Assembly: GCA_036263015.1 (NCBI GenBank)
Contig: DATAHU010000213.1
Location: 7,683-71,682, forward strand
Length of the DNA stretch: 64,000 bases
Source: Polyangiaceae bacterium
Lineage (GTDB): Bacteria; Myxococcota_A; Polyangia; Polyangiales; Polyangiaceae
Reading direction: 5' to 3'
Shown: positions 1 to 64,000 of the stretch, piece after piece
Position numbering within the stretch: the stretch's first letter is position 1
Layout: every line of letters begins with the position of its first letter
Translations under genes and position numbers: made by a program
Notes under the pieces: model-generated
Databases searched by the model: none
The model's input: only the letters and a program-made list of their open reading frames with translations
What the model was told of the DNA's origin: nothing

Positions 1-85
1 CCAAGACTGCTTGTCTGCCGCCGATCTGATCGTAAGGATTGAACATCGAGGTCGATCCTGGGTCCAGGGTTGCTGAGACCCGCCC

Positions 86-3000
86 TTAGTCGTCCGCGCT
101 GGTCGGCGGATCAAACTCCACGCCGAGCCGGCGGATCATCTTTTGTAGCCCAAAACGGGACACGCCGAGAAGCTGTGAGGCCTTGGTCTGATTGCCATGG
201 GTCTCGATCAGCGCTTTCTTCACGAGCTGAGCTTCGAGCGCATCCAAGCGCTGACGCAAGTTGAGCGTCGGCACTGGGGCAGAGCTGGGTGAGCCGATCG
301 CCGACGACAAGTGCTCCAAGCGAATCTCGTCGTCCGCCAGCACGAGCGCGCGTCGGACCTCGTTCTCGAGTTGCCGGACATTGCCGGGCCACGCTTGGGA
401 GCACAGCTCTTCGAGCACGCCGTCGCCCAGCGTGACTTGGCGCTTGGCTCCGTACTTCAGTAGAAAGTGGCGAACCAACAGCGGGATATCGTCGCGGCGT
501 TCACTCAACGCAGGGACGTGCAAGCGAATCACGTTCAGGCGATAGTACAGATCTTCGCGGAACTGACGCTCGCGCACCATGCGCTCGAGATCTTTGTGGG
601 TCGCAGCGATCACGCGCACATCGACGTGGATCACTTGCTCCGAACCCACGCGTCGGATTTCACCGTTCTCGAGGCAGCGCAATAGCTTTGCTTGCATCGC
701 CAGACTCGTGTCCGCGATCTCGTCGAGGAAGAGCGTGCCGCCGTGCGCGACTTCGAACAACCCCGCGTGATGACGCGAGGCTCCCGTGAAGGCGCCTTTG
801 ACGTGTCCGAACAACGTCGATTCGAGCAGAGTTTCCGGAATCGCCGAGCAATTCTCGCTCACGAACGCAGCTTCGCTGCGCGGTCCGTTGCGGTGGATCG
901 CGCGTGCAATCAGCTCTTTGCCGCTGCCCGAAGGCCCCAACACCAAGACGGGGACGTCTGCAGGGACGACGCGATCGACGAGCCTGAGCAGCTCTTGGAT
1001 TGGGGCGCTCTGTCCGACGATGGCGTCGTAGTCGAAGCGCGTTTGGCGAGCGCGTGCGCGAGCCAAAGCTTGGTTTGCGACCATCAATGCGGCCTCGCGT
1101 TTGGCGAGCACTTGGGTCACGCGTGCTTCAGCGTAGCGAGCTTTGCGCACCGCTCGACGCAAGAGCAACTGATCGCGTGCGTCCGCGACGGCGACCGCAG
1201 CCAGAGTGCTCACCAGGCGCACCCAAGCCAATTCGCGCTTACCGAACGCGCCCGCGCGCATGCGGTCGTCCAGATAGGCGACCCCGAGCACTTCACCGCG
1301 CGCGATCAGCGGCACCGCCAACACGCTGCGCAACTTCAGCGCGTGAACGCTGGCGTGCGCGCTCGGGAGTTCACCTGCTGCGTCCACTGCGACGACGCAC
1401 TCGCGGGTCGCCAACGCTTGCTCGGCGAGGCTCGTGCTCAGCTTCAGTTGATCGTCGACCAAATCCTTGCGCGCCAAGTTGCGCGCGGCGCGCGGCTTCA
1501 GTCCGCCGCCGGGCGCGCGCAGCAAGAGCAATCCGCGCTCGACGGAGGTCCAACGGATCAGCGCGTCGAGGATGCGGTCGAGCAGCGCGCGCAAGTTCTG
1601 GCGCTCCGCCAAACTGTGGATCAGGGTCTCGATATCGCCGAGTTGCCCCGGCGCGACGCTTCCACTCTGGCCTGGAGTGAGCTGCGTCACCCATTCGAGC
1701 TGCGCCAGGGCGGCGCGTCGGTTGGCATCGAGCCCCGCGTGCAACTGCTTGAACGCGGCGTAGCCAGCCTCTGCCAGACGACGCGCGCTGTCGCCATCGC
1801 CGAGTCGAGCCGCCAATTGCGCGCCGTAGGAGAACGCGGGGCCGCGCGCGCTGACGGGCGCGTCCGAGTGCGTGAGGCTGACGAGCTCGGTCAAGATCGC
1901 GGCGCTCGACTCCAACTCACTGTTCGCCAAGGCCACCCGCGCTCGGGTTCCCCACCACTCCGTGCGCGCTTCTGCGCCTACGTCGCGGCTCGCGCGTCGA
2001 TCCCAGGGCTCGAGATCGTCCAGCTCTCCGAGGCTCAAACGCCGAGCCGCGACGAAGAGTGCGTCCTCGGGCTGACTTCGCCCGAGCAGCAGCTCTGCGC
2101 GCTCTAGGTGATCATGGGCTTGGGTTGACTTGCTCGAGTCACACAAGGCCAAATGCGCGAAGGCCTCGCAGCGTCGATCGCCGGAACTCTTGCTGCAGTG
2201 CAGGGCCTGCAACGCTGCACCGTGAGCCTCTGCCAGCGCGCCCGTAGCCAATAGCGCATTGGCCTTCGCCAGCGCGGCACGCGCGGCGGCGTCCCTGCGT
2301 CCCAAGTACTCGAACAACAAGTTGGCGCGATCGGAGGCGGCGATCGCGTCGCTCAAGCGCCCAAGATTCGAGCCCGTGCTCGCCACCCCGATCAAGTAGG
2401 TGGCCTCTTCGAGCAGCGCTCCCGCGCGCTCTGCGTGTTCTGCGGCTTTGCCGAACCAGTCGAAGGCTTGGCGAGGTTCATCCGCGAGTTGGGACCAATG
2501 GGCCAACGCGGCTTGTGCGCGCGCCTTGTCTTCGAGCGACTCTGCGGCTTGCAGCGCCAGCTCGAGCGCCTCTCTTGCGACCGCTGAAGGGCCGCGTTGC
2601 AATTCGACGAGCGCGCGCGCCTCCAAGAAGCGAAAACTCGTGCCGGGCGCCGCCAGCAATTGCTCCGCGCGCTTCGGATCACCCTGATCTTGTGCCAGGC
2701 GCGCGGCCAAAGCGCGCGCGTTGTCGCGCAGCGTGAGCTCTTCACTTTCGAGCAGTGGCCCGAGCAGAGCCTCGGCCTCTTGGCGATCACCGAGCCGCAC
2801 TTTGACGTGCGCTTCCTCCAAACGCGCTGGGGCGCCTTGCGTGTTGCCGAGGACCGTGAGCGCGCGGGCCATCGCGTTGCGCCGCTTCAAGATGCGCGAT
2901 AAGTGAACGCAGAAGCTGGGGCTGCTCTCGCCTGCCAACGCGCGTCGTTCGGCCTCCAGCACCGTCTGCTCGGAGGGATTCTCGGCGCCGAGCTGCAGCG

Positions 3001-4201
3001 CCAAGTCGACGTCTTCGAGCGGCCCGCTCTTGGCTGCGGGGTTTGCGCCGAACAGGGTGCGGAAAGAGAACGCCTCGGGGGGGAAGTGCTCGGCTTGCTC
3101 GAGTAAGCGTCCGAGCAGCTCTGCGTCGGAAATCGACGGCAGCTCTGCGAACTGCAAGCCCGTCACGCCGATCAAGCGCGCGAGCCACAAGCGCCGCTCA
3201 TCACGCTCGAGGGCGCCGAAATGAACACTGCTGTCGAGCTCCTTGATCCCGCGCAGCCGCGCGACCTTGGCGAGTTGCCGACAGCGCTCTTCGAGCCAAG
3301 TGGCGGCCACGCCGTCGGTATCGATCGCGAACCGGAACCCGCGCGCGACCTTCATGAGTTGCGGTGCGCGCAGCGCCACGTAGCTCTGTTCGATGCGCAA
3401 GCGCGAGCGCTCCGGATCGTGGGTATTGTCTGAGACTTGAGTGTTAATCCATGACGCGGCGGGGCGCGCTGCGGGATTCTTTTCGAGCAAGCCACCCACG
3501 AGCGCGTGCAAGTCGCGCGGCAGCTGGTCGAGCAAACGACGAGGCTCGTCGGTTTGACGCGCTTCGGGCACCAACCATTCGAGCAGCGTCAACCCGAGCG
3601 CCCACAGATCTCGGCTGCGGCCATCGCTTGGCGCTCCGCTCTGAAATTCGGGCGGCAAATAGCGCAGCGTTGCGCCGCGGGGCACGGCTGAGTTGGCCGC
3701 CTCGGCCAATCCAAGATCGATCAGTCCGCATTGCCATTCGCCGGCTTCGCTGCGCGCGGCGATCACGTTGGAGGGCTTGATGTCGCCATGCGCGACGCCA
3801 ACGGCATGCAAATCGGCCAGCGCGAGGCTCACGTCGCGCAGCGCTGTGCGTCCCAAGTTTACACGCTCGGCTTGCGACGTGGGCTGCGTGCAATCGAGGT
3901 CGGTGCCCGGGACCAACGTGCGTAGAACGCAAGGAGCCCCGGGGGTGAGCCCGCTCTGAGCGAGACTCGCAGGGACCTCGCCGACGTCCAGCACCCGAGG
4001 CAAGCGCTGCGACACGCTCAGCAGCAAGCGCTCAGCCTCGGAAGCGAGCGCTTCGGCGGTGGCCGCCGTGCCGACTTTCAGGGCGCAAAGCCCGCCAAGG
4101 ACGTCGACTCGGTAAACGCTACCGGCGGCGCCGTGTCCAAGGACTCCGTCGATGCGGAGCGTCCCTTGTGTCAACGCGATTGGCGCCCCTCGACGTTGCA
4201 T
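86..4201 (-). CDS. Ser/Thr protein kinase fused to a TPR-like region, a GAF domain and a sigma54-dependent AAA+ activator with a C-terminal Fis-type HTH (kinase-EBP fusion)
   Basis: Uninterrupted 1371-aa ORF. N-terminal kinase motifs: glycine loop LGHGAAGSVY, lysine ALKV, catalytic loop HGDIKPSN, DLG. Central helical Ala/Leu-rich repeats. GAF-like segment ...VPLIARGEVLGVAYLDD. Walker A GPSGSGKE, sigma54-contact loop GAFTGA, Walker B LFLDEI. Terminal HTH QLLGVSRFGLQKMIRRLG. Confidence 0.9.
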   Translation of the reverse strand: MQRRGAPIALTQGTLRIDGVLGHGAAGSVYRVDVLGGLCALKVGTAATAEALASEAERLLLSVSQRLPRVLDVGEVPASLAQSGLTPGAPCVLRTLVPGTDLDCTQPTSQAERVNLGRTALRDVSLALADLHAVGVAHGDIKPSNVIAARSEAGEWQCGLIDLGLAEAANSAVPRGATLRYLPPEFQSGAPSDGRSRDLWALGLTLLEWLVPEARQTDEPRRLLDQLPRDLHALVGGLLEKNPAARPAASWINTQVSDNTHDPERSRLRIEQSYVALRAPQLMKVARGFRFAIDTDGVAATWLEERCRQLAKVARLRGIKELDSSVHFGALERDERRLWLARLIGVTGLQFAELPSISDAELLGRLLEQAEHFPPEAFSFRTLFGANPAAKSGPLEDVDLALQLGAENPSEQTVLEAERRALAGESSPSFCVHLSRILKRRNAMARALTVLGNTQGAPARLEEAHVKVRLGDRQEAEALLGPLLESEELTLRDNARALAARLAQDQGDPKRAEQLLAAPGTSFRFLEARALVELQRGPSAVAREALELALQAAESLEDKARAQAALAHWSQLADEPRQAFDWFGKAAEHAERAGALLEEATYLIGVASTGSNLGRLSDAIAASDRANLLFEYLGRRDAAARAALAKANALLATGALAEAHGAALQALHCSKSSGDRRCEAFAHLALCDSSKSTQAHDHLERAELLLGRSQPEDALFVAARRLSLGELDDLEPWDRRASRDVGAEARTEWWGTRARVALANSELESSAAILTELVSLTHSDAPVSARGPAFSYGAQLAARLGDGDSARRLAEAGYAAFKQLHAGLDANRRAALAQLEWVTQLTPGQSGSVAPGQLGDIETLIHSLAERQNLRALLDRILDALIRWTSVERGLLLLRAPGGGLKPRAARNLARKDLVDDQLKLSTSLAEQALATRECVVAVDAAGELPSAHASVHALKLRSVLAVPLIARGEVLGVAYLDDRMRAGAFGKRELAWVRLVSTLAAVAVADARDQLLLRRAVRKARYAEARVTQVLAKREAALMVANQALARARARQTRFDYDAIVGQSAPIQELLRLVDRVVPADVPVLVLGPSGSGKELIARAIHRNGPRSEAAFVSENCSAIPETLLESTLFGHVKGAFTGASRHHAGLFEVAHGGTLFLDEIADTSLAMQAKLLRCLENGEIRRVGSEQVIHVDVRVIAATHKDLERMVRERQFREDLYYRLNVIRLHVPALSERRDDIPLLVRHFLLKYGAKRQVTLGDGVLEELCSQAWPGNVRQLENEVRRALVLADDEIRLEHLSSAIGSPSSAPVPTLNLRQRLDALEAQLVKKALIETHGNQTKASQLLGVSRFGLQKMIRRLGVEFDPPTSADD

Positions 4202-4324
4202 TCGAGGGGTTAGTCTGCGGGATGTCGCGGTTAAGTCAACGCGATTGGCACCCGGCGAGCCGTGCTGTTTGGGAGGAGCGGGCGCTCGTCGGAGGGCGCG
4301 ACTTCTCTCTATCTGGCGAGCGTT

Positions 4325-4579
4325 TCAGCTCTCCGCGTAAAGATTGAGCTCTTCGCGCACGCGATCCGCCGTAACGCCCGTGCGCAGGTGCTCTTTCAAG
4401 CAATCCGCGAGGGTGATCAGCAGATCATCGATGCCGTTTTCCTCGATCAATTTGGCCAAGACGCGACGCGCCTCACGCCCGTCGTCTTCGCGCAGGAACT
4501 CGCGAGCCTTTTCCACGGAAATGTCGCCGGAGAAGTCCAGTTGCATGTTCGCTAGCAGGTATTCCACCAATTCGTTCAC
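4325..4579 (-). CDS. Small acidic hypothetical protein (about 84 aa)
   Basis: The ORF track gives 4325..4684. An in-frame GTG at 4579 lies 5 nt after a strong SD (AAGGAGG, plus-strand 4581-4591 ggctcctcctt). The product VNELVEYLLANMQLDFSGD... has no signal peptide. I recognise no family. Confidence 0.5.
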   Translation of the reverse strand: MNELVEYLLANMQLDFSGDISVEKAREFLREDDGREARRVLAKLIEENGIDDLLITLADCLKEHLRTGVTADRVREELNLYAES

Positions 4580-4709
4580 CGGCTCCTCCTTGGACCACCC
4601 GAGGTCGATAGACCCCAGTGAATCCAGGCCTATAGCGGCCCGCTCTCTGCCTTCGCAAGGGTATTGACAGCGCCGCCCAAGCATTTGAGCCCGTCGGTCG
4701 ACGGGTCGG

Positions 4710-5603
4710 CTACGTCTGATGTGCGAACCACAGGGTGTAGGTGTACACGACGCTACTGGCGATCAAGAGCGCGTCGATCCGGTCCAGCAAGCCACCGTGT
4801 CCGGGCACGATGCTGCCCGAATCCTTCACCGCCGTGGAGCGCTTCAACAGCGACTCGGCGAGATCGCCCGCTTGCCCGAGCAAACCCGCCACGGCGCCTA
4901 GCACCAGCGCGTTAACGAGCGGGATTTGCGGCAAATACCAGAAGTGCGCGAGGCATGACCCAAACAGTGCGCCACCGAAAGCTCCGACGAAACCCTCGCG
5001 CGTCTTCTTTGGGCTGACGCTCGGATACAGGGGGGTTTTGCCCCAACGCCGGCCGACGAAATAGCCCCAGGTGTCTGCCATCCACGCGAACATCAACGTC
5101 ATCAGCACATAACCGGGGCCCAGCGTTCCGAGCTCGCTGCGCAAGAGCGCCAGCGGCGTGAGCAGCGCCAAGTACCAAGGTGCCGCAACTTGGGCGAGCA
5201 AGCGCCCAGCTGCGCTCGGGATCTCACCGGGACGCAGCACTGGCACGAGCACGCTGACGATCGTCGTGCCGAACAGCAACGTCAAAAGCACGCGCGCATC
5301 GTGAACCCCGAAGTACAACCCGGCGGACACCACCAACGACGTGGCCACGCCGAGACCGCGCAGCACGCGGTCCTGCGGGTGGGTCATCGCATAGACTTCC
5401 GTCGCGGCGATGCCGGTGGCGCAGAAGATCATCACGTACCAACCCCAAGCTGGTCCACGGAACAGCAACCAAAGCAGAAGGGGCGAGGCGACCGCCGCCG
5501 TCGTGAGCCGTATCGCCAAGTTGCTCTGCACGCCGTGCGGGGGCTTATCAGCGTGCAAGCCTTGGCACAAGTCCTCGGGCCGACGCTGCCCTTTCAAAGC
5601 CAT
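4710..5603 (-). CDS. cdsA: Phosphatidate cytidylyltransferase
   Basis: 297-aa polytopic protein. The C-terminal region carries the CDP-diglyceride synthase signature KRSTAVKDSGSIVPGHGGLLDRIDALL. Confidence 0.9.
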   Translation of the reverse strand: MALKGQRRPEDLCQGLHADKPPHGVQSNLAIRLTTAAVASPLLLWLLFRGPAWGWYVMIFCATGIAATEVYAMTHPQDRVLRGLGVATSLVVSAGLYFGVHDARVLLTLLFGTTIVSVLVPVLRPGEIPSAAGRLLAQVAAPWYLALLTPLALLRSELGTLGPGYVLMTLMFAWMADTWGYFVGRRWGKTPLYPSVSPKKTREGFVGAFGGALFGSCLAHFWYLPQIPLVNALVLGAVAGLLGQAGDLAESLLKRSTAVKDSGSIVPGHGGLLDRIDALLIASSVVYTYTLWFAHQT

Positions 5604-5639
5604 GATTCTGGAGGGGACACTGATATACAGGCGGGCCCA

Positions 5640-8021
5640 ATGATGCGGCTCTGGCTCACGCGGCTGCGCACTCGAGTGCTCGTCCTCTCGGCCAGTGCAG
5701 CATTTGCCCTGGGCAAGGGCTGCGCCTCCGCGCCTTTGCCCGAGCCGACGACCGCGGGCCTGCAGTCATTGCTGCAGACGGCGGCGGGGGTGGAGATCCG
5801 CCCCGGCGAAGTCGGCTGGGAGCCGAGCCGCGGACCCGTCGCGGACGTCCTCTTGGGCCGTCGCTTGCTGTTCTTGGGCGCCAAACGCGGTCAGCTGCGC
5901 GACGTGTACCGCGCCGAAGTCACGGTCAGCTGGGAGGGCAAACCGCTGCGAGTGCGTGCGCTGCGCAATTTGACTCAGACGCCCCTGGCAGACGAATTGG
6001 CGCTGCAGGTCGCAGGTCCCTACGCCACCTATTCGACGACCTCGTTCGACAAACTCGTGGCGGTTTCGGTGCTGGCGTCCGGTTCGTCGCAATCCTTGAC
6101 GCGTCCTTTGGAGTGGTTGCGCGCTCATTGGCACGCTTACCGCGAATCGGGCGCTTGGGACGGCTTGCGTCAGACCCACTTCGATGTGTCTGGGGTTAAC
6201 AGCGTGGCGGTGGCCTTGCGCCCGCCGGTGCTGAGTCTGAACTTGGGTGCAGATCGGGAATTCGCGTTCGACCTCGAGCGCAATGCCTGGGCCGAGGGGG
6301 ATGCGGCGAACGTCAGCTTGGGCCCCGGCTCGGGCACGCGACTCTCGTTCTGGCGGGCCGCGAACGACACGAGTCCGATCTTTGGTGGATGGAGCACCGT
6401 CCGGCGTCTCTTCGAGCACGAGCCGGCGCTTGCCGTGAGCCTCGCGAGTTCACAGGGCACGTCAAAAGTGAACGATGCCGAGGAAGCAGCGCCAGCCGTT
6501 TGGCCACCGGCTTCGCTGCAAATCACGGGCGCGGAGCATGCTCCGGCCGACGGGCAATGGGTGGCTGCAGGCCCTGCGCTCGGCAACGGCGAACCTGCGC
6601 TCTTGTTCCGAACGGAGTTGTCCGCGCTCGGCCAGCGCGTCTCGTTGGTTGCGATCGACACGCGGCGCATCGAGCTGCATCTGCAATCGGGGGCGCGCTT
6701 GCCTCACCCTTGGACGGGTCCGAACGGGCCTGGACGATTACCAACCGACGTTGCAGCCCGCGAACGCATCGTGGCGGCCTTCGGCGGGGGCCTCGTGACT
6801 GACGACGCGGCTCGCTCGCTTGGGCTCACGAGTGAGGCAAAAGTCATCGTGCCGGCGCGCTCGGGGTTGCCGACTGTGGTTGCCAGCCCAGAGGGACGCA
6901 TCGGCTTTGGCACGTGGGACGAGCGCAGCAGCGCGGCAACCCCTTGGTCTCTGCTGCGCCAGTCGCTGACGCCGTTACCTTTGGACGTTCATGGCGATGC
7001 GGGCGGCCCAAGCCATACGCGTACCGCCTTGTGCCGCGCGCGCAACGGCACCTTGCTGTATACCTGGAGCGCGGACTGCACACGGGGCGCGCTGGGCGCG
7101 GCGGCCGCCCAAGCCGGCGCGCGAGTCTGCGTCGAACTCGATGACTCGCCCGACACCGGCTTCGCGTTGATTGGCGCCAATGCTGGGGCGTTGAAGAGTG
7201 AGCCCTTGTTGCCGTCGATGCGTTTGCCCGAGGGGGCCTTCGTCGAGGCCACCCCGCGCGACTTCTTCTATCTCGAGCGCATCCCGAGTGCGCTGCGTCA
7301 AGATCAGTGGGCTTGGCAATTGAGTCCCGGCACGCAGCCGGAACCTGCGTACATTCCGGGGTTGTTCAGCGCACACACTGACGTCGGTGGTCTGTCGGTC
7401 GAGTTGTTTTCGGTCGATCCCGGGCGCGCTCGGTTGAGCGTGATTGCGGGTTCCGAGGAACCGCTTTTGACCACGAGTGTTGCGCCCGTGCGTGAGCTCA
7501 GCCCCGACGAACAAGCTCGCGCTTTGTTTGCTTTCAACTTGGGTCACACGACTCGCGCGACGCGCTACGGCTTGAGCTTCGACTCGAAAGAGACGTTACC
7601 TTTGCGCCGCGTTTACCCGACGCTCGTACTGCACGGCGATGGCCGCGTGGAAGTCATGCCTGCGGGGCAAACGCCGACTCCCGCGCCCGATACCATCCTG
7701 GTCCAGCTCCCCGCGCTGTTGAGCGCCGGTGAGCTCCTGCCCAGAGCGCGCGAAGCCGGCCCACAGCGGCCTCGCGGCGCGCTGTGTGTTCACCCCGACG
7801 GGCGACTGCTGGCGGCCTTTGCCGAGCACGACAGCAGCGATCCCATTGCGCTCGTCTTGCGGGACGCGGGCTGCACGGAAGTGCTCGAACTGGACCGCGC
7901 CTCACAACACGCAGCGACGTTGTTTCGGACGGGGACCCAATTGCCGCCGCCCTCGACCAGTGAAACGTCGCTGCTCGTCGGATTGTCGCAGCCAATGGCT
8001 CAACGCACTTTTGCGTTCTGA
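5640..8021 (+). CDS. Large secreted lipoprotein, hypothetical (possible phosphodiester-glycosidase/DUF2233-like C-terminal modules)
   Basis: The track ORF is 5190..8021, but its first 150 codons run antisense to cdsA. An in-frame ATG-ATG at 5640 yields MMRLWLTRLRTRVLVLSASAAFALGKGC, a lipobox-type signal. Two related segments (ALCRARNGTLLYTW...VCVELDDS and ALCVHPDGRLLAAF...VLELDRAS) resemble the DUF2233 core. That resemblance is from memory and weak. Confidence 0.7.
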   Translation: MMRLWLTRLRTRVLVLSASAAFALGKGCASAPLPEPTTAGLQSLLQTAAGVEIRPGEVGWEPSRGPVADVLLGRRLLFLGAKRGQLRDVYRAEVTVSWEGKPLRVRALRNLTQTPLADELALQVAGPYATYSTTSFDKLVAVSVLASGSSQSLTRPLEWLRAHWHAYRESGAWDGLRQTHFDVSGVNSVAVALRPPVLSLNLGADREFAFDLERNAWAEGDAANVSLGPGSGTRLSFWRAANDTSPIFGGWSTVRRLFEHEPALAVSLASSQGTSKVNDAEEAAPAVWPPASLQITGAEHAPADGQWVAAGPALGNGEPALLFRTELSALGQRVSLVAIDTRRIELHLQSGARLPHPWTGPNGPGRLPTDVAARERIVAAFGGGLVTDDAARSLGLTSEAKVIVPARSGLPTVVASPEGRIGFGTWDERSSAATPWSLLRQSLTPLPLDVHGDAGGPSHTRTALCRARNGTLLYTWSADCTRGALGAAAAQAGARVCVELDDSPDTGFALIGANAGALKSEPLLPSMRLPEGAFVEATPRDFFYLERIPSALRQDQWAWQLSPGTQPEPAYIPGLFSAHTDVGGLSVELFSVDPGRARLSVIAGSEEPLLTTSVAPVRELSPDEQARALFAFNLGHTTRATRYGLSFDSKETLPLRRVYPTLVLHGDGRVEVMPAGQTPTPAPDTILVQLPALLSAGELLPRAREAGPQRPRGALCVHPDGRLLAAFAEHDSSDPIALVLRDAGCTEVLELDRASQHAATLFRTGTQLPPPSTSETSLLVGLSQPMAQRTFAF

Positions 8022-8875
8022 GCCAGCAGCTCAGCGAGCACTTGCTTCAACGGGGTTTTGCCGATGATCTGTTCGTGCCCCGGTTCGAAGCGAATCAGGC
8101 CGCTCAGCATCCCCGCCATCATGTCGCGGTAGAGCTCGGCGAGGTCCGTCGGAAAGCCGAAGCTCGTGAGCGTGGGTACCGCGGCATCCATCGGGGCTTC
8201 GGCGACGCGAATGGGCTTTGCCGTGAGCTCGCTCAAAACCTGTGCGGCCTTGGCAAACGACCCACGCGGTCCTTTGACGTCGACCACGCGCGTCTTGCTC
8301 GTTCCTTCCACGAGCAACTTCGCGGCCGCGATGCCGACGTCGTGAGTGGCGACCATCTCGAACTCGAAATCTGCCGGAAAGAACGACGGCAAGACGCCAT
8401 CGTTCAACATCCCGAGTGAACTGCCGAGGTTCTCCATGAAGTACGCGGCGCGCAGAAACGTCGAGTGCGTCTTGGTCAGGGTCCTCAGTTGTTGCTCCGT
8501 GTAGTGAATGCCGGCGATGGGGCCCGTACCCGCTGGCTGATGCGCCGCGATTGACGACAACAGCACCAACTGGGGAGGCTGCGCTTGTTTCGCTGCGCTC
8601 ACCAAGGCATCGGTGGTCCTGTTCTGATAATCACGGAAGCCCGGCGCGAAGCTCGGTGGGATCAGGACGTAAGCGCCTTCGACGCCGCTCAGCGCTTTGC
8701 TCAACGCGCTGGCATCGCCCAGATCCGCAATCGCGACTTCGGCTCCCTTTGCCTTCAATGCGGCAGCCTTGCTCGCGTCGCGGACGACTGCCCGCACACG
8801 CTTACCCTGCTCGAGCAGCGTTTCCGCCACGACTTTGCCGGTGTGCCCACTAACTCCCAGAACTGCGTAGGTCAT
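8000..8875 (-). CDS. NmrA-like / atypical SDR NAD(P)-binding protein
   Basis: 291 aa. N-terminal Rossmann motif MTYAVLGVSGHTGKVVAETLLEQGKRVRAVVRD. The length and layout are typical of the NmrA family. It is divergent from a LysR gene. Confidence 0.75.
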   Translation of the reverse strand: MTYAVLGVSGHTGKVVAETLLEQGKRVRAVVRDASKAAALKAKGAEVAIADLGDASALSKALSGVEGAYVLIPPSFAPGFRDYQNRTTDALVSAAKQAQPPQLVLLSSIAAHQPAGTGPIAGIHYTEQQLRTLTKTHSTFLRAAYFMENLGSSLGMLNDGVLPSFFPADFEFEMVATHDVGIAAAKLLVEGTSKTRVVDVKGPRGSFAKAAQVLSELTAKPIRVAEAPMDAAVPTLTSFGFPTDLAELYRDMMAGMLSGLIRFEPGHEQIIGKTPLKQVLAELLAQNAKVR

Positions 8876-8934
8876 CTTGTGTCGTTCCTTTCGGTTCGCA
8901 GAGTGTGGGACCGGCTTGAATATCTGAGAAGTGC

Positions 8935-9900
8935 ATGTTCACCATGTCACACATGAATGCTGTGCATGTCCCAGATTTGGACCTGAACTTGCTCAGGGTC
9001 CTTGCGGCGCTTTTGCGACATCGGTCCGTGACGCTCGCTGCGCGTATGTTGGGGTTGTCGCAATCTGCGACGAGTCATGCGCTGTCGCGCTTACGGCGAG
9101 AGCTCGGAGATCCGCTGTTCATTCGGGACAAGCAAGGCTTGGTCACGACGGCGCGCGCCGAAGCGTTGGCTGAGCCGCTGTTCCAACTATTGGGTGATCT
9201 AGAGCGCGTGCTCACACCGCCCGCGCCGTTCGATCCGCGCCAAGCCCAGAACCGCTTCAGCGTCGCGACGAACGACTACGCGGAGCTACTGGTTCTGCCG
9301 AAGCTCGTGCATCGGTTGGGCCGCGACGCCCCGAGCGTCGACTTGTGGTTTCGCGCGCTCGGTACTCAAGGCGTGCACCGCGCGCTCGAGCACAATGACG
9401 TCGTGATCGGTCCCTCGTTTCCCTCATCCGAGCTCGACGGCGCGATCGCAGCCCGGGCGCTGTTCGAAGATCGTTTCGTGAGCGTGCTTCGCAAAGGGCA
9501 CCCCGCGATGCGCAAGCGTTGGAGCGCCGAACAGTTCGCCGCTCTCGATCACCTGTTGGTCGCGCCGGGTGGCAAGCCTGGCGGCACCGTGGATACGGCT
9601 CTTGGTCGCCTCGGCCTGCGACGGCGCGTTGCCGTGGGGGTCCCCAACTTCGCCGCAGCACCGTTTCTCGTCGTTCAGACGGACTTGGTGTTGACGGTGC
9701 CGGAGCGCGTGGCGCGTTTCATCGGCCAAACTCTACCGCTCGAAATCATCGAGCCGCCGCTCGAATTGCCGAGCGTCACGATGACCCTGTACTGGCATCA
9801 GCGCTTTCAGAACGACCCCGCGCACGGCTGGTTGCGCACGCAGATCGCCACGAGTGGGACGGAGCTGGAGGGCGGTTCGAGGCAGCGCAAGCGCAAGTGA
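8935..9900 (+). CDS. LysR-family transcriptional regulator
   Basis: The N-terminal HTH LDLNLLRVLAALLRHRSVTLAARMLGLSQSATSHALSRLRRELGDPLF is classic LysR, followed by a substrate-binding domain of about 200 aa. The start is ambiguous: ATGs at 8935, 8944 and 8953. Confidence 0.9.
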   Translation: MFTMSHMNAVHVPDLDLNLLRVLAALLRHRSVTLAARMLGLSQSATSHALSRLRRELGDPLFIRDKQGLVTTARAEALAEPLFQLLGDLERVLTPPAPFDPRQAQNRFSVATNDYAELLVLPKLVHRLGRDAPSVDLWFRALGTQGVHRALEHNDVVIGPSFPSSELDGAIAARALFEDRFVSVLRKGHPAMRKRWSAEQFAALDHLLVAPGGKPGGTVDTALGRLGLRRRVAVGVPNFAAAPFLVVQTDLVLTVPERVARFIGQTLPLEIIEPPLELPSVTMTLYWHQRFQNDPAHGWLRTQIATSGTELEGGSRQRKRK

Positions 9901-9943
9901 CGCTCGCGCCGTTCGCGATCGGGCGAGTGCCTTTGATCGAGGA

Positions 9944-11374
9944 TTACGGCGGTGTATCGACACGCCGCAACAGGCGAACGCTGAGAGCGGCAAGCAGCGC
10001 GACCGCTGCGACCAGCACGCTCCAGAGAATCGGCTTGGTCCAATTGGGAGCGGGGGCGCGGGGCGTCAGGGCCTGGGGGCCGCCCAGCTCGAACAACGGC
10101 GCGGCAGTGGCTGAGCTGACGGGCAGATCGCGCGCCCTGAGACCCAAGGGCGCAGTGAGCGCTGCCTCGGAGAATGCGCTAGGCACGGCACCCACGTGCC
10201 CAAACGCCAGCGTGAAGGGTCCCTCGCCGCGGGCGACGAACAGCAGTTGTTCGGGCAAGACTTGTGCTCGAAGATTTACAGGTCCAGAACCGAGCCCACC
10301 TGCGCCGTTGCTGGCGCTCAGTCGCAGTTTGCGATAGCGCCCAAAGCCCGCGTCGATGGCGCGAGAGTGCAGCGTCTCGCCGTCTTGCACCAGATCGAAG
10401 AACGTACCCGTGTACAGCGCGCTGGCAGCGCCGTCCGCCCGCACTCCTTCGAGTGTCGCCTGCAGGACGCTGTTCTTTTGCAACAGCACATCGGCCTTCG
10501 CGACGACGAGATCGGCGCCGAGCTCGAACTCCCAAGTACCCGCTCGATTGGCGACGGCAGTCCCCGCCAATTCACGCGTGTCGAGCGGCAACGACTCGGA
10601 CGTGCTGGTCAACACGGCCGTCACCGACTCCAGCGTCGCGGGCGCCTCGGGTAAACTCCAGCGCAAACGCAGGTACTTGGACGATAGCCCATCGAGTTCG
10701 AGTTGGTTCGATTCGACTCTCTGCCCGTCGTGTTCCAATGAGAGGACCGTGCCGTGCACCGACGTCGATCGGAAAGTGTCGAGATCTGCGCTCGTATCCA
10801 GCGTCAGGGGCCAAGTAAACGTCGTTTGGGGCGCTGAAACCTCGAATTTGAGCTGCTGGATGTCTTGGCGCAGCGCACTGGCGTCAATCACGTAAGCGAT
10901 GATGGGCCGCGTGGCTGCAGCGGGCGCGACGTCGTGGGCAGCGCCGTGCTGACCGACTTCGACGCGCACGAGCGTGCCGTCGTTCTTGCGTTGAACTTGC
11001 ACCGTCACGGGCTCAGCCGCTGCACCCGCCGTCGTATCGCCGTAAATCGGGAAGAAGGGCAGGCGCACCTGCGTCGTTTCGGCGTGCCAGGTTGGCGTCA
11101 GATCGCGGACCGCGTGCGGAACTTGTTCGCCCGCGTGATTGAACACCGCAAGTTGAGTGCGGTCGGCGTCCAAGTGGATCAGCACTTCTTGCGGCAATTT
11201 GAACGTCTGCAGTGCTGACCCCTGTGCTGGCGTCAGGTTCATGCCGTAAGCGAACTCGGCCGGCGCGAACGCGTGGGTTTCGCTGACGCCCTTGTCGTCG
11301 GCAGAGCTGGGCCGTGCGATCGCCAAGAGCAATAGCCCGATGCCGACGGAGCGGCGCCTGAGGCCGCGGCTCAT
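9944..11374 (-). CDS. DUF3999-like secreted protein with a C-terminal TM anchor
   Basis: The track ORF 9944..12403 overlaps the upstream gene. An in-frame ATG at 11374 has an SD (GGAGGG, 6 nt upstream) and overlaps the upstream stop as ATGA. Signal peptide MSRGLRRRSVGIGLLLLAIARPSSA. C-terminal TM WSVLVAAVALLAALSVRLLRR. It sits immediately downstream of a DUF2339 gene, the pairing I recall for DUF3999. Confidence 0.6.
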   Translation of the reverse strand: MSRGLRRRSVGIGLLLLAIARPSSADDKGVSETHAFAPAEFAYGMNLTPAQGSALQTFKLPQEVLIHLDADRTQLAVFNHAGEQVPHAVRDLTPTWHAETTQVRLPFFPIYGDTTAGAAAEPVTVQVQRKNDGTLVRVEVGQHGAAHDVAPAAATRPIIAYVIDASALRQDIQQLKFEVSAPQTTFTWPLTLDTSADLDTFRSTSVHGTVLSLEHDGQRVESNQLELDGLSSKYLRLRWSLPEAPATLESVTAVLTSTSESLPLDTRELAGTAVANRAGTWEFELGADLVVAKADVLLQKNSVLQATLEGVRADGAASALYTGTFFDLVQDGETLHSRAIDAGFGRYRKLRLSASNGAGGLGSGPVNLRAQVLPEQLLFVARGEGPFTLAFGHVGAVPSAFSEAALTAPLGLRARDLPVSSATAAPLFELGGPQALTPRAPAPNWTKPILWSVLVAAVALLAALSVRLLRRVDTPP

Positions 11375-14300
11375 CGTGAACCCTCCGGCGCGCGGTTGGC
11401 GTCTGGGTTTGGAGGGGGAGACGCCCCCGTCGCCCGTGGAGGCAATGGCGACACGTAGCCGACGACCAACAGCGCGATGCCTACCGCCATGAACGTCGCG
11501 ATCTTTGCGATCGTGCTCTGCCGGGACAGATCGACGAGGAAGAGCTTGACCACCGTCAATCCCATCAGCCCGGCCGCGGCTATCCAAACGCTGCGCCCCT
11601 GACGACGGCTCGAGGTGAACATCAAGCCCACTGCCAAGCACGTCCAAGCCCCGCTGAGCACCCATTGCATGCTGGGGTCCTCCCAGAGCGCGCCGAACTC
11701 GTAACTCGTCCCATCCAAGTGATGGACGGCGCGAGCCAAGATCGTGTTGAAGGCGATGAACGCGCTGCACGCGACCAGCGTGGCCCACGCGCGCCGCGCA
11801 CTGTCTTCGGGCTTGGGATAACCCCGGAGCAAGTAAACGGTGTTGGCGAGCAAAGTCAGCAGCGCTGCCAAGTCGAGCGGGTTGAGCACTGGGAAGAACG
11901 GCAATGGCGCAGGCTGACCGTCGTAACTCGACGATATCACCAGGTAACCCGTGCCCATGAGCAAGAGCCCGAGCGCGCTCGAGCCGAGCAAGACGTCGCG
12001 ATGGGTCCCGAAAGGCCACGCACGCGACCGGCGTGTTGCCACCAGCACGATCAAGCTCAGACTGATCGAGAGCGTGAAGGCTGCGCGTTGCCAGGTGTCG
12101 CCCAACTCGGCTTGCTGGCACAGTTGCAGCGCCGAAAGCCCAGCGAACGCGACGAGGCTCCAAATCGCGGGCGCGAGCAAGTTGGGCAGCCACGGGGTGG
12201 TCGTCAGGAAGCGCCTCGCGCTGAGGCCCATCGCACCGATCAGCAAAGGCCAACTGCTGCCCCACGCCAACGAGAGCGGTTCGGGCTGCGTTTGCATCAA
12301 CAGGTACAAGACGCTCATCGGGAACGCGATGAAAGACGACAGCGCAGGCCAACGTCCAACGTCGTAGCGCAGGGCTGCGCTCACGAGCTCGAGCAGCAAG
12401 CACAGCGCACCCAGCACCGCGAGCTCGGCGCCGGGTTGGTACTTGGCATCGAACTGTTCACTCGTGGCCTGAATCAAAATCGCGCTGCCCAAGAGTAAAC
12501 CCCAAAACAACAGCGCTTGGACGGCCTTCCAAGAATTGGGTAGCTCGTCGCGTTTGCGGGACGCAATGCAGCCGATCGTGTAGCTCGAAATCATCAGCAG
12601 CACTGCGCCAATCAAGTGCTGGGTCGCTGGTTTGTCGCTTGTCGCCGCGAGCGCATCGCCGACGTGTTCACCCATGCCCCAGAGCAGAGCGCCACCCGCC
12701 AACAGCTGCAGCACCACGGCAGCCACTTGCGGCAAGATGCGTCTTTGCCTGACACCGATCCAGTACATGCCTGCGCCTTCGAGCGCCCAGGCGGCCCCAG
12801 TCAGGTTACGGTTCGACATCGCGTAGGGGATGGCCAAGGTCGCGAACCCGACACCAATCGCGAGGAAGCTCTCCACGAACGGACGAAAGGCGGGACCGGC
12901 GCTCTTTTGCAACATCGCAGCGGTCCCCACGTAGGCTATCGCAAAGCCGACGAGGGCGAACGCCATCTGCAGAGAGTCCTCTTTGAGCAGCGCGGTTTGC
13001 AGCGCGAGCGCGACCAATGGAGTGCCGAAGGTGAGCGATGAACTCAAGAAGCGGGCGCCATCCTTCGAAGGCTGGGCCGGCAAGCGCTCGGCGCGCCACT
13101 GCATCAGCACTGGGATCGCAGCAAAAATCAACGCGAAGGCCAGCAAGAACGGTTCGGTGCTGGCGAAGTTCTCCGGCACGTATTTGAGAGCACCCCAAGT
13201 CGAGCCGATGCCGAAGGTGAATACGAAGCCGAGCAGCGCCACGGGCTTCCACAGCTTGTAGACCGAGATGCCGAGCACGGCGGAGTTGAGCAGCAGGTAG
13301 TAGCTGAACAACGCGACGTGGTTGCCATGTCCCGACGACGCCAAGATCGGTGCAATGAAGCCGCCGATCGTGCCGACCACGATCAGCGCCATGCTGTCTT
13401 GCACGGCCGCCAGCACGCAGCTTGCGAGCGAGACGGCAGCGAGCAGCCCAAAGGCCAGCGTGACGGGCAGGAAGCCGTAGGCGCGGTACGAAAAGAAGCT
13501 CGTGAGGTAGAGGGCTGCAACGCCAGCGCCCTGCAGCAGCGTGCCGAAGCCGGGTCGCCCAGCGCGTAAGCGATAACCAACGCCCACCAGCGCCATGCCG
13601 ACCAAGGCGGCCAATGCCATGCGCAGTTCGATCGGAAATAGGTTGTTGTCGGCGGCCCACTTGAGCAGCAAAACGACGCCGACCAACAGCACCAAGACGC
13701 CCACGCGCGCAATGGTGTTGCCACCAAAGAAGAAGTCCTTGATCGCGCGACTGACGGCGTCGCTGGGCGCGCTCCCGTCGCTATACGAAGCTGCCGCGTA
13801 GCCGCTGTAAGCATTCCCGGCCGGTGCTGGTGCACCCATTGGCGCCGTTCTGCCCGTGGGGGATGGGCCGGGTGCGGGTTGCGTGTGAACCCGAGCGACG
13901 GGGGAGGGATCTTGCGCTGCAGCTGGCGCAAACTCGGGGTGCTGCGGTGGTTGCGGCACGACGTCCGCGAACGCTACTGGACTGGGTGCTGCAGGGCTGG
14001 GCCCTACTGGACTGGCTGCTGCTGGATTGGGCGCTGCCCCGACCTGCGCCATGCGCACGGTTGCAGGCGGGCTAGGCGCTGCCGCGGGGACGGGCACTGC
14101 CGCAACGTCAGAGCTGGGGCTGGGGGCGGCTTGTCCGCGCGCCCGCTGCCAATCGTTCCACATCCACAGCATGCCCGCTTCGACGCGTTGCAGGAGCTGT
14201 CCCTGCTTTTGCAGTTCAGCGCTCAGCTCGGCGTTACGCGTGCGAAGTTCCCTGAGCGCACCGTGCGCGGACAACGCTTGCCCCAAGGCTGCCCCCGCCG

Positions 14301-14382
14301 CGATCCCGAGAAGCCACCCGGCGTCATCATCCAGCAGGGCTCCTGCCAGCAATCCAGCGACCATCAAGACCAGCGTCAGCAT
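11371..14382 (-). CDS. DUF2339-family large polytopic membrane protein
   Basis: About 1000 aa. It has an N-terminal TM, a coiled-coil (LRELRTRNAELSAELQKQGQLLQRVEAG) and a long Pro/Ala-rich linker. Then comes the family-typical FFFGGNTIARVGVLVLLVGVVLLLKWAADN, followed by more than 20 predicted TM helices. The start is taken at ATG 14382 (MLTLVLMVAG...); the track start 14478 is possible. Confidence 0.75.
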   Translation of the reverse strand: MLTLVLMVAGLLAGALLDDDAGWLLGIAAGAALGQALSAHGALRELRTRNAELSAELQKQGQLLQRVEAGMLWMWNDWQRARGQAAPSPSSDVAAVPVPAAAPSPPATVRMAQVGAAPNPAAASPVGPSPAAPSPVAFADVVPQPPQHPEFAPAAAQDPSPVARVHTQPAPGPSPTGRTAPMGAPAPAGNAYSGYAAASYSDGSAPSDAVSRAIKDFFFGGNTIARVGVLVLLVGVVLLLKWAADNNLFPIELRMALAALVGMALVGVGYRLRAGRPGFGTLLQGAGVAALYLTSFFSYRAYGFLPVTLAFGLLAAVSLASCVLAAVQDSMALIVVGTIGGFIAPILASSGHGNHVALFSYYLLLNSAVLGISVYKLWKPVALLGFVFTFGIGSTWGALKYVPENFASTEPFLLAFALIFAAIPVLMQWRAERLPAQPSKDGARFLSSSLTFGTPLVALALQTALLKEDSLQMAFALVGFAIAYVGTAAMLQKSAGPAFRPFVESFLAIGVGFATLAIPYAMSNRNLTGAAWALEGAGMYWIGVRQRRILPQVAAVVLQLLAGGALLWGMGEHVGDALAATSDKPATQHLIGAVLLMISSYTIGCIASRKRDELPNSWKAVQALLFWGLLLGSAILIQATSEQFDAKYQPGAELAVLGALCLLLELVSAALRYDVGRWPALSSFIAFPMSVLYLLMQTQPEPLSLAWGSSWPLLIGAMGLSARRFLTTTPWLPNLLAPAIWSLVAFAGLSALQLCQQAELGDTWQRAAFTLSISLSLIVLVATRRSRAWPFGTHRDVLLGSSALGLLLMGTGYLVISSSYDGQPAPLPFFPVLNPLDLAALLTLLANTVYLLRGYPKPEDSARRAWATLVACSAFIAFNTILARAVHHLDGTSYEFGALWEDPSMQWVLSGAWTCLAVGLMFTSSRRQGRSVWIAAAGLMGLTVVKLFLVDLSRQSTIAKIATFMAVGIALLVVGYVSPLPPRATGASPPPNPDANRAPEGSR

Positions 14383-14642
14383 CGCGCGTTTTACTCCCTG
14401 GTCGCGCGACACCTCCCCGGCTGATCCGGGCTCTCTCGCGCGACTGGCAGAGGCTACCCTCTCGCGACACGCGGGCACTACGTCAATCTGTGTAGCGTCA
14501 GCTTTCAGACCCCGCCTACGACAACCGCATGGCGGAGTTTCGTTAAATGCCGACCGGCGCCGCCCGAGCGGCGCTTCTACACTCCCCCTAACACCCCTAC
14601 ATCAACGTCCCCACTCAGGACGTTGCCCCGCTTACGTTCTTC

Positions 14643-15371
14643 TCAGGCGGCCTCGACCAACAGCGACTTGAGGCGGCTCATTGCGCGTGAATGCAACTGC
14701 GAGATGCGCGGCTCGCTAACCCCGAGCATTTCACCCAGGTCCTTGAACTTGATGCCGCGGAAGTAATGCAGTGAAACGATGCGACGCTCGCGTTCGGGCA
14801 GCAGATTCATCGCGTCCTCGAGTTGCTTGCGCACACAGTTGGCCGTTGCGGTCTCTTCGGCGTTCGCGTCGTCACGCGCCAAACAGCGGGCTTGCTCCGT
14901 CTCGCTGACTTCGTCGAAGCGCAACACGACGGGCGCATGCCCTGACTGCGTCGGGTTAGCAGCTGCCGCCTCGGTGGCAGCGGCGCGCGCACGGCGCGGC
15001 AACCAATCTTGGGCGCGCAACTCGTCGAGGATCGCGCCGCGAATTCGCACGCGCACGTACCAGTCGAAGTTGCCGCTCGTGTCGTTGCCTTGACGACGAA
15101 CCGCATCCCACAGGCCGCTCATGCCGGCTGCGATCAGGTCATCACGCAGCACATTGCTCGGCAGCTTGCGCTGAAAGCCGCCCGCGATCTGGCGCACGAG
15201 CTGTTGGTATTTCTGAAACAGCGCCTTGGCCTCGGGGGAGTCCCCATTGCCATGACTAGCGCGCGCTTTGCCGCGTGCTCGTTTCTCCGAGATGGGGGCA
15301 ACGTTCGGCGCAGTTGGCGGAACACTGAGAGGACGCGATGAGACGTAAGCGGCGGCTTCAGAAAGACTCAT
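14643..15371 (-). CDS. RNA polymerase sigma factor, FliA/WhiG (sigma28, group 3) family
   Basis: Region 2 is LFQKYQQLVRQIAGGFQRKL...DLIAAGMSGLWDAVRR. Region 4 HTH is RIVSLHYFRGIKFKDLGEMLGVSEPRISQLHSRAMSRLKS. ATG 15371 is preferred over the track's GTG 15380 because SD GGAAGG lies 8 nt upstream of it. Confidence 0.85.
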   Translation of the reverse strand: MSLSEAAAYVSSRPLSVPPTAPNVAPISEKRARGKARASHGNGDSPEAKALFQKYQQLVRQIAGGFQRKLPSNVLRDDLIAAGMSGLWDAVRRQGNDTSGNFDWYVRVRIRGAILDELRAQDWLPRRARAAATEAAAANPTQSGHAPVVLRFDEVSETEQARCLARDDANAEETATANCVRKQLEDAMNLLPERERRIVSLHYFRGIKFKDLGEMLGVSEPRISQLHSRAMSRLKSLLVEAA

Positions 15372-15398
15372 GAGATTCACCTTCCGATGAGTCTCTTG

Positions 15399-15415
15399 AG
15401 CACTGTTCGTGCCAA
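15399..15415 (-). promoter_or_regulatory. Candidate sigma54 (-24/-12) promoter for the sigma-factor gene
   Basis: The minus strand reads TTGGCACGAACAGTGCT. TGGCACG matches exactly, the GG-to-GC spacing is correct, and the -12 element is GTGCT against consensus TTGCW. The predicted TSS is near 15388, about 17 nt before ATG 15371, just upstream of the SD. Confidence 0.55.
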
Positions 15416-15659
15416 CCCTTTCTTAAGACCCGCTTGCGCAGAATCGGCTGATTTTTGATGTCCCACCCGCAGCACGGCGTTCGCGAGGGGGTCTTTGGAC
15501 ACCCAGCATAGTCTCGGGTGTCGAAGCGTTCGGACTGGAGTCCACGGCGTTCGAAACGACTAGACGCAGCGAGATCCACTACGTCCATTGCAGTTTGGAG
15601 TTACTTAGGCAGGTTTAGCGTCCGTTAGTTCGAGCTGCGGTTACGGTCAACCCAGGGGT

Positions 15660-17150
15660 TCAGTCGGACCCAGGGGCCGCAGTTGCAGGTGAGCTCTTGC
15701 CGTCGTTGTCGCCCACGGCTGCTTCTTCCGCATCGTCGTCTGAAGCTTCGTGCTCGTGATCCAGCTCTAGTTGGCCTGATTCCCGATTCTTGGCGGTGCT
15801 GGAATCAGCGTTGGACAACGTCGCGGCCCGTCCCGACGCCGCGTGGCCACTCAAGAACTGAGGATCGACCAAAGTCGATGCGAACAGAGCGGTGGCGCCG
15901 CCTTCGGCAGTGCGAGCGACGAAGGTTGGTTCAGCAGCACCGGTTACAGTGGGCCTAGTTGTGGGAGCTTTGGCGATATTCGGGAACTCGACCTCGGCGC
16001 GCGGCACCGGCTGCACGACTGCAGGCGGCAACGCACGCTCACGGTGCGAGCGCGGTCGTTCACCTGGACCCGCGAAGTCGATCCAGGTCGCTTTTACTTT
16101 GCGCACGTCGAGGTGCACGAACGACGAGTTCGGATAGTATCCGACCCCGACGTCGTCGAAGGTGAGCAGATAGTCGCGCAGCACCTCGTTCGGCACTCCG
16201 GGGATGCTGAAGTCGCAGGCGTTACCCACCAGGTGGCGCGACTCCTTGAAATGTGAGTGCTCGCGGTAACCGCTAACCACGCGCAGTGGGCGTCCGCCGA
16301 ACGCGTCGCTCACTTGCGCGAGCAGACGGATCAGGCCGGGTGCTATTTGTCGTTCGTTCCCGGTGCGCCACGAGTACAGCGCGTGGTTGAAACCGGTCTG
16401 CGCCGCGTTCGACAGTCGATTGCCTTTGACGATCGCGTAGCCCTTCCAGCTGCGACCCGTCGCGTTCAACACGACGTAGCCGCGTTTTTGTGCGGGTTTG
16501 GTGTACGTGGCCCACGACGGTTGGCGCTTGCCGTTGCGCCCTTTGGCGAGCGTTCCAATCGGTGGCAGGGCGGCACGCGCGGGCGCTACCTTTGGAAAGT
16601 AGTGGTCCCCCTCGCCCGCTTTGGTGTCCTTTTGATCTTTGCCGTTCGAGCTGAGCGCAGCGTTGCTCTTGGCGGCGACTTTGTCGTCTGGCTTGTCCTT
16701 GTTCTCCGTCGACGGCTTGCTGCTCTCGCTGCTGTCGGGCTTCGCGTCGGCGTTGGCGGCGTCGGCCTCGGCTAGGACGATCTGCCTCGCGAGGCTGCCG
16801 TCCTTGTCCGAGCGCGCAGGCACTACCAGCTTCTGGCCTGGGCGAATCGGATCCTTACGCGAGATGCCGTTCGCATTGCACAAGGCTTCGATGCTGACGT
16901 TGTAACGCTTGGCGATGCTTCCCAGTCTCTGCCCCAAGTGTACGGTGTGGGTTTCGAGACGACGTGGGGCCTTGCTGCTCGCGGCGCGAGAACCGGCTGG
17001 GCTCTTGGAGAGCGCACGAGGAGCTTTGGAATCGCTCTGATTGGGGGGCGAACTAGGCGCTTTGCTCGGATCTTTGGGCGCTGCGGCCGTGGCCTGCAGT
17101 GACCACGCGAACGCACATGCGAAGGCTAATAGGCCGATGCGACGACTCAT
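15660..17150 (-). CDS. Secreted LysM-domain peptidoglycan peptidase, M15A/DUF882 (YcbK/MepK-like)
   Basis: Signal peptide MSRRIGLLAFACAFAWSLQATAA. LysM motif HTVHLGQRLGSIAKRYNVSIEALCNANGISRKDPIRPGQKLVVP. M15-type metal site region SGYREHSHFKESRHLVGNACDF...SSFVHLDVR. Confidence 0.85.
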   Translation of the reverse strand: MSRRIGLLAFACAFAWSLQATAAAPKDPSKAPSSPPNQSDSKAPRALSKSPAGSRAASSKAPRRLETHTVHLGQRLGSIAKRYNVSIEALCNANGISRKDPIRPGQKLVVPARSDKDGSLARQIVLAEADAANADAKPDSSESSKPSTENKDKPDDKVAAKSNAALSSNGKDQKDTKAGEGDHYFPKVAPARAALPPIGTLAKGRNGKRQPSWATYTKPAQKRGYVVLNATGRSWKGYAIVKGNRLSNAAQTGFNHALYSWRTGNERQIAPGLIRLLAQVSDAFGGRPLRVVSGYREHSHFKESRHLVGNACDFSIPGVPNEVLRDYLLTFDDVGVGYYPNSSFVHLDVRKVKATWIDFAGPGERPRSHRERALPPAVVQPVPRAEVEFPNIAKAPTTRPTVTGAAEPTFVARTAEGGATALFASTLVDPQFLSGHAASGRAATLSNADSSTAKNRESGQLELDHEHEASDDDAEEAAVGDNDGKSSPATAAPGSD

Positions 17151-17312
17151 GGGAACCTGCGCTTAACCCCAGCTTCTTCGAAAATCCAGTTCTCGTCAGA
17201 TGCGCCCCACTCAAGTTGCCCCGGCCCCGCAATCACTCGTTTATTTGCCTGAGCCGGTGTGTAGGTGACAGACTTTCCGGCGCGCGCGAGTTTGGCGCGT
17301 GCGAGGTAATGC

Positions 17313-18368
17313 ATGGGCGAAGGCAAGAACCTAATCGGAGTCGACATCGGCTCGAGCTCCATCAAGGTCTGCCAGATCAAGGAGAGCCGTAAAGGGCTGC
17401 TCTTGCATCGCCTTGGATTCGCGCCGTTACCCCCTGGCGCTGTCGTCGACGGGCAAGTGATGGACGCCTCGACCGTGGTCGAGACGCTCAAGCGAGTGCT
17501 CGCCGATTCGCGCGTGCGCGGTAGAGAAGCAGCGCTCAGCGTCTCGGGTCAGAGCGTGATCATACGCAAGATCACGGTGCCCTTGATGACGCCCTCCGAA
17601 TTGGCGGAGCAGATCACGTGGGAAGCCGAGCAGCACATCCCGTTCGACATCAAGGACGTCCAAGTCGACTATCAGGTGCTGCGTCGCCGCGCCGACGCGG
17701 GACAAATGGATCTGTTGCTGGTCGCGGCGCGCAAGGATCAAATCAGTGCCTATGCCCAGCTGGCCAAGGACGCCAAGCTGAAACCGCTGGTCGTCGACAT
17801 CGATGCGTTCACGATTCAAAACGCCTTCGAAGCGACCTTCGGGGTGGAGGAGCGCGAAGTGGTGGCTCTGATAAACGTGGGTGCCAGCTTGTCTTCGTTG
17901 AACGTGTTGGCGGGCGGCACCAGTTCCTTTACGCGCGAAATTGCTCATGGCGGTAACCTGATAACGCAAGAAATTCAGCGTCAGATGGGCGTGCCTTTCG
18001 AGGTCGCAGAAGCGTTCAAGTGCGGAGCGGCGCCCGACGGCAGCCCAGTGCCAGCCCAAGTGGCGCCGATCATCGAACAGAGCGTCGACTCGATTGCCGC
18101 CGAAATTCAGCGCAGTTTGGACTTCTTCATGGCCACCAGCGGCGAGGGTGACATTGCGCGGGCGGTGTTGACCGGCGGGACCGCGAATCTGCCAGGACTC
18201 GCGACCGCGATCGAGCGCCGGGCTCGGGTTTCGGTTCAAACGCTGCACCCCGCAACGCGCTGTACACCTGATAGCAGTATCAATCGAGCTGTGTTCGATC
18301 AGCGCGCGCCGCAACTGGCCGTCGCGTTGGGCCTGACCTTGCGCAAAGAGCGGGAGGCGCGGGCGTGA
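17313..18368 (+). CDS. pilM: Type IV pilus assembly protein PilM (actin-like ATPase fold)
   Basis: 351 aa. N-terminus GVDIGSSSIKVCQIKE. It is the first gene of a pilMNOPQ-ordered, translationally coupled operon. Confidence 0.9.
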   Translation: MGEGKNLIGVDIGSSSIKVCQIKESRKGLLLHRLGFAPLPPGAVVDGQVMDASTVVETLKRVLADSRVRGREAALSVSGQSVIIRKITVPLMTPSELAEQITWEAEQHIPFDIKDVQVDYQVLRRRADAGQMDLLLVAARKDQISAYAQLAKDAKLKPLVVDIDAFTIQNAFEATFGVEEREVVALINVGASLSSLNVLAGGTSSFTREIAHGGNLITQEIQRQMGVPFEVAEAFKCGAAPDGSPVPAQVAPIIEQSVDSIAAEIQRSLDFFMATSGEGDIARAVLTGGTANLPGLATAIERRARVSVQTLHPATRCTPDSSINRAVFDQRAPQLAVALGLTLRKEREARA

Positions 18369-19003
18369 TCCGCATCAATCTGCTGCCCGCTTCGCGGGCG
18401 AACCAAGCTTCCTCCGGCAGCCAAGCTTGGCTGATCGCGGTGGTCGTGTTTGCTGCGCTCGAGATCATCGGCTGCTTCGTGCTTTACGGAAACAAGCAGC
18501 AACAGCTCGAAGACTGGGGCCGCAAGAACAAGACCGTCGAGACCGAGATCAAGCTCTCGCAAGAGAAAGTCGCGGATCATCCGAACGTCAAGGCCAAGTT
18601 GGCGCAGCTCAAAGCACGTGAGGACGCCATTGCGCGTTTACAGAGCGCACGCACCGGCCCGACTGCTGCCATGCTCGAGGTCGCACATCTGCTCTCGAAA
18701 GGTCGAGGGCCGAGCGTCGCCCCAGAGCGCCTGGAGCAGATCAAGAACGACGATCCGCTCGCGATGTACAACCCACAATGGGACCCAAGAAGGCTTTGGT
18801 TGTCGTCCTTCGTCGAAGATTCTCGCACGGTGCGGCTCACCGGCTCGGCGCGTGACGGCGAGGACGTGAGCGAGCTGGCGCGGCGGATGAATCTCTCGGT
18901 CTACTTTTACGACGTGCGTCTGCTTCCCGGTAAGAAAGAATCCACCGCAAAGGACGCGGTCAATTCGGTCAGCTTTCAGCTCGAAGCGCGGGTGAGGTAC
19001 TGA
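18365..19003 (+). CDS. pilN: Type IV pilus assembly protein PilN
   Basis: 212 aa. It starts with the typical IRINLLP motif followed by a single TM. Its GTG start overlaps the pilM stop (GTGA). Confidence 0.85.
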   Translation: MIRINLLPASRANQASSGSQAWLIAVVVFAALEIIGCFVLYGNKQQQLEDWGRKNKTVETEIKLSQEKVADHPNVKAKLAQLKAREDAIARLQSARTGPTAAMLEVAHLLSKGRGPSVAPERLEQIKNDDPLAMYNPQWDPRRLWLSSFVEDSRTVRLTGSARDGEDVSELARRMNLSVYFYDVRLLPGKKESTAKDAVNSVSFQLEARVRY

Positions 19004-19620
19004 TGGCAGCTGCCAAGAAGAGCACACTCGGGCGACTCGGATTGCCGGGGCGCATCGGCATCGGGGTCGTCCTCTTGGCGTTACCTCTTGCCGTCTACTT
19101 CATCATCTTCGACAGCGAGATCCAATCGGAGATCGACGCGGCGGCCAACAAGAATCAGAAGCTGCAATTCGATCTGAAACAAGCGCAGGCTGCCGAAGCG
19201 CTGTATCAACAGGATCTGCAAGAGTTGGCAGAGCGCGAGCGAAATAAGCGCGAATTGATGAAGGTCTTGCCGGTGTCTACCGAGTACCCGGCGTTTCTGA
19301 GCGCGATTCAGAGCGTTGCCAACCTCGTCGGTGTCGAACTCAGGGCATGGACGCCACTCGAAGAAGTGCCAGAAGAGTTCTATGCGCGCGTGCCCATGAA
19401 AGTCGAGCTCGGCGGGCGCTTCCACCAGATCGCGAAGTTCCTCTACAACGTCGGCCAGCTCGAGCGCATCATCAACATGGAGAACCTCTCCATCACGCTC
19501 GGCCCCGCGACAGACCAAGAGACGGTGCTGAACGTCAGCGTACTGGCCACGGCATTTCACGCGTTGGACGAATCTGCAGCCGCGGGTAATCCCGAAGCTC
19601 GTCGACGGAGGGACCGATGA
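19003..19620 (+). CDS. pilO: Type IV pilus assembly protein PilO
   Basis: 205 aa. Single N-terminal TM, then a coiled-coil and a ferredoxin-like C-terminus. Its position falls between pilN and pilP, with start/stop overlap on both sides. Confidence 0.8.
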   Translation: MAAAKKSTLGRLGLPGRIGIGVVLLALPLAVYFIIFDSEIQSEIDAAANKNQKLQFDLKQAQAAEALYQQDLQELAERERNKRELMKVLPVSTEYPAFLSAIQSVANLVGVELRAWTPLEEVPEEFYARVPMKVELGGRFHQIAKFLYNVGQLERIINMENLSITLGPATDQETVLNVSVLATAFHALDESAAAGNPEARRRRDR

Positions 19621-20228
19621 ACTCGTTCACGAGCCGCGCGATCCTGTGCAGTGCGCTGCTAGCTGCTTGCTCGGAGACCCCCGTCAACCAAGGCAGTGCC
19701 CCGACCGCGTTTCCGGGACCCAAGCCAAACGCACCGCAAGCTGCCCCAGGCGCCGCGCCCGCAGCCGAGGCGTCCGTTGTGTTACCGCCCAAGGCGGACT
19801 TCACCGAGGAAGACTTCGCGGAGAGTGATCACAACCGCGATCCCTTCAGATCCTATCAGGATCTGTTCGTCGAACATCCCGTCGCGCAGCAGATGGTCAA
19901 GCAGCCCGTGGTGCTGGAGAACTTCGCTCTCGACGACTTGAAGCTGATCGGCGTGGTTACCGGTATCGTCCCAGCGAAGGCGATGCTCGTCGACCCCGGG
20001 GGCAAAGGTCACGTCATCCAGCGCAATGACCTCGTTGGCCGTGCCGAGCGGGTTCAATCCGGCTCGTCGAACACGGAGTATCAGATCAACTGGCGCGTCG
20101 ATCAGATCCGCGAGTCGGACGTCGTGTTCGTGCGCGAGGATCCATCGAATCCCGACGTTCCCAGCGCAACCCGCGTGATCGCTCTTCGGACCAAAGAAGA
20201 AGAGCAAGAGCTCAACCAGCCGAACTGA
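19617..20228 (+). CDS. pilP: Type IV pilus assembly lipoprotein PilP
   Basis: 203 aa. Lipobox ALLAACSE. It has a Pro/Ala-rich linker and a beta-rich C-terminus. It overlaps pilO as ATGA. Confidence 0.75.
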   Translation: MNSFTSRAILCSALLAACSETPVNQGSAPTAFPGPKPNAPQAAPGAAPAAEASVVLPPKADFTEEDFAESDHNRDPFRSYQDLFVEHPVAQQMVKQPVVLENFALDDLKLIGVVTGIVPAKAMLVDPGGKGHVIQRNDLVGRAERVQSGSSNTEYQINWRVDQIRESDVVFVREDPSNPDVPSATRVIALRTKEEEQELNQPN

Positions 20229-20357
20229 GACGGGCGCGCCCGTGCGTGTCACTGGTGCACGAAGCGCTGGGTCTGTGCGTACTGGCTTCCGCCCCCAACC
20301 TGGAAAAGGCGACCGGTAATTTGGTTGGGTTGTCTAGGGGTTGCTACGGTGCGAAAG

Positions 20358-22751
20358 ATGTTTGCTTGGTACGCTCGCATGACCCGTTCGCGCCGAACTC
20401 GTGCTGCCCGCCGCTCGATTTCGCTTCTCGCGCTGGCGGCGTGCCTCGGATCGGTGCCCGCGCACGCGGAACCGCTGAGTCGGTTCGCGACCAGCATGCA
20501 CGTGCAAGGGGATGCGGCGAGCACGCTTCTCGTCGTCGACTTCACCAGTCCCCCGACGTATAGCGCGCGCTACGTCAAAGCTCAGCGACGGCTGATTGTC
20601 GACATCAACGGCAGCGGCGTCAAAGGCGCACCCCCGGCACTGAGCGCCCCGAAAGGCTTGGTCGCGGGGGCGATGCTGCAAGAGTTCAAATCGGGCAACT
20701 CTTCCACCACACGCCTGATCGTGAGCTTGGACAAGGATGCGCCTTACGCCGTATCGAGCGTCGGCAATTCGCTGCAAGTCAGGCTCGGCCAGGGCGACAC
20801 TACGGCCAAGGCGAACGCTCCTGCTAGCCCTGTGAAACGCGCGGGCGCAGCCGGCGACAAGGTCAACAGTCGTGTGCGCACAGTCAACTTCTCGAAGCAC
20901 GGCGTGGAAGAGCGCGTCAGCATCGAGCTTGGCTCCGCGTGTCGTTACGAGCAACGACGCGTCAATCCAACGACGACGCGGCTTGAATTGCAGAACACGG
21001 AGCTGCCGAGCGAATTGCAGCGCGCCCTCGACGTCCGCGCGTTTGGCGGCGGAGTGAGCCTCGTCTCGACGTACGCGACGAACGACGGCCGCGTGATTCT
21101 CGAAGTCGAGCACGGCGAGCGCGTCGAGTCGCGCATCGAGCGCCGGGGTAGCGTGTTGCTTTGGTCATTTTTCGAGGGCACGGTTCCCTCCAGCGTGAGC
21201 GGTCTTGCTTTGGACGGCAAAGTCGCACGCAAGACGCGCACCATCTTCACCGAGCCCGGGCTGTTGCAGCCCGAATCGGACGAGGCGAATCGCTTGGTCG
21301 TTGCCGAAGACGATAGCGCACAGCCGACCCAAGACCTCGCAGCGGATACGAAGAGCGCGGCAACCGCGGACGAGTCCGAGGCACACGTCGTGACGCGCAC
21401 GCCAGAACAAGCCGCAGCCTACGAGGGCACGGGCAATGGACCTGGCCACTACACGGGCCGTCGCGTCGACCTCGACTTCAAGGATGCCGACATCCACAAC
21501 GTGCTGCGCCTGTTGGCCGACACGGGGCGGGTGAACATCGTCGCCGCCGACAACGTTGCCGGTTCGGTCACGATTCGCATGAAGAACGTGCCTTGGGACC
21601 AAGCACTCGACGTCGTGTTGCAAGCGAAGAGCCTGGGCATGGACCGCCGGGGCAACATCATTCGCGTTGCGCCCCAGGCCGATTTGGAGAAGGAGCGCGA
21701 AATGCAGATCGCGCGGCGCCAACAAGAGTTGCAGTTGGCACCGCTCGAGACGCGCTTGATCCCGATCAGCTATGCGCAAGCTGCGCAGATCCAGGCTCGC
21801 GCTCACGATCTGTTGTCCGCACGCGGCTCGATCGCCGTCGATGCGCGCACCAACGTGTTGATCGTGCGCGACGTGGCTGGCAACCTCGATCAGATCGAAG
21901 AGCTCACTCGCTCGCTCGATACCCAGACGCCGCAGGTGTTGATCGAAGCGCGCATCGTAGAAGCCACGAGCCGCTATCTGCACAGCGTGGGTATCCAGTG
22001 GGGTGGGGACGCGAGCTTCAGCGCGTCCAGCGGTAATCCGACGGGTCTAGCATTCCCCAGTTCGGTGGGCCTCGCGGGCGGTGCAACCGACGCCAACACG
22101 CCCACGGCGGGTCTCTCCCCATTCCAGGCCCGCGTCGCCAACCCCAACTTCGCAGTCAACCTGCCAGCGACGGTCGGTCAGGGTTCGGGTGGTGCGTTGG
22201 GTCTGACGCTCGGTTCAGTCGACAGCAACTTCAACTTGGCGTTGCGTCTGTCTGCTGCGGAAGCGAGCGGTATGTTGCGGATCCTTTCGAGTCCGCGCGT
22301 CTTGACGCTGGACAACACCGAAGCGCGCATCAGTCAGGGTACGTTGATCCCGTTCAGCCAAGTCAGCGCGCAGGGCGTTCAAACGACCTTCCAAGAAGCC
22401 AAGCTGCAGCTGCTCGTGCAGCCCCACGTCACGGCCGATGGCAGCGTCAGCATGCACGTGAAGATCAACCGCGACGAGCCCGACTTCAACCAAACGTCAC
22501 CACGCGGTGATCCCACGATCTTGAAGCGCGAAGCCGAGACCGAGCTCTTGGTGATGGACGGTCACACTGCAGTGATCGGCGGCATCTTCACCCGCAACAC
22601 CGGTCGCAACGTCGACCAGGTGCCGTTCTTCGGTGACATTCCGCTCTTGGGCTTGCTGTTCCAGAAGCGCACGGCGAGCGACACGCGCGGGGAGCTCGTG
22701 ATCTTCTTGACCCCGCGGATCGTCAATCGCGCTGAAGCGCTTGGCCGCTAG
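20358..22751 (+). CDS. pilQ: Type IV pilus secretin PilQ
   Basis: It has N-terminal AMIN-like repeats (LLVVDFTSPPTYSARY...LIVDINGS). The C-terminal secretin core is GGIFTRNTGRNVDQVPFFGDIPLLGLLFQKR...LVIFLTPRIV. The start is uncertain: TTG 20325, ATG 20358 or ATG 20379. Confidence 0.9.
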   Translation: MFAWYARMTRSRRTRAARRSISLLALAACLGSVPAHAEPLSRFATSMHVQGDAASTLLVVDFTSPPTYSARYVKAQRRLIVDINGSGVKGAPPALSAPKGLVAGAMLQEFKSGNSSTTRLIVSLDKDAPYAVSSVGNSLQVRLGQGDTTAKANAPASPVKRAGAAGDKVNSRVRTVNFSKHGVEERVSIELGSACRYEQRRVNPTTTRLELQNTELPSELQRALDVRAFGGGVSLVSTYATNDGRVILEVEHGERVESRIERRGSVLLWSFFEGTVPSSVSGLALDGKVARKTRTIFTEPGLLQPESDEANRLVVAEDDSAQPTQDLAADTKSAATADESEAHVVTRTPEQAAAYEGTGNGPGHYTGRRVDLDFKDADIHNVLRLLADTGRVNIVAADNVAGSVTIRMKNVPWDQALDVVLQAKSLGMDRRGNIIRVAPQADLEKEREMQIARRQQELQLAPLETRLIPISYAQAAQIQARAHDLLSARGSIAVDARTNVLIVRDVAGNLDQIEELTRSLDTQTPQVLIEARIVEATSRYLHSVGIQWGGDASFSASSGNPTGLAFPSSVGLAGGATDANTPTAGLSPFQARVANPNFAVNLPATVGQGSGGALGLTLGSVDSNFNLALRLSAAEASGMLRILSSPRVLTLDNTEARISQGTLIPFSQVSAQGVQTTFQEAKLQLLVQPHVTADGSVSMHVKINRDEPDFNQTSPRGDPTILKREAETELLVMDGHTAVIGGIFTRNTGRNVDQVPFFGDIPLLGLLFQKRTASDTRGELVIFLTPRIVNRAEALGR

Positions 22752-22806
22752 GGCCTGTGAGCCACTAGCGGTCGTGAGTTAAGCGAGCCCGTTGGGCCAA
22801 CGGGTA

Positions 22807-23025
22807 TCAGCGACCGGCGCGACGACGCGACGCAAACATGACCGCCGCGCCCAGCAGCACGACGGTGGCCGCGCTTCCCGCGCTGCGGCTGAGCTCAGGC
22901 GCGCGTGTAACTGCACCTGGGGTACCCGCTGGATTCGGATGAGGGACGGCGCCTGCGTTTGCACCCGCCAGAACGGTGACGGTTGCGATTGCGAAAGCCG
23001 AGGTGATACGTTGAAAGCGAGTCAT
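22807..23025 (-). CDS. 72-aa secreted mini-protein with a PEP-CTERM-like C-terminal sorting tail (putative exosortase substrate)
   Basis: SD AGGAG lies 7 nt before the ATG. Signal peptide MTRFQRITSAFAIATVTVLAGANA. Pro/Gly-rich core GAVPHPNPAGTPGAVTR. The tail is APELS, then hydrophobic SAGSAATVVLLGAAVMFA, then SRRRAGR. The gene lies 140 bp downstream of an exosortase-type gene. Confidence 0.65.
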   Translation of the reverse strand: MTRFQRITSAFAIATVTVLAGANAGAVPHPNPAGTPGAVTRAPELSRSAGSAATVVLLGAAVMFASRRRAGR

Positions 23026-23165
23026 ATGGGGGCTCCTGTGCGGTTGGCGGACACTACCACGCAGCTCGGGCGCCGCAAGCCGAGCCGCTCACCGTCAAGG
23101 CGCGGTGTGCCGAAAGGGAAGCCCTAACACACCCTTGGTACAGGTCTCAAACTGGAGATCCGTGC

Positions 23166-24782
23166 TTAGAGCCAGGACGTCCAATCATGGGTCAGCACGC
23201 CGTGAACCAACAAGGCCGCATTCGTGGTCGCGTGAGCGATCACTGCCTCACGCAGGCCACCCGTCCAACGCGCTAGCAACCCATAGAGCAAGCCCACGAC
23301 CAGCGCGGCTGAGGTCGCGTCGTGTAACAGCGCGAAAAGCAGGGCAGAAAGCAGGATCGTCCAAATCGGGGTGTGTTCATATGCGACCGCTTCGAAGCGG
23401 CGAGCGACGAGTCGGCGCGGGATGTAACCGCGGAACGCGAGCTCCTCCGCGATCGGGATCGTCAACACTGAGCCAAGTGCGCGAAAAACAAACCATATGC
23501 CGCGCTCCGGCTGAGTGAGGCTCGCGAGCTGTCCGCTGAAGACCGCCAGGCGTTCTGGATCGGCCAAGGGCTGGAGCCAGAGCCAGACTCCGCATGCGAA
23601 CAAACCGCAAGCCACGCTTCTGAGCTGGATCCCAGCGATTAAGTCTTTGAAATCAAAGCGCTGCAGACTGAGCACGAGCAGTGTCGCGATGACGCCCAAG
23701 GGGTAGAGGCGATCGAGCGGTTCGAAAACCAACCCCGTCAACAGCGAGACCCCACTGGCCACGACGATCGGCAAGAGGAACCGAGCCGTCTCTTGGGCGT
23801 GCCCAGATAGCGGGGCTTCTTGCGGCTTGGAGCCTGTTCGGATCGCTGCCACGCGGTTGACGACCGCCACCCCAACGAGACCCGCGCCACAGAACAACAG
23901 CCAACCCGCTTTCGAATGGAATGCGCCGGCAGCGAGGCTCGGAGATACCCGCGCACCGAGCCACGTCAGCGTCGCGATGCGCGCGATATTTGCACTCCAG
24001 ACGCCTGCGACGGCTGCCGGCAAAACCAGGCACGCCCGCCACAGCACCAGTTCTCGGCGCATCAAGGCGATGTACCCTCCGAGGAACCCGATCATCAGGC
24101 CAACTCCCTCGTAACCTGAACATACGGGGGCAATATCGACACCGAAGTCATCGAGCCAAACTTCGTTGCCCGGCCCGCGCTCTGGGGACTGACCCACGAC
24201 TCTGAGCGTTCCAATCACGGCGTTTAGGACGACGCCGCTGTGTCGCGACCAGAGCGCTCGGGTCGCGAGCCCGCCCAGCGCCGAAAACAACGCTACCCCC
24301 GCCACGGGCAACCAGGTCGGCGCGCTCGCTAGCACGCTTCGAAATGTAAACTTGGGCCACGCCCAATGGGTTCGTCCGTAGATCCAAACAAGCCCGGCGA
24401 CGAACCAGGCGGCGAACAGAGCCGAGCTCGGTGGCAGGGGCGTCAGGACACTGCGCGACAACCAGTAGAAGACGGCAAATGCGACGCAGCCGAGCGCGAA
24501 CTCCGCGTACAAGGCACGCTTCGATTGGGTTTGATGGACCAGCCCTCGAGCAGCATTCTCGAGGCCCAAACGACCACGCAGCGCGACTATCGCGGCGAAC
24601 AAGATGAATAGTAGCGGGGCCTCGTCACCCGCGTCCCCGAGCTTCGACCAGAGCCGGTCGTGGTTTCTCAGGGTCGCCACGTCGAACGAAAGACTGAGGC
24701 AGACGTACTCGGCGAACACGAGGACGAGCGAGAGGATTCCGATCCGGGGAAATCGTGCCCACCAACGTCTAGGTTCGTTCAT
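23166..24782 (-). CDS. Exosortase-family domain fused to a CPBP (CAAX/Abi) intramembrane glutamic protease domain
   Basis: 538-aa polytopic protein. Exosortase motifs occur in order: DIAPVCSGYEG (Cys), SANIARIATL (Asn/Arg), GAFHSKAGWLLF (His). C-terminal CPBP motifs: EELAFRG, LFALLHD, HATTNA. Confidence 0.8.
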   Translation of the reverse strand: MNEPRRWWARFPRIGILSLVLVFAEYVCLSLSFDVATLRNHDRLWSKLGDAGDEAPLLFILFAAIVALRGRLGLENAARGLVHQTQSKRALYAEFALGCVAFAVFYWLSRSVLTPLPPSSALFAAWFVAGLVWIYGRTHWAWPKFTFRSVLASAPTWLPVAGVALFSALGGLATRALWSRHSGVVLNAVIGTLRVVGQSPERGPGNEVWLDDFGVDIAPVCSGYEGVGLMIGFLGGYIALMRRELVLWRACLVLPAAVAGVWSANIARIATLTWLGARVSPSLAAGAFHSKAGWLLFCGAGLVGVAVVNRVAAIRTGSKPQEAPLSGHAQETARFLLPIVVASGVSLLTGLVFEPLDRLYPLGVIATLLVLSLQRFDFKDLIAGIQLRSVACGLFACGVWLWLQPLADPERLAVFSGQLASLTQPERGIWFVFRALGSVLTIPIAEELAFRGYIPRRLVARRFEAVAYEHTPIWTILLSALLFALLHDATSAALVVGLLYGLLARWTGGLREAVIAHATTNAALLVHGVLTHDWTSWL

Positions 24783-24856
24783 GAGTTGGAGCTCACGACT
24801 GAGTTTGGATTCGGAAACTGCTGCAGACGTGCAACGCGTCCGCCTAACTCTGCCGC

Positions 24857-26035
24857 CTACTTGTTACAGGGTGCGGCTCCGAAGACCGCGTCGCAAGCTT
24901 CCTTGTCCGATGCCGCCAAACTGGCATGGTAGATGCGGCACTGCACGGTCTTGCCGCTGGCCGCCGTCAATGCCGTATAGCCGGAGTCTTTGCCTGCGCC
25001 TTCCCAACCCGCGCAGGTGCTTCGGCAAGTGTCGTCGTCCGCAAAGGCCTCGTTGTACGCGTCTTCGCAGGCAGCCTTTGCCAGTGAACAATAGGTCACG
25101 CAGTTGTCCGCGCCGCAGTGTCCGTCGCCTGCAGGTCCGGCGTGTGGGCAGTGGGTTTGCGCGCTCTCGAGAGACGCGTACGCGTGATAGACGCGACAAC
25201 CGAGCGTATTCTCTTTGCGATCTGCGCCGGTGCCCTTCTCGAAGAGTTCGCAAGTATCGAGGCACTGTTGCTCGTTGTCGTAAACCGCGCTGTCACCGGT
25301 GCACGAGCGCGTGACCACGTCGCAGTACTCCTGGCAGTTGGGGATTGCGGCCGGGGGAATTCCGCAGGGACTCTGCTCGCGCGGCGTGAGGCTGGCGTGC
25401 CAGCAGTGCTCCGATGCAGCCAGATCGCCAATCGAGGCCGAGCTCAAATGCACCAGGCGACACTGCACGTTGTTCGCGTCGTGATCTTTTTTGACGTCGA
25501 ACGCGTGATGGTCGGGCAAGGCTGCGCAACGTTGCTCACATTCCTCCTGGGCAAACGTCAACTCATCGGTGCCGCCACAGATCGCGGGCTGCAGCTTACA
25601 ATACGACTCGCAGTTGTTGCCGCAGCCATCGCGACCGGCGGGTGTCGAGCCGCCAGGGCCCGCCGCGGGACAATGCACATCGGGTTCGCCGGTTTGGCCT
25701 GCGAGCAAGGCTTGTTCGTTGCGGCACGCAACCGTGTTCTGCGACTCGGTACTCTTGGCGGTAAGGGGCAGAAGTTTACAAATGCCGAGGCACGTTTCTT
25801 CCGACGCGTAGACCGCATACTCGTCGGAGCAATTTTTCATTACGTGGTCGCAATAGGCCAAGCATTCTTTGGAATCGCCGGAGGCAGGGCCTGCCTCGGC
25901 ATCGGCGTCTTTGCTGGGCTTGCTGTTGCCCTTGACGTAAGCCGCCGCCAGCTTGCTGTCGTACTTGCGTTCCTCAACGAGGCAGCCGCTCGCGAACATG
26001 GTTGCCAGCGCAACCCAGAGCCATGCATGTCGCAT
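24857..26035 (-). CDS. Cys-rich lipoprotein made of four tandem repeats of about 90 aa
   Basis: Lipobox MFASGC. The pattern C-x2-Y-C-x6-C-x12(13)-C-x3-C occurs four times (CLAYC.., CESYC.., CQEYC.., CVTYC..). Each is followed by a C-R-x-x-H ... H-C ... C-G half (e.g. GCRVYHAY...THCPHAGPAGDGHCG). The start overlaps the upstream stop (TGATG). Confidence 0.85.
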   Translation of the reverse strand: MRHAWLWVALATMFASGCLVEERKYDSKLAAAYVKGNSKPSKDADAEAGPASGDSKECLAYCDHVMKNCSDEYAVYASEETCLGICKLLPLTAKSTESQNTVACRNEQALLAGQTGEPDVHCPAAGPGGSTPAGRDGCGNNCESYCKLQPAICGGTDELTFAQEECEQRCAALPDHHAFDVKKDHDANNVQCRLVHLSSASIGDLAASEHCWHASLTPREQSPCGIPPAAIPNCQEYCDVVTRSCTGDSAVYDNEQQCLDTCELFEKGTGADRKENTLGCRVYHAYASLESAQTHCPHAGPAGDGHCGADNCVTYCSLAKAACEDAYNEAFADDDTCRSTCAGWEGAGKDSGYTALTAASGKTVQCRIYHASLAASDKEACDAVFGAAPCNK

Positions 26036-27108
26036 CAGAATAGTCCTTGTAGATTCAAGCGGGCGCCATGACTGTCGCCCTCGGGCGCGAGCCAGAACGC
26101 GCTTTGGTTTGCACGAGACGCGACGGGTGGCTCATCGTCTTGCATGGCGATGATCGCCAGCACGATCGCGGTGCCCACGCCCACGGCGCCCACGCCGTAG
26201 CCGATGTTGGCGATCAACGCCGCGTCGCGCGCATCCTTCGAGAGACTCGGTCCTTGATGATCGAAGCAGCTCGTGCCTTCGCAGTGATCCTTGGCCTGTT
26301 TATCGAGGTCCGAAGCTTTCAAACCGAAGAACACTCCGGCGCCGATGCCCGCGACGCCGATGCCGCCGCTGACCCAAGCCCAGGTCAAGTCGGCATGGTG
26401 CTGCGGCGTGGGAGCGGTATCCACCGGCGTGGCTGCCGGCGTCGGTTCCTTTGCCGGGGGCGGCGCCTGTGGCTCGGGCAGCGGTGCGGGTAATGGGTTA
26501 AGCGGGGGGATCGTCACGGTCGCCATGCCGCCACTGACGGACACGGTGATCGCCGATTGCCACGAGGCATAACCCGGCGCCGATGCCGTGAATTGGTGTT
26601 CGCCTGGATCGAGCGGAATGGGTTCGCCGAACAGTTCGGGGGCGACGCTCTGTTTGTCGCGTTCGACCTTGAAGCCCACGATCGCTGCGTTGCCTCCAAC
26701 GTCGAGGGTGATGCGCGAGAGCTTCGACTCGAGTGCGCGGGCGCGATCTCCACCGATCTGAGCCCGATCGGCTTGACCTGCTGCTGCGGCTGCAGAGGCA
26801 GCCTCGCGAAAGGTAGCCCAGGCGCTGGCGATACGGCCCGTCTTCTCGTAGCAGTCTGCCAAGTACAACAGCGTGCCTACTGCCGGATCGATGCTTTGGC
26901 TCTTCTCGAGGCGCGGGCACGCTTGTTCGGGTTTGTTCTCCTTCAACAGCCGCACGCCCTCATCGAAGAGCGTTTCGGCAGCGGCCTTGCCGCTGGCACT
27001 CTGCTGTGCGTGTGAAGGGTGAACGACTCCAAGCAAAGCCATCAAGAGCAACGGACAAGAGGCCCGGGCTCGGGGCCGCGAGACCAGTTCGAACAGCCGC
27101 TGACGCAT
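26035..27108 (-). CDS. TPR-like / PEGA-like domain membrane protein
   Basis: It has a signal-like N-terminus and a TPR-like helical segment (LFDEGVRLLKENKPEQACPRLEKSQSIDPAVGTLLYLADCYEKTGR). A PEGA-like beta segment follows (LDPGEHQFTASAPGYASWQSAITVSVSGGMATVTIPPL), then a Pro-rich linker and two TM helices. The start is uncertain: ATG 27108 or TTG 27156. Confidence 0.75.
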   Translation of the reverse strand: MRQRLFELVSRPRARASCPLLLMALLGVVHPSHAQQSASGKAAAETLFDEGVRLLKENKPEQACPRLEKSQSIDPAVGTLLYLADCYEKTGRIASAWATFREAASAAAAAGQADRAQIGGDRARALESKLSRITLDVGGNAAIVGFKVERDKQSVAPELFGEPIPLDPGEHQFTASAPGYASWQSAITVSVSGGMATVTIPPLNPLPAPLPEPQAPPPAKEPTPAATPVDTAPTPQHHADLTWAWVSGGIGVAGIGAGVFFGLKASDLDKQAKDHCEGTSCFDHQGPSLSKDARDAALIANIGYGVGAVGVGTAIVLAIIAMQDDEPPVASRANQSAFWLAPEGDSHGARLNLQGLF

Positions 27109-27230
27109 GCGCGTAAGGTACCGTGTCGATCCGAAAAACCCGAGCACAATTGGCAAGTCGCGGCGCGGCTCCGAAAAATACCGGGAGCCGCGTAGTGGCG
27201 GCGCCCGATTCAGCCTTGCCCCGCCTTCGA

Positions 27231-27288
27231 CGCGAAGCGCTGTGAACTTGCGCCTCGGTCAGCGCGAAGCGCTGTGAACTTGCGCCTC
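27231..27288. repeat. Exact 26-bp direct repeat, two copies, 32-bp period, intergenic
   Basis: cgcgaagcgctgtgaacttgcgcctc occurs at 27231..27256 and again at 27263..27288. It lies between the kinase gene stop (27329) and the TPR/PEGA gene start. Confidence 0.9.
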
Positions 27289-27328
27289 TTTCAACACAGT
27301 GCCGCAGGGCGTACTGGGCGAAGCCCAA

Positions 27329-28903
27329 TCAACGCCTGCCGCCAAAATCCGAGAACGGGTCTTGAGGCTTTGCTTTTGCAGGTTCAGCCTGGGCTGGCTT
27401 CTTCGTTACTTTGGGCTGGTTCCCGCGAGGCGCCGCCGCTGTCTGCGTTGCGCTACTGCTCGGCGCGACGCTCGCTGCGTCCGTCGAAGCGCTTGCGGCG
27501 CTGTTCGCCGCGGGTTCCGTCTCTGACGTGGCGACTGCCGCAACCTGCGGCGTGACGATCGCTTTGACGGGGGGCTGCGCCGGCGCCTCGACCACGGGTG
27601 GGCTCGCGACGATCGACGCGGGGGGCGCAATGGCTGGGGCGGGGGCGTCTTGTGCGTTACCCGCGCGTAGCCACACAGCCGCAGCCGCGCCAGCGAGCGC
27701 AACGAGTCCAACGCTGGCCCAGAGTGCGGCCGACTTGCGTCCCGGGTGCGCGCTTGCGCTGCGACCGCCCGTGCGCCCCCAAGAGTTACCCGTGTCACCC
27801 GTGGTGTGCACGGGCGGCGGCGGGTCGGAGCCCTCGACCACCGGAATGGCGTCGGTCGTCGGCGGCCCGATATCCTGTGGGCTCAACTCGGTGCGCGGTG
27901 CAGACGTTTCTGCTCTGCGGGCAGAGGCAGAGCCCGACATCGCGGGGATGTCACCCGTGACCCGAGTCTTGGGATCGACCTTGGAATTGCCGGCCAGAGT
28001 GTGCACGCGGCGAATGCGTTCCGAGTAGCGATAGCCATCGACTTGGAATGGCGCGAGCGCGTCCGCCAAATCGGCGACGCTCGAGATCCGCTTGTGCTTG
28101 TCGATCTGCAGGCAGCGGTCGATCACCTGACTCAAACGCTCCGGCACTTCGGGGCGCGCTTCTTTGGCCGGTGTGTAGTTACCCGTCAACACGGCGCGCA
28201 CGAGTTGCGGTAACGTTTCTCCACCGAAGGGTACGTTGCCGATCAGTAGCTCATACAGGATAACACCCAATGACCAGATGTCGGCGCGCTCGTCGGCTTG
28301 CTTCGACGATTCCAACTGCTCGGGCGACATGTACAGCGGCGAGCCGACCATGATCGCGGTCTTGGTCAACGCCAACTGCGGCATCGAATCGGCGTTGAGC
28401 GATTTCGAGATCCCGAAGTCGAGCACTTTGACGAGCCGCGAGCCATCCGGACGCCGCGTGAGAAACAGGTTGGCGGGCTTCAGATCGCGATGCACGATGC
28501 CCAAGCTGTGGGCCTCGGCGATCGCCACGCTGGTTTGCAGTACGCAATCGACGGCCTCGTCGATCGGGAAGCGACCATTGCGTTCGATCTCCGTCGAGAC
28601 GTCGTGGCCATTGAGGAACTCCATGACCATGTACGGAATGCCGCCGGTCATCGTTCCAACGTCCACGACGCGCGCGACGTGCTCGCTCTGGATCTTCACG
28701 GCCGCGCGCGCTTCACGTCGAAAGCGCTCTGATGCTTCGCGGCTCTGCGCGTATTCAGGCAACAGGAACTTGACCGCGACGCGCTGCTCTAACTCTACGT
28801 GCCACGCAGCGACCACGACGCCCATGCCGCCTTGCCCGAGCACTTGCTCCACTCTGTATTTGTCCGCAAGGACCTCACCGACGAGAACGGGCGACGCTGC
28901 CAT
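27329..28903 (-). CDS. Ser/Thr protein kinase (Hanks type) with a Pro/Ala-rich C-terminal region and a TM segment
   Basis: Glycine loop LGQGGMGVV, lysine VAVKFL, catalytic loop HRDLKPANLF, DFGISK, and SPEQ. A TM segment (LWASVGLVALAGAAAAVWL) is followed by a low-complexity tail. Confidence 0.9.
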   Translation of the reverse strand: MAASPVLVGEVLADKYRVEQVLGQGGMGVVVAAWHVELEQRVAVKFLLPEYAQSREASERFRREARAAVKIQSEHVARVVDVGTMTGGIPYMVMEFLNGHDVSTEIERNGRFPIDEAVDCVLQTSVAIAEAHSLGIVHRDLKPANLFLTRRPDGSRLVKVLDFGISKSLNADSMPQLALTKTAIMVGSPLYMSPEQLESSKQADERADIWSLGVILYELLIGNVPFGGETLPQLVRAVLTGNYTPAKEARPEVPERLSQVIDRCLQIDKHKRISSVADLADALAPFQVDGYRYSERIRRVHTLAGNSKVDPKTRVTGDIPAMSGSASARRAETSAPRTELSPQDIGPPTTDAIPVVEGSDPPPPVHTTGDTGNSWGRTGGRSASAHPGRKSAALWASVGLVALAGAAAAVWLRAGNAQDAPAPAIAPPASIVASPPVVEAPAQPPVKAIVTPQVAAVATSETEPAANSAASASTDAASVAPSSSATQTAAAPRGNQPKVTKKPAQAEPAKAKPQDPFSDFGGRR

Positions 28904-29049
28904 CGAGCGGCAGTCTAGCGCATTGTTAGCGGCCGCGAGCAGCGCCTAATCAGTTCGCCTGCTGCTGCAATCTGATGAAAGCTCCCACCTGCGCGTAGCT
29001 CCCACAGCGGCAGCGCGGCCGTGGCTGACGTCACGCACTCGGCGCCAAG

Positions 29050-30258
29050 TCATGTGATCTTTATTTCGCGCAAGTAGAACTCGGAGTCCAAGCGGCGTGT
29101 GCGGACGCTGCGGTCCGGGACTCGAAGCACGAGCGCATAGGTGCCGGGGTCGGGAGAATCCAAGACGAATTCCCACAGGCTGAAACTCGGCCCCGCGCTG
29201 GAGGGGTCGCAGTCGAATAGCTGCCACGGGCTATCTCCCACGCGGATCTCCAGTGCAGCAACGGCGTGGTTGCCGCCCCAGGTGATGCCGACGATTCGAA
29301 GCAGCTCGCGATCGTCGATCCGCCACAGCTCGACCGCGATCGGCATCGCTGCCGTGTCCATTTCGGCAGGCGCGAACTGTCGTGCGAGCTCGGGCACGCC
29401 ATCCTGGTGCGTGCGCGCCGCAAACTCTTGCATTTGCGAGGTGGCAGGCGCGTCGTCCGCGACCCACTCGATCTCAGTAACCCACTTGATCGAACAGCAG
29501 CCGTACCAACCTGGCACGAACAAGCGCACGGGCGCGCCGTGGTCGCTCGGCAATTGCGAGCCGTTCATGCCCGTCGCGAGAAAAGCGCCTGTTTTTGCGA
29601 GCTGTTCTTGGCTGAAGATCCAGCTGGCGCCAGCTTGTGAACGATTTCCAACCGAGGCTTGGGAGTGCGAATCGAAGCCCGTCACCAACAGCCGCGCGTT
29701 GGGATCGGTGCTCGGCATATCGTTCAAGAGTTCGAGCAACGGTATTCCGCCCCAGCGTGCTTGACTCATCAAGCCGAAACCCGCTTGGCGCGAGTTGCCG
29801 CTGCATTCGAGCAGGTAAGGCCCCAGCGTGCGCGTGGCCGCGGTGAGATCGTCGAGCGTCAGACTGCGCTCACGTTCGACCAAGCCGTGGATCCGTACCG
29901 ACCAGGGCAAGCTTCGATCGAGTTGATCCGGCGTTGCCGTGCGCACGTAGAACTCGTCCGTCGGTGTATCGAGTTTGCCCGACTCGAGCGTGGACAGATC
30001 CGTGTACTTTCGCGCATCGAGCCCCTGATTGAAGAGCACTCCGAACTCGGGATCGCCTTCGCCGACGAAGGGTATGTTCCGGATGAACGACGCTTTGGCG
30101 AGCGAGATCGCCGGGGCAGGGCGGATCCCTGCGTCGGGGCTTGCGTCGAGCGGTGGCTCGTTGCCCTCTATGGGAACCGCGTCGCACCCCGAAAACCACC
30201 CGGCGCCAAGCGACGCGCAGCTCGACAGAAAGCGTCTACGACCGGGCGCCTGGTGCAC
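29050..30258 (-). CDS. Molybdopterin-dependent oxidoreductase (sulfite-oxidase fold family), Tat-exported
   Basis: Twin-arginine-like N-terminus MHQAPGRRRFLSSCASLGAG. Moco-Cys region YLLECSGNSR. Ig-like C-terminal module. Confidence 0.75.
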   Translation of the reverse strand: MHQAPGRRRFLSSCASLGAGWFSGCDAVPIEGNEPPLDASPDAGIRPAPAISLAKASFIRNIPFVGEGDPEFGVLFNQGLDARKYTDLSTLESGKLDTPTDEFYVRTATPDQLDRSLPWSVRIHGLVERERSLTLDDLTAATRTLGPYLLECSGNSRQAGFGLMSQARWGGIPLLELLNDMPSTDPNARLLVTGFDSHSQASVGNRSQAGASWIFSQEQLAKTGAFLATGMNGSQLPSDHGAPVRLFVPGWYGCCSIKWVTEIEWVADDAPATSQMQEFAARTHQDGVPELARQFAPAEMDTAAMPIAVELWRIDDRELLRIVGITWGGNHAVAALEIRVGDSPWQLFDCDPSSAGPSFSLWEFVLDSPDPGTYALVLRVPDRSVRTRRLDSEFYLREIKIT

Positions 30259-30297
30259 GCCCGGGTTGTGACACGAACGTGCCGCTTGCGCGAGGGT

Positions 30298-31440
30298 TCA
30301 GGCGCGGGCGGCGCTGCGTGACAAGCGAATGTCCATCCACACGGCGAGCGCCAACACCACACCGCGCGCGATGAACTTCATCTCGGGCGAGAGTGCGAGC
30401 AAGGTCATGCCGTTGAGCAGCGTCGACATGATCAGCGCGCCGAACAGCACGCCCACGACGTCACCGCGACCGCCCTTGAGACTCGTACCGCCGATCACGC
30501 ACGCCGCAATCGCGTCGAGCTCCATCAGCGAACCCGTCGTGGTGGTGGAGGCGCCGGCAAACGCCGTCTGCAAGAAGCCGGAGATGGCGACGATCACGCC
30601 GATGATGGCGAAGGCGCAGATCACGGCTTTGCCCGTCGGGATGCCCGAGACCTTGGCGGCCTCGTCGTTGCCGCCGATGGCGTACAAGTAACGTCCGAGT
30701 CGCAAGTGCTGCGAAATGATGTGCACGACGAACGCCGTTGCGCCGAGCACCAGCGCGCTGAGTGGGACTCCGCGGTACTGGTTCATGACCAGCACGAACA
30801 ACAGCATGATCTGCGACGACAGGAACCAACGCAGAAAGCTTTCTTCGGCGTCGACCTCGAAACCACGCGCCTTGCGCTGACGCAGGTTTTGCCAGGTCGA
30901 TGCGCCGAGCAACCCTGCGATGATCGCGGCTGCTACCAAGCTCATCACCGGCGGCACGTATTCGGTCGTGAGGATCGAATAGAGGTTGCTGCCGCTGCCC
31001 TCGACGACGGGAATCGTCTTGTTCTGGATCACCAGCCAGTGCACGCCTTTGAAGACCAGCAGACCACCGAGTGTGATGATGAACGCCGGGATCTTCTCGC
31101 GCACGATGATCCAGCCCATCGCGGCGTAGATGGCCACGGTGGCCAGCGTCGTCACGAGCAGCGCGAGCGGTGCCGAGAACCCATGCTGCACGATCAAGAC
31201 CGCAGCCAGACCACCCGCCAGACCGAGCCCGCTACCAACGCTCAGGTCGATGTGACCGGGTAAGATGATCAACAACATGCCGAGGCTCAGCACTGCCGTC
31301 GCTGAGAGCTCGATTGAGAGCTGTGACAAGTTGCGGGCGCTGAGAAATGCCGCGTTCGCCCACCAGAAATAGGTGGCGATCAACACGAGCGCGATCAGCA
31401 TCGAGAAATCGCGCAAGCCGACTTTCGGCTGTTGGGTCAT
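30298..31440 (-). CDS. xylH: Xylose-type sugar ABC transporter permease
   Basis: 380-aa polytopic permease of the ribose/xylose class. It overlaps the upstream ATPase gene and sits third in a binding-protein, ATPase, permease order. Confidence 0.8.
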   Translation of the reverse strand: MTQQPKVGLRDFSMLIALVLIATYFWWANAAFLSARNLSQLSIELSATAVLSLGMLLIILPGHIDLSVGSGLGLAGGLAAVLIVQHGFSAPLALLVTTLATVAIYAAMGWIIVREKIPAFIITLGGLLVFKGVHWLVIQNKTIPVVEGSGSNLYSILTTEYVPPVMSLVAAAIIAGLLGASTWQNLRQRKARGFEVDAEESFLRWFLSSQIMLLFVLVMNQYRGVPLSALVLGATAFVVHIISQHLRLGRYLYAIGGNDEAAKVSGIPTGKAVICAFAIIGVIVAISGFLQTAFAGASTTTTGSLMELDAIAACVIGGTSLKGGRGDVVGVLFGALIMSTLLNGMTLLALSPEMKFIARGVVLALAVWMDIRLSRSAARA

Positions 31441-33086
31441 GAGTCCTCCAAAGCGGCGGAAGCCGCGGTCGAATTCTTGGGCGAGCCAGGCGGTTGCTCA
31501 GAGTGATTCTGGCCCATGGCCGCCGCGAGCAGTGCCTCTTGCGTGATGTTGTCGCCTTCGAAGGTTCCCCCGACGCGCCCCTCGGCGAGCATCATGATAC
31601 GGTCACTCATCCCCATCAGCTCTGGTAGTTCACTCGATACCAGCACCACTGCGACCTTATCGTCGGTGAGCTGGTTGATGAGCTCGTAGATCTCGCGCTT
31701 GGCGCCAACGTCGATACCGCGCGTCGGTTCGTCCAAGAGCACCACCTTGGGATTGGTCATCAAGGCCTTGCCGAGCACGACCTTCTGCTGGTTTCCGCCG
31801 GACAGCGTGCCGACCACGGTCTCTTGATTGCGCGCCTTGATGCGCATCGACTGCATGTACTTGTCGTTCGCGCGCGCCTCGTCGTCCTTGTTGACGAAGC
31901 CGGTCGGCGAAAGCGCCTTGAGCGAAGACAGCGAGAGGTTGAAGCCGACGGTCTGTTCGAGAACCAAACCAAAGCGCTTGCGATCTTCGGTTACCAGCAC
32001 GAGCCCTTGCTCGATACACGCACCGGGGCTCGTCGCGAGCGGTTGCCCGCTGAGCGAAACGTTGCCCTGGAGCCGGCGTCCCTCCATGCCGAACAAGTGC
32101 ATCAACAGCTCACTGCGGCCGGCGCCCATCAGCCCACCGATGCCGAGCACTTCACCTTGCCGCAGCTGGAACGAAATGTCCGCCAACCGCGGTTTCGTGT
32201 CCGAATCGGTGTCCTTGTCCGCGACGCTGAGCTTGGCCACGTCGAGCACGACCTCGCCCACCTTCGAGCGCTTGCGCGGAAACAGATCGCCCAACTCACG
32301 CCCGACCATCTGCGCGATGACTTCTTCGCGCGATGTCTGTTTGGCGTCGAGCGTCGTGATCGTCGCGCCATCGCGCAGGATCGTGATGCGGTCCGAAATC
32401 GCGAACACTTCGTCGAGCTTGTGCGAGATGTAGATGCAGCTGACGCCCTTGGCGCGCAGATCGCGCACGATGCGCAGCAAGACTTCCACCTCTTGCTCGG
32501 TGAGCGCCGCGCTCGGTTCGTCCAAAATCAGGACGCGCGATTCCTTGCGTAGAGCCTTGGCAATCTCGACGAGCTGGCGCTGACCGATGCCCAAGCTGCC
32601 GACCAAGGCTTGCGCCGGGATGTTGAGCTTGAACTGCTCTAGAAGCTTGTGGGCTTCGGTGTACATGCGGTCGTGATCGACTAGGCCCGTGCCCGCGATC
32701 GAAAAGCGCAACGGTTCGTGCCCCAGAAACAGGTTCTCTGCGACGGTCATCTCCGGCACGAGCGCGAGCTCCTGGTGAATCACGCCGAGCCCCGCAGCTT
32801 CCGCCTCTTTGATCTGCGTGAACTCCTGCACGACACCGCGCATCACGATCTGCCCCTCGTAGCTGCCGTGGGGATAGACGCCGGACAGAGTTTTGATCAG
32901 CGTCGATTTGCCAGCGCCGTTTTCCCCGCACAGGGAGTGGATCTCGCCGGGGCGCAGGTTGAAGTCGACGCCACGCAGCGCCGTCACTGGACCAAAGCGT
33001 TTGATCAGGTTGCGTGCTTCGAGCACGTACTCTGAACCGTCGGCGCTAGTGGCGCTCTTGTTGGGTTGCGAAGGAGCCGTCGTCAT
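31437..33086 (-). CDS. xylG: Xylose-type sugar ABC transporter ATP-binding protein (duplicated ABC)
   Basis: Two ABC cassettes: Walker A GENGAGKST, LSGGNQQKV in the second cassette, and Walker B ILDEPS / LLDEPT. Confidence 0.85.
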   Translation of the reverse strand: MTTAPSQPNKSATSADGSEYVLEARNLIKRFGPVTALRGVDFNLRPGEIHSLCGENGAGKSTLIKTLSGVYPHGSYEGQIVMRGVVQEFTQIKEAEAAGLGVIHQELALVPEMTVAENLFLGHEPLRFSIAGTGLVDHDRMYTEAHKLLEQFKLNIPAQALVGSLGIGQRQLVEIAKALRKESRVLILDEPSAALTEQEVEVLLRIVRDLRAKGVSCIYISHKLDEVFAISDRITILRDGATITTLDAKQTSREEVIAQMVGRELGDLFPRKRSKVGEVVLDVAKLSVADKDTDSDTKPRLADISFQLRQGEVLGIGGLMGAGRSELLMHLFGMEGRRLQGNVSLSGQPLATSPGACIEQGLVLVTEDRKRFGLVLEQTVGFNLSLSSLKALSPTGFVNKDDEARANDKYMQSMRIKARNQETVVGTLSGGNQQKVVLGKALMTNPKVVLLDEPTRGIDVGAKREIYELINQLTDDKVAVVLVSSELPELMGMSDRIMMLAEGRVGGTFEGDNITQEALLAAAMGQNHSEQPPGSPKNSTAASAALEDS

Positions 33087-33111
33087 TGTGGCAATCGCTC
33101 GAGACGACGGT

Positions 33112-34191
33112 TCACTTGCTGGCAGCAGGGGCTGCGCCCGCGCCGTAGACTTCGTCGTGCGTGAGGAAGCCGTCCTTGATCAGCGTGCTGTCGATGTTGT
33201 CCTTGGTGACCGTCACGACATCGTGCAGGATCGTCGGTACCTTGATTTTGCCGTTGTCGGTCGTTTGAGTCGCGATCAACGTCTTGCCCTTGGCGAGCGC
33301 GACCGCGGTGTCCGCGGCTTGCTTCGCCAGCTCCTGCACGGGCTTGTAGATCGTCATCGACTGCTCGCCGCCGACGATGCGTTGAACCGCGACGAGCTCG
33401 GCGTCTTGGCCCGTGACGATGATGCCGCTGGCGCCGCCCTCTTCACGCAATGCCTGAATCGCGCCGCCCGCAGTGCCGTCGTTGGATGCGAGCACGGCTT
33501 GAATGCCCTTGGGGAACTTCGTGAGCGCGGCGTTGGCGATACGCTTGGCGTTCTCCGGCTTCCAATCGTCGGCCCAGTCTTCGTGCACGACTTCGACCGT
33601 GCCGTTGGCGATCGCGTCTTTGAGCGCCTTGTCTTGGCCGGCCTTGAACAAGAACGCGTTGTTGTCCGTCTTGGACCCGTAAATCCGCAGCATCTTGATC
33701 GGCTTGGGGCCGTCTTTGAGCGCGTTCAGGATGAACTGTGCTTGGAGCTCACCGACGTGTTCGTTGTCGAACGTGACGTAGACGTCGAGATCGCTATCGA
33801 CGATCAAACGATCGTAGGCGATCACCGGGATGCCGGCCTTGTGCGCGACTTCGACGCCTTTGGCCATGGCCTTGCCGTCGTGCGGCACGATCACGATCAC
33901 GTCGACCTTGGCCGTGATCAGCGATTCGACGTCCGCGACTTGGCGCGTGTCGTCGCCATTGGCGGACAACACCGTGACCTCTGCACCGAGCTCTTTGGCT
34001 CGATTGACGAACGCGTCGCGATCTTTGGCCCAGCGCGCCTCCTTCAGCGTGTCCATCGACAGACCGATCTTGATGGTGTGCGGTCCAGCAACGGCAGTTT
34101 GGGTTTGGCTCTCGCCTCCGCGTCCCAGCACGAGACCGATCAATACGCTCAGCGCTAGGGATGCGACGACCAAGAAGGATTTGACACTCAT
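33112..34191 (-). CDS. xylF: D-xylose ABC transporter substrate-binding protein
   Basis: Signal peptide, then KIGLSMDTLKEARWAKDRDAFVNRAKELGAEVTVLSANGDDTRQ...GIPVIAYDRLI. This closely parallels E. coli XylF as I remember it. Confidence 0.85.
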   Translation of the reverse strand: MSVKSFLVVASLALSVLIGLVLGRGGESQTQTAVAGPHTIKIGLSMDTLKEARWAKDRDAFVNRAKELGAEVTVLSANGDDTRQVADVESLITAKVDVIVIVPHDGKAMAKGVEVAHKAGIPVIAYDRLIVDSDLDVYVTFDNEHVGELQAQFILNALKDGPKPIKMLRIYGSKTDNNAFLFKAGQDKALKDAIANGTVEVVHEDWADDWKPENAKRIANAALTKFPKGIQAVLASNDGTAGGAIQALREEGGASGIIVTGQDAELVAVQRIVGGEQSMTIYKPVQELAKQAADTAVALAKGKTLIATQTTDNGKIKVPTILHDVVTVTKDNIDSTLIKDGFLTHDEVYGAGAAPAASK

Positions 34192-34492
34192 ACGACGACC
34201 TCGCGTTTAGCCGTGGGGGGCGCGCTCGCAGTGGGGCGGCGCTGCCCTCGGGGCGGGCGGAGTTAATCAAAACTCAGAGCCGTGCACCAGGGAGCGTTGA
34301 GGCGGTCGCATCAAAATGGAGTCCGCGCCGTGAATGACCCAACGAGCCATTCCGAGCTTCGGCCCGTCAGCTGGGGAAAACGGGGAGGGGCCCTCACGGC
34401 TTCAGGGCATGCGCACCCTTCAGGCGAACGCCGTCATCGCCCGTTTCCAGAGTAGGCGGCGTCGCGGTCCCCGTAATAATACAGCACGACTC

Positions 34493-35056
34493 ATGGCTCA
34501 CGGCCTCGGAGCTCTGCGTTTCCAATGCACCCGCTGCGGCAACTGTTGCCGGCGCTTCCGGGTGCCCTTGACCGGTGCGGACCTGTTGCGGTTGACACGA
34601 GCTACCGGACGCGACCCGGCGAAGATTGTGGATTGGCTCGATCCCGAGGCGGTCGACATGACCGGGGAGCCCGAGACGTTCGTCATCTTGCCCGAAGGAC
34701 GTCGGCTCATGGTCCTCGCTTGGCAGGCCGACGGCTGCGCATTTCTGGCGGACAATGCTTGTAGCGTTCATCCGCAACGTCCAATGAGCTGCCGCGCGTA
34801 TCCCTTTCATGCGCAGCTCGGCAAGCGCAAGGGCATACGCCGTCTACAGCTCCTGGATTTGAGCAACTGCGAGCACACTTGGAACGGCTCCGTGGCGGCA
34901 CGCGAGGTCTCCCAAGTCGCGCAGACTCAGCGCGCGGAGCTCGTTCGATATGCCGACCTGGTGCAGGACTTCAATCGGGTCCAACGGCACTTGCAGCGCT
35001 TGGGCAAACCGGTGCAGTCGCGCGAGCGCTTCTATCAGCGCCTTTTCGATGCGTGA
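34493..35056 (+). CDS. YkgJ-family (UPF0153) cysteine-cluster protein
   Basis: CTRCGNCCRRF, plus the second cluster CAFLADNACSVHPQRPMSCRAYPF. The start is taken at ATG 34493; the track's upstream extension 34334 lacks family-like sequence. Confidence 0.75.
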   Translation: MAHGLGALRFQCTRCGNCCRRFRVPLTGADLLRLTRATGRDPAKIVDWLDPEAVDMTGEPETFVILPEGRRLMVLAWQADGCAFLADNACSVHPQRPMSCRAYPFHAQLGKRKGIRRLQLLDLSNCEHTWNGSVAAREVSQVAQTQRAELVRYADLVQDFNRVQRHLQRLGKPVQSRERFYQRLFDA

Positions 35057-35173
35057 CTCGACCCGGACACTCCTGTCACTGGATCGCAGAGGGGGATTGC
35101 TTCAGCCTTGAATTGCGATCGGCGCTCGCGCCGCAGCCAGAGTACTGAAGTCGTCCACTGCCGGAGGCAACTC

Positions 35174-36169
35174 GTGAATCCTCAACTATTGATCAACGCC
35201 ATCGTCCAACAAACGATGGTCTTCATCGCGCAGCTGGCGACGGCGGGCGGAGTGCGAGCGCCTCTGGCAAACGTCGCGGACCAGGTGTTTCGTGAGCTGA
35301 CGCGCGAGCTGCTCGCGCAGGGGCTGAAGAAGAAGGTCATCGCCGACATGTTCGGTATGGGGCTTCGCACCTATCACCGCCGTCAGCAGGCAGCAGAGCA
35401 GAGCCTCACGGATTCGGGGCGCACCGTGTGGGAAGCCGTGTTGCGTTTCGTGCAGGAGCGCGAACCCGTTTCGACGCAGCAGATTCTGAAGCGCTTCTCG
35501 CACGACGATCCCGAGATCGTCTCCGGCGTGCTCAACGACTTCGTCAACTCCGGGTTGGTTTACCGTGCGGGTCGCGGGGAAACGGCCGTCTATCGAGTGG
35601 CGGCCGAAGCCGACTTCCAAGACGATACAGCGCGCGCCGAAGCCAACGAGCACGTGGTTTGGCTCAACGCCTACCGCAATCCCGGCTCGACTTTGAACAA
35701 CTTGGCTGAGCGCTCCGGGTTGAGCGTCGAAGCGACGAGCAACGCTCTCAACCACCTCGTAGGGGCCGGCAAAGTCAGCGCGAAACAAGAGCCCGAGGGA
35801 ACGGAGTATTCCGCCGATCGCTTCGAAGTGCCCTGGGGCACCGCGCGGGGTTGGGAAGCCGCAGTTCTCGATCACTTTCAAGCCGTCGTGAACGCGGTCA
35901 CGATGAAGCTGTCGATGGCGGGAGGCGCCAAGGGGCTGCGCGATCAGGTGGGGGGTTCGACTTGGTCGATGGACGTGTGGGAAGGACACCCGTTCGAAGC
36001 CGAAGTGAAGGGTCTGCTCGCGACGCTGCGCGAGCAGGTCGAACGGCTGCGCCAACGCGTCGACACGTTCAACGAGACGCAATCGGAACGCCCCGAGCCG
36101 CACCGAGTGATCGTCTATCTAGGTCAATATTTGCGCATGCCCGAATCGGAGAATGAAGAAACCCCATGA
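35174..36169 (+). CDS. Hypothetical cytoplasmic protein with HTH / winged-helix-like segments (putative regulator)
   Basis: Likely GTG start at 35174. HTH-like segments: KKKVIADMFGMGLRTYHRRQQ, VSTQQILKRFS...FVNSGLVYRAG and STLNNLAERSGLSVEATSNALNHLVGAGKV. It overlaps the next gene as ATGA. Confidence 0.55.
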   Translation: MNPQLLINAIVQQTMVFIAQLATAGGVRAPLANVADQVFRELTRELLAQGLKKKVIADMFGMGLRTYHRRQQAAEQSLTDSGRTVWEAVLRFVQEREPVSTQQILKRFSHDDPEIVSGVLNDFVNSGLVYRAGRGETAVYRVAAEADFQDDTARAEANEHVVWLNAYRNPGSTLNNLAERSGLSVEATSNALNHLVGAGKVSAKQEPEGTEYSADRFEVPWGTARGWEAAVLDHFQAVVNAVTMKLSMAGGAKGLRDQVGGSTWSMDVWEGHPFEAEVKGLLATLREQVERLRQRVDTFNETQSERPEPHRVIVYLGQYLRMPESENEETP

Positions 36170-37308
36170 ACACCAACTCCAACATCGAAGTTGCTCACAG
36201 CTTGCGAACGGCGAGCGCTGCGCATCAGCGCGCTACCCTCGGGCGTCTGGGCTTGCTCGCTCTGCTCGCGATGGGTTGTTCGGGCGGCAATGCTCCCGAA
36301 GAATCGAGCTCGTCCCATTGGCTCGAGTGCAAACACGACGTGGAGTGCGTGGGGGTCTCGAGTGCCGTGCAATGCGATGGTCAGTATTGTGTGGACGCAA
36401 AGAGTGAACGTGTGAGCGTCAGTGGTTCGTCGAACATCGGCACGACGACCGGTGATGACGCCGAGTGCGATCCGTTCGTCAACCTGGAGCACAAGGTCGA
36501 GTCGGGGACGTTCGTCGCTTTGGCGCGCTCCCAAGCCGGAGTGACCTACTACGTCGACGCGCTGAGCGGCGCAGATCGATTGTATTTGTCTCAGGGCACG
36601 ACGCTCATGCCCTGGGTGATCGATGGCAGTGGTCAGTCCGATGCAGAAGTGACTCTGTCCTTTCACGATGGCGACGTGAAGTGGGGACTACTCTTGACGC
36701 CCGGCAACGCCCCCACGATGGCCAAGCTCGTGCGCGACCCCGATCCCTCGAGCAAAGAACCGATGTCGGATGACGAAGAGACATTGACGCTGCTCGACGA
36801 ACACGCTCTGGGCGACTACGAGATTGGGCCCGAAGTATCGCGCGTCGTCATCGAGTACGACGCACAAGCGACGACAGGTGAACACCTCGTGGTCGTGCGG
36901 CCAGAGAATTGGTCCGGCTACGAGGACTTTCGCTTGTTCTACGGCAAGGACGCGAAGCTCGTGGAGCGGGTGCTGAGCGACGTGACGCGCGCTCACGACG
37001 GAGGCTCGACATCGCTCCAGTTCAGTGTCGACGGTCACGACGCGCAGGCCTACTTTGCTGTTCACTTGAACCCGACCGACGACGGAGGCGTGATGCTCAC
37101 GAAGGACCCCGGCACGCTCACCTTGGGCGGCCAAGACTCGACGCTGGAGCTCCTGACCGACGACACGACCACTCGCGACGCGAGTTATCAGTGCTTCGGC
37201 AATCCGCCCAACGGTTGGCGCGAATCGTCGCGTAGCGCCACAGGTGGCGAAACCGATTCTACCGTGGACGCTGCGACACCAGCGCCGCAGCGCGGCGTCA
37301 CGCCATGA
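36166..37308 (+). CDS. Hypothetical lipoprotein
   Basis: Lipobox LLALLAMGCSG. A Cys-containing N-terminal module (WLECKHDVECVGVSSAVQCDGQYC). I recognise no family. Confidence 0.65.
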   Translation: MNTNSNIEVAHSLRTASAAHQRATLGRLGLLALLAMGCSGGNAPEESSSSHWLECKHDVECVGVSSAVQCDGQYCVDAKSERVSVSGSSNIGTTTGDDAECDPFVNLEHKVESGTFVALARSQAGVTYYVDALSGADRLYLSQGTTLMPWVIDGSGQSDAEVTLSFHDGDVKWGLLLTPGNAPTMAKLVRDPDPSSKEPMSDDEETLTLLDEHALGDYEIGPEVSRVVIEYDAQATTGEHLVVVRPENWSGYEDFRLFYGKDAKLVERVLSDVTRAHDGGSTSLQFSVDGHDAQAYFAVHLNPTDDGGVMLTKDPGTLTLGGQDSTLELLTDDTTTRDASYQCFGNPPNGWRESSRSATGGETDSTVDAATPAPQRGVTP

Positions 37309-37815
37309 CTGTCGTGGCGGCGACCGCATCCAACAATCACTGCGCTCGAACAACACAGTCATGTGATTGGAAACGTGTCCTTGTTGACCTCCGTCGTCGC
37401 GGGCGGCGTCCAGGATCGCCCTTCTCCAGTTGCGCCTTGGCGGCCTTGTCCGTCGCTCTCCTCGGCGCTGTCGTCGACCCGACGATCATCAGCAAGTTCG
37501 ACCTGACCGCACCCGCTCCGTGAGAGCGTGCAAGGGGTGCCAGCGAGGTAAAGAAGCGCCAGGCGTTCGAGCTTGAATCCGCGTCGAGCGCCGACTGTAG
37601 TCGCTGTCCCCTTGGTGGGACGGTGGTGTCAAAGCTGGGGGAGGGCCCGACACCGATGCCAACGCAGAGACGAGCGAGGTGCCCCCGTGCGGGGTCGTGT
37701 CGGAGCGAGGCTGCAGCGTTGGTGTGGTACGAAATTCGAGTTCGGTACGATCAATCCTGAGTTGGTGGCTGCTCGGGCTGGGTCTCGCCCGCTCGCGACG
37801 CCGTCTTCGAGGCGT

Positions 37816-39084
37816 TCAAACGACGCTCGGCTCGACGCCAAAGCGGCGCTCGTAGCGTCGCCCATTGAGCAGGACAGAGATGAAGGTGCTACGCACGAAT
37901 AGGGCGTAGCTGAGCAGAGACACGAGCGTCGTTGCGCTGAACACGCAGAGAACTTTCAGAAGTGCTGGCCAGGCCATGGGCGCGAGCATCCCAGCAAACG
38001 TGATCGCAAATGGCAAATGCACGAGGTAAATCCAATACGACGCGTCTGTCAGGTAGCGCAGTAGGGGCTTGGGCGTGCTCGCTCCGCGCAGAGCGAGCCC
38101 AAGCCAGAATAGAACCGCGACCCATGCCAAGAGTGCGCCGAAGAAGCCCGAGGCGATGGACATCGGCGTAACGCCCACGGCGCCTGACTCTATGGCCTCC
38201 AGCGCGCAGACGGAATGCAGCGCGAACAACACGAAGCCCAGACCCGCCTTGATCGCGAGCCCTGTTTGCAGGCGTCGTAGTTCCTCTCGCCAACCGTATA
38301 GAAACCAGCCGAAGCCATAGAAGATGTAATAAGTGAACAGGACCAGCGGGCTGGGGAGCAGGCTCGTGTTCGTTTCGAGTACGCCGCTGGACATGAACGC
38401 GCAGGCACTGCCCACTACTGCTGCAAACGGCAAGATCCCCCAGCGGCTCGCCATGCAGCGCGCAAATAGAGCGTGACAACGCGCGGCAAAGGCCCTCGGG
38501 ACGACTTTGCAGGCGAGTAGCGACAGCGCGTAGTAGCACAACAAATAGTACAAGAACCACAGGTGCCCGGTGTCACCGCGGAACAATGCATCGCGAGCGA
38601 CGGCGAAACTACCGACCCACGATGTTGCTGCACCCAGGCTGCGTTGGTTTGCGTAGAAGAAACCCCATTCTACGAGCGGCAGAAGCAACCCATAACCGAG
38701 CACGAATGGTACGAGCACACGGGTTGCGCGATTGCGTACGAACCGGTCCAAACCGCGGCGCGCGACCAAGAGCGCGGCAAAGAAACCCGCGAGCACGAAG
38801 AACACCGGCATGCGAAACGAGTGCAGTCCCGCCAGTCCGACGTCGCAGGCGAAGTTCGTTTGGGGATCCTTGAAGCCCCACGCATCGCCCAAGGGAATGG
38901 TCGTGTAGGTGGCCAGCGTGTGAACCACCACGCCCAATAACATCATCAGCGCGCGTAGCCCGTCGAAAGCATGGATTCGCTGCGGGCAGGAGGCGCTCAC
39001 GACGCCACGATACTCTAAGTGTGCTGCGCTAGGCACATTGAGCGTTTTGTCAGTTAGGCGTGGCGACTTGCTTGTCGATTCCAT
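37816..39084 (-). CDS. Acyltransferase family 3 (OafA/OpgC-like) membrane protein
   Basis: The family-typical start region is IHAFDGLRALMMLLGVVVH, followed by about 10 TM helices. The track ORF extends to 39519, but that part overlaps a better small ORF in another frame. The start is taken at ATG 39084 and is uncertain. Confidence 0.75.
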   Translation of the reverse strand: MESTSKSPRLTDKTLNVPSAAHLEYRGVVSASCPQRIHAFDGLRALMMLLGVVVHTLATYTTIPLGDAWGFKDPQTNFACDVGLAGLHSFRMPVFFVLAGFFAALLVARRGLDRFVRNRATRVLVPFVLGYGLLLPLVEWGFFYANQRSLGAATSWVGSFAVARDALFRGDTGHLWFLYYLLCYYALSLLACKVVPRAFAARCHALFARCMASRWGILPFAAVVGSACAFMSSGVLETNTSLLPSPLVLFTYYIFYGFGWFLYGWREELRRLQTGLAIKAGLGFVLFALHSVCALEAIESGAVGVTPMSIASGFFGALLAWVAVLFWLGLALRGASTPKPLLRYLTDASYWIYLVHLPFAITFAGMLAPMAWPALLKVLCVFSATTLVSLLSYALFVRSTFISVLLNGRRYERRFGVEPSVV

Positions 39085-39178
39085 CGAGTGCGAGGAAATC
39101 GGCGGCGCAAGGGCTCGCCTTCGCTGCCCGCGATCGGAGTCTGATATCCGACATGTTCTATGCCGTACGGCACCTGGT

Positions 39179-39523
39179 TCATTGGTCACGCTCGGAAGTC
39201 TCCAAGCGGGCCAAGGCGGCCTCGAGGCGCGCAGCCTGCTCGGGGACGCGTCGCACTTGCGCGTCGCACGCCAGGCGCAGTAGGCGCCGGAATTCGTCCT
39301 CAGCGACGATAACCTGTTCATCCGAGACGTGGAACTCGACGCCGTCGAAGGGTTCTTCGCTGGGATCGAGATCCTCTGGAAAGGTACAACCCACGTCGTT
39401 GATCTCGTGCGCGATGCGATTGACCAAATCTTCGACGACGTTGACGAAACGCTGGTCGGCCCAGACGTTGAAGAACGCCTGAACCGGAAATAGGCCTTCG
39501 GGCAACGATAGCCGTTCACTCAT
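39179..39523 (-). CDS. Small acidic cytoplasmic hypothetical protein (114 aa)
   Basis: ATG 39523 has SD GGAG 8 nt upstream. The sequence MSERLSLPEGLFPVQAFFNVWADQRF...EDLDPSEEPFDGVEFHVSDEQ has no signal peptide. It loosely resembles small immunity-type proteins; that is speculative. Confidence 0.55.
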   Translation of the reverse strand: MSERLSLPEGLFPVQAFFNVWADQRFVNVVEDLVNRIAHEINDVGCTFPEDLDPSEEPFDGVEFHVSDEQVIVAEDEFRRLLRLACDAQVRRVPEQAARLEAALARLETSERDQ

Positions 39524-39633
39524 GGCGACACTCCGATTCAATGGCTCTTACGCCTCAGCGCAGTTTCGCCAGTTGGGCGTCGAGGGCCGGACCCTCAGAG
39601 GGAACGGGTGCCTTCTGCGCCCAACCGTCGGCC

Positions 39634-41394
39634 TTACTCGTCGATCAGCCCGTCCATCATCAGCGTGACGTTGCTTTGGAACTTCGGCACATCGGCGAGC
39701 AGCGCGTCTACTGCAGCTTGCCAGTTGGCGCTATCGACTAGCGCGTCATCGGCGATGGCCTCTGTTATTTGCGCGCTCCAGGCGTCGAGCCTTGCTTTTA
39801 CGCTGCTTTCAGAGAACGGGCCCGCGATGAACTCTTCCGTCAGGGCCTTCTGGCTGTCGTAAACCTGTCCTCGCAATAGGCGCAAGAGTGGATCGCAGTC
39901 GATCGCCATCATCTGATAGGAGTTGCCGAGATTGTCGAACCATGCGGTGTAGCCGTCACAACTCTTGGTGATCACGTTCCAGTTCGGAGTGATGTTATCG
40001 CCGTTTGGCTCATTCTCCGTCCAAAAGTTGGGCTCGGGCGTCCAGAAGCTCTTGTCTTGATCCCACGGGATGAGCACGAACTGGCCGCTCTCACTGTCGT
40101 GGTACCAATAGAGGTTGTGATTGGCCGGCGGCGGTCCCCAGCCGAAGTAGAACGCCATCACGCCGTCGAAGTCGTTGATCGCTCGATTGACGACGATGTA
40201 GCGAGCCAAATAGTCGAAGTCGATGTAGGGGGCGAGTTTGCTCGCGAAGTCCGCCTCGGTCGCTGCGAGTACGGTGTCTTTGAAGTTGACGAAATCCGAT
40301 ACGTCCAGCGTTTGCGGGTCGTCATTGGTTCTGAGTGCGGCTTCGGCGTCCGCACTGCCGATGTACTGGGACGGCCAGACCTCCTTGTAGAGGTTTCCGT
40401 CGCCTGATTCGGGGAAGCGGTTGGCCGCGAATCGCCCATCGACCTCTTCCACGGCGGCGAATAGCCCTTGGTATTCACCATTGATGTAGACGCGCGCGTG
40501 TACAGCGCGCGGCGCAAGCACGTCCATGTCGCGGTACAGCGCGTAGCCGAGTCGTTCGCGCATCTTGCTCGGATCCGCCGCCATGGCGTGCAAGTTCAGC
40601 TTCTTCAATCCGTCCAAGCGCGCGTCTTGATCGTAGCGGTTGAAGTCCAGCTTCAGTGAGAAGCGTTGGCAAACGTCGATGTTGCCGAAGAACGGTTCGA
40701 TCCGCACCTTCCGGGTTCCGGTAGCTTGATCCACGCAGCCCCAGATCGAAAATTGGCCCTTGAAGCGGACTGCAATGGACGGAAGCTCGGTATCGTCCAC
40801 GCGCAGCGACGCTTGGACATAACGGTCCTCGTTCACGACCGAGGGAGCGAGCAGCAGCGTCGACAGGTCCATCAACTTGGCGTATTCGCTGTCGGTGAGC
40901 GTCAGGTAGTACGAGTGCACTTGGCTCTCGTCGAATACTTCGTCTCCGATGTGCGCTTTGGGTATTGCTACAGCTGTGGCTGCATCGCGGGCACCGCCCT
41001 CGGGTCTTGACTCTTGTGGTGTTGACTCTTCAGGTGTTGCATCGGCGCCCGAATCTTCAACGCGGCTCTTCACGCCCGTGTCTGCCGCAATGCTCGTTTC
41101 GCCTGCATCTGCCGCAACGCTCGTCGCGCCCGTCATAGGACCGGCGAGCGTGTCGCTCGACGCATCGGTTACGTGCATGTCATCCATTTCGCTCGTCGTG
41201 ACACTGACGCTCGGAGCGTCGGCCGTGCTGATCGCGCCGGAGTCTGGTCCGTGACCGCCCGCAGCTGCGCCGACGTCGTCATTGCCGCACGCCGCAACCG
41301 CGAACACGAATAGAAACAAGCCGCCGACCACGGTACCCATTCGAAAGGACGGCATAGGCATCATGATGGCCCGCGTTCTAACACGCACTGCCAC
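39634..41394 (-). CDS. CotH-family (atypical kinase fold) secreted lipoprotein
   Basis: Lipobox FAVAACGN and an acidic low-complexity linker. CotH-typical blocks: FSLKLDFNRYDQDARLDGLKKLNLHAMAADPSKMRERLGYALYRDMDV, RVYINGEYQGLFAAVEEVDGRF and NLYWYHDSESGQFVLIPWDQDKSF. Confidence 0.8.
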   Translation of the reverse strand: MAVRVRTRAIMMPMPSFRMGTVVGGLFLFVFAVAACGNDDVGAAAGGHGPDSGAISTADAPSVSVTTSEMDDMHVTDASSDTLAGPMTGATSVAADAGETSIAADTGVKSRVEDSGADATPEESTPQESRPEGGARDAATAVAIPKAHIGDEVFDESQVHSYYLTLTDSEYAKLMDLSTLLLAPSVVNEDRYVQASLRVDDTELPSIAVRFKGQFSIWGCVDQATGTRKVRIEPFFGNIDVCQRFSLKLDFNRYDQDARLDGLKKLNLHAMAADPSKMRERLGYALYRDMDVLAPRAVHARVYINGEYQGLFAAVEEVDGRFAANRFPESGDGNLYKEVWPSQYIGSADAEAALRTNDDPQTLDVSDFVNFKDTVLAATEADFASKLAPYIDFDYLARYIVVNRAINDFDGVMAFYFGWGPPPANHNLYWYHDSESGQFVLIPWDQDKSFWTPEPNFWTENEPNGDNITPNWNVITKSCDGYTAWFDNLGNSYQMMAIDCDPLLRLLRGQVYDSQKALTEEFIAGPFSESSVKARLDAWSAQITEAIADDALVDSANWQAAVDALLADVPKFQSNVTLMMDGLIDE

Positions 41395-41489
41395 TCGGCA
41401 AAAGAAAGGAGTCGTGGTTTCATCGTTGGGCTCTTTGTCGAGATCCCCGGGTAGCCTCGTTCAGAAGGACCGCAATATGGAATTCCTTG

Positions 41490-42482
41490 CTAGTCCCCTT
41501 CGACCAGCGCCACGAGGTTCACCTGCAGCAGTGCCACGCGTTCGACCGGTTCGGATTTCTCGATGATCGCTCTAGCCTTTTGCAGATACTCCCGTTGCAG
41601 GCGCCGCAGTTCGTCGAAGTCGCTTCGCGAAACGCCGCAGACGTTGTACGCGCACAGACCGTCCTTTGACGTGGGGGCGCGCTTGCGCGCCACATCGGCC
41701 CAATAAGCTCGATGCAAATGGGCTGTTTCACGGTGCAGCCGCATGTTGAGCGGCGTGGCTTGCTGCACTTGCCAACTCGAGCCGCGGCGCTCGATCTGGC
41801 CGGTGGCCTCGAGCAGCTCGAGCATTTCCCGTTCCTGACTCGGTGTGATGCCGAGTTGCTCAGCGAACCCGGAGCCTGCAACGCCATTCGAACGCGTCAG
41901 TTCTAGGCACCGCAGCAACAACTGGGACATCGGGAAACGCTCTGCGACCTGACGCGCAGCGTGAACTCGTCGCCGCTCGGCTTGCAGGCTTTCGAGGGGC
42001 TTGTTACGGGTGAACGGCTCCAAGAAGTCTACGAGTCGGTGAGTCGAGTGGTGCATCAGGGCCAAGAACTCCCACGCCCGCGGTTCAGCCGCGGCGCTGA
42101 GCCAGCGTGCCAAAGCAAAGCGACTGAAGCCGGTGCGCTCGGCCAAATGCACCAAGGGTGTTGCACCGCGGGCCTCGCTCAGGAAGCGCGCCAGAGTCGC
42201 TAGCTCATAGAGGCACGTCGCCTCCGCCAACCAAGCTGGCGGTTTGACCGGATACAGGCTGCGGAATGCTTGCCCGAGGTCCACGTGCGAACGTGCTGCC
42301 AGCTCCAGCAACTGACTCGCCGACGGCTGACGTCGCCCCGATTCCCAAAAGTAGACGACGTTCGTCTTGAAGCCCAAGCGCCGGCTCAGCGCCGGTTGTG
42401 AACGCTGTCCTCGCAACGAGCGCACCAACTCGCGCGTGAGCTTGCGGAAGTCGATCGACGTATTTCTGATTCGCACATTCAT
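41490..42482 (-). CDS. HTH regulator, paralog A (XRE-like N-terminus; possibly TIGR02147/DUF4423-like)
   Basis: LRGQRSQPALSRRLGFKTNVVYFWESGRRQPSASQLLELA is an XRE-type HTH. A second HTH-like segment follows (LVHLAERTGFSRFALARWL). It is homologous over its full length to ORF 48112..49113. ATG 42482 is preferred to TTG 42491. Confidence 0.7.
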   Translation of the reverse strand: MNVRIRNTSIDFRKLTRELVRSLRGQRSQPALSRRLGFKTNVVYFWESGRRQPSASQLLELAARSHVDLGQAFRSLYPVKPPAWLAEATCLYELATLARFLSEARGATPLVHLAERTGFSRFALARWLSAAAEPRAWEFLALMHHSTHRLVDFLEPFTRNKPLESLQAERRRVHAARQVAERFPMSQLLLRCLELTRSNGVAGSGFAEQLGITPSQEREMLELLEATGQIERRGSSWQVQQATPLNMRLHRETAHLHRAYWADVARKRAPTSKDGLCAYNVCGVSRSDFDELRRLQREYLQKARAIIEKSEPVERVALLQVNLVALVEGD

Positions 42483-42553
42483 ACGCGCCAAAGCACCATG
42501 GTTTGAGCGTTTGCGAACTTGACCCCTCGCCAGGCCGCTGTCAAAGCATCGCT

Positions 42554-43918
42554 ATGGCTTTTTCCGCGGTTCGAGGGGCTTGGGCGTCGCTGGGGTTGCT
42601 GGTCGCGCTGGGCTGTAGCCTGGGCGGACAGACTTACGACGACGGCTCCGACGAGGTGCGGCGGACTACGGGGACCAAGAGCCCCGACGTGGGCGCTCCG
42701 CCTTCCGTCGTTTCACCGAGTGAGCCGAATCCTGCCGACGCTGGTGAATCGCCACAGCGCGGACCGGGCGATAACCCAGAACCCACCGACGCGGGCGGCC
42801 TGCGGGACACGGGGACGTCCGTTGACCCAGCGCCATCCGTCAGCGGAGGGAGGAAACCTGACGGGACCAACCCGGGCCCCGCGTCGGACGACGCAGGTGT
42901 TCCCTTGGATCCCGAAGCGATCTGCGCCGCGCTCGATGCTCAGCAGGGCGAAGCGGTCGCGAAATTGACCGAAAATCCCGACGTCTCGTGCCAGATGGAC
43001 TCGGACTGCGTCACGGTGCAAACGGAGCTGGCCTGCGAGCAGCAGTGCCCCAGCGGGGTGATCGTAAACCGTGAAGCTGCGGCAAGCATCGAACAAGCCA
43101 TCGCCAACCAAAGCGACGAGTTGTGTCCCAAGCGCGACGCTGCGGGTTGCAGCCCGGGTACCCTCGACTGCACGGAGTTCGATCCGGCTCTGGTGCGCTG
43201 CCAAGCGGGCAGCTGCAGTTACGCGACTGGGGTCTGTGACGACGTGCGCAGCGAAGCCACGTCCGCGATCGCCAAGGCCACCGATGCCGTGGAAGTAGGT
43301 TGCTTGGTCGATGCCGACTGCAAGGGGATGGAGCTGAGGAGCTGCGTCGATGCCTGCGGTTCAGTGGTCGTGGGGAGAAAGTCTGACATCCTGGGTTTGC
43401 AAGAGCAGGTCGACAATGCGTGCGAGGCTACGGCCATGGCGCACTGTTCTCGCCAAGAAGAGTGCGTGTTGATTGATCTGTCGACGGACAGCTTCTGCAA
43501 TCAGGGGGTCTGTGCTCCCGGGCTGCGCCGTCAGGATTGCTACGATCCGGAACAGAATCTGGACCAAGCCTACTCGGGCTCGCTCGACGGTTGCGCTTGC
43601 AACGACGAAGGCGCCTTCTGTGGTTCTGGCGTGGCGTTGCAGTGCACGGATGGGTCATGGACTGCGGTGGAAGACGGCGCGTGTTCGATTACCGACCTCG
43701 CTTGCGATGGTCGCTTGGACTCGGCTCGAGCCTGCGTGCAGTTGTTCGATGCTTGCGTGCTCCTCGATACGGGGCGCTATTGCGGCATCGGTCCGCGAAC
43801 GCAGCTGTGCGAGGGCGGCTATATCGCTCAAAGCGAGAGCGACTGTCCCCAGGACGCCGCGTGCATCCAGCTCGACAACGGACTGTGGTGCAGCGGCGCT
43901 ACCGCCGCCACGCCTTGA
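42554..43918 (+). CDS. Cys-rich secreted lipoprotein with an internal duplication
   Basis: ATG 42554 gives MAFSAVRGAWASLGLLVALGCS (lipobox). Pro/Asp-rich linker. Two related Cys modules (DSDCVTVQTELACEQQCPSG... and DADCKGMELRSCVDACGS...). Cys-rich C-terminus. Confidence 0.75.
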   Translation: MAFSAVRGAWASLGLLVALGCSLGGQTYDDGSDEVRRTTGTKSPDVGAPPSVVSPSEPNPADAGESPQRGPGDNPEPTDAGGLRDTGTSVDPAPSVSGGRKPDGTNPGPASDDAGVPLDPEAICAALDAQQGEAVAKLTENPDVSCQMDSDCVTVQTELACEQQCPSGVIVNREAAASIEQAIANQSDELCPKRDAAGCSPGTLDCTEFDPALVRCQAGSCSYATGVCDDVRSEATSAIAKATDAVEVGCLVDADCKGMELRSCVDACGSVVVGRKSDILGLQEQVDNACEATAMAHCSRQEECVLIDLSTDSFCNQGVCAPGLRRQDCYDPEQNLDQAYSGSLDGCACNDEGAFCGSGVALQCTDGSWTAVEDGACSITDLACDGRLDSARACVQLFDACVLLDTGRYCGIGPRTQLCEGGYIAQSESDCPQDAACIQLDNGLWCSGATAATP

Positions 43919-43977
43919 GGCGTAGCGCGAGTCGCTGCGCGCGTGCGGCGCCCAGCGACTTGCCCTGTGGCCTCGAG

Positions 43978-45963
43978 TCAACGATGGCGAACGCGCTGAC
44001 GGTTGTGCGACGCGATCCAGTGACGGAATTTGCGCGCCTCGGCTGTGGTTTCTCCAGGTGAACATTGTTCCGGCGCAGAGCTCGTGTCGGCGCTGAGCAT
44101 GAAGTCCGTGAGCGCCCGTCTGGCACAGTCACTCGAGGGACCAACCCCGTGGCCTTCCTCGGTACCCGTCAAGAGGCGCGAACCGTTGTTGAACCGTTCG
44201 ACCATCGCCTGTGCGTTCGCATACGGCGTCGCGGGATCGTTCAAGCCGTTCAAGACCAGCAGCGCAGGGGATTGCAGATCTTCGGGCACGAGCCTGGGTT
44301 CGGAACGCGGTAAGTCCCAGACCCAGCAATCGGCGAACAGGCTGCCTTGCACAGCGCCGATGCGTGGATCGGACGCGACCAAGTCCAGGTAGTCGTTGAT
44401 CGCGTCGTCCCCGGTGTACACAGCGGGGCAGCCATAGTCGAGCAAGCGAATCATCGCGTTGGCTTGCGCTTCGGTCCAGGCGCTCTCGTCTTCGGTGTCG
44501 AAGCCATTGCCCTGGGACAAAGCAATCGCCGTATCCCAGTTTCCGTTCTCGGCATCGGCGATACCTTGCGCCAACGATACCCAATCTCCTTGCAGCAGGT
44601 ACTCGAGAGCGATCGAGCCCAGCAGGTCGTAAGCTACGCTCTGGCCCTGCCACGTTACTCCTACGCTGAGTTGATCGACTAAGCTGTCGTAGATGAACGC
44701 CGGATCTCCGGCTGGGTTAGCGTACAGGGGGCTCGTTTCGTCGGCCGCTGCCCAAGCGAAGAACCGATCGAGCTGTTCTTCGTATGCCTGCACCGAGTTC
44801 CTGGTGTCGTCGATGATGTTTGGGCCATCGTTGCCGATTGCGACCACCGAGTCCAAAGCGAAGGCCCGCACGTGTTCGGGATACAACTTGGCGTAGAGTG
44901 CCCCTTGAACGGTTCCGTAGGAAACGCCCCAGTAGTTCAACTTCTCTTCGCCCAGCGCAATCCGCACGGACTCCATGTCGCGCGCTACGTTCTCACTATT
45001 GAAATGCGTAAATTCAGTGGGAAAGCGAGCTTGGCACGAAGTCTTGACCAGATACGTGAAGTTCGCGCGCGCGAGCACTTCGTCGATCGCGGTCTGGACG
45101 GCGGGTGGATACCCAGCGTCGCCTGCGTCAGCGTTGCTCGATTCGCTCGAAGCCGCGTCCTGAGTCGACGCGACCGACGCTGACGCGTCACTTGCACTCG
45201 TCATCCCAGCGTCGGGCTGCGCGCCACCCGTTTGCACGCCGGCATCGCCGTTCGCGTTGCTGCCTTGCGCGTCCAGTTCGTCCAGCGTGATGCAGTCCAG
45301 GGGCACGCTATAGCCCGTGCCGCGATTGTCCATCAGCACGATATCGAACGACGGGAACAACTCCATCAGCATGGACAAGTGGTATGGGATGTCGTCAATC
45401 ACGCCCGGGCCTGGTCCGCCGGGGTTGAACATCACGACCCCCGTGCGCGGCTCGGTCGTCGCGCGAATACGCACCAGCGCCAACTTGAGCTTTTCAGCGT
45501 CGGGCTGCGTGTAATCCACGGGCACGTACAGCGCCGTAGCTTCGAGCGGAGCCCCGAAGGTTCCTGTATCTGCGACGATCCAGTCCAAAGTCGTTGCTGC
45601 AGTGCCGCTGTCCATTGGCGTGTCCGCATCGGGTCGTGCGTCAACGGTTGGGATCGAAGAGACTTCCGTCGACGCGTCGAGCGTCGTGACGAGGTCGCTA
45701 CCATCGCTGCCAGTGACGTCGTCAGCGCCAGTGACGTCATCTGCCGTCGGTGAACCAATGTCGTCGGCCGTTTGCGGCGCGTCATCGCTGGGGGCTTGCG
45801 GCGTCGTCGGTTTCGTCGTCGGCTTGGGGCTCGGTGCCTCGTTCGTACCGCCGCCGTCTGCGGGTCCTGCGTCGATGGCACTCTGCGTGCTGCTGTCGTC
45901 GTCCCCGCACGCGGATGCAAAGCACAAGAGCACTGCCGCGGCCCACAATCGCTGTCTTCTCAT
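43978..45963 (-). CDS. Secreted alpha/beta hydrolase, tripeptidyl-aminopeptidase (TAP)-like
   Basis: ATG 45963 gives MRRQRLWAAAVLLCFASACG (lipobox). NPGGPGPG oxyanion region, nucleophile elbow GVSYG, and C-terminal TAP-like block LLVLNGLNDPATPY...GHGV. Low-complexity Asp/Ala/Ser insertions. Confidence 0.75.
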   Translation of the reverse strand: MRRQRLWAAAVLLCFASACGDDDSSTQSAIDAGPADGGGTNEAPSPKPTTKPTTPQAPSDDAPQTADDIGSPTADDVTGADDVTGSDGSDLVTTLDASTEVSSIPTVDARPDADTPMDSGTAATTLDWIVADTGTFGAPLEATALYVPVDYTQPDAEKLKLALVRIRATTEPRTGVVMFNPGGPGPGVIDDIPYHLSMLMELFPSFDIVLMDNRGTGYSVPLDCITLDELDAQGSNANGDAGVQTGGAQPDAGMTSASDASASVASTQDAASSESSNADAGDAGYPPAVQTAIDEVLARANFTYLVKTSCQARFPTEFTHFNSENVARDMESVRIALGEEKLNYWGVSYGTVQGALYAKLYPEHVRAFALDSVVAIGNDGPNIIDDTRNSVQAYEEQLDRFFAWAAADETSPLYANPAGDPAFIYDSLVDQLSVGVTWQGQSVAYDLLGSIALEYLLQGDWVSLAQGIADAENGNWDTAIALSQGNGFDTEDESAWTEAQANAMIRLLDYGCPAVYTGDDAINDYLDLVASDPRIGAVQGSLFADCWVWDLPRSEPRLVPEDLQSPALLVLNGLNDPATPYANAQAMVERFNNGSRLLTGTEEGHGVGPSSDCARRALTDFMLSADTSSAPEQCSPGETTAEARKFRHWIASHNRQRVRHR

Positions 45964-46535
45964 ATCTCGGATCTCCTGGCGCGACGCCCTAGTGTCAGCG
46001 CATTGGTAACTTGGGGCGCGATAGTCCGAGTTACGTCGGGGTGCTGTCTTGTGCGCTATTGCGCCAACCTCTGGAGGCGTCGCGCTTGGCCCGATCCCTG
46101 TATGTTTGTGCGCAGTCGTGCTGCTCCAATGGATCCCTTGGTGTGAGGTCGCCCATCGCGCCAACTATCGGGTCGAGTTCGGCCTCTCGCACTGGGTCAC
46201 CTCCGCAGGTTTACGATTGTTCGCTCTGAGCGCGCAGCCTTCAACGAAGCCCTCGACGGCAGTCTCGGCCGCGCGCTCGTGCGGCGTGAACCCGACGGGG
46301 ATAAAGCGTTGGCGCGCGTGCCAGGCGGTGGGGCCGGGGGCTGCAGTGTTGCACCGAAACGAACGCCGGCAGGCACCCATGGAGTAAGGCCGGCTTGGCG
46401 CGTGAAACACGTTTCGGTTGCTCCGGCGCGTCGTGAAGTTGCCCAATTTCGCTCGGTGCTGGGCTCGTCCGGGGTAGGGAATGTTCGTTTCTGCGTCAGT
46501 ATCCTGCTGCGGTTCTTCGCCACCCACGTCATGGT

Positions 46536-48104
46536 GTGAAGATGGCGAGGATGAGGATCCAGTGGCGAGCGGCTCTGACGCTGTGCTTGGCGATTGGCTC
46601 ACAGCTTGGCTGTCAGGCCGTGCCCAGCGACGGCTCGGAGAATTCACCCGAGCCGCCCCGTAAACCTGGCACGGTAAGCGAAGATGCGAACCGCGCGTCG
46701 ATCGCCGCAGGCTTCGAAGGCCCACTTCCCGCCGTCGCGCTGCCGCTTCCTGCGCAGGCTGATCAGCGCGCCGTAGGAGGACAGTCGGGCGGCGAATCAG
46801 GGCCGGCGTCACCAGCATCACCGAATGGGATGCCGACGTCACCAGCATCACCGAATCCGACGCCGACGCCAGCAACCGGTCCTTCCCTTTGGAGCGCGCT
46901 CGGTCGCTCGACTGCGGGCGCTGAGCCGTCGCAGTTCGTTTCTCTCCTCCAGTTGAGTGCTGCTCTGCCGCTCGCGGCTCATGGCTCTACGGTGTTCATC
47001 TTAGGCAGTTCAACGATTTGGCGCTGGGATGATGTCAAACAGCAAGGCAGCGAGTTCAGGCGCAATTCCAACGATGAGGAGTTTGAAATCCGCGCGCTCG
47101 ACTTGAACGCCGACAGTGTGCCGGAGATCGTAACCTATGGCGCCCGCAGCGCAACGGTGTGGGTCGGCGATGAATCGCTGCAGCCCGCCGCCCACGTCGT
47201 GTTTGCCAACGAGCAGCGGCAAGGCCTGCCACTTGGTATCGGGGATCTGGACGCGGATGGCCTGAGCGACCTCGTCGTGCTCGACGCTGGGCAGGTTCGC
47301 TGGTTCAAAGCGGATGCCGCGTTCGCCTACGCCGAGCAAGCCACGACGCAGGTTCCCACGGACGGGAACTTGCGCGCGAAGTGGCTCGAAGTCGCCGACG
47401 TCGACGCTGATGGGGATCGCGATATCGTCGCGATCTACGAAGAGCTGCATTCCAGCGATCGCTCGAGCGACGCAGGCGTTGCCGGTGACGCTGGCGTTGC
47501 GGGTGACGCTGGCCTTGCGGGTGACGCTGGCCTTGCGAGCGACGCTGGCCCTCGGGGGGGGACAATCGGTGTGCTCCTCAACGCTGGCGACAATGCTACG
47601 TTCTCGCTCGCCCAAACGAGCTTGGGCTCAGCGCATCCGGTTGGCGCGGCTCGTCCGTTGGTGGATCTGAGTGGCGATGGCGTTGCAGACTTGGTTTTCG
47701 TCAGCGATGGCCGGCTCTGGCTGAGCAAGGGGGGCGGGGACGGCAGTTTCAGCGAGGCTAACCTTGCGGACTCCATGCCCCTCGATGATTTGGTCGAGCC
47801 GCGCTTGAACGCGGTCGACCTGGACGACGACGGTGACAACGACTTGCTGCTCGAAAGCGAGCAGGGCTCCGCACTGCAACTTCTCAATGACGGCACGGGT
47901 CGTTTCGATGCGGTCGGGCTAGCGCGCAACTTGGGCAATCCGCGGCACGTGGCCGCCGGCACCAAAGACGGCGTCAGAGTCTTGTATGCGACCATCGACC
48001 TCGATTGCACCAACGCTTCGGACGAATGCACTCGTGAAGCGTCAAGCACACAGACCGGTTCTGCGACGGACGCTGGCCTCGAATGCGATCCGCCAGCGCC
48101 GTGA
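46536..48104 (+). CDS. FG-GAP/VCBS-repeat secreted lipoprotein, paralog 1
   Basis: Lipobox-like LAIGSQLGCQ. Repeated Ca-binding-type motifs: DLNADSVPEIV, IGDLDADGLSDLVV, VADVDADGDRDIVA, LVDLSGDGVADLVF, AVDLDDDGDNDLLL. Homologous to 49247..50488. Start options are GTG 46536, ATG 46542 and ATG 46551. Confidence 0.8.
   Translation: MKMARMRIQWRAALTLCLAIGSQLGCQAVPSDGSENSPEPPRKPGTVSEDANRASIAAGFEGPLPAVALPLPAQADQRAVGGQSGGESGPASPASPNGMPTSPASPNPTPTPATGPSLWSALGRSTAGAEPSQFVSLLQLSAALPLAAHGSTVFILGSSTIWRWDDVKQQGSEFRRNSNDEEFEIRALDLNADSVPEIVTYGARSATVWVGDESLQPAAHVVFANEQRQGLPLGIGDLDADGLSDLVVLDAGQVRWFKADAAFAYAEQATTQVPTDGNLRAKWLEVADVDADGDRDIVAIYEELHSSDRSSDAGVAGDAGVAGDAGLAGDAGLASDAGPRGGTIGVLLNAGDNATFSLAQTSLGSAHPVGAARPLVDLSGDGVADLVFVSDGRLWLSKGGGDGSFSEANLADSMPLDDLVEPRLNAVDLDDDGDNDLLLESEQGSALQLLNDGTGRFDAVGLARNLGNPRHVAAGTKDGVRVLYATIDLDCTNASDECTREASSTQTGSATDAGLECDPPAP
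47469..47552 (+). repeat. In-frame 18-nt tandem repeat (about 4.7 units) encoding (DAG[VL]AG)n
   Basis: gac gca ggc gtt gcc ggt / gac gct ggc gtt gcg ggt / gac gct ggc ctt gcg ggt / gac gct ggc ctt gcg agc / gac gct ggc cct. It is absent from the paralog at 49247..50488. Confidence 0.9.
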
Positions 48105-48111
48105 GGTTCCG

Positions 48112-49113
48112 TCAAGTGAACCGTACCAGCTGCATCAACAACAGCGCCGCCGTCTCGCACGGCTGCGACGCAGCTACGATTGAGCGCGTTTCGCGATAGG
48201 CTCGCCGTAAGCATTCGTGAACCGTTGCCAGATCTGCCTTGCTCAGACTGATCACGTTGTAGGCGAACCAATCCGCCGTGCCCGTGCGACGTGAACGATC
48301 CAAGGCGACCTTCAACCAATGTTGTTGCAACTTACCAAACGCATCGCTGCTGACCCGCGTGTCGACGCTCAGCTCACGCAGCACTTGGTAACCGCCTTCG
48401 CTCGACTGCAAGATCCCCGCGTCGACCAAACCGCTCAGCGCCGAGTCGAGTTCTGCCTGTGAGATGCCGAGGCAAGCCGCGAGCGTCGTGTGCACGAGCT
48501 CCGGCTGCTCGCGGTAAGCGGTCGTTTCGAGCGCTCGCAGAATGACTTCGGTCCAAGGTTGCTCGAACGCGATGTTGCGTGCCGCTTGCGCTTGTCGAAA
48601 AGTGGGCAACAGCGTGGGCACGGATTCGATCGCGACGAGCCCCGCGACCCAGTCGTGCGCGCGTCCACTGATCACGTCGAGCAAGCGTAGAAACTGAGCC
48701 AATTTCGGGTGCGCTTTGCCCGCGAGCCAGCGGCCCACCGTGTGACGCGTGAGCTGCATCGATTCAGCCAACCACACGATCGAGCGGCCTTGGCAAAACG
48801 CTACTAACCATTCGTGAAGCTGCCACTGGCCCTGCGCGTCTTGGCGCGGTGCGCCCAGCGTCCCTAGGCGCTCGAACGCCGTGTTCACGTTCAGCCGCAC
48901 GCGTTGAGCGGCGCGCAAGACTTCGCGGGCCGTGGGTTGGCGAACTCCGCGCTCCCAATCTGTGATTGGGTTGGCGCGATAGCCCAAGCGTCGAGCAAAC
49001 AACACTTGTGAGCGCTTGCCTCGGATCGCGCGCAGCAACTCGAGTGCTGCACGATCGTAGTCGAGGCTTGGTGCAACAACAGGCAAAGGCGCTTGAACAC
49101 TGGAAGAGTTCAT
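48112..49113 (-). CDS. HTH regulator, paralog B (same family as 41490..42482)
   Basis: 333 aa. IRGKRSQVLFARRLGYRANPITDWERGVRQPTAREVLRAA aligns with paralog A. The C-terminal block AYNVISLSKADLATVHECLRRAYRETRSIV aligns with AYNVCGVSRSDFDELRRLQREYLQKARAII. Confidence 0.7.
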   Translation of the reverse strand: MNSSSVQAPLPVVAPSLDYDRAALELLRAIRGKRSQVLFARRLGYRANPITDWERGVRQPTAREVLRAAQRVRLNVNTAFERLGTLGAPRQDAQGQWQLHEWLVAFCQGRSIVWLAESMQLTRHTVGRWLAGKAHPKLAQFLRLLDVISGRAHDWVAGLVAIESVPTLLPTFRQAQAARNIAFEQPWTEVILRALETTAYREQPELVHTTLAACLGISQAELDSALSGLVDAGILQSSEGGYQVLRELSVDTRVSSDAFGKLQQHWLKVALDRSRRTGTADWFAYNVISLSKADLATVHECLRRAYRETRSIVAASQPCETAALLLMQLVRFT

Positions 49114-49246
49114 GAAGCCCAGTGTTACTCATCCGCAGTGAATTTGCCCGGAAATGCTCGTCGCAGGGCGACGGCGAGGCAGCAAATGTTCGGTTCTGGG
49201 CTTCTTTGCGCTAGCAGGTGCACACCGTGCACGGCATCTTCGATTC

Positions 49247-50488
49247 ATGGTGAAGGCGCGCTTCATGGTCGCTGCCGTCTCGGCTTGTGCTGAGATCGGC
49301 TGTCAATTTGGACCGGCAGCAATGCTCGATTCGACCGCCACGTCGTTGGACGGTTCTACTTCGCCTGACTGCAAAGATACCGAAGAAAGCTTTTGCTTGG
49401 GTGACGCCAAGGGAGGTAGCACGTCTTCGCCCTTCGAACCGATCGCCCCGCTGGCGCACGACTACTCGCTTTTGGTTTACGGCTCGAACCTGTACGGCTG
49501 GGACGCTGAGTCCGTGTGGCAACTCGTGGGATCGCGCGTGCAACCGCGGCTCGCGCTGTTGCCGGGACTACAACACGATGAGATCCGCATCGCTGACCTC
49601 AATGCCGATGGCAACCTGGAGATTATCAGCTACGGCGACTTCAGCGCCACGGTTTGGGCAGGTCACGATCAATTGCAACAACGCGCCACGGTCGACTTCT
49701 TGACGCTGAGCTCGGAGGCCGTGCCGTTCACCCTGGGTGATTTGGATGGGGATGGTTTGATCGACTTGATCGCGCTCGACAAGACCCATTTGCGCTGGTT
49801 CAAAGCCGACTCCGCGCTCGAGTTCAGTGAGCAAGCGACGGACACCGGCGTCCAAGACGCCAATGCCCGCGCGACCTGGATCGAAGTCGACGACGTCGAT
49901 CACGACGGCGATTTAGACTTGGTCGCGATGTATCGGGGCGGGGACGTGGGTTCCTCGGCGCCATCACCGAGCTTGATCAGCGCGTACCTCAATACCGGCT
50001 CTGCGACGACGTTCACCCGCGTCGATACCGCGCTGGGCGCTGCGGATACGCGCATCACTGCGCGTCCGTTCGTAGACGTCGATGGCGATGCTGCCGCAGA
50101 TGTCGTGTGGGTGAGCGCAAATCGCCTGTGGTTCAGCGCGAACCAGGGAGAGGGTCACTTTGCGGAGCCTGTTCGCGCTGACGACGGCGCGAACGAGTTG
50201 TCTGGAGTTACGCGGCTGACGAGCGTCGATCTCGATCTGGACGGTGAGCAGGATTTGCTGATCGAGCGCAATCGGGGTGCCGCGTTGCAGCTGCTCAACA
50301 GGGGAGCAGGACAGTTTCGCACGCTCGACTTGGACGGCAATCGGGGCGAGGCTCGTCACGTCGCAGCTGGCGTCGTCAAAGGGGAGACGGAGGGCGTTGC
50401 CTCGGTTCGAATTTTCGCGAGCTTGTTCACTCGCAGCAGTGCGGGGAATGTCGATGGCGGTGCGGGCACGGCGTTGCCCGTCGAGTGA
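49247..50488 (+). CDS. FG-GAP/VCBS-repeat secreted lipoprotein, paralog 2
   Basis: ATG 49247 gives MVKARFMVAAVSACAEIGCQ. Repeat motifs: DLNADGNLEII, LGDLDGDGLIDLIA, VDDVDHDGDLDLVA, FVDVDGDAAADVVW, SVDLDLDGEQDLLI. Confidence 0.8.
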   Translation: MVKARFMVAAVSACAEIGCQFGPAAMLDSTATSLDGSTSPDCKDTEESFCLGDAKGGSTSSPFEPIAPLAHDYSLLVYGSNLYGWDAESVWQLVGSRVQPRLALLPGLQHDEIRIADLNADGNLEIISYGDFSATVWAGHDQLQQRATVDFLTLSSEAVPFTLGDLDGDGLIDLIALDKTHLRWFKADSALEFSEQATDTGVQDANARATWIEVDDVDHDGDLDLVAMYRGGDVGSSAPSPSLISAYLNTGSATTFTRVDTALGAADTRITARPFVDVDGDAAADVVWVSANRLWFSANQGEGHFAEPVRADDGANELSGVTRLTSVDLDLDGEQDLLIERNRGAALQLLNRGAGQFRTLDLDGNRGEARHVAAGVVKGETEGVASVRIFASLFTRSSAGNVDGGAGTALPVE

Positions 50489-50497
50489 CGTGCGTGG

Positions 50498-50740
50498 TCA
50501 CGGGTTGGTCGCGTGGGCTCGAACGTACTCCATGGCTTCGGCAAATGAATGTACGGCTTCGGCGCTCTCGTAATCGAGCTCGAAAGCGAACTCCTCAGCC
50601 AGCGACGCGAACAAGGTGATGTGCGCCACTGAGTCCCAGTTTGGGATCGTATCCTGCGTGGCCGTGCGCAACGCCTCTCGGGCGACGTCGGGGAAGACGT
50701 TCGAAAAACAATCGAGAACCCGCGTTTCGAGATCAGCCAT
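50498..50740 (-). CDS. Acyl carrier protein (stand-alone, FkbH-associated type)
   Basis: 80 aa from ATG 50740. The phosphopantetheine-site context is IPNWDSVAHITLFASLAEEF. The track ORF's upstream extension overlaps the FkbH gene end. Confidence 0.7.
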   Translation of the reverse strand: MADLETRVLDCFSNVFPDVAREALRTATQDTIPNWDSVAHITLFASLAEEFAFELDYESAEAVHSFAEAMEYVRAHATNP

Positions 50741-50831
50741 GAGCGATGCGGCAAAGCCTAAGTCGAGCTCACGCGCCGAGGCAAGTGCACAACGGAGAGA
50801 ATCGCAAAGAGAGAATCCCAAGCGAGGGAAT

Positions 50832-52592
50832 CTACTTGGAGCTCGTTCTGTGAGGCAGTGGCGCCAATTTCGGGCTGTGCTCACCTCGGCAAAGGACGAC
50901 GGTGCCGCCAGGGTCGTCGACACCAAGGCTTCGCAGGAAATCGAAAAAGGGTGCGTTTCGCTCATTGGCGACGGGTGTGAAGCTGACGCGTCCGTTGTTC
51001 GCGCGCTGCAACAAGCACTCCGTCATGTGATGCTCGATGCGGCGCGAGAACGCGCGGCAACTGAGCACCCAGTGTAGGACTTCGTGCGTGCCGTCTTCGG
51101 CGACCCGCCCCGCCATGAGCCCAATCGTGCCCAGCGGTCCGAACTTGTCCGTATACGAGAAGCCGAGCACGAAGCTGCCGGGCTCAGCGACGAAAGCGCG
51201 CCACTCGGATTCCGAACGCCGCGCTCCATCGAGGTTGAATTGATTCGTCTTGTTCAACAGAGAGAGCAGGCGCGTATTGTCGGGATCCTTGCTCGTTTCG
51301 ACCGTGAGTTCCCCGTTCAGGCTTCGCAGGAACTCGAGCTGCGGCTGCGCACTGCGTTCGAGTTCGAAGTCGCTCACACGCCGCAAACTGCCTGCACGTA
51401 GCGCGTCGTCTCGCTCGATCACCGGTTTTCCGAACAAGTCGCGCAGCCGCTCGAGCAAGGCGAGCACTTTCTCCGGCTCGTTGCCGTTGAACGAGAGCGT
51501 GGTCAACCCGGGATGAGCCTGCTGCACTTCGGCCAGTTCGAGCGCACTATCATCCACGAACACCACTGCATCCGCATTGACGTTCCAGGTTTCCAGGATC
51601 CGGGCGACCGCGTCCGACTTCGGACCCCAGCTGGCGATGGTTGGATAGAGGCGCTCGCTCTGAAGCCACAGCTCGCGCGTGAGCGCGGCCTGGACCACGC
51701 TCGGCGTGTTTTTGCTGACCGCACCGAGGAGCACCCCTGCGTCGCTGAGCTGTTGCAAGAAGAGTTGATACAGCCCATGGATCTGCGCGTGCTCGGCTTG
51801 ACTCCAAGCGATGGCGTCTGCGCCAACTTCGCCAACGATGCCCGACCAGAGCGTGTCGTCGAGATCGGTGATCAGGCCCTTCTTGGGTGCCTGAGCAAAG
51901 CCGAGCGCAATCAGCTGACTTGCCAGTGCGCTCGTGTGCGGCGTGCGATAAGGAAAACCGGTGGCGAACTCCGAGCGCACGTCCAGTCGCTCCAACGGCG
52001 GGCTGCGCCGTGCCAATTCCGTCGAGTCGAGAATACGCACGTGCTTCGAGCGCGAACACGCCAGGGCAAAGTCCGCGATTTCTCGTTCGAGCCCCAACTG
52101 GAAGTGGCTCGCCTGTGCCGCGGGTGTATGTCCGTGGTGGGTGAGCGGAAGCGTCGGTAAACTCGCGACGACGAGTGCGCGCTTCGTGAGCGGTTCGAGC
52201 AGGTCGTACAGGCGTTGTAGCTTACGTTTTACGCCGTCCAGTACGTCTGCTTCGTGGCTCGCGCTCCAGGGCGCTGCGGCGCGTAACCCAAGCCGTGGGT
52301 CGAGATCACTGTATTCGACGAGTAGGAACACGAGCGTCTGCTCTTGGTCGAATGCGCGCCGCGCGTTGCCTTCCAGATCGCCATAGACGCCCGTCGCCAG
52401 CTGCAAGCGTTTGTCGGGAAACCGACCGAGATAGTGAGCTTCCAACAACGGCAATAGGTGCAACGGTTCGAAGCCGCAGGCGACGAACGCGCTATCCCCG
52501 ATTGGTAGTGCGCGGCTTTGTGCCAGCAAGGCCAGGGCTTGGCCCAACTTCACCGCAGCACCTCGTGCAAGCGCGTCCAATTCTTGCGCCAA
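50832..52592 (-). CDS. FkbH-like HAD-IIIC phosphatase/acyl-loading enzyme with a GNAT-like C-terminal domain
   Basis: HAD motif I context KGLITDLDDTLWSGIVGEVG. C-terminal DKFGPLGTIGLMAG...HWVLSCRAFSRRIEHHM, typical of the FkbH family. An alternative GTG start at 53 (52553) would give a GTGA overlap with the upstream gene. Confidence 0.8.
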   Translation of the reverse strand: MAQELDALARGAAVKLGQALALLAQSRALPIGDSAFVACGFEPLHLLPLLEAHYLGRFPDKRLQLATGVYGDLEGNARRAFDQEQTLVFLLVEYSDLDPRLGLRAAAPWSASHEADVLDGVKRKLQRLYDLLEPLTKRALVVASLPTLPLTHHGHTPAAQASHFQLGLEREIADFALACSRSKHVRILDSTELARRSPPLERLDVRSEFATGFPYRTPHTSALASQLIALGFAQAPKKGLITDLDDTLWSGIVGEVGADAIAWSQAEHAQIHGLYQLFLQQLSDAGVLLGAVSKNTPSVVQAALTRELWLQSERLYPTIASWGPKSDAVARILETWNVNADAVVFVDDSALELAEVQQAHPGLTTLSFNGNEPEKVLALLERLRDLFGKPVIERDDALRAGSLRRVSDFELERSAQPQLEFLRSLNGELTVETSKDPDNTRLLSLLNKTNQFNLDGARRSESEWRAFVAEPGSFVLGFSYTDKFGPLGTIGLMAGRVAEDGTHEVLHWVLSCRAFSRRIEHHMTECLLQRANNGRVSFTPVANERNAPFFDFLRSLGVDDPGGTVVLCRGEHSPKLAPLPHRTSSK

Positions 52593-54181
52593 GCAAACAC
52601 GTCGAAGACGAACGCTTTGGCATCGATCACCGAGCCGCTACGCGTGGCGTTCAGAGTGTGTAAACCTGAAGCGTAGGGCCAGTTCGAACGCGGTTCGAGT
52701 CGAACCTGGGGCAGCTCCTCGTATTCGGTGGGCGAGAGCTTGACGATTCGATTGAGCACGAGCGCACCGCCGTAAGTACGAGAGCAATCTTGCGCGGGGC
52801 GAAACAGCTGTCCGTCGACTAGGATCGGTCGTCCCGCAGGACGACTCGAGCCGATGTCGCACTTCACCGGGTTCAGTGGGTGCGGCTGATAGGGGCCGCG
52901 AAGCGAGTGCGCGTAGAAGGCATACAAGTTCAAGTTTCCCCAGGCGCCGTCGTCTTGACGTGAGCCTAGGATCCAGTAGAGCCCGTCGTGCTCGAAGAGC
53001 GTGGGATCGACGAGAGGCACTCCCGTCAGCAAGTCGGCCTCGTACTGCCAGTGGTTGCCAAGCCGTCGATACAAGCGCACAGCCCGGGCTTGATAGCTTT
53101 CGGGCACGCAGTACAGCTCACCCTCCGATTCGAACACGTAGGGGTAAGAGAGGTGGAACGGTTCCTCGATCTCGGTTTGCAGCTCCAAGCCTGCACCTGC
53201 CGAGTTAACGACGCGGCAAATCGTGCCCTTGCCGCCCTGAGGGTATTCCTCGACGAGCAAGTGCTCGATCCCATCGCGCTCGAAGGCGAACGGGTCCGCG
53301 ATCAGATGCCCAGGTGTATGCGGTGAACACCAACGAATGGGTTCGGGGCCAAGCGCGCCGCGCCGCACGATCTCCGCAACCGTGCGAGCGCAAAAGCCGA
53401 CGTTCCAGATCTCCAAGTGAAACAGGAGCTCCCATAGCTTGCCGAGCGCGTGCGTGCTCATCCGTGCCATGGCGTCACGCATCCCGGGCCGGGCGAAGGA
53501 GAACGGATCTGCCTGTTCGACGCGAGCCTCGGCGAGTTGTTCATTTGGAGCCGTGCGTATGCCGAGTGCGAATTGGTTGCAGACGCGGGCTGCAAACTCC
53601 GCGGCTCCGCTCGCCACGCGATCGAAATTGTTGACCCAGCTGGCTTTGCAGGTGCCGAACCAACCGCGGAACAAGATGGCATCGGGTTTACCCGTTTCAG
53701 CCAAGCGTTCCAGTCGCGCTTCGGTGCGATCGCTGCCCGCCACGACCTCGCCGAAACAAGGCAAAGCCTCACGATCGAAATCGTACGACCAGATACCGAA
53801 GCGGGTTAGCCGCACGAGCTCTGGCGGAAACGCGGTCGCGTCGAACTGCAGCACGAAGTCCAAGTCGAGTTGGCACAGCTGTGTCAGCGTGGGCTCGGAA
53901 GCGGACCTCGCGTTAGTCTCGAGAATCGGAACCTCCGCAAACGCAGCCCGCACTGAGCCTCGCTGCCAGGCCCTGGAGCGGCGTTCGAACCAGTGGCGCC
54001 GGTAGAGCAACAGCGACCCACTGGCGGTCTCGAGCCTTTCCGAACGTTCACCCGTCAGCGCACAGACGAGCTCCGCGCGCCCCGTGCCGATCACGTTCTG
54101 CACGCAACGTACCGCCCAACTAGACAAGCCACCCCGATGAGTGAGCAGGCCGAAGCGGAGTTTGCGGGAGGGCTCGGGCAT
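52550..54181 (-). CDS. Two-domain hypothetical enzyme: formyltransferase-like N-terminal domain plus C-terminal beta-propeller-like domain
   Basis: ATG 54181 gives MPEPSRKLRFGLLTHRGG.... The N-terminal half has the layout of formyl-transferase N domains (weak). The C-terminal half (GHLIADPFAFERDGIEHLLVEEY...LYCVPESYQ...DPTLFEHDGLYWILGS) resembles bacterial proteins annotated as the glucosamine inositolphosphorylceramide transferase family / GH43-like fold (from memory). Confidence 0.55.
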   Translation of the reverse strand: MPEPSRKLRFGLLTHRGGLSSWAVRCVQNVIGTGRAELVCALTGERSERLETASGSLLLYRRHWFERRSRAWQRGSVRAAFAEVPILETNARSASEPTLTQLCQLDLDFVLQFDATAFPPELVRLTRFGIWSYDFDREALPCFGEVVAGSDRTEARLERLAETGKPDAILFRGWFGTCKASWVNNFDRVASGAAEFAARVCNQFALGIRTAPNEQLAEARVEQADPFSFARPGMRDAMARMSTHALGKLWELLFHLEIWNVGFCARTVAEIVRRGALGPEPIRWCSPHTPGHLIADPFAFERDGIEHLLVEEYPQGGKGTICRVVNSAGAGLELQTEIEEPFHLSYPYVFESEGELYCVPESYQARAVRLYRRLGNHWQYEADLLTGVPLVDPTLFEHDGLYWILGSRQDDGAWGNLNLYAFYAHSLRGPYQPHPLNPVKCDIGSSRPAGRPILVDGQLFRPAQDCSRTYGGALVLNRIVKLSPTEYEELPQVRLEPRSNWPYASGLHTLNATRSGSVIDAKAFVFDVFAWRKNWTRLHEVLR

Positions 54182-54276
54182 CGAGCTCGATGCAGTACAA
54201 CGCCTGTCAGCGCCCGACAACCGCCTTCGCGGGTTGCACGCGGGACGCCGTGTCGCGCGCTACGGCGTGTCGCGCG

Positions 54277-54495
54277 CTATGCTAGGCGTGCGCCGACGTC
54301 GTAGCCCGCATCTTCGATGGCTCGGCGCACGGTCGCATCCGGGGCGTCGGCGTTCACTCGAACGGTGCCTTCGCTCACCGAGACGTCGTCCGGAGTTACT
54401 TTGATGCCGGCTCGCCCAAGGGCGGCAGCGACGGAGCGCTGGCAGCCCGCGCAGGTCATGCCCTTTACCTCGTACTTGACGCTTACTGTTTGCAT
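54277..54495 (-). CDS. copZ: Copper chaperone, heavy-metal-associated (HMA) domain
   Basis: 72 aa with VKGMTCAGCQRSV (MxCxxC). It lies downstream of copA-cueR. Confidence 0.85.
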   Translation of the reverse strand: MQTVSVKYEVKGMTCAGCQRSVAAALGRAGIKVTPDDVSVSEGTVRVNADAPDATVRRAIEDAGYDVGARLA

Positions 54496-54537
54496 GTTTG
54501 GTTGCTTCCTTCATTCGGTAGAGGTTCGAGACGGCGT

Positions 54538-54933
54538 TCAGTGATGTCGCGCCTCGAGATCGTCGAGGATCGGGCAGTCCGGTCGATCATCGCCGTGGCA
54601 ACAATGAACGAGGTGGCTCAAGGTTCTCACCACACTCTGCAGATCGTCGATTTTGGCTTGCAGCGCCTGCACGTGTGTGGTCGCCAAGCGTTTGACCTCT
54701 TGGCTCTTGCGCCTGCGGTTGTTCCACAGCGACAAGAGCTTCTGAATCTCTGCCATCCCGAAGCCGAGTTGCCGACAGCGCCGCACGAACTGCAGCGTGT
54801 GAACGTCTGCGTCGGAATAGGCTCGGTACCCGCCCGCCGAGCGCGCGGCGCGACGAATGAGCCCGATCGACTCGTAATAGCGAATCATCTTTGCCGAAAC
54901 GCCGGACGCCGCCGCCACTTCTCCGATCTTCAT
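54538..54933 (-). CDS. cueR: Cu(I)-responsive MerR-family regulator
   Basis: MKIGEVAAASGVSAKMIRYYESIGLI is the MerR HTH. The C-terminal metal loop is CCHGDDRPDCPIL. It overlaps the copA stop (ATGA). Confidence 0.85.
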   Translation of the reverse strand: MKIGEVAAASGVSAKMIRYYESIGLIRRAARSAGGYRAYSDADVHTLQFVRRCRQLGFGMAEIQKLLSLWNNRRRKSQEVKRLATTHVQALQAKIDDLQSVVRTLSHLVHCCHGDDRPDCPILDDLEARHH

Positions 54934-57260
54934 GCGTTGACTCCGAGGGTTATGGGTGCTGTTTGTTCACTGGTTACGGCTTTGAAACGCTTGAGTCTGA
55001 GCGCGTTGCCGACGACGAAGACGCTGGAGAGCGCCATGGCCAGGCCGCCAAGCATCGGGGAGAGCAAGAGCCCGAACACCGGATACAGCGCGCCGGCCGC
55101 AAGCGGGATCAAGGCGGCGTTGTAGGCGAACGCCCAGAACAGGTTTTGTCGAATGTTGCGCAAAGTCGCGCGAGAGAGCGCAATCGCCGTCGGCAACGTC
55201 ATCAAATCGCTGCGCACGATCACGACGTCGGCGGCCTCGATCGCGATGTCCGTGCCAGTCCCCATCGCGATGCCCACATCGGCCTCTGCCAGCACCGGTG
55301 CGTCGTTGATCCCGTCACCGACGAAAGCGACTGCGCCGTATCGCGTGCGAAGTTCACGCAGCGCGTCGACTTTGCCGGCCGGCAACACTTGCGCCACGAC
55401 TTCTTCGATTCCGAGCTCTCTGGCGACACTTTGAGCCGTGGTCCGATTGTCACCAGTGATCAGCGCGACCTGGATGTTCATCCCTTGCAGTGCGCGAACC
55501 GTCGCTCTGGCCGCAGGGCGAACCGGATCCGAGACGGCAAACACCGCCGCTATCACGCCGTCGATGGCCGCGAGCAAGACCGTCTTTCCTTCTCTTTCGG
55601 CAGCGTCTACGTGTTCGCTCAGCGTGCCCAGAGCGATCTCCAACTCCTCGAACCAGCGTGGGGCTCCGACGGCAATGCGATGTCCATCGACCACGGCGCG
55701 TACGCCCTTGCCGACCAGGGTCTCGAAGTCGACGACCTCGCCGACCTTTGACACGTCATCAGACGCGGCTCTGACCAAGGCCTGCGCCACTGGATGTTGC
55801 GAGCGACTTTCGACGGCGCCCACATACGCCATCCCCTTTGCCTGTTCGAAGCCCGCCGACCAATGCGTCGCGACGAGCTCGGGGTGCCCCATCGTGAGCG
55901 TGCCGGTTTTGTCGAGTGCGATGACCTTCGCTTCCTGCAAGCGCTGCAGCGCCTCGCCGTGCCGAAACAACAGCCCGAGCTCAGCGCCCTTGCCGGTCCC
56001 CACCAGGATCGAAGTGGGCGTTGCTAGGCCCATCGCGCACGGGCAAGCGATGATCAACACGCTGACGGCGTTCACTAGAGCCAGTGATAAACTCGGCTCG
56101 GGGCCAAGCCACAGCCACAGCCCAAAGGTGAGCGCGGCGAGTCCGAGCACGACCGGAACGAACCACGCGGTCACCCGGTCGACCAAGGCTTGAATCGGCA
56201 ACTTCGTCGCTTGCGCACTCTGTACCATGCGCACGATCTGCGAGAGCAGCGTCTGCGTCCCCACCGCGGTCGCGCGCTGGGTTAGCGAGCCGAGTTGATT
56301 GACGGTGCCTGCGTGTAGCGGACTATCTTGTGTCTTGTGAACCGGCAATGGTTCGCCCGTCAACATCGATTCATCGACGTGGCTGTTGCCCTCGACGACC
56401 ACGCCGTCCACGGCGACGCGCGCTCCTGGCCGCACCAGCAAAAGGTCTCCCTTGCGCACCTCGCGCGTATTGAGCTCGACCCATTCGCCTTGACGTTGAA
56501 CGACGGCGACATCGGGTGACAGCGCGACCAACTGGGCGATGGCTTGCCCGGTTCGGCCTTTGGCTTTGGCCTCCAGATACCGGCCGAACAGGATCAGGCT
56601 GATCACGACCGACGCCGCTTCGTAGTAGATGCTGCGGGTTCCCTCCGGTAACCAAGAGCGCGCGGCGGTGGATACGAGTGAATAGCCGTATGCGCTGAGG
56701 GTGCCAAGGGCCACCAACGAATTCATGTCGGGGGCGAGCCGAAACAGTGCCTTGATGCCGTGCCCGAGCAGTTCTCGACCCGGCAGCGCGAGCACCAATG
56801 TCGTCAGCAACAGTTGAAGCAGCCAACTCGGTTCCTCGCCAACGTTGTGTAGCACCCAATGGTGAACGGAGGGGATCAAGTGCGCGCCCATCTCGAGTGC
56901 GAACACGGGCAGGCTCAATACAGCGGCCAGGATCGCCTTGCGTGCGGCCGTGCGCTCTTTCTCCGATTGCGCTTCGGCGCTTGCGCGAGCGCTGCCGCCC
57001 GACGATTCGACTTCTGGGGCGACGCCGTAGCCGGCGCGCTCCACGGCGTCGACCAGGGCTTGGCGCGTGACCGAAGCGGCCGCGTGCAAGTCGGCGCGTT
57101 CGGTGGCTAGGTTCACACGCACGTCGGTGACGCCCTCGACGCGCGATAGCACCCGTTCCACGCGACTGACACACGAGGCGCAGGTCATGCCCTCGATCTG
57201 CAACGACAGATCGTTGCCGAGGGGCTGGGGTGACTTGGTTTCGACTGTGCTGGCGGCCAT
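54930..57260 (-). CDS. copA: Copper-translocating P1B-type ATPase
   Basis: N-terminal HMA GMTCASCVSRV, TM CPC motif (IIACPCAMGLATP), phosphorylation site DKTGTLT, and hinge GDGINDAP. Confidence 0.95.
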   Translation of the reverse strand: MAASTVETKSPQPLGNDLSLQIEGMTCASCVSRVERVLSRVEGVTDVRVNLATERADLHAAASVTRQALVDAVERAGYGVAPEVESSGGSARASAEAQSEKERTAARKAILAAVLSLPVFALEMGAHLIPSVHHWVLHNVGEEPSWLLQLLLTTLVLALPGRELLGHGIKALFRLAPDMNSLVALGTLSAYGYSLVSTAARSWLPEGTRSIYYEAASVVISLILFGRYLEAKAKGRTGQAIAQLVALSPDVAVVQRQGEWVELNTREVRKGDLLLVRPGARVAVDGVVVEGNSHVDESMLTGEPLPVHKTQDSPLHAGTVNQLGSLTQRATAVGTQTLLSQIVRMVQSAQATKLPIQALVDRVTAWFVPVVLGLAALTFGLWLWLGPEPSLSLALVNAVSVLIIACPCAMGLATPTSILVGTGKGAELGLLFRHGEALQRLQEAKVIALDKTGTLTMGHPELVATHWSAGFEQAKGMAYVGAVESRSQHPVAQALVRAASDDVSKVGEVVDFETLVGKGVRAVVDGHRIAVGAPRWFEELEIALGTLSEHVDAAEREGKTVLLAAIDGVIAAVFAVSDPVRPAARATVRALQGMNIQVALITGDNRTTAQSVARELGIEEVVAQVLPAGKVDALRELRTRYGAVAFVGDGINDAPVLAEADVGIAMGTGTDIAIEAADVVIVRSDLMTLPTAIALSRATLRNIRQNLFWAFAYNAALIPLAAGALYPVFGLLLSPMLGGLAMALSSVFVVGNALRLKRFKAVTSEQTAPITLGVNA

Positions 57261-57266
57261 GGGTTA

Positions 57267-57297
57267 GGTCTAAGGCTTCCCACGATGGGAAGGTCAA
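57267..57297 (-). promoter_or_regulatory. MerR-type promoter with a CueR operator upstream of copA
   Basis: The minus strand reads TTGACC-ttcccatcgtgggaagcct-TAGACC. The -35/-10 spacer is 19 bp and contains the perfect inverted repeat CTTCCC-N5-GGGAAG (plus strand 57276..57292). The -10 element ends 6 nt before the copA ATG. Confidence 0.75.
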
Positions 57298-57532
57298 GTC
57301 GACCCAAGCGAAAATTCTGCCGGTTTCGTCGTTTGCGCCTCCAAAACCCGCTCTTCGTGCGGCGCAGGCACGGTCGTTTGCCGGCACTTGGCGGAAAGAG
57401 TGGGGCCGGGCCTACACAGAGCGGGCTCGAGCCGGCGCATCGGGACGGGTTACGAATGCGGCTCGTTCTCGGCACCACAAGGTCACTCAGAGTTCGGAAC
57501 GCCGCCACGCAGTGTGTGCAGAGAGTGTACGC

Positions 57533-58594
57533 GTGAACCCCACGGATCGCCGAACCGGAGTCGACACGCTTCGAATCGCGGGCATTGTCGTAGCCGTCGC
57601 CCTGTTGCTCGTCTGTTTGAGTCGCGTAGACTTGCAGCTCGTGAGCGCGCACTTAGTGGCGCGAGGTCCGATTCTGCTCTTGGCTTGGGTGCCGTTTCTT
57701 TTGGCGGCACTGCTCGACATTCAGGCGTTTCGCATCGTGGGCAAGCTACTTGGGGAGCGGCTCGGGTTTGCGGCGACTGCAACTGCGCACGTCGCAGGGG
57801 AAGCCGTGGCGATGAGTTTGCCGCTGGGAGTGATCTTCAGCGAATCACTGCGCACGTATCTGGCGACACAGCTCGGAAGTGCGCGCGGGCCAGCGATGGT
57901 TGCGGCGACTGCCGCGCGCAAGTACTTGTTGATCTCGAGCGAAGGCATCAGCGTGGGGCTCGGAGCGGCACTTGGCGGCGCATTGCTCGGGCGAACCTCC
58001 ACGGCGTTGTTCGGGACGCCGATCCTGCTTTGGCTGGCTTGGGGCATCGCCGCTCTGCTCTTGGTGTTGGCCGCGGGTTACGCCGTGCTCGTGCGCGGTG
58101 GAAGCGTCGCGCAGCGTTGTTTCGACCTCGCGCGCCGCCTCGCGGGGCAGCGCTTCGCTCCTCGTGTGGAGCGATTGCACTCCGCCTTCATTCAGACCGA
58201 TCTGGAGCTGAAGCATTTGTTCGAAGCGCCGCCTGGGCAATTGGTGCTGCCGAGCGCGATGTATCTCGGGGTTTGGCTGCTCGAAGCGGCCGAGACGTAC
58301 GTTGCCTTGCGTTTGCTCGGCGCGGACGTGCCTTGGCAAGCTGTTCTGTGCATCGAGAGCTTGCTGTCGTTCGTGCGCGCCATTGCCAGCGTGTTGCCGG
58401 CGGGTCTCGGAGTCCAAGATCTCGGCTATGCCCTGCTGCTTCAAGGCATGGGCGTCAGCGATTCGGCGAACGTGGGCGCCGCGTTCTGCGTGTTGAAGCG
58501 CGCCAAGGAGATCCTCTGGATGCTCACGGGTTACGGGGCATGGCTCGGTGCGCCGAGCGTCGCCCACCGCGCGCGTGCCGCACTGGCTTCTTGA
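57533..58594 (+). CDS. UPF0104 / lysylphosphatidylglycerol-synthase-TM-region-like (flippase-like) membrane protein
   Basis: GTG 57533 gives VNPTDRRTGVDTLRIAGIVVAVALLLV.... It has about 8 TM helices and the conserved late motif VLPAGLGVQDLGYALLL. The upstream part of the track ORF (57230..) is non-membrane, Arg-rich sequence. Confidence 0.7.
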   Translation: MNPTDRRTGVDTLRIAGIVVAVALLLVCLSRVDLQLVSAHLVARGPILLLAWVPFLLAALLDIQAFRIVGKLLGERLGFAATATAHVAGEAVAMSLPLGVIFSESLRTYLATQLGSARGPAMVAATAARKYLLISSEGISVGLGAALGGALLGRTSTALFGTPILLWLAWGIAALLLVLAAGYAVLVRGGSVAQRCFDLARRLAGQRFAPRVERLHSAFIQTDLELKHLFEAPPGQLVLPSAMYLGVWLLEAAETYVALRLLGADVPWQAVLCIESLLSFVRAIASVLPAGLGVQDLGYALLLQGMGVSDSANVGAAFCVLKRAKEILWMLTGYGAWLGAPSVAHRARAALAS

Positions 58595-58654
58595 GCGTGC
58601 CGTGGGTGGCTCACGCGCTTGTATTGCACCGAGCGCTGATCTATCGAGGTCGTG

Positions 58655-59500
58655 ATGTACAAGCACACCCTGCACGCGACGCATCCGGACATGATGAAGG
58701 GGGCAGACAACGCCGCGCTCGCTGCGCGTTACGTCGTCTCCGATATCTTCAGCACCGGCCAAGTGAACTTGACGTATGCGCACGTGGAGCGCTTCGTGAT
58801 TGGCGGCGCGATGCCGCTGAACATGCCCATTGCGTTGCCCTCACAGCACAACGGCGCGCCGCTGCTCGAGCGGCGTGAACTCGGCATCGTCAACGTCGGG
58901 GGGCGTGGTCGCGTGATCGTCGATGGTCGCGCCTTCGAGCTGCAGCCGCGCGATTGCTTGTACGTCCCGATGGGCTCGGTCGACATCAGTTTCGAATCGA
59001 CTTCGGAAGACGTTGGGCTGGGAGGAACCCCCGCAAAGTTCTATCTCGTCAGCACGCCTGCCCACGCCCGTTACGAGGCGACTCAGATTTCGGTTCAGAA
59101 CGCCGTGCCTCTGGAGCGAGGTGCGCTCGAGACCTCCAACGAACGCACGATCTATCAATTCATCGTTCCCAGCGTGTGCAAGTCCGCCCAGCTGCTCCTG
59201 GGCATGACATTGCTCAAACCCGGTAGCGTTTGGAACACCATGCCGCCGCACCTGCACGATCGCCGTTCCGAGGTCTATTTCTACTTCGATCTGGCTCCGA
59301 GCGATCGCGTCTTTCATTTCATGGGCGAACCAGACGAAGTTCGCCAAATCCCGATGGCCAACGAGCAAGCGGTGATTTCACCGCCTTGGTCGATCCACAT
59401 GGGCGCCGGTACCAAGAGTTATGGCTTCGTCTGGGCGATGGCAGGCGAAAACCAAGACTACACGGACATGAACGTCTTGGACCTCTGCCAGCTCCGCTAG
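58655..59500 (+). CDS. kduI: 5-dehydro-4-deoxy-D-glucuronate isomerase
   Basis: There is full-length similarity to E. coli KduI as I recall it: [69 protein letters not shown]. Confidence 0.9.
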
Positions 59501-59503
59501 CAG

Positions 59504-59656
59504 CCTGTGGCAAAAGTCTCCCGTCACCAGCAGGGCGGGGCGCACGCATCTGCGTTGTCGGCTCTCCCCTCGAATAGCAGCAGTATTCTTAGGGTTCGCT
59601 CGTAGCATCTACGCACGCCGCGCTCCCGCTGAACTCGGTCCGACTTTCGCCACAGG
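59504..59656 (+). ncRNA. Candidate structured RNA element (unclassified), closed by a long-range helix
   Basis: 59504-59518 (CCUGUGGCAAAAGUC) pairs 14/15 with 59642-59656 (GACUUUCGCCACAGG). A nested helix pairs 59528-59543 with 59620-59631. Three internal hairpins lie at 59544-59555, 59567-59594 and 59601-59613. GC is locally lower, there is no ORF, and a terminator follows directly. Confidence 0.35.
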
Positions 59657-59673
59657 CGGCTAGCAGCGCTGCA

Positions 59674-59708
59674 GTGCCGGCCGTTTACTTACGGCCGGCA
59701 CTTTTTTT
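59674..59708 (+). terminator. Rho-independent terminator
   Basis: The perfect 11-bp stem gtgccggccgt / acggccggcac has a 6-nt loop (ttactt) and is followed by ttttttt (59702-59708). It is the only hairpin-plus-T7 structure I found in the window. Confidence 0.8.
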
Positions 59709-59883
59709 GGCTTCGCATATGACAGATTCGGACAGGCAGGGGCGCTTCTGTAGCACGGAAAGTAACGGGCGGTCATAGACAGGGACGCCCGAGTCGGACA
59801 GATTGGGAGCTGGGCAGCGCGAGCTCGAGCGCGCCGCTCGCTCAAACGTTCTCAATCTTGTCTTCCGTCCAAGGAGCTCGACC

Positions 59884-61563
59884 ATGCTTCGACCCCGCCC
59901 GATCACGCCCTCCCGCTCCGTTTCAAGACTCGCCACCCGCCAAACTGCATCTCACATCCGTCTCGTGCTCGGTGTTGCGCTAGCGTCGCTAGCGTGCGCG
60001 TGCGGAGCGGAGGAAATGGACGGCAGTAGCGTCGGCGTCGCGACGCCCATGCGTCCCTACGAAACCCCGATGGCCCAGCCCGCGCCTTCGGCGCAGCCCA
60101 CGTCTCAGACCAGTACTCAACAACCGGACGTCGCCAGTGTCGATGAACAGGACACCGAGCAAGCACCGCTGGGCGGCACCTTCGAGCGCACCACCGCCGA
60201 TGCGTTCTCTACGTTCGCTGCCGATGTCGATACCGCGAGCTACGACGTGTTTCGTTCCACGCTCAGCAATCTCGGCGCATTGCCGCCAGCGAGCTATGTG
60301 CGGCCCGAAGAGTTCATCAATTCGTTCGACTACGGCTACGCAGCGCCCACGCGCAATGACGAGCATCCGTTTCGCATCAATCTGCAAGCGAGCCAGCAGC
60401 TGTTGGGCAATGAGCTCACGCACTTGCGGATCGGGATCCAAGCTGTGCCGCGTTCGCAATTCGAAAAGAAGGACGTGAACTTGGCGTTCTTGGTCGACAC
60501 CAGCGGCAGCATGCAAGATCCGACCAAATTGCCGCTCGTCAAAGAGTTGTTGCTCGACACGCTCGACGAATTGGCGCCGGACGATCGTGTCGCGCTGGTC
60601 ACCTACGCTGGCAGCACGCGCGTCGCCCTAGAGTCGACTCGCGTTTCCGATCGCGACGCCATCGAGGCTGCGATCGACGATCTATATGCCGCAGGCAGCA
60701 CCAACGGAGCCGGTGGACTCGAGCTCGCGTATCAACAAGTCCAAGACCGCTTCGTGGCTGGCGGCATCAATCATGTCATCCTGTGCACCGATGGAGACTT
60801 CAACGTCGGCCCTTCGACGACCGATGAACTCGTCAGTCTGATCGAAAACGAGCGCGACTCCGGCATCACGCTCACCGTCGTCGGTTTCGGTACCGGCCTG
60901 AACGATGCGATGATGGAGGCCATCAGCGACAAGGGCAACGGCGTCTACGGCGCGGTGGCCACGCCCGAACAAGCTCAAGAGTACGCGCACGAGCGCATGC
61001 TCTCGAACTTGCAGCTCATCGCGAAGGACTTGAAGATCCAGGTCGAGTTCAACCCAGAGTTGGTTTACGCCTACCGCCTGGTTGGATACGAGGATCGGTT
61101 GCTTGCCGATGAGCAATTCTTGGACAACCGTGCCGACGCGGGCGAGGTGGGAGACGGGCACCGCGTGACCGCGATCTACGAGCTGGCGCTTTCAAAGGCA
61201 GAGCTCCCCGATGATGCCGGCTTGGTCGAGGGGGTCGAACCAGATCTCGTGCATCAAGTAGCGGCTCAGGATCTCGTGCGCGTCGCCGTGCGCTACAAGG
61301 ACATGGACGCCGCGGCCAGCGATCCTTCATACGAAGTCAGTGAATCTCTGGCGGCAGCCGACATCGGGCAGGCCGACGTGGACTTGCAATGGGCTGTGGC
61401 CGTTGCCGACTTCGCCGAGGTGTTGCGTTTACCCGAAGCAGCAACCAAGTCACGCTTGAACGCGATTGACGAATTGGTTCGACCGCAAGCCAGCCGCGAC
61501 AATGCCCGCGCCGAATTCGTTTCGATGTTCGACAGTGCTCGCTCGCTGATCGAGTCTCGCTAG
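59884..61563 (+). CDS. von Willebrand factor type A domain protein (YfbK-like, vWA plus C-terminal DUF3520-like region)
   Basis: SD AGGAG lies 7 nt before ATG 59884. N-terminal block FSTFAADVDTASYDVFRSTL...VRPEEFINSFDY. MIDAS FLVDTSGSMQD. C-terminal conserved tail. Confidence 0.8.
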   Translation: MLRPRPITPSRSVSRLATRQTASHIRLVLGVALASLACACGAEEMDGSSVGVATPMRPYETPMAQPAPSAQPTSQTSTQQPDVASVDEQDTEQAPLGGTFERTTADAFSTFAADVDTASYDVFRSTLSNLGALPPASYVRPEEFINSFDYGYAAPTRNDEHPFRINLQASQQLLGNELTHLRIGIQAVPRSQFEKKDVNLAFLVDTSGSMQDPTKLPLVKELLLDTLDELAPDDRVALVTYAGSTRVALESTRVSDRDAIEAAIDDLYAAGSTNGAGGLELAYQQVQDRFVAGGINHVILCTDGDFNVGPSTTDELVSLIENERDSGITLTVVGFGTGLNDAMMEAISDKGNGVYGAVATPEQAQEYAHERMLSNLQLIAKDLKIQVEFNPELVYAYRLVGYEDRLLADEQFLDNRADAGEVGDGHRVTAIYELALSKAELPDDAGLVEGVEPDLVHQVAAQDLVRVAVRYKDMDAAASDPSYEVSESLAAADIGQADVDLQWAVAVADFAEVLRLPEAATKSRLNAIDELVRPQASRDNARAEFVSMFDSARSLIESR

Positions 61564-61594
61564 ATCCCAGAACTGTGAGTCGAACAGTAGAAGT

Positions 61595-62548
61595 CTAAGT
61601 CTGTGGGATGCGCAGCACGATCTTGCCGCGCATCCCACCGGCCTCGATCTTGCGGTGGGCGTCGGCCACCGCTTCGAGCGGCATCACACTGTCGATCAAC
61701 GGCCGCACTTGGCCACGCGCCGCCAGCACGCTCAGCGCTTTGATCTTGGGTCCCGTGCGCTCCATGAAGCCGAAATACAATGACTGATTGCGCATCATCA
61801 ACGCGTTCACATCGCCGTCGACTCGGACGATGGTCGCGATCTTGCCGAAGGGGCGCACGCAGCGGCTACTGCGCACCACGGTGTCTCCTCCCACGGTATC
61901 GAACGCGGCGTCCACGCCACGGCCCTCCGTCAAACGATTGACCTCGTCTTCGAACGGGGTGGTTCGATAGTCGATCACTTCGTCGGCGCCAAGTGAACGA
62001 ATCAAGGCCGCGTTTTCGGGGCGTCCCGTGGCCAGCACCCGTGCACCCGCGGCTTTGGCGAGTTGAACGGCGTAAGCCCCCACGCCGCCAGCGCCCGCGT
62101 GCACGAGCACCGTGTCTCCGAGTTTGGTTTCGAAGGACGTGACGATCGCGTCGTAGGCCGTCATCGCTGCCAAGGGCAGAGCGGCGGCCTCCTCGAAGCT
62201 CAACTTGGGCGGCTTCTTGGCGACGATCTCGGCGTCCTCGACGTGATACTGCGCGTAGGTGCCCTGCCGACCGAAGATGCGCGCGCTGTAGAAGACTTCG
62301 TCACCTGGCGCCAAGTCCGTGACGAGCGGACCGACCGTTTCGATCACGCCCGCGCCGTCGTAGCCGAGGATGGCGGGCATCGGGATCCCAGCCCACGAAC
62401 CCGCTTGTCGAATCTTGTAGTCCACAGGATTAACGGAGGTCGCCGCTAACTTCACGAGAACTTGGGTGGGCCCCGGACCAGGCTTCGGCAGGTCTGCCGC
62501 TTCGAAACGTTCCGGTCCACCGAATTCCCGAATGATCATGGCCTTCAT
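61595..62548 (-). CDS. Zinc-type alcohol dehydrogenase / NADPH:quinone oxidoreductase (MDR superfamily)
   Basis: ATG 62548 gives MKAMIIREFGGPERFE.... LGYDGAGVIETVG is present, with NAD(P) motif VHAGAGGVGAYAVQLAK. The track ORF's 66-codon upstream extension is unlikely. Confidence 0.85.
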   Translation of the reverse strand: MKAMIIREFGGPERFEAADLPKPGPGPTQVLVKLAATSVNPVDYKIRQAGSWAGIPMPAILGYDGAGVIETVGPLVTDLAPGDEVFYSARIFGRQGTYAQYHVEDAEIVAKKPPKLSFEEAAALPLAAMTAYDAIVTSFETKLGDTVLVHAGAGGVGAYAVQLAKAAGARVLATGRPENAALIRSLGADEVIDYRTTPFEDEVNRLTEGRGVDAAFDTVGGDTVVRSSRCVRPFGKIATIVRVDGDVNALMMRNQSLYFGFMERTGPKIKALSVLAARGQVRPLIDSVMPLEAVADAHRKIEAGGMRGKIVLRIPQT

Positions 62549-62650
62549 GGTTTTGTCTCCGCTACAGGGAAGCGTGGTCATCTGCTTTGAGCAGCGCAGG
62601 CCCTCCCGCAAGCCTTGCTCGTTTGCTGCAACGCTTCCATCATTGCGCAC

Positions 62651-63805
62651 GTGTCCCCTGCTGTCACCTTTGCTCTGTTGATCGTCGTCACAATTGCGTG
62701 CACGCGCATCCCGGCCGAGGCAGCGCGCCCCAGTGACGTCACGCAAGCGCCGTTCACGGCCAGCGCGTCGTCCGCGAGTCGGCCCTTACCGAGCGCAGCG
62801 TCGCAGGCGCCCGCGCCGTCCACCGCGATCCCCGTCGCGAACGCGCAGGCAAACGTTTCCGGTAGCAGAGCGGGCGATTGGGGAGCACCGCCCTCTGAAG
62901 TTCACCCAGCGAGCGTCGTCAACGGCGCGTGCCGTTTCGATCCCGACGCCCCAATCGCTGGCAAAGCCGAAGGCTGGTTCGTACTGCTCAGTGACGGCAG
63001 TCGCGTGGTGCAGACCGAGTGGGTGGAGAGAGGCCCCGACGGCCCGCGTGTGATCGGCGCCGTGTCCGCGCCGGTGCTCAGCTTCCAAGGCGGCGTTTAC
63101 TTGGCAAAGCAAGAGCACTCCGAGGTGGCGACGCAGGGTTGTGAAGATTTGGTGCCCGGTTCCAAAGGTTCTTCGCGAGTCGAGCACTTGGTGCTGGAGC
63201 GGCTCGACGCCGAGGGAAGAATCGAGCCAACCGGGCCCGAGCAGCCCACTGAAGTTCCCGACGGACAACGCGAGACTTTCGTGAGCGGGCTGTTGGGAGC
63301 CAACCTATTCGTCCGCGCCGAAGACTATTCCTACGCGTGTGGCGCGCACGGAGGCCTCGCGATCGAAGTGCGCAGCATCGCCCTGGACGGCAAGGTCAGC
63401 GCAAAGGTCACGGTGCCGCCGGCCGTCAAAGCCGAGGCGAAGGAACAACTGCGCGCCTACTATGCCGCGAACGACATCGACTATCCCCTGCAGGTGCACT
63501 TCGAGACGGCGCTGCCCGAATACGTCGAAGGCGTGCTGCGCACTTCGTTCGTGTTCACAGGAGCCACCGACTACGCAGACAGTTCTTGGAGCTCGTACCA
63601 GCACGCAGTGTTTGTCGATGGCGCGGCACCCGCGGCCTGGTCGCGCTGGAGGAGGTTACCGGATCTGGCGAGTGCGTTGATCTGTGAAGCGGAGGTCGAT
63701 GCCGACGCTCCCCAATCATCCGGAAAGCTGAAACTCGCCGGGTTCTCCTTGGCGCCGCAAGAAAAAGACGCTCCCGCGAAACTCGTTGCTTTGTTTCACA
63801 AGTGA
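62651..63805 (+). CDS. Hypothetical secreted lipoprotein
   Basis: A possible GTG start at 62651 gives VSPAVTFALLIVVTIAC (lipobox-like). I recognise no family. The coding call rests on ORF length and GC3 pattern only. Confidence 0.5.
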   Translation: MSPAVTFALLIVVTIACTRIPAEAARPSDVTQAPFTASASSASRPLPSAASQAPAPSTAIPVANAQANVSGSRAGDWGAPPSEVHPASVVNGACRFDPDAPIAGKAEGWFVLLSDGSRVVQTEWVERGPDGPRVIGAVSAPVLSFQGGVYLAKQEHSEVATQGCEDLVPGSKGSSRVEHLVLERLDAEGRIEPTGPEQPTEVPDGQRETFVSGLLGANLFVRAEDYSYACGAHGGLAIEVRSIALDGKVSAKVTVPPAVKAEAKEQLRAYYAANDIDYPLQVHFETALPEYVEGVLRTSFVFTGATDYADSSWSSYQHAVFVDGAAPAAWSRWRRLPDLASALICEAEVDADAPQSSGKLKLAGFSLAPQEKDAPAKLVALFHK

Positions 63806-64000
63806 CCGCTGCAGTTGCAGTTCCTCCCAGAGCTTGTGCAATGGGCCAACCTTGCCGATGGTGAGACGATGGGCCAGGCACATTGTGCCCGGACGGTGAA
63901 CGCCAACCGAAGCAAGGAGGCGGCAGAAGGCAGACGAAGCTGGATTTGAAAGCGCCCTGATGTTAGCTGTCACGGCGACAATCTTCTCTTCGTTGCTTTG

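Follow-up and report, generated by a model that had tools for sequence, protein, structure and literature searches.

A predicted exosortase E/protease fusion and an adjacent 72-residue VPEID-CTERM-class precursor in a Polyangiaceae genome

A 64-kb stretch of DNA from a Polyangiaceae bacterium, referred to here as the window, probably carries a two-gene XrtE module, judging from the sequences of the two genes and their relatives. The module would consist of a fusion enzyme, in which an exosortase domain precedes a CPBP protease domain, and a dedicated micro-precursor of the VPEID-CTERM class that bears the variant motif APELS; the scan for tails of this kind covered the 64-kb window. The genes, their parts and the flanking elements are listed in Table 1. 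The ORF coordinates, the motifs and the Shine-Dalgarno (SD) sequence 7 nt ahead of the start codon that were given in a preliminary description of this DNA are all present, and both ORFs lie on the minus strand. That description proposed an exosortase/CPBP fusion paired with an adjacent tail-bearing mini-substrate, and HMMs, invariant residues and comparative loci agree with the proposal.

Table 1. Positions in the window of the predicted XrtE module and its non-coding flanks.
Feature	Position	Strand	Basis or remarks
xrtE, 538-aa exosortase E/CPBP-protease fusion	23166..24782	-	about 15 predicted TM helices, N-terminus cytoplasmic; HMMs, identity to named XrtE, AF2 model
Exosortase domain (aa 1-315, 8 TM helices)	23838..24782	-	C221 (codon 24120..24122), N265/R268, H289
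CPBP domain (Rce1-like, glutamic-type intramembrane protease; aa 327-538, 7 helices)	23169..23804	-	E446-E447...R451, H487, H517...N521
Intergenic spacer of 140 nt, xrtE to mini-gene	23026..23165	-	SD AGGAG (23033..23037), 7 nt ahead of ATG
Predicted mini-substrate gene (72 aa), GenBank HEX2734628.1 'hypothetical protein'	22807..23025	-	tail HMM E = 7.4e-5; 69-aa orthologue in L092
Predicted Sec-type signal peptide, aa 1-24 (MTRFQR n-region, h-region, A-N-A site)	22954..23025	-	sequence features
Pro/Gly-rich core of 17 residues, GAVPHPNPAGTPGAVTR, sole 'cargo'	22903..22953	-	direct reading
Signature motif APELS, VPEID-class variant	22888..22902	-	motif statistics, 83 neighbour tails
Tail: R-S spacer, 18-residue hydrophobic helix AGSAATVVLLGAAVMFAS, basic RRRAGR	22810..22887	-	best-conserved part of the protein
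Palindrome CCCGTTGG-C-CCAACGGG just past the mini-gene stop codon	22788..22804	-	lies where mini-gene and pilQ converge; function uncertain

The 538-residue protein scores above the cut-offs of the exosortase, XrtE and CPBP models. TIGR04162 (XrtE) matches residues 159-535 with 160.6 bits (E = 6.7e-47; curated NCBIfam cut-off 150 bits), and the exosortase/archaeosortase signature TIGR04178 reaches 46.5 bits (cut-off 23). The C-terminal domain is matched by TIGR03008, pepcterm_CAAX (93.1 bits; equivalog cut-off 81.05), as well as by PF02517 (55 bits; cut-off 22.4), and the Pfam families Exosortase_EpsH and Rce1-like both match the protein. The exosortase motifs read DIAPVCSGYEG (C221), SANIARIA (N265/R268) and GAFHSKAGW (H289), and the CPBP motifs read EELAFRG (E446/E447/R451), LFALLHD (H487) and HATTNA (H517/N521). 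No substitution of C221, N265, R268, H289, E446, E447, R451, H487, H517 or N521 occurs among 28 homologues (29-48% identity), and these residues include the aligned Cys/Arg/His triad described for exosortases (10.1101/2023.06.07.544157; PMC11980579). An identical protein (P0001) is named XrtE by both NCBI and JGI, its GenBank name being 'exosortase E/protease, VPEID-CTERM system [Polyangiaceae bacterium]', in line with the catalogued XrtE/VPEID-CTERM class named in the preliminary description. The further statement there that such enzymes occur mostly outside Myxococcota does not hold, as XrtE is common in MAGs of Polyangiales and Myxococcales. By its sequence the protein is a member of the XrtE family, and the fusion itself is already catalogued. 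EpsH-CAAX fusions were noted in 2006 and read as a functional link (PMC1569441). No experimental characterisation of any XrtE/VPEID-CTERM system was found in the literature searched.

A confident AF2 model of the enzyme has a pLDDT of 84.9 and a pTM of 0.78. When this model was compared with the PDB by Foldseek, no structure, Rce1 included, matched at E <= 0.001, and a profile search of PDB sequences with the enzyme gave 0 matches. Helix boundaries and loop charges place C221, N265/R268 and H289 of the exosortase domain in the half of their helices that faces the periplasm, while the predicted topology puts the CPBP catalytic residues in the half of the membrane that faces the cytoplasm. Based on these boundaries and the positive-inside rule, the two active sites would lie in opposite leaflets, and not in the same leaflet as the preliminary description had considered, an arrangement that would fit both ends of a substrate helix.

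The mini-gene is located 140 nt downstream of xrtE on the same strand. Its product reads MTRFQRITSAFAIATVTVLAGANA, GAVPHPNPAGTPGAVTR, APELS, RSAGSAATVVLLGAAVMFAS and RRRAGR, after which comes the stop codon. A heuristic reading of the N-terminus finds an n-h-c pattern with A-N-A at residues 22-24. APELS is presumed to be the site of recognition and cleavage by the exosortase domain at the periplasmic face of the membrane, and RRRAGR is presumed to be cytoplasmic. An ORF that is short, low in complexity, rich in Ala, Gly and Arg and matched by no curated model could be a chance ORF in GC-rich DNA with a coincidental motif, but the likelihood of this is practically nil. The ORF has a proper SD, and the only start codon 5' of the tail in its stop-to-stop frame is an ATG. 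It is the only ORF with such a tail among the six frames of the 64-kb window, which is the extent to which the tail-pattern scan, proposed in the preliminary description for the full proteome, bears out the uniqueness of the mini-gene. A tail HMM built without the window's own sequence gives the mini-ORF 18.4 bits (E = 7.4e-5), its sole significant match in the window, against 4.8 bits (E = 1.3) for the runner-up among 1,216 segments of the window. The comparative data, in which an orthologue is kept next to an enzyme of 45% identity (locus L092) against a null expectation of 0-1 such ORFs per 458 kb, effectively refute the chance origin.

The non-coding flanks contribute few further features. 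The GCAGGAGC box also precedes the ATG of the orthologue in L092. No Rfam family matched the spacer, and no sigma-70-like promoter was found near the gene pair. The palindrome past the mini-gene, taken as RNA, is no more stable than shuffled sequences (z = -0.66) and has no T-run. In the strain variants L087-L091, which are 99.7% identical, the mini-ORF has 3-4 substitutions, of which 2-3 are synonymous and 1 is non-synonymous, numbers that are suggestive but leave dN/dS underpowered.

The coupling of enzyme and mini-gene, both statistical and syntenic, is evident from a comparison set of 88 independent XrtE loci comprising 458 kb of sequence, a kind of adjacency that has been used as evidence for enzyme-target pairs (10.1101/2023.06.07.544157; PMC11980579). 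An adjacent ORF with an [AVT]PE[ILM][DSNG] motif, a helix and a basic (Arg/Lys) end occurs in 71 of the 88 loci, close and distant ones alike; where at least 1 kb is available on both sides of the enzyme gene, it is present in 31 of 37 loci and absent in 6. The 458 kb contain 89 such tail ORFs, whereas reversal of the sequence leaves 0 and shuffling 0-1. Most tail ORFs share the strand of the enzyme gene (78/89), and the median gap is 71 bp. Across the family the mini-gene is more commonly found upstream of the enzyme gene; here it is downstream. Clustering of 1,040 neighbour ORFs from the 88 loci gave no third component common to more than 6 loci, suggesting that the pair is the functional unit.

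Locus L092 offers the closest comparison. Its enzyme is 45% identical to that of the window, a 69-aa orthologue with APELS occupies the same position, and the two loci have in common the gene order kinase, BfoA_C, XrtE, mini-gene and pilQ. Identity between the two mini-proteins is concentrated in the tail (19/31, 61%), and is lower in the signal peptide (5/25) and the core (5/17, 29%).

The motif was described initially as a non-canonical (A)PEL variant, a description that the family does not uphold. In 83 neighbour tails P and E of the motif are invariant (83/83), A (36) and V (34) are about equally frequent at position 1, 18 tails have L at position 4 and 11 have S at position 5, and APELS itself occurs at two other loci, L009 and L092. 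The Arg directly after APELS is peculiar to the mini-protein, as none of the 83 other tails has it (P, A, V, G or S is found there). The VPEID-CTERM model TIGR04161 gave no match at E <= 10 with either the 72-aa ORF or its isolated tail (cut-off 33 bits). Of 10 XrtE-adjacent tails tested, only 1 passed this model, and the orthologue in L092 scored 12.2 bits. Since TIGR04161 misses 9 of 10 other clear XrtE-adjacent tails, it is a narrow model and the tail of the mini-protein is not aberrant, which amounts to a concrete annotation fix for a model that overlooks most real partners. From its sequence, the 72-aa protein is a real predicted cognate partner of XrtE, its APELS lying within normal family variation and constituting no new motif.

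Other C-terminal sorting signals were considered for the mini-protein. Assignment to PEP-CTERM was rejected, given that the motif is P-E-L without a second Pro and that TIGR02595 gives no match at E <= 1 (cut-off 16). Assignment as a substrate of an LPXTG-type sortase was likewise rejected, the scores being generic and below threshold (LAETG 17.0 versus 30; NPXTG 13.1 versus 23.5). Alternatively, the 72-aa protein could be a MYXO-CTERM (or other Cys-type) substrate of a stand-alone myxosortase, with its adjacency to XrtE being coincidental. The host belongs to the Polyangiaceae, JGI labels P0135, a close relative of the L092 orthologue, as 'MYXO-CTERM domain-containing protein', and some relatives give weak, sub-threshold MYXO-CTERM scores. 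The MYXO-CTERM motif, however, has an invariant Cys (10.1101/2023.06.07.544157; PMC11980579), whereas the 72-aa protein has zero Cys and TIGR03901 gives no match at E <= 1 (cut-off 20), on which grounds the assignment was rejected. The adjacency statistics, moreover, link PE-type tails with XrtE in different phyla, and the chance that a myxosortase is the true partner is very slight.

A pathway can be proposed for the XrtE module. The 72-aa precursor would be exported by the Sec system and cut by signal peptidase I after A-N-A24. The remaining 48 residues would form a single-pass peptide with the core and APELS at the periplasmic face, the helix in the membrane and RRRAGR in the cytoplasm. By homology with ArtA, the exosortase domain would cut at or beside APELS and, by means of Cys221/Arg268/His289, become joined through a thioester to the N-terminal fragment (about 20 residues), which would then be transferred to an acceptor (a lipid head-group or glycan) or to water. 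In what is the most speculative step, the fused CPBP domain may attack the same helix from the cytoplasmic side and trim or clear the helix-Arg remnant.

What such a pathway would deliver depends on the precursors, which are predicted to be tiny as a rule throughout the XrtE family (median 70 aa; 72 of 79 at <=110 aa). The very small peptide product suggested in the preliminary description is thus a trait of the family at large, and the catalogued WP_104428931.1 is itself only 87 aa. The cores are short and hypervariable and are enriched in G, P, H and W; those at L014, L024 and L079 are His-rich. Some loci have tandem arrays of 2-4 paralogous precursors, and folded cargo of 220-280 aa occurs on the same tail at L001, L003 and L059. 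In about 25% of the precursors the motif follows the signal-peptidase site after 0-5 residues, which leaves them practically without cargo, as in the 50-aa precursor at L044. A simple 'sort the cargo' model fails to explain this predicted cargo-less quarter. Since many of the family substrates carry almost no cargo, the biological product of the XrtE branch is probably not a folded surface protein, a prediction which challenges the default 'protein sorting' reading.

The cargo-less members could also mean that the mini-protein is not a substrate but a stoichiometric membrane partner, a pseudo-substrate or a regulator of XrtE, for instance a hairpin or single-pass subunit that fills the active site. 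Conservation is higher in the tail than over the enzyme as a whole, and adjacency is strict and mostly on the same strand, both of which would be in keeping with such a role. The tripartite tail, however, is laid out exactly as in cleaved sorting signals, all 23 cargo-less relatives have retained a small-x-small signal-peptidase site before the motif, the invariance of both protease sites would imply catalysis, and the folded cargo mentioned above is attached to the same tail. It is improbable, on balance, that the mini-protein acts in this manner.

Alternatively, the module could serve peptide maturation instead of protein sorting, the mini-protein being the precursor of a very short peptide (a signal, metal-binding or RiPP-like peptide) that is released or linked to lipid or glycan. 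XrtE would then provide two proteolytic steps, by analogy with AgrB and MroQ in the production of the staphylococcal AIP. The action of a Cys peptidase and a CPBP protease on one small precursor has a precedent (PMC9388083), and the small size of the precursors, the hypervariable, low-complexity cores between two conserved signals, the RiPP-like tandem arrays and the His-rich cores all point in this direction. Nevertheless, the quarter of the precursors that have 0-5 residues before the motif would leave nothing to mature, the 88 loci show no conserved gene for a receptor, transporter or modification enzyme near the pair, and anchoring of the substrate, not its release, is what has been seen so far in the exosortase and archaeosortase homologues under study. 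Peptide maturation in this form, the analogy with the Agr system included, is unlikely.

A broader proposal, which is tentative and which we regard as possible though doubtful, is that XrtE modules may be peptide-processing machines with two active sites working on one single-pass micro-precursor, and not sorting systems. A Cys transpeptidase in the outer leaflet and a glutamic protease in the inner leaflet might act at the two ends of one helix, and so yield a peptide between 0 and about 40 residues long, to be either ligated to a lipid or glycan or set free; for the cargo-less quarter, the product might derive from the tail itself. If this were true, the module would be the equivalent of AgrB/MroQ-AgrD in Gram-negative bacteria, and the XrtE family, which includes at least 739 clusters at 50% identity, would define a new class of ribosomal micro-peptide products. 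More immediately, the 'hypothetical protein' HEX2734628.1 becomes the predicted cognate substrate of an annotated enzyme. Exosortases are widespread, and an XrtE module may offer the simplest means at hand of testing them: it consists of two genes, lacks a conserved accessory gene and has a substrate whose length of 50-90 residues suits it well to mass spectrometry.

Among known systems, the Agr system of staphylococci is a functional analogue only, as there is no homology between AgrB and exosortases. AgrB, a polytopic Cys peptidase, works through a thioester to take the C-terminal tail off a precursor of about 46 aa, and MroQ, a CPBP/Abi protein, makes the second cut (PMC9388083). The AgrD precursor gene adjoins the enzyme gene, as the mini-gene does here, but the Agr system is Gram-positive, lacks a Sec signal peptide and has a thiolactone ring and a linked receptor kinase, none of which is seen at the XrtE pair. 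The myxosortases MrtX and MrtC with their MYXO-CTERM substrates (PMC11980579) come from the same phylum and resemble the module in having a CPBP-type protease and a tripartite C-terminal tag. They differ in that the enzyme is CPBP-only and the tag needs an invariant, presumably modified Cys that the window's tail lacks, and the Mrt models score the window's enzyme far below their cut-offs (Mrt_core 38.9 versus 100; MrtC 35.6 versus 195).

The archaeosortase ArtA of Haloferax volcanii, which acts on PGF-CTERM, is an experimentally studied homologue of the exosortase domain and the basis of the chemistry proposed above. ArtA removes the C-terminal helix of PGF-CTERM and is needed for lipid attachment (10.1101/2023.06.07.544157; PMC11980579). 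It differs from XrtE in being archaeal, in lacking a CPBP fusion, and in having a large S-layer glycoprotein as cargo and another motif. XrtA (EpsH) with PEP-CTERM is closer in that it has a homologous Cys/Arg/His exosortase domain and a tripartite signal with a P-E core, and the window's CPBP domain is of the same lineage as the free-standing TIGR03008 partner of EpsH in EPS loci. PEP-CTERM systems are located in EPS loci and have many, mostly large cargo proteins per genome. In the window, by contrast, the enzymes are fused, the motif is without a second Pro, the neighbour is a micro-protein and there is no consistent EPS linkage. The nearest system is XrtE/VPEID-CTERM as defined by Haft and colleagues (TIGR04162, TIGR04161), from which the window's pair departs in having APELS followed by Arg where (V/A)PEID is usual, and in failing TIGR04161. 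It has in common with that system the same fusion of an 8-TM exosortase with a CPBP domain and a small secreted neighbour with a tripartite tail of [A/V]PE[I/L][D/S], helix and Arg, and the Methylobacter member WP_104428931.1, cited above, is similarly tiny. The module itself thus belongs to a known kind, and the point of interest is the near-absence of cargo across the XrtE family.

The 538-residue reading frame previously described as an exosortase fused to a CPBP protease was recovered on the minus strand, with all of the quoted motif residues in place (C221, N265/R268, H289, E446-E447/R451, H487 and H517/N521). Curated cut-offs were exceeded by TIGR04162 (XrtE, 'exosortase E/protease, VPEID-CTERM system'; 160.6 bits, cut-off 150), by the exosortase/archaeosortase signature TIGR04178 (46.5 bits, cut-off 23) and, within the last 190 residues, by TIGR03008, the CPBP equivalog accompanying PEP-CTERM systems (93.1 bits, cut-off 81.05). 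Pfam matches were Exosortase_EpsH and Rce1-like. Across 28 aligned homologues (29-48% identity), no variation was seen at the presumed exosortase catalytic residues or at any CPBP motif residue, and the family comprises 739 clusters (50% identity, E <= 1e-30) that are full-length fusions nearly throughout. The enzyme is a known one that already carries an annotation, since an identical protein named XrtE, from a Polyangiaceae MAG, is present in NCBI and JGI, and EpsH-CAAX fusions were noted in 2006 and read as a sign of a functional link (PMC1569441). The preliminary description was essentially right in its interpretation but overestimated its novelty.

The neighboring 72-codon gene (hereafter the mini-gene) was likewise found as described, with AGGAG 7 nt ahead of an ATG that is the sole start codon upstream of the tail in the stop-to-stop frame. 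Its product consists of a predicted signal peptide (MTRFQRITSAFAIATVTVLAGANA), a core (GAVPHPNPAGTPGAVTR), and a tail made up of APELS, the helix RSAGSAATVVLLGAAVMFAS and the basic end RRRAGR. The Arg directly after APELS is atypical, being absent at that position in every other tail examined. GenBank carries the mini-gene as a called gene labeled 'hypothetical protein', and its product gives no match to TIGR04161, the NCBI VPEID-CTERM model. A tail HMM built from 82 tails, with the window excluded, gave the mini-ORF 18.4 bits (E = 7.4e-5) and the runner-up among 1,216 window segments 4.8 bits; no second ORF with such a tail was found in the six frames of the whole 64-kb window. The mini-gene is a new, hitherto unlabeled member of the catalogued VPEID-CTERM class. 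A chance ORF was excluded by the tail HMM score, by an orthologue in the syntenic relative L092, and by pattern counts in shuffled and reversed controls, while a MYXO-CTERM identity was excluded by the absence of the defining Cys. P0135, a 69-aa APELS-tail protein from the 90%-identity cluster of the L092 mini-protein, is named 'MYXO-CTERM domain-containing protein' in JGI; this label is probably a mis-annotation, since the cluster representative from L092 has no Cys.

TIGR04161 is a narrow model. Only one of ten obvious XrtE-adjacent tails (from L009, L014, L016, L025, L044, L052, L053, L054, L079 and L092) passes its 33-bit cut-off. It belongs to a His-rich protein of 87 aa that is identical to WP_104428931.1 (Methylobacter tundripaludum, 'VPEID-CTERM sorting domain-containing protein'); literal VPEID tails reach just 12-22 bits. 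Most of the tested tails are missed, and most cognate substrates are therefore publicly labeled 'hypothetical protein'.

Relatives of the fusion were gathered from 6 genome loci, 80 metagenome loci and 1 syntenic locus, and ORFs were sought whose C-terminus has [A/V/T]-P-E-[I/L/M]-[D/S/N/G], then a hydrophobic helix and finally a basic cluster. Such an ORF adjoins the enzyme gene in 71 of 88 independent loci, and in 31 of the 37 that are flanked by 1 kb or more on each side. The tail ORFs are mostly on the enzyme-gene strand (78/89), at a median gap of 71 bp. The pattern was matched 89 times over 458 kb, versus 0 times in reversed and 0-1 times in triplet-shuffled sequence; its one occurrence in the window is the mini-ORF. 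P and E are invariant in the neighbor tails. APELS had been called non-canonical, but it is an ordinary family variant, since A (36; V, 34; T, 9), L (18; I, 58) and S (11; D, 63) are common at positions 1, 4 and 5, and the complete motif recurs in L009 and L092. Six well-flanked loci (L004, L049, L061, L063, L069 and L080) have no recognizable tail ORF nearby, and relaxing the pattern did not reveal one; their substrates may use another motif or lie elsewhere in the genome. The module is limited to the enzyme and one or more mini-substrates, since no third gene family is common to more than 6 of the 88 loci.

The L092 fusion is 45% identical to the window XrtE and has the same gene order (Ser/Thr kinase, 359-aa gene, BfoA_C lipoprotein, XrtE, mini-gene, convergent pilQ), the order of the three genes upstream of xrtE being conserved. 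Its 69-aa mini-protein reads MRHLFHATLLLSVLSTGLIANDAEA, TRRPRPGATPVVS, APELS, ASTGGMALVVLLGAGAIFAS and RRQKRS, and identity to the window mini-protein is 19/31 in the tail, 5/25 in the signal peptide and 5/17 in the core. Because identity is highest in the tail, sequence comparison indicates that constraint acts on the sorting tail rather than the 'cargo'. In five strain contigs that are nearly identical (99.7%), the mini-ORF is retained with 2-3 synonymous changes and 1 non-synonymous change, an underpowered sample that is consistent with coding. In these contigs (L087-L091) the 219-nt mini-gene and the 1,617-nt enzyme gene each have 3-4 substitutions, a density about 7-fold higher in the mini-gene, though the numbers are small. 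Adjacency to pilQ is shared by L087, L088 and L092, the last of which is more distant, and is absent from the remaining XrtE loci in the 88-locus neighbor comparison, so it is probably lineage synteny. The 392-aa putative lipoprotein had no match in the Pfam and NCBIfam profile sets searched; its counterparts in the strain and orthologue contigs carry a precomputed PF28386 'BfoA_C' match. The palindrome between the convergent genes lacks a T-run, and folded as RNA it is no more stable than shuffled sequence (z = -0.66); it may act in weak bidirectional termination or in protein binding, or have no role at all.

Features of the window and of comparison loci (L numbers)
Feature	Location	Strand	Remarks
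pilM/N/O/P/Q-like type IV pilus cluster	17313..22751	plus	ends convergently 56 nt from mini-gene stop codon
PilP	19617..20228	plus	
PilQ secretin	20325..22751	plus	AMIN, STN, Secretin_N, Secretin domains
Palindrome CCCGTTGG-C-CCAACGGG	22788..22804		between convergent mini-gene and pilQ
Mini-gene, 72 aa	22807..23025	minus	HEX2734628.1
xrtE, 538 aa	23166..24782	minus	140 nt from mini-gene
Cys-rich putative lipoprotein, 392 aa	24857..26035	minus	upstream of xrtE
TPR/membrane protein, 373 aa	26035..27156	minus	start overlaps 392-aa gene
Ser/Thr kinase	27329..28903	minus	upstream of xrtE
Tandem near-identical mini-precursors, 49-70 aa each	L020:415-1301; L028:1374-2053; L052:1351-1979		beside xrtE
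Further tandem arrays	L022, L039, L043, L044, L045, L046, L066, L072		beside xrtE
His-rich, Asn-rich, Trp-rich or Lys/Asp/Phe-repeat cores	L014:1928-2209; L024:2613-2906; L079:1624-1935; L064:416-640; L040:516-842		
226-aa ORF, IPEPS-helix-RRQVRRSK end	L044:2954-3634	plus	downstream of XrtE gene

XrtE substrates are micro-proteins that are nearly all signal and often cargo-less. A start could be assigned to 79 tail ORFs. Their median length is 70 aa, with 72 of them no longer than 110 aa and only 6 above 140 aa. In 20 tail ORFs the 27 or fewer residues ahead of the motif amount to a putative signal peptide alone, and each of the 23 precursors with no more than 30 pre-motif residues keeps a small-x-small signal-peptidase site, placed 0-5 residues ahead of the motif. 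Several tandem precursors have zero residues between this site and the motif. It is possible, though improbable, that the mini-protein is a non-cleaved partner or regulator of XrtE; this would suit the cargo-less members but is difficult to reconcile with the conserved signal-peptidase sites, the invariant catalytic residues, or the few large-cargo members with the same tail (L001, L003 and L059). The 226-aa ORF in L044 has a PEP-CTERM-like rather than VPEID-like tail, in a locus that also has two 50-aa VPEID precursors.

Cores, where present, are short, hypervariable and of low complexity, enriched in His (3.4x), Trp (2.9x), Pro (2.1x) and Gly (2.1x) and depleted in Leu, Ile, Met, Tyr and Glu. 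The strongly His-rich makeup of some (e.g., HEHRHGDRHGHGHWHGH and HGNHGHHGHHGLGHGHG) points to metal binding; Asn-rich and Trp-rich cores also occur, as do Lys/Asp/Phe repeats. At 15 loci, 2-4 paralogous mini-genes stand in tandem. Tiny hypervariable cores and tandem precursors would both suit peptide maturation analogous to that of AgrD by AgrB/MroQ (PMC9388083), which we nevertheless consider rather unlikely, as cargo-less members do not fit it and no receptor or transporter is linked among the neighbors at the 88 loci. Near-cargo-less substrates are a family-level puzzle beyond the standard sorting model, and the two-gene module would offer a very tractable system for learning the actual job of an exosortase.

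Neither fold search nor sequence profile found a solved structure resembling XrtE. An AlphaFold2 model from a 28-sequence alignment is of good confidence (mean pLDDT 84.9, pTM 0.78) and has about 15 membrane helices. Helix boundaries and loop charges place the N-terminus in the cytoplasm, with eight predicted exosortase helices, a cytoplasmic linker (312-326) and seven CPBP helices. An acidic beta-hairpin in the periplasm would precede the helix that carries C221, with C221 itself two residues from the periplasmic start, and R268 and H289 would lie in the outer halves of the two helices that follow. For E446/E447 the predicted position is in a long helix, some five residues above its Arg-rich cytoplasmic end; in the last helix, H517/N521 would be 6-10 residues above the point where it starts on the cytoplasmic side. 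Given these positions, the two active sites most likely face opposite leaflets, which partially answers whether they share one, as the preliminary description had asked. Such an arrangement would match a substrate whose single helix has APELS at its outer and RRR at its inner face.

The mini-protein is most likely processed in five steps. Following Sec export, signal peptidase I would cleave the precursor to a single-pass intermediate of 48 residues. C221 would then attack at APELS, forming a thioester with a fragment of about 20 residues that would be handed to some acceptor or hydrolyzed. Finally, the CPBP domain may trim or dispose of the helix-Arg remnant on the cytoplasmic side, as the topology and the repeated pairing of exosortases with CPBPs of the TIGR03008 type suggest. 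The thioester and transfer steps are modeled on the homologue ArtA, which shares the Cys/Arg/His triad and in which removal of the helix is accompanied by lipid attachment (PMC11980579; 10.1101/2023.06.07.544157).
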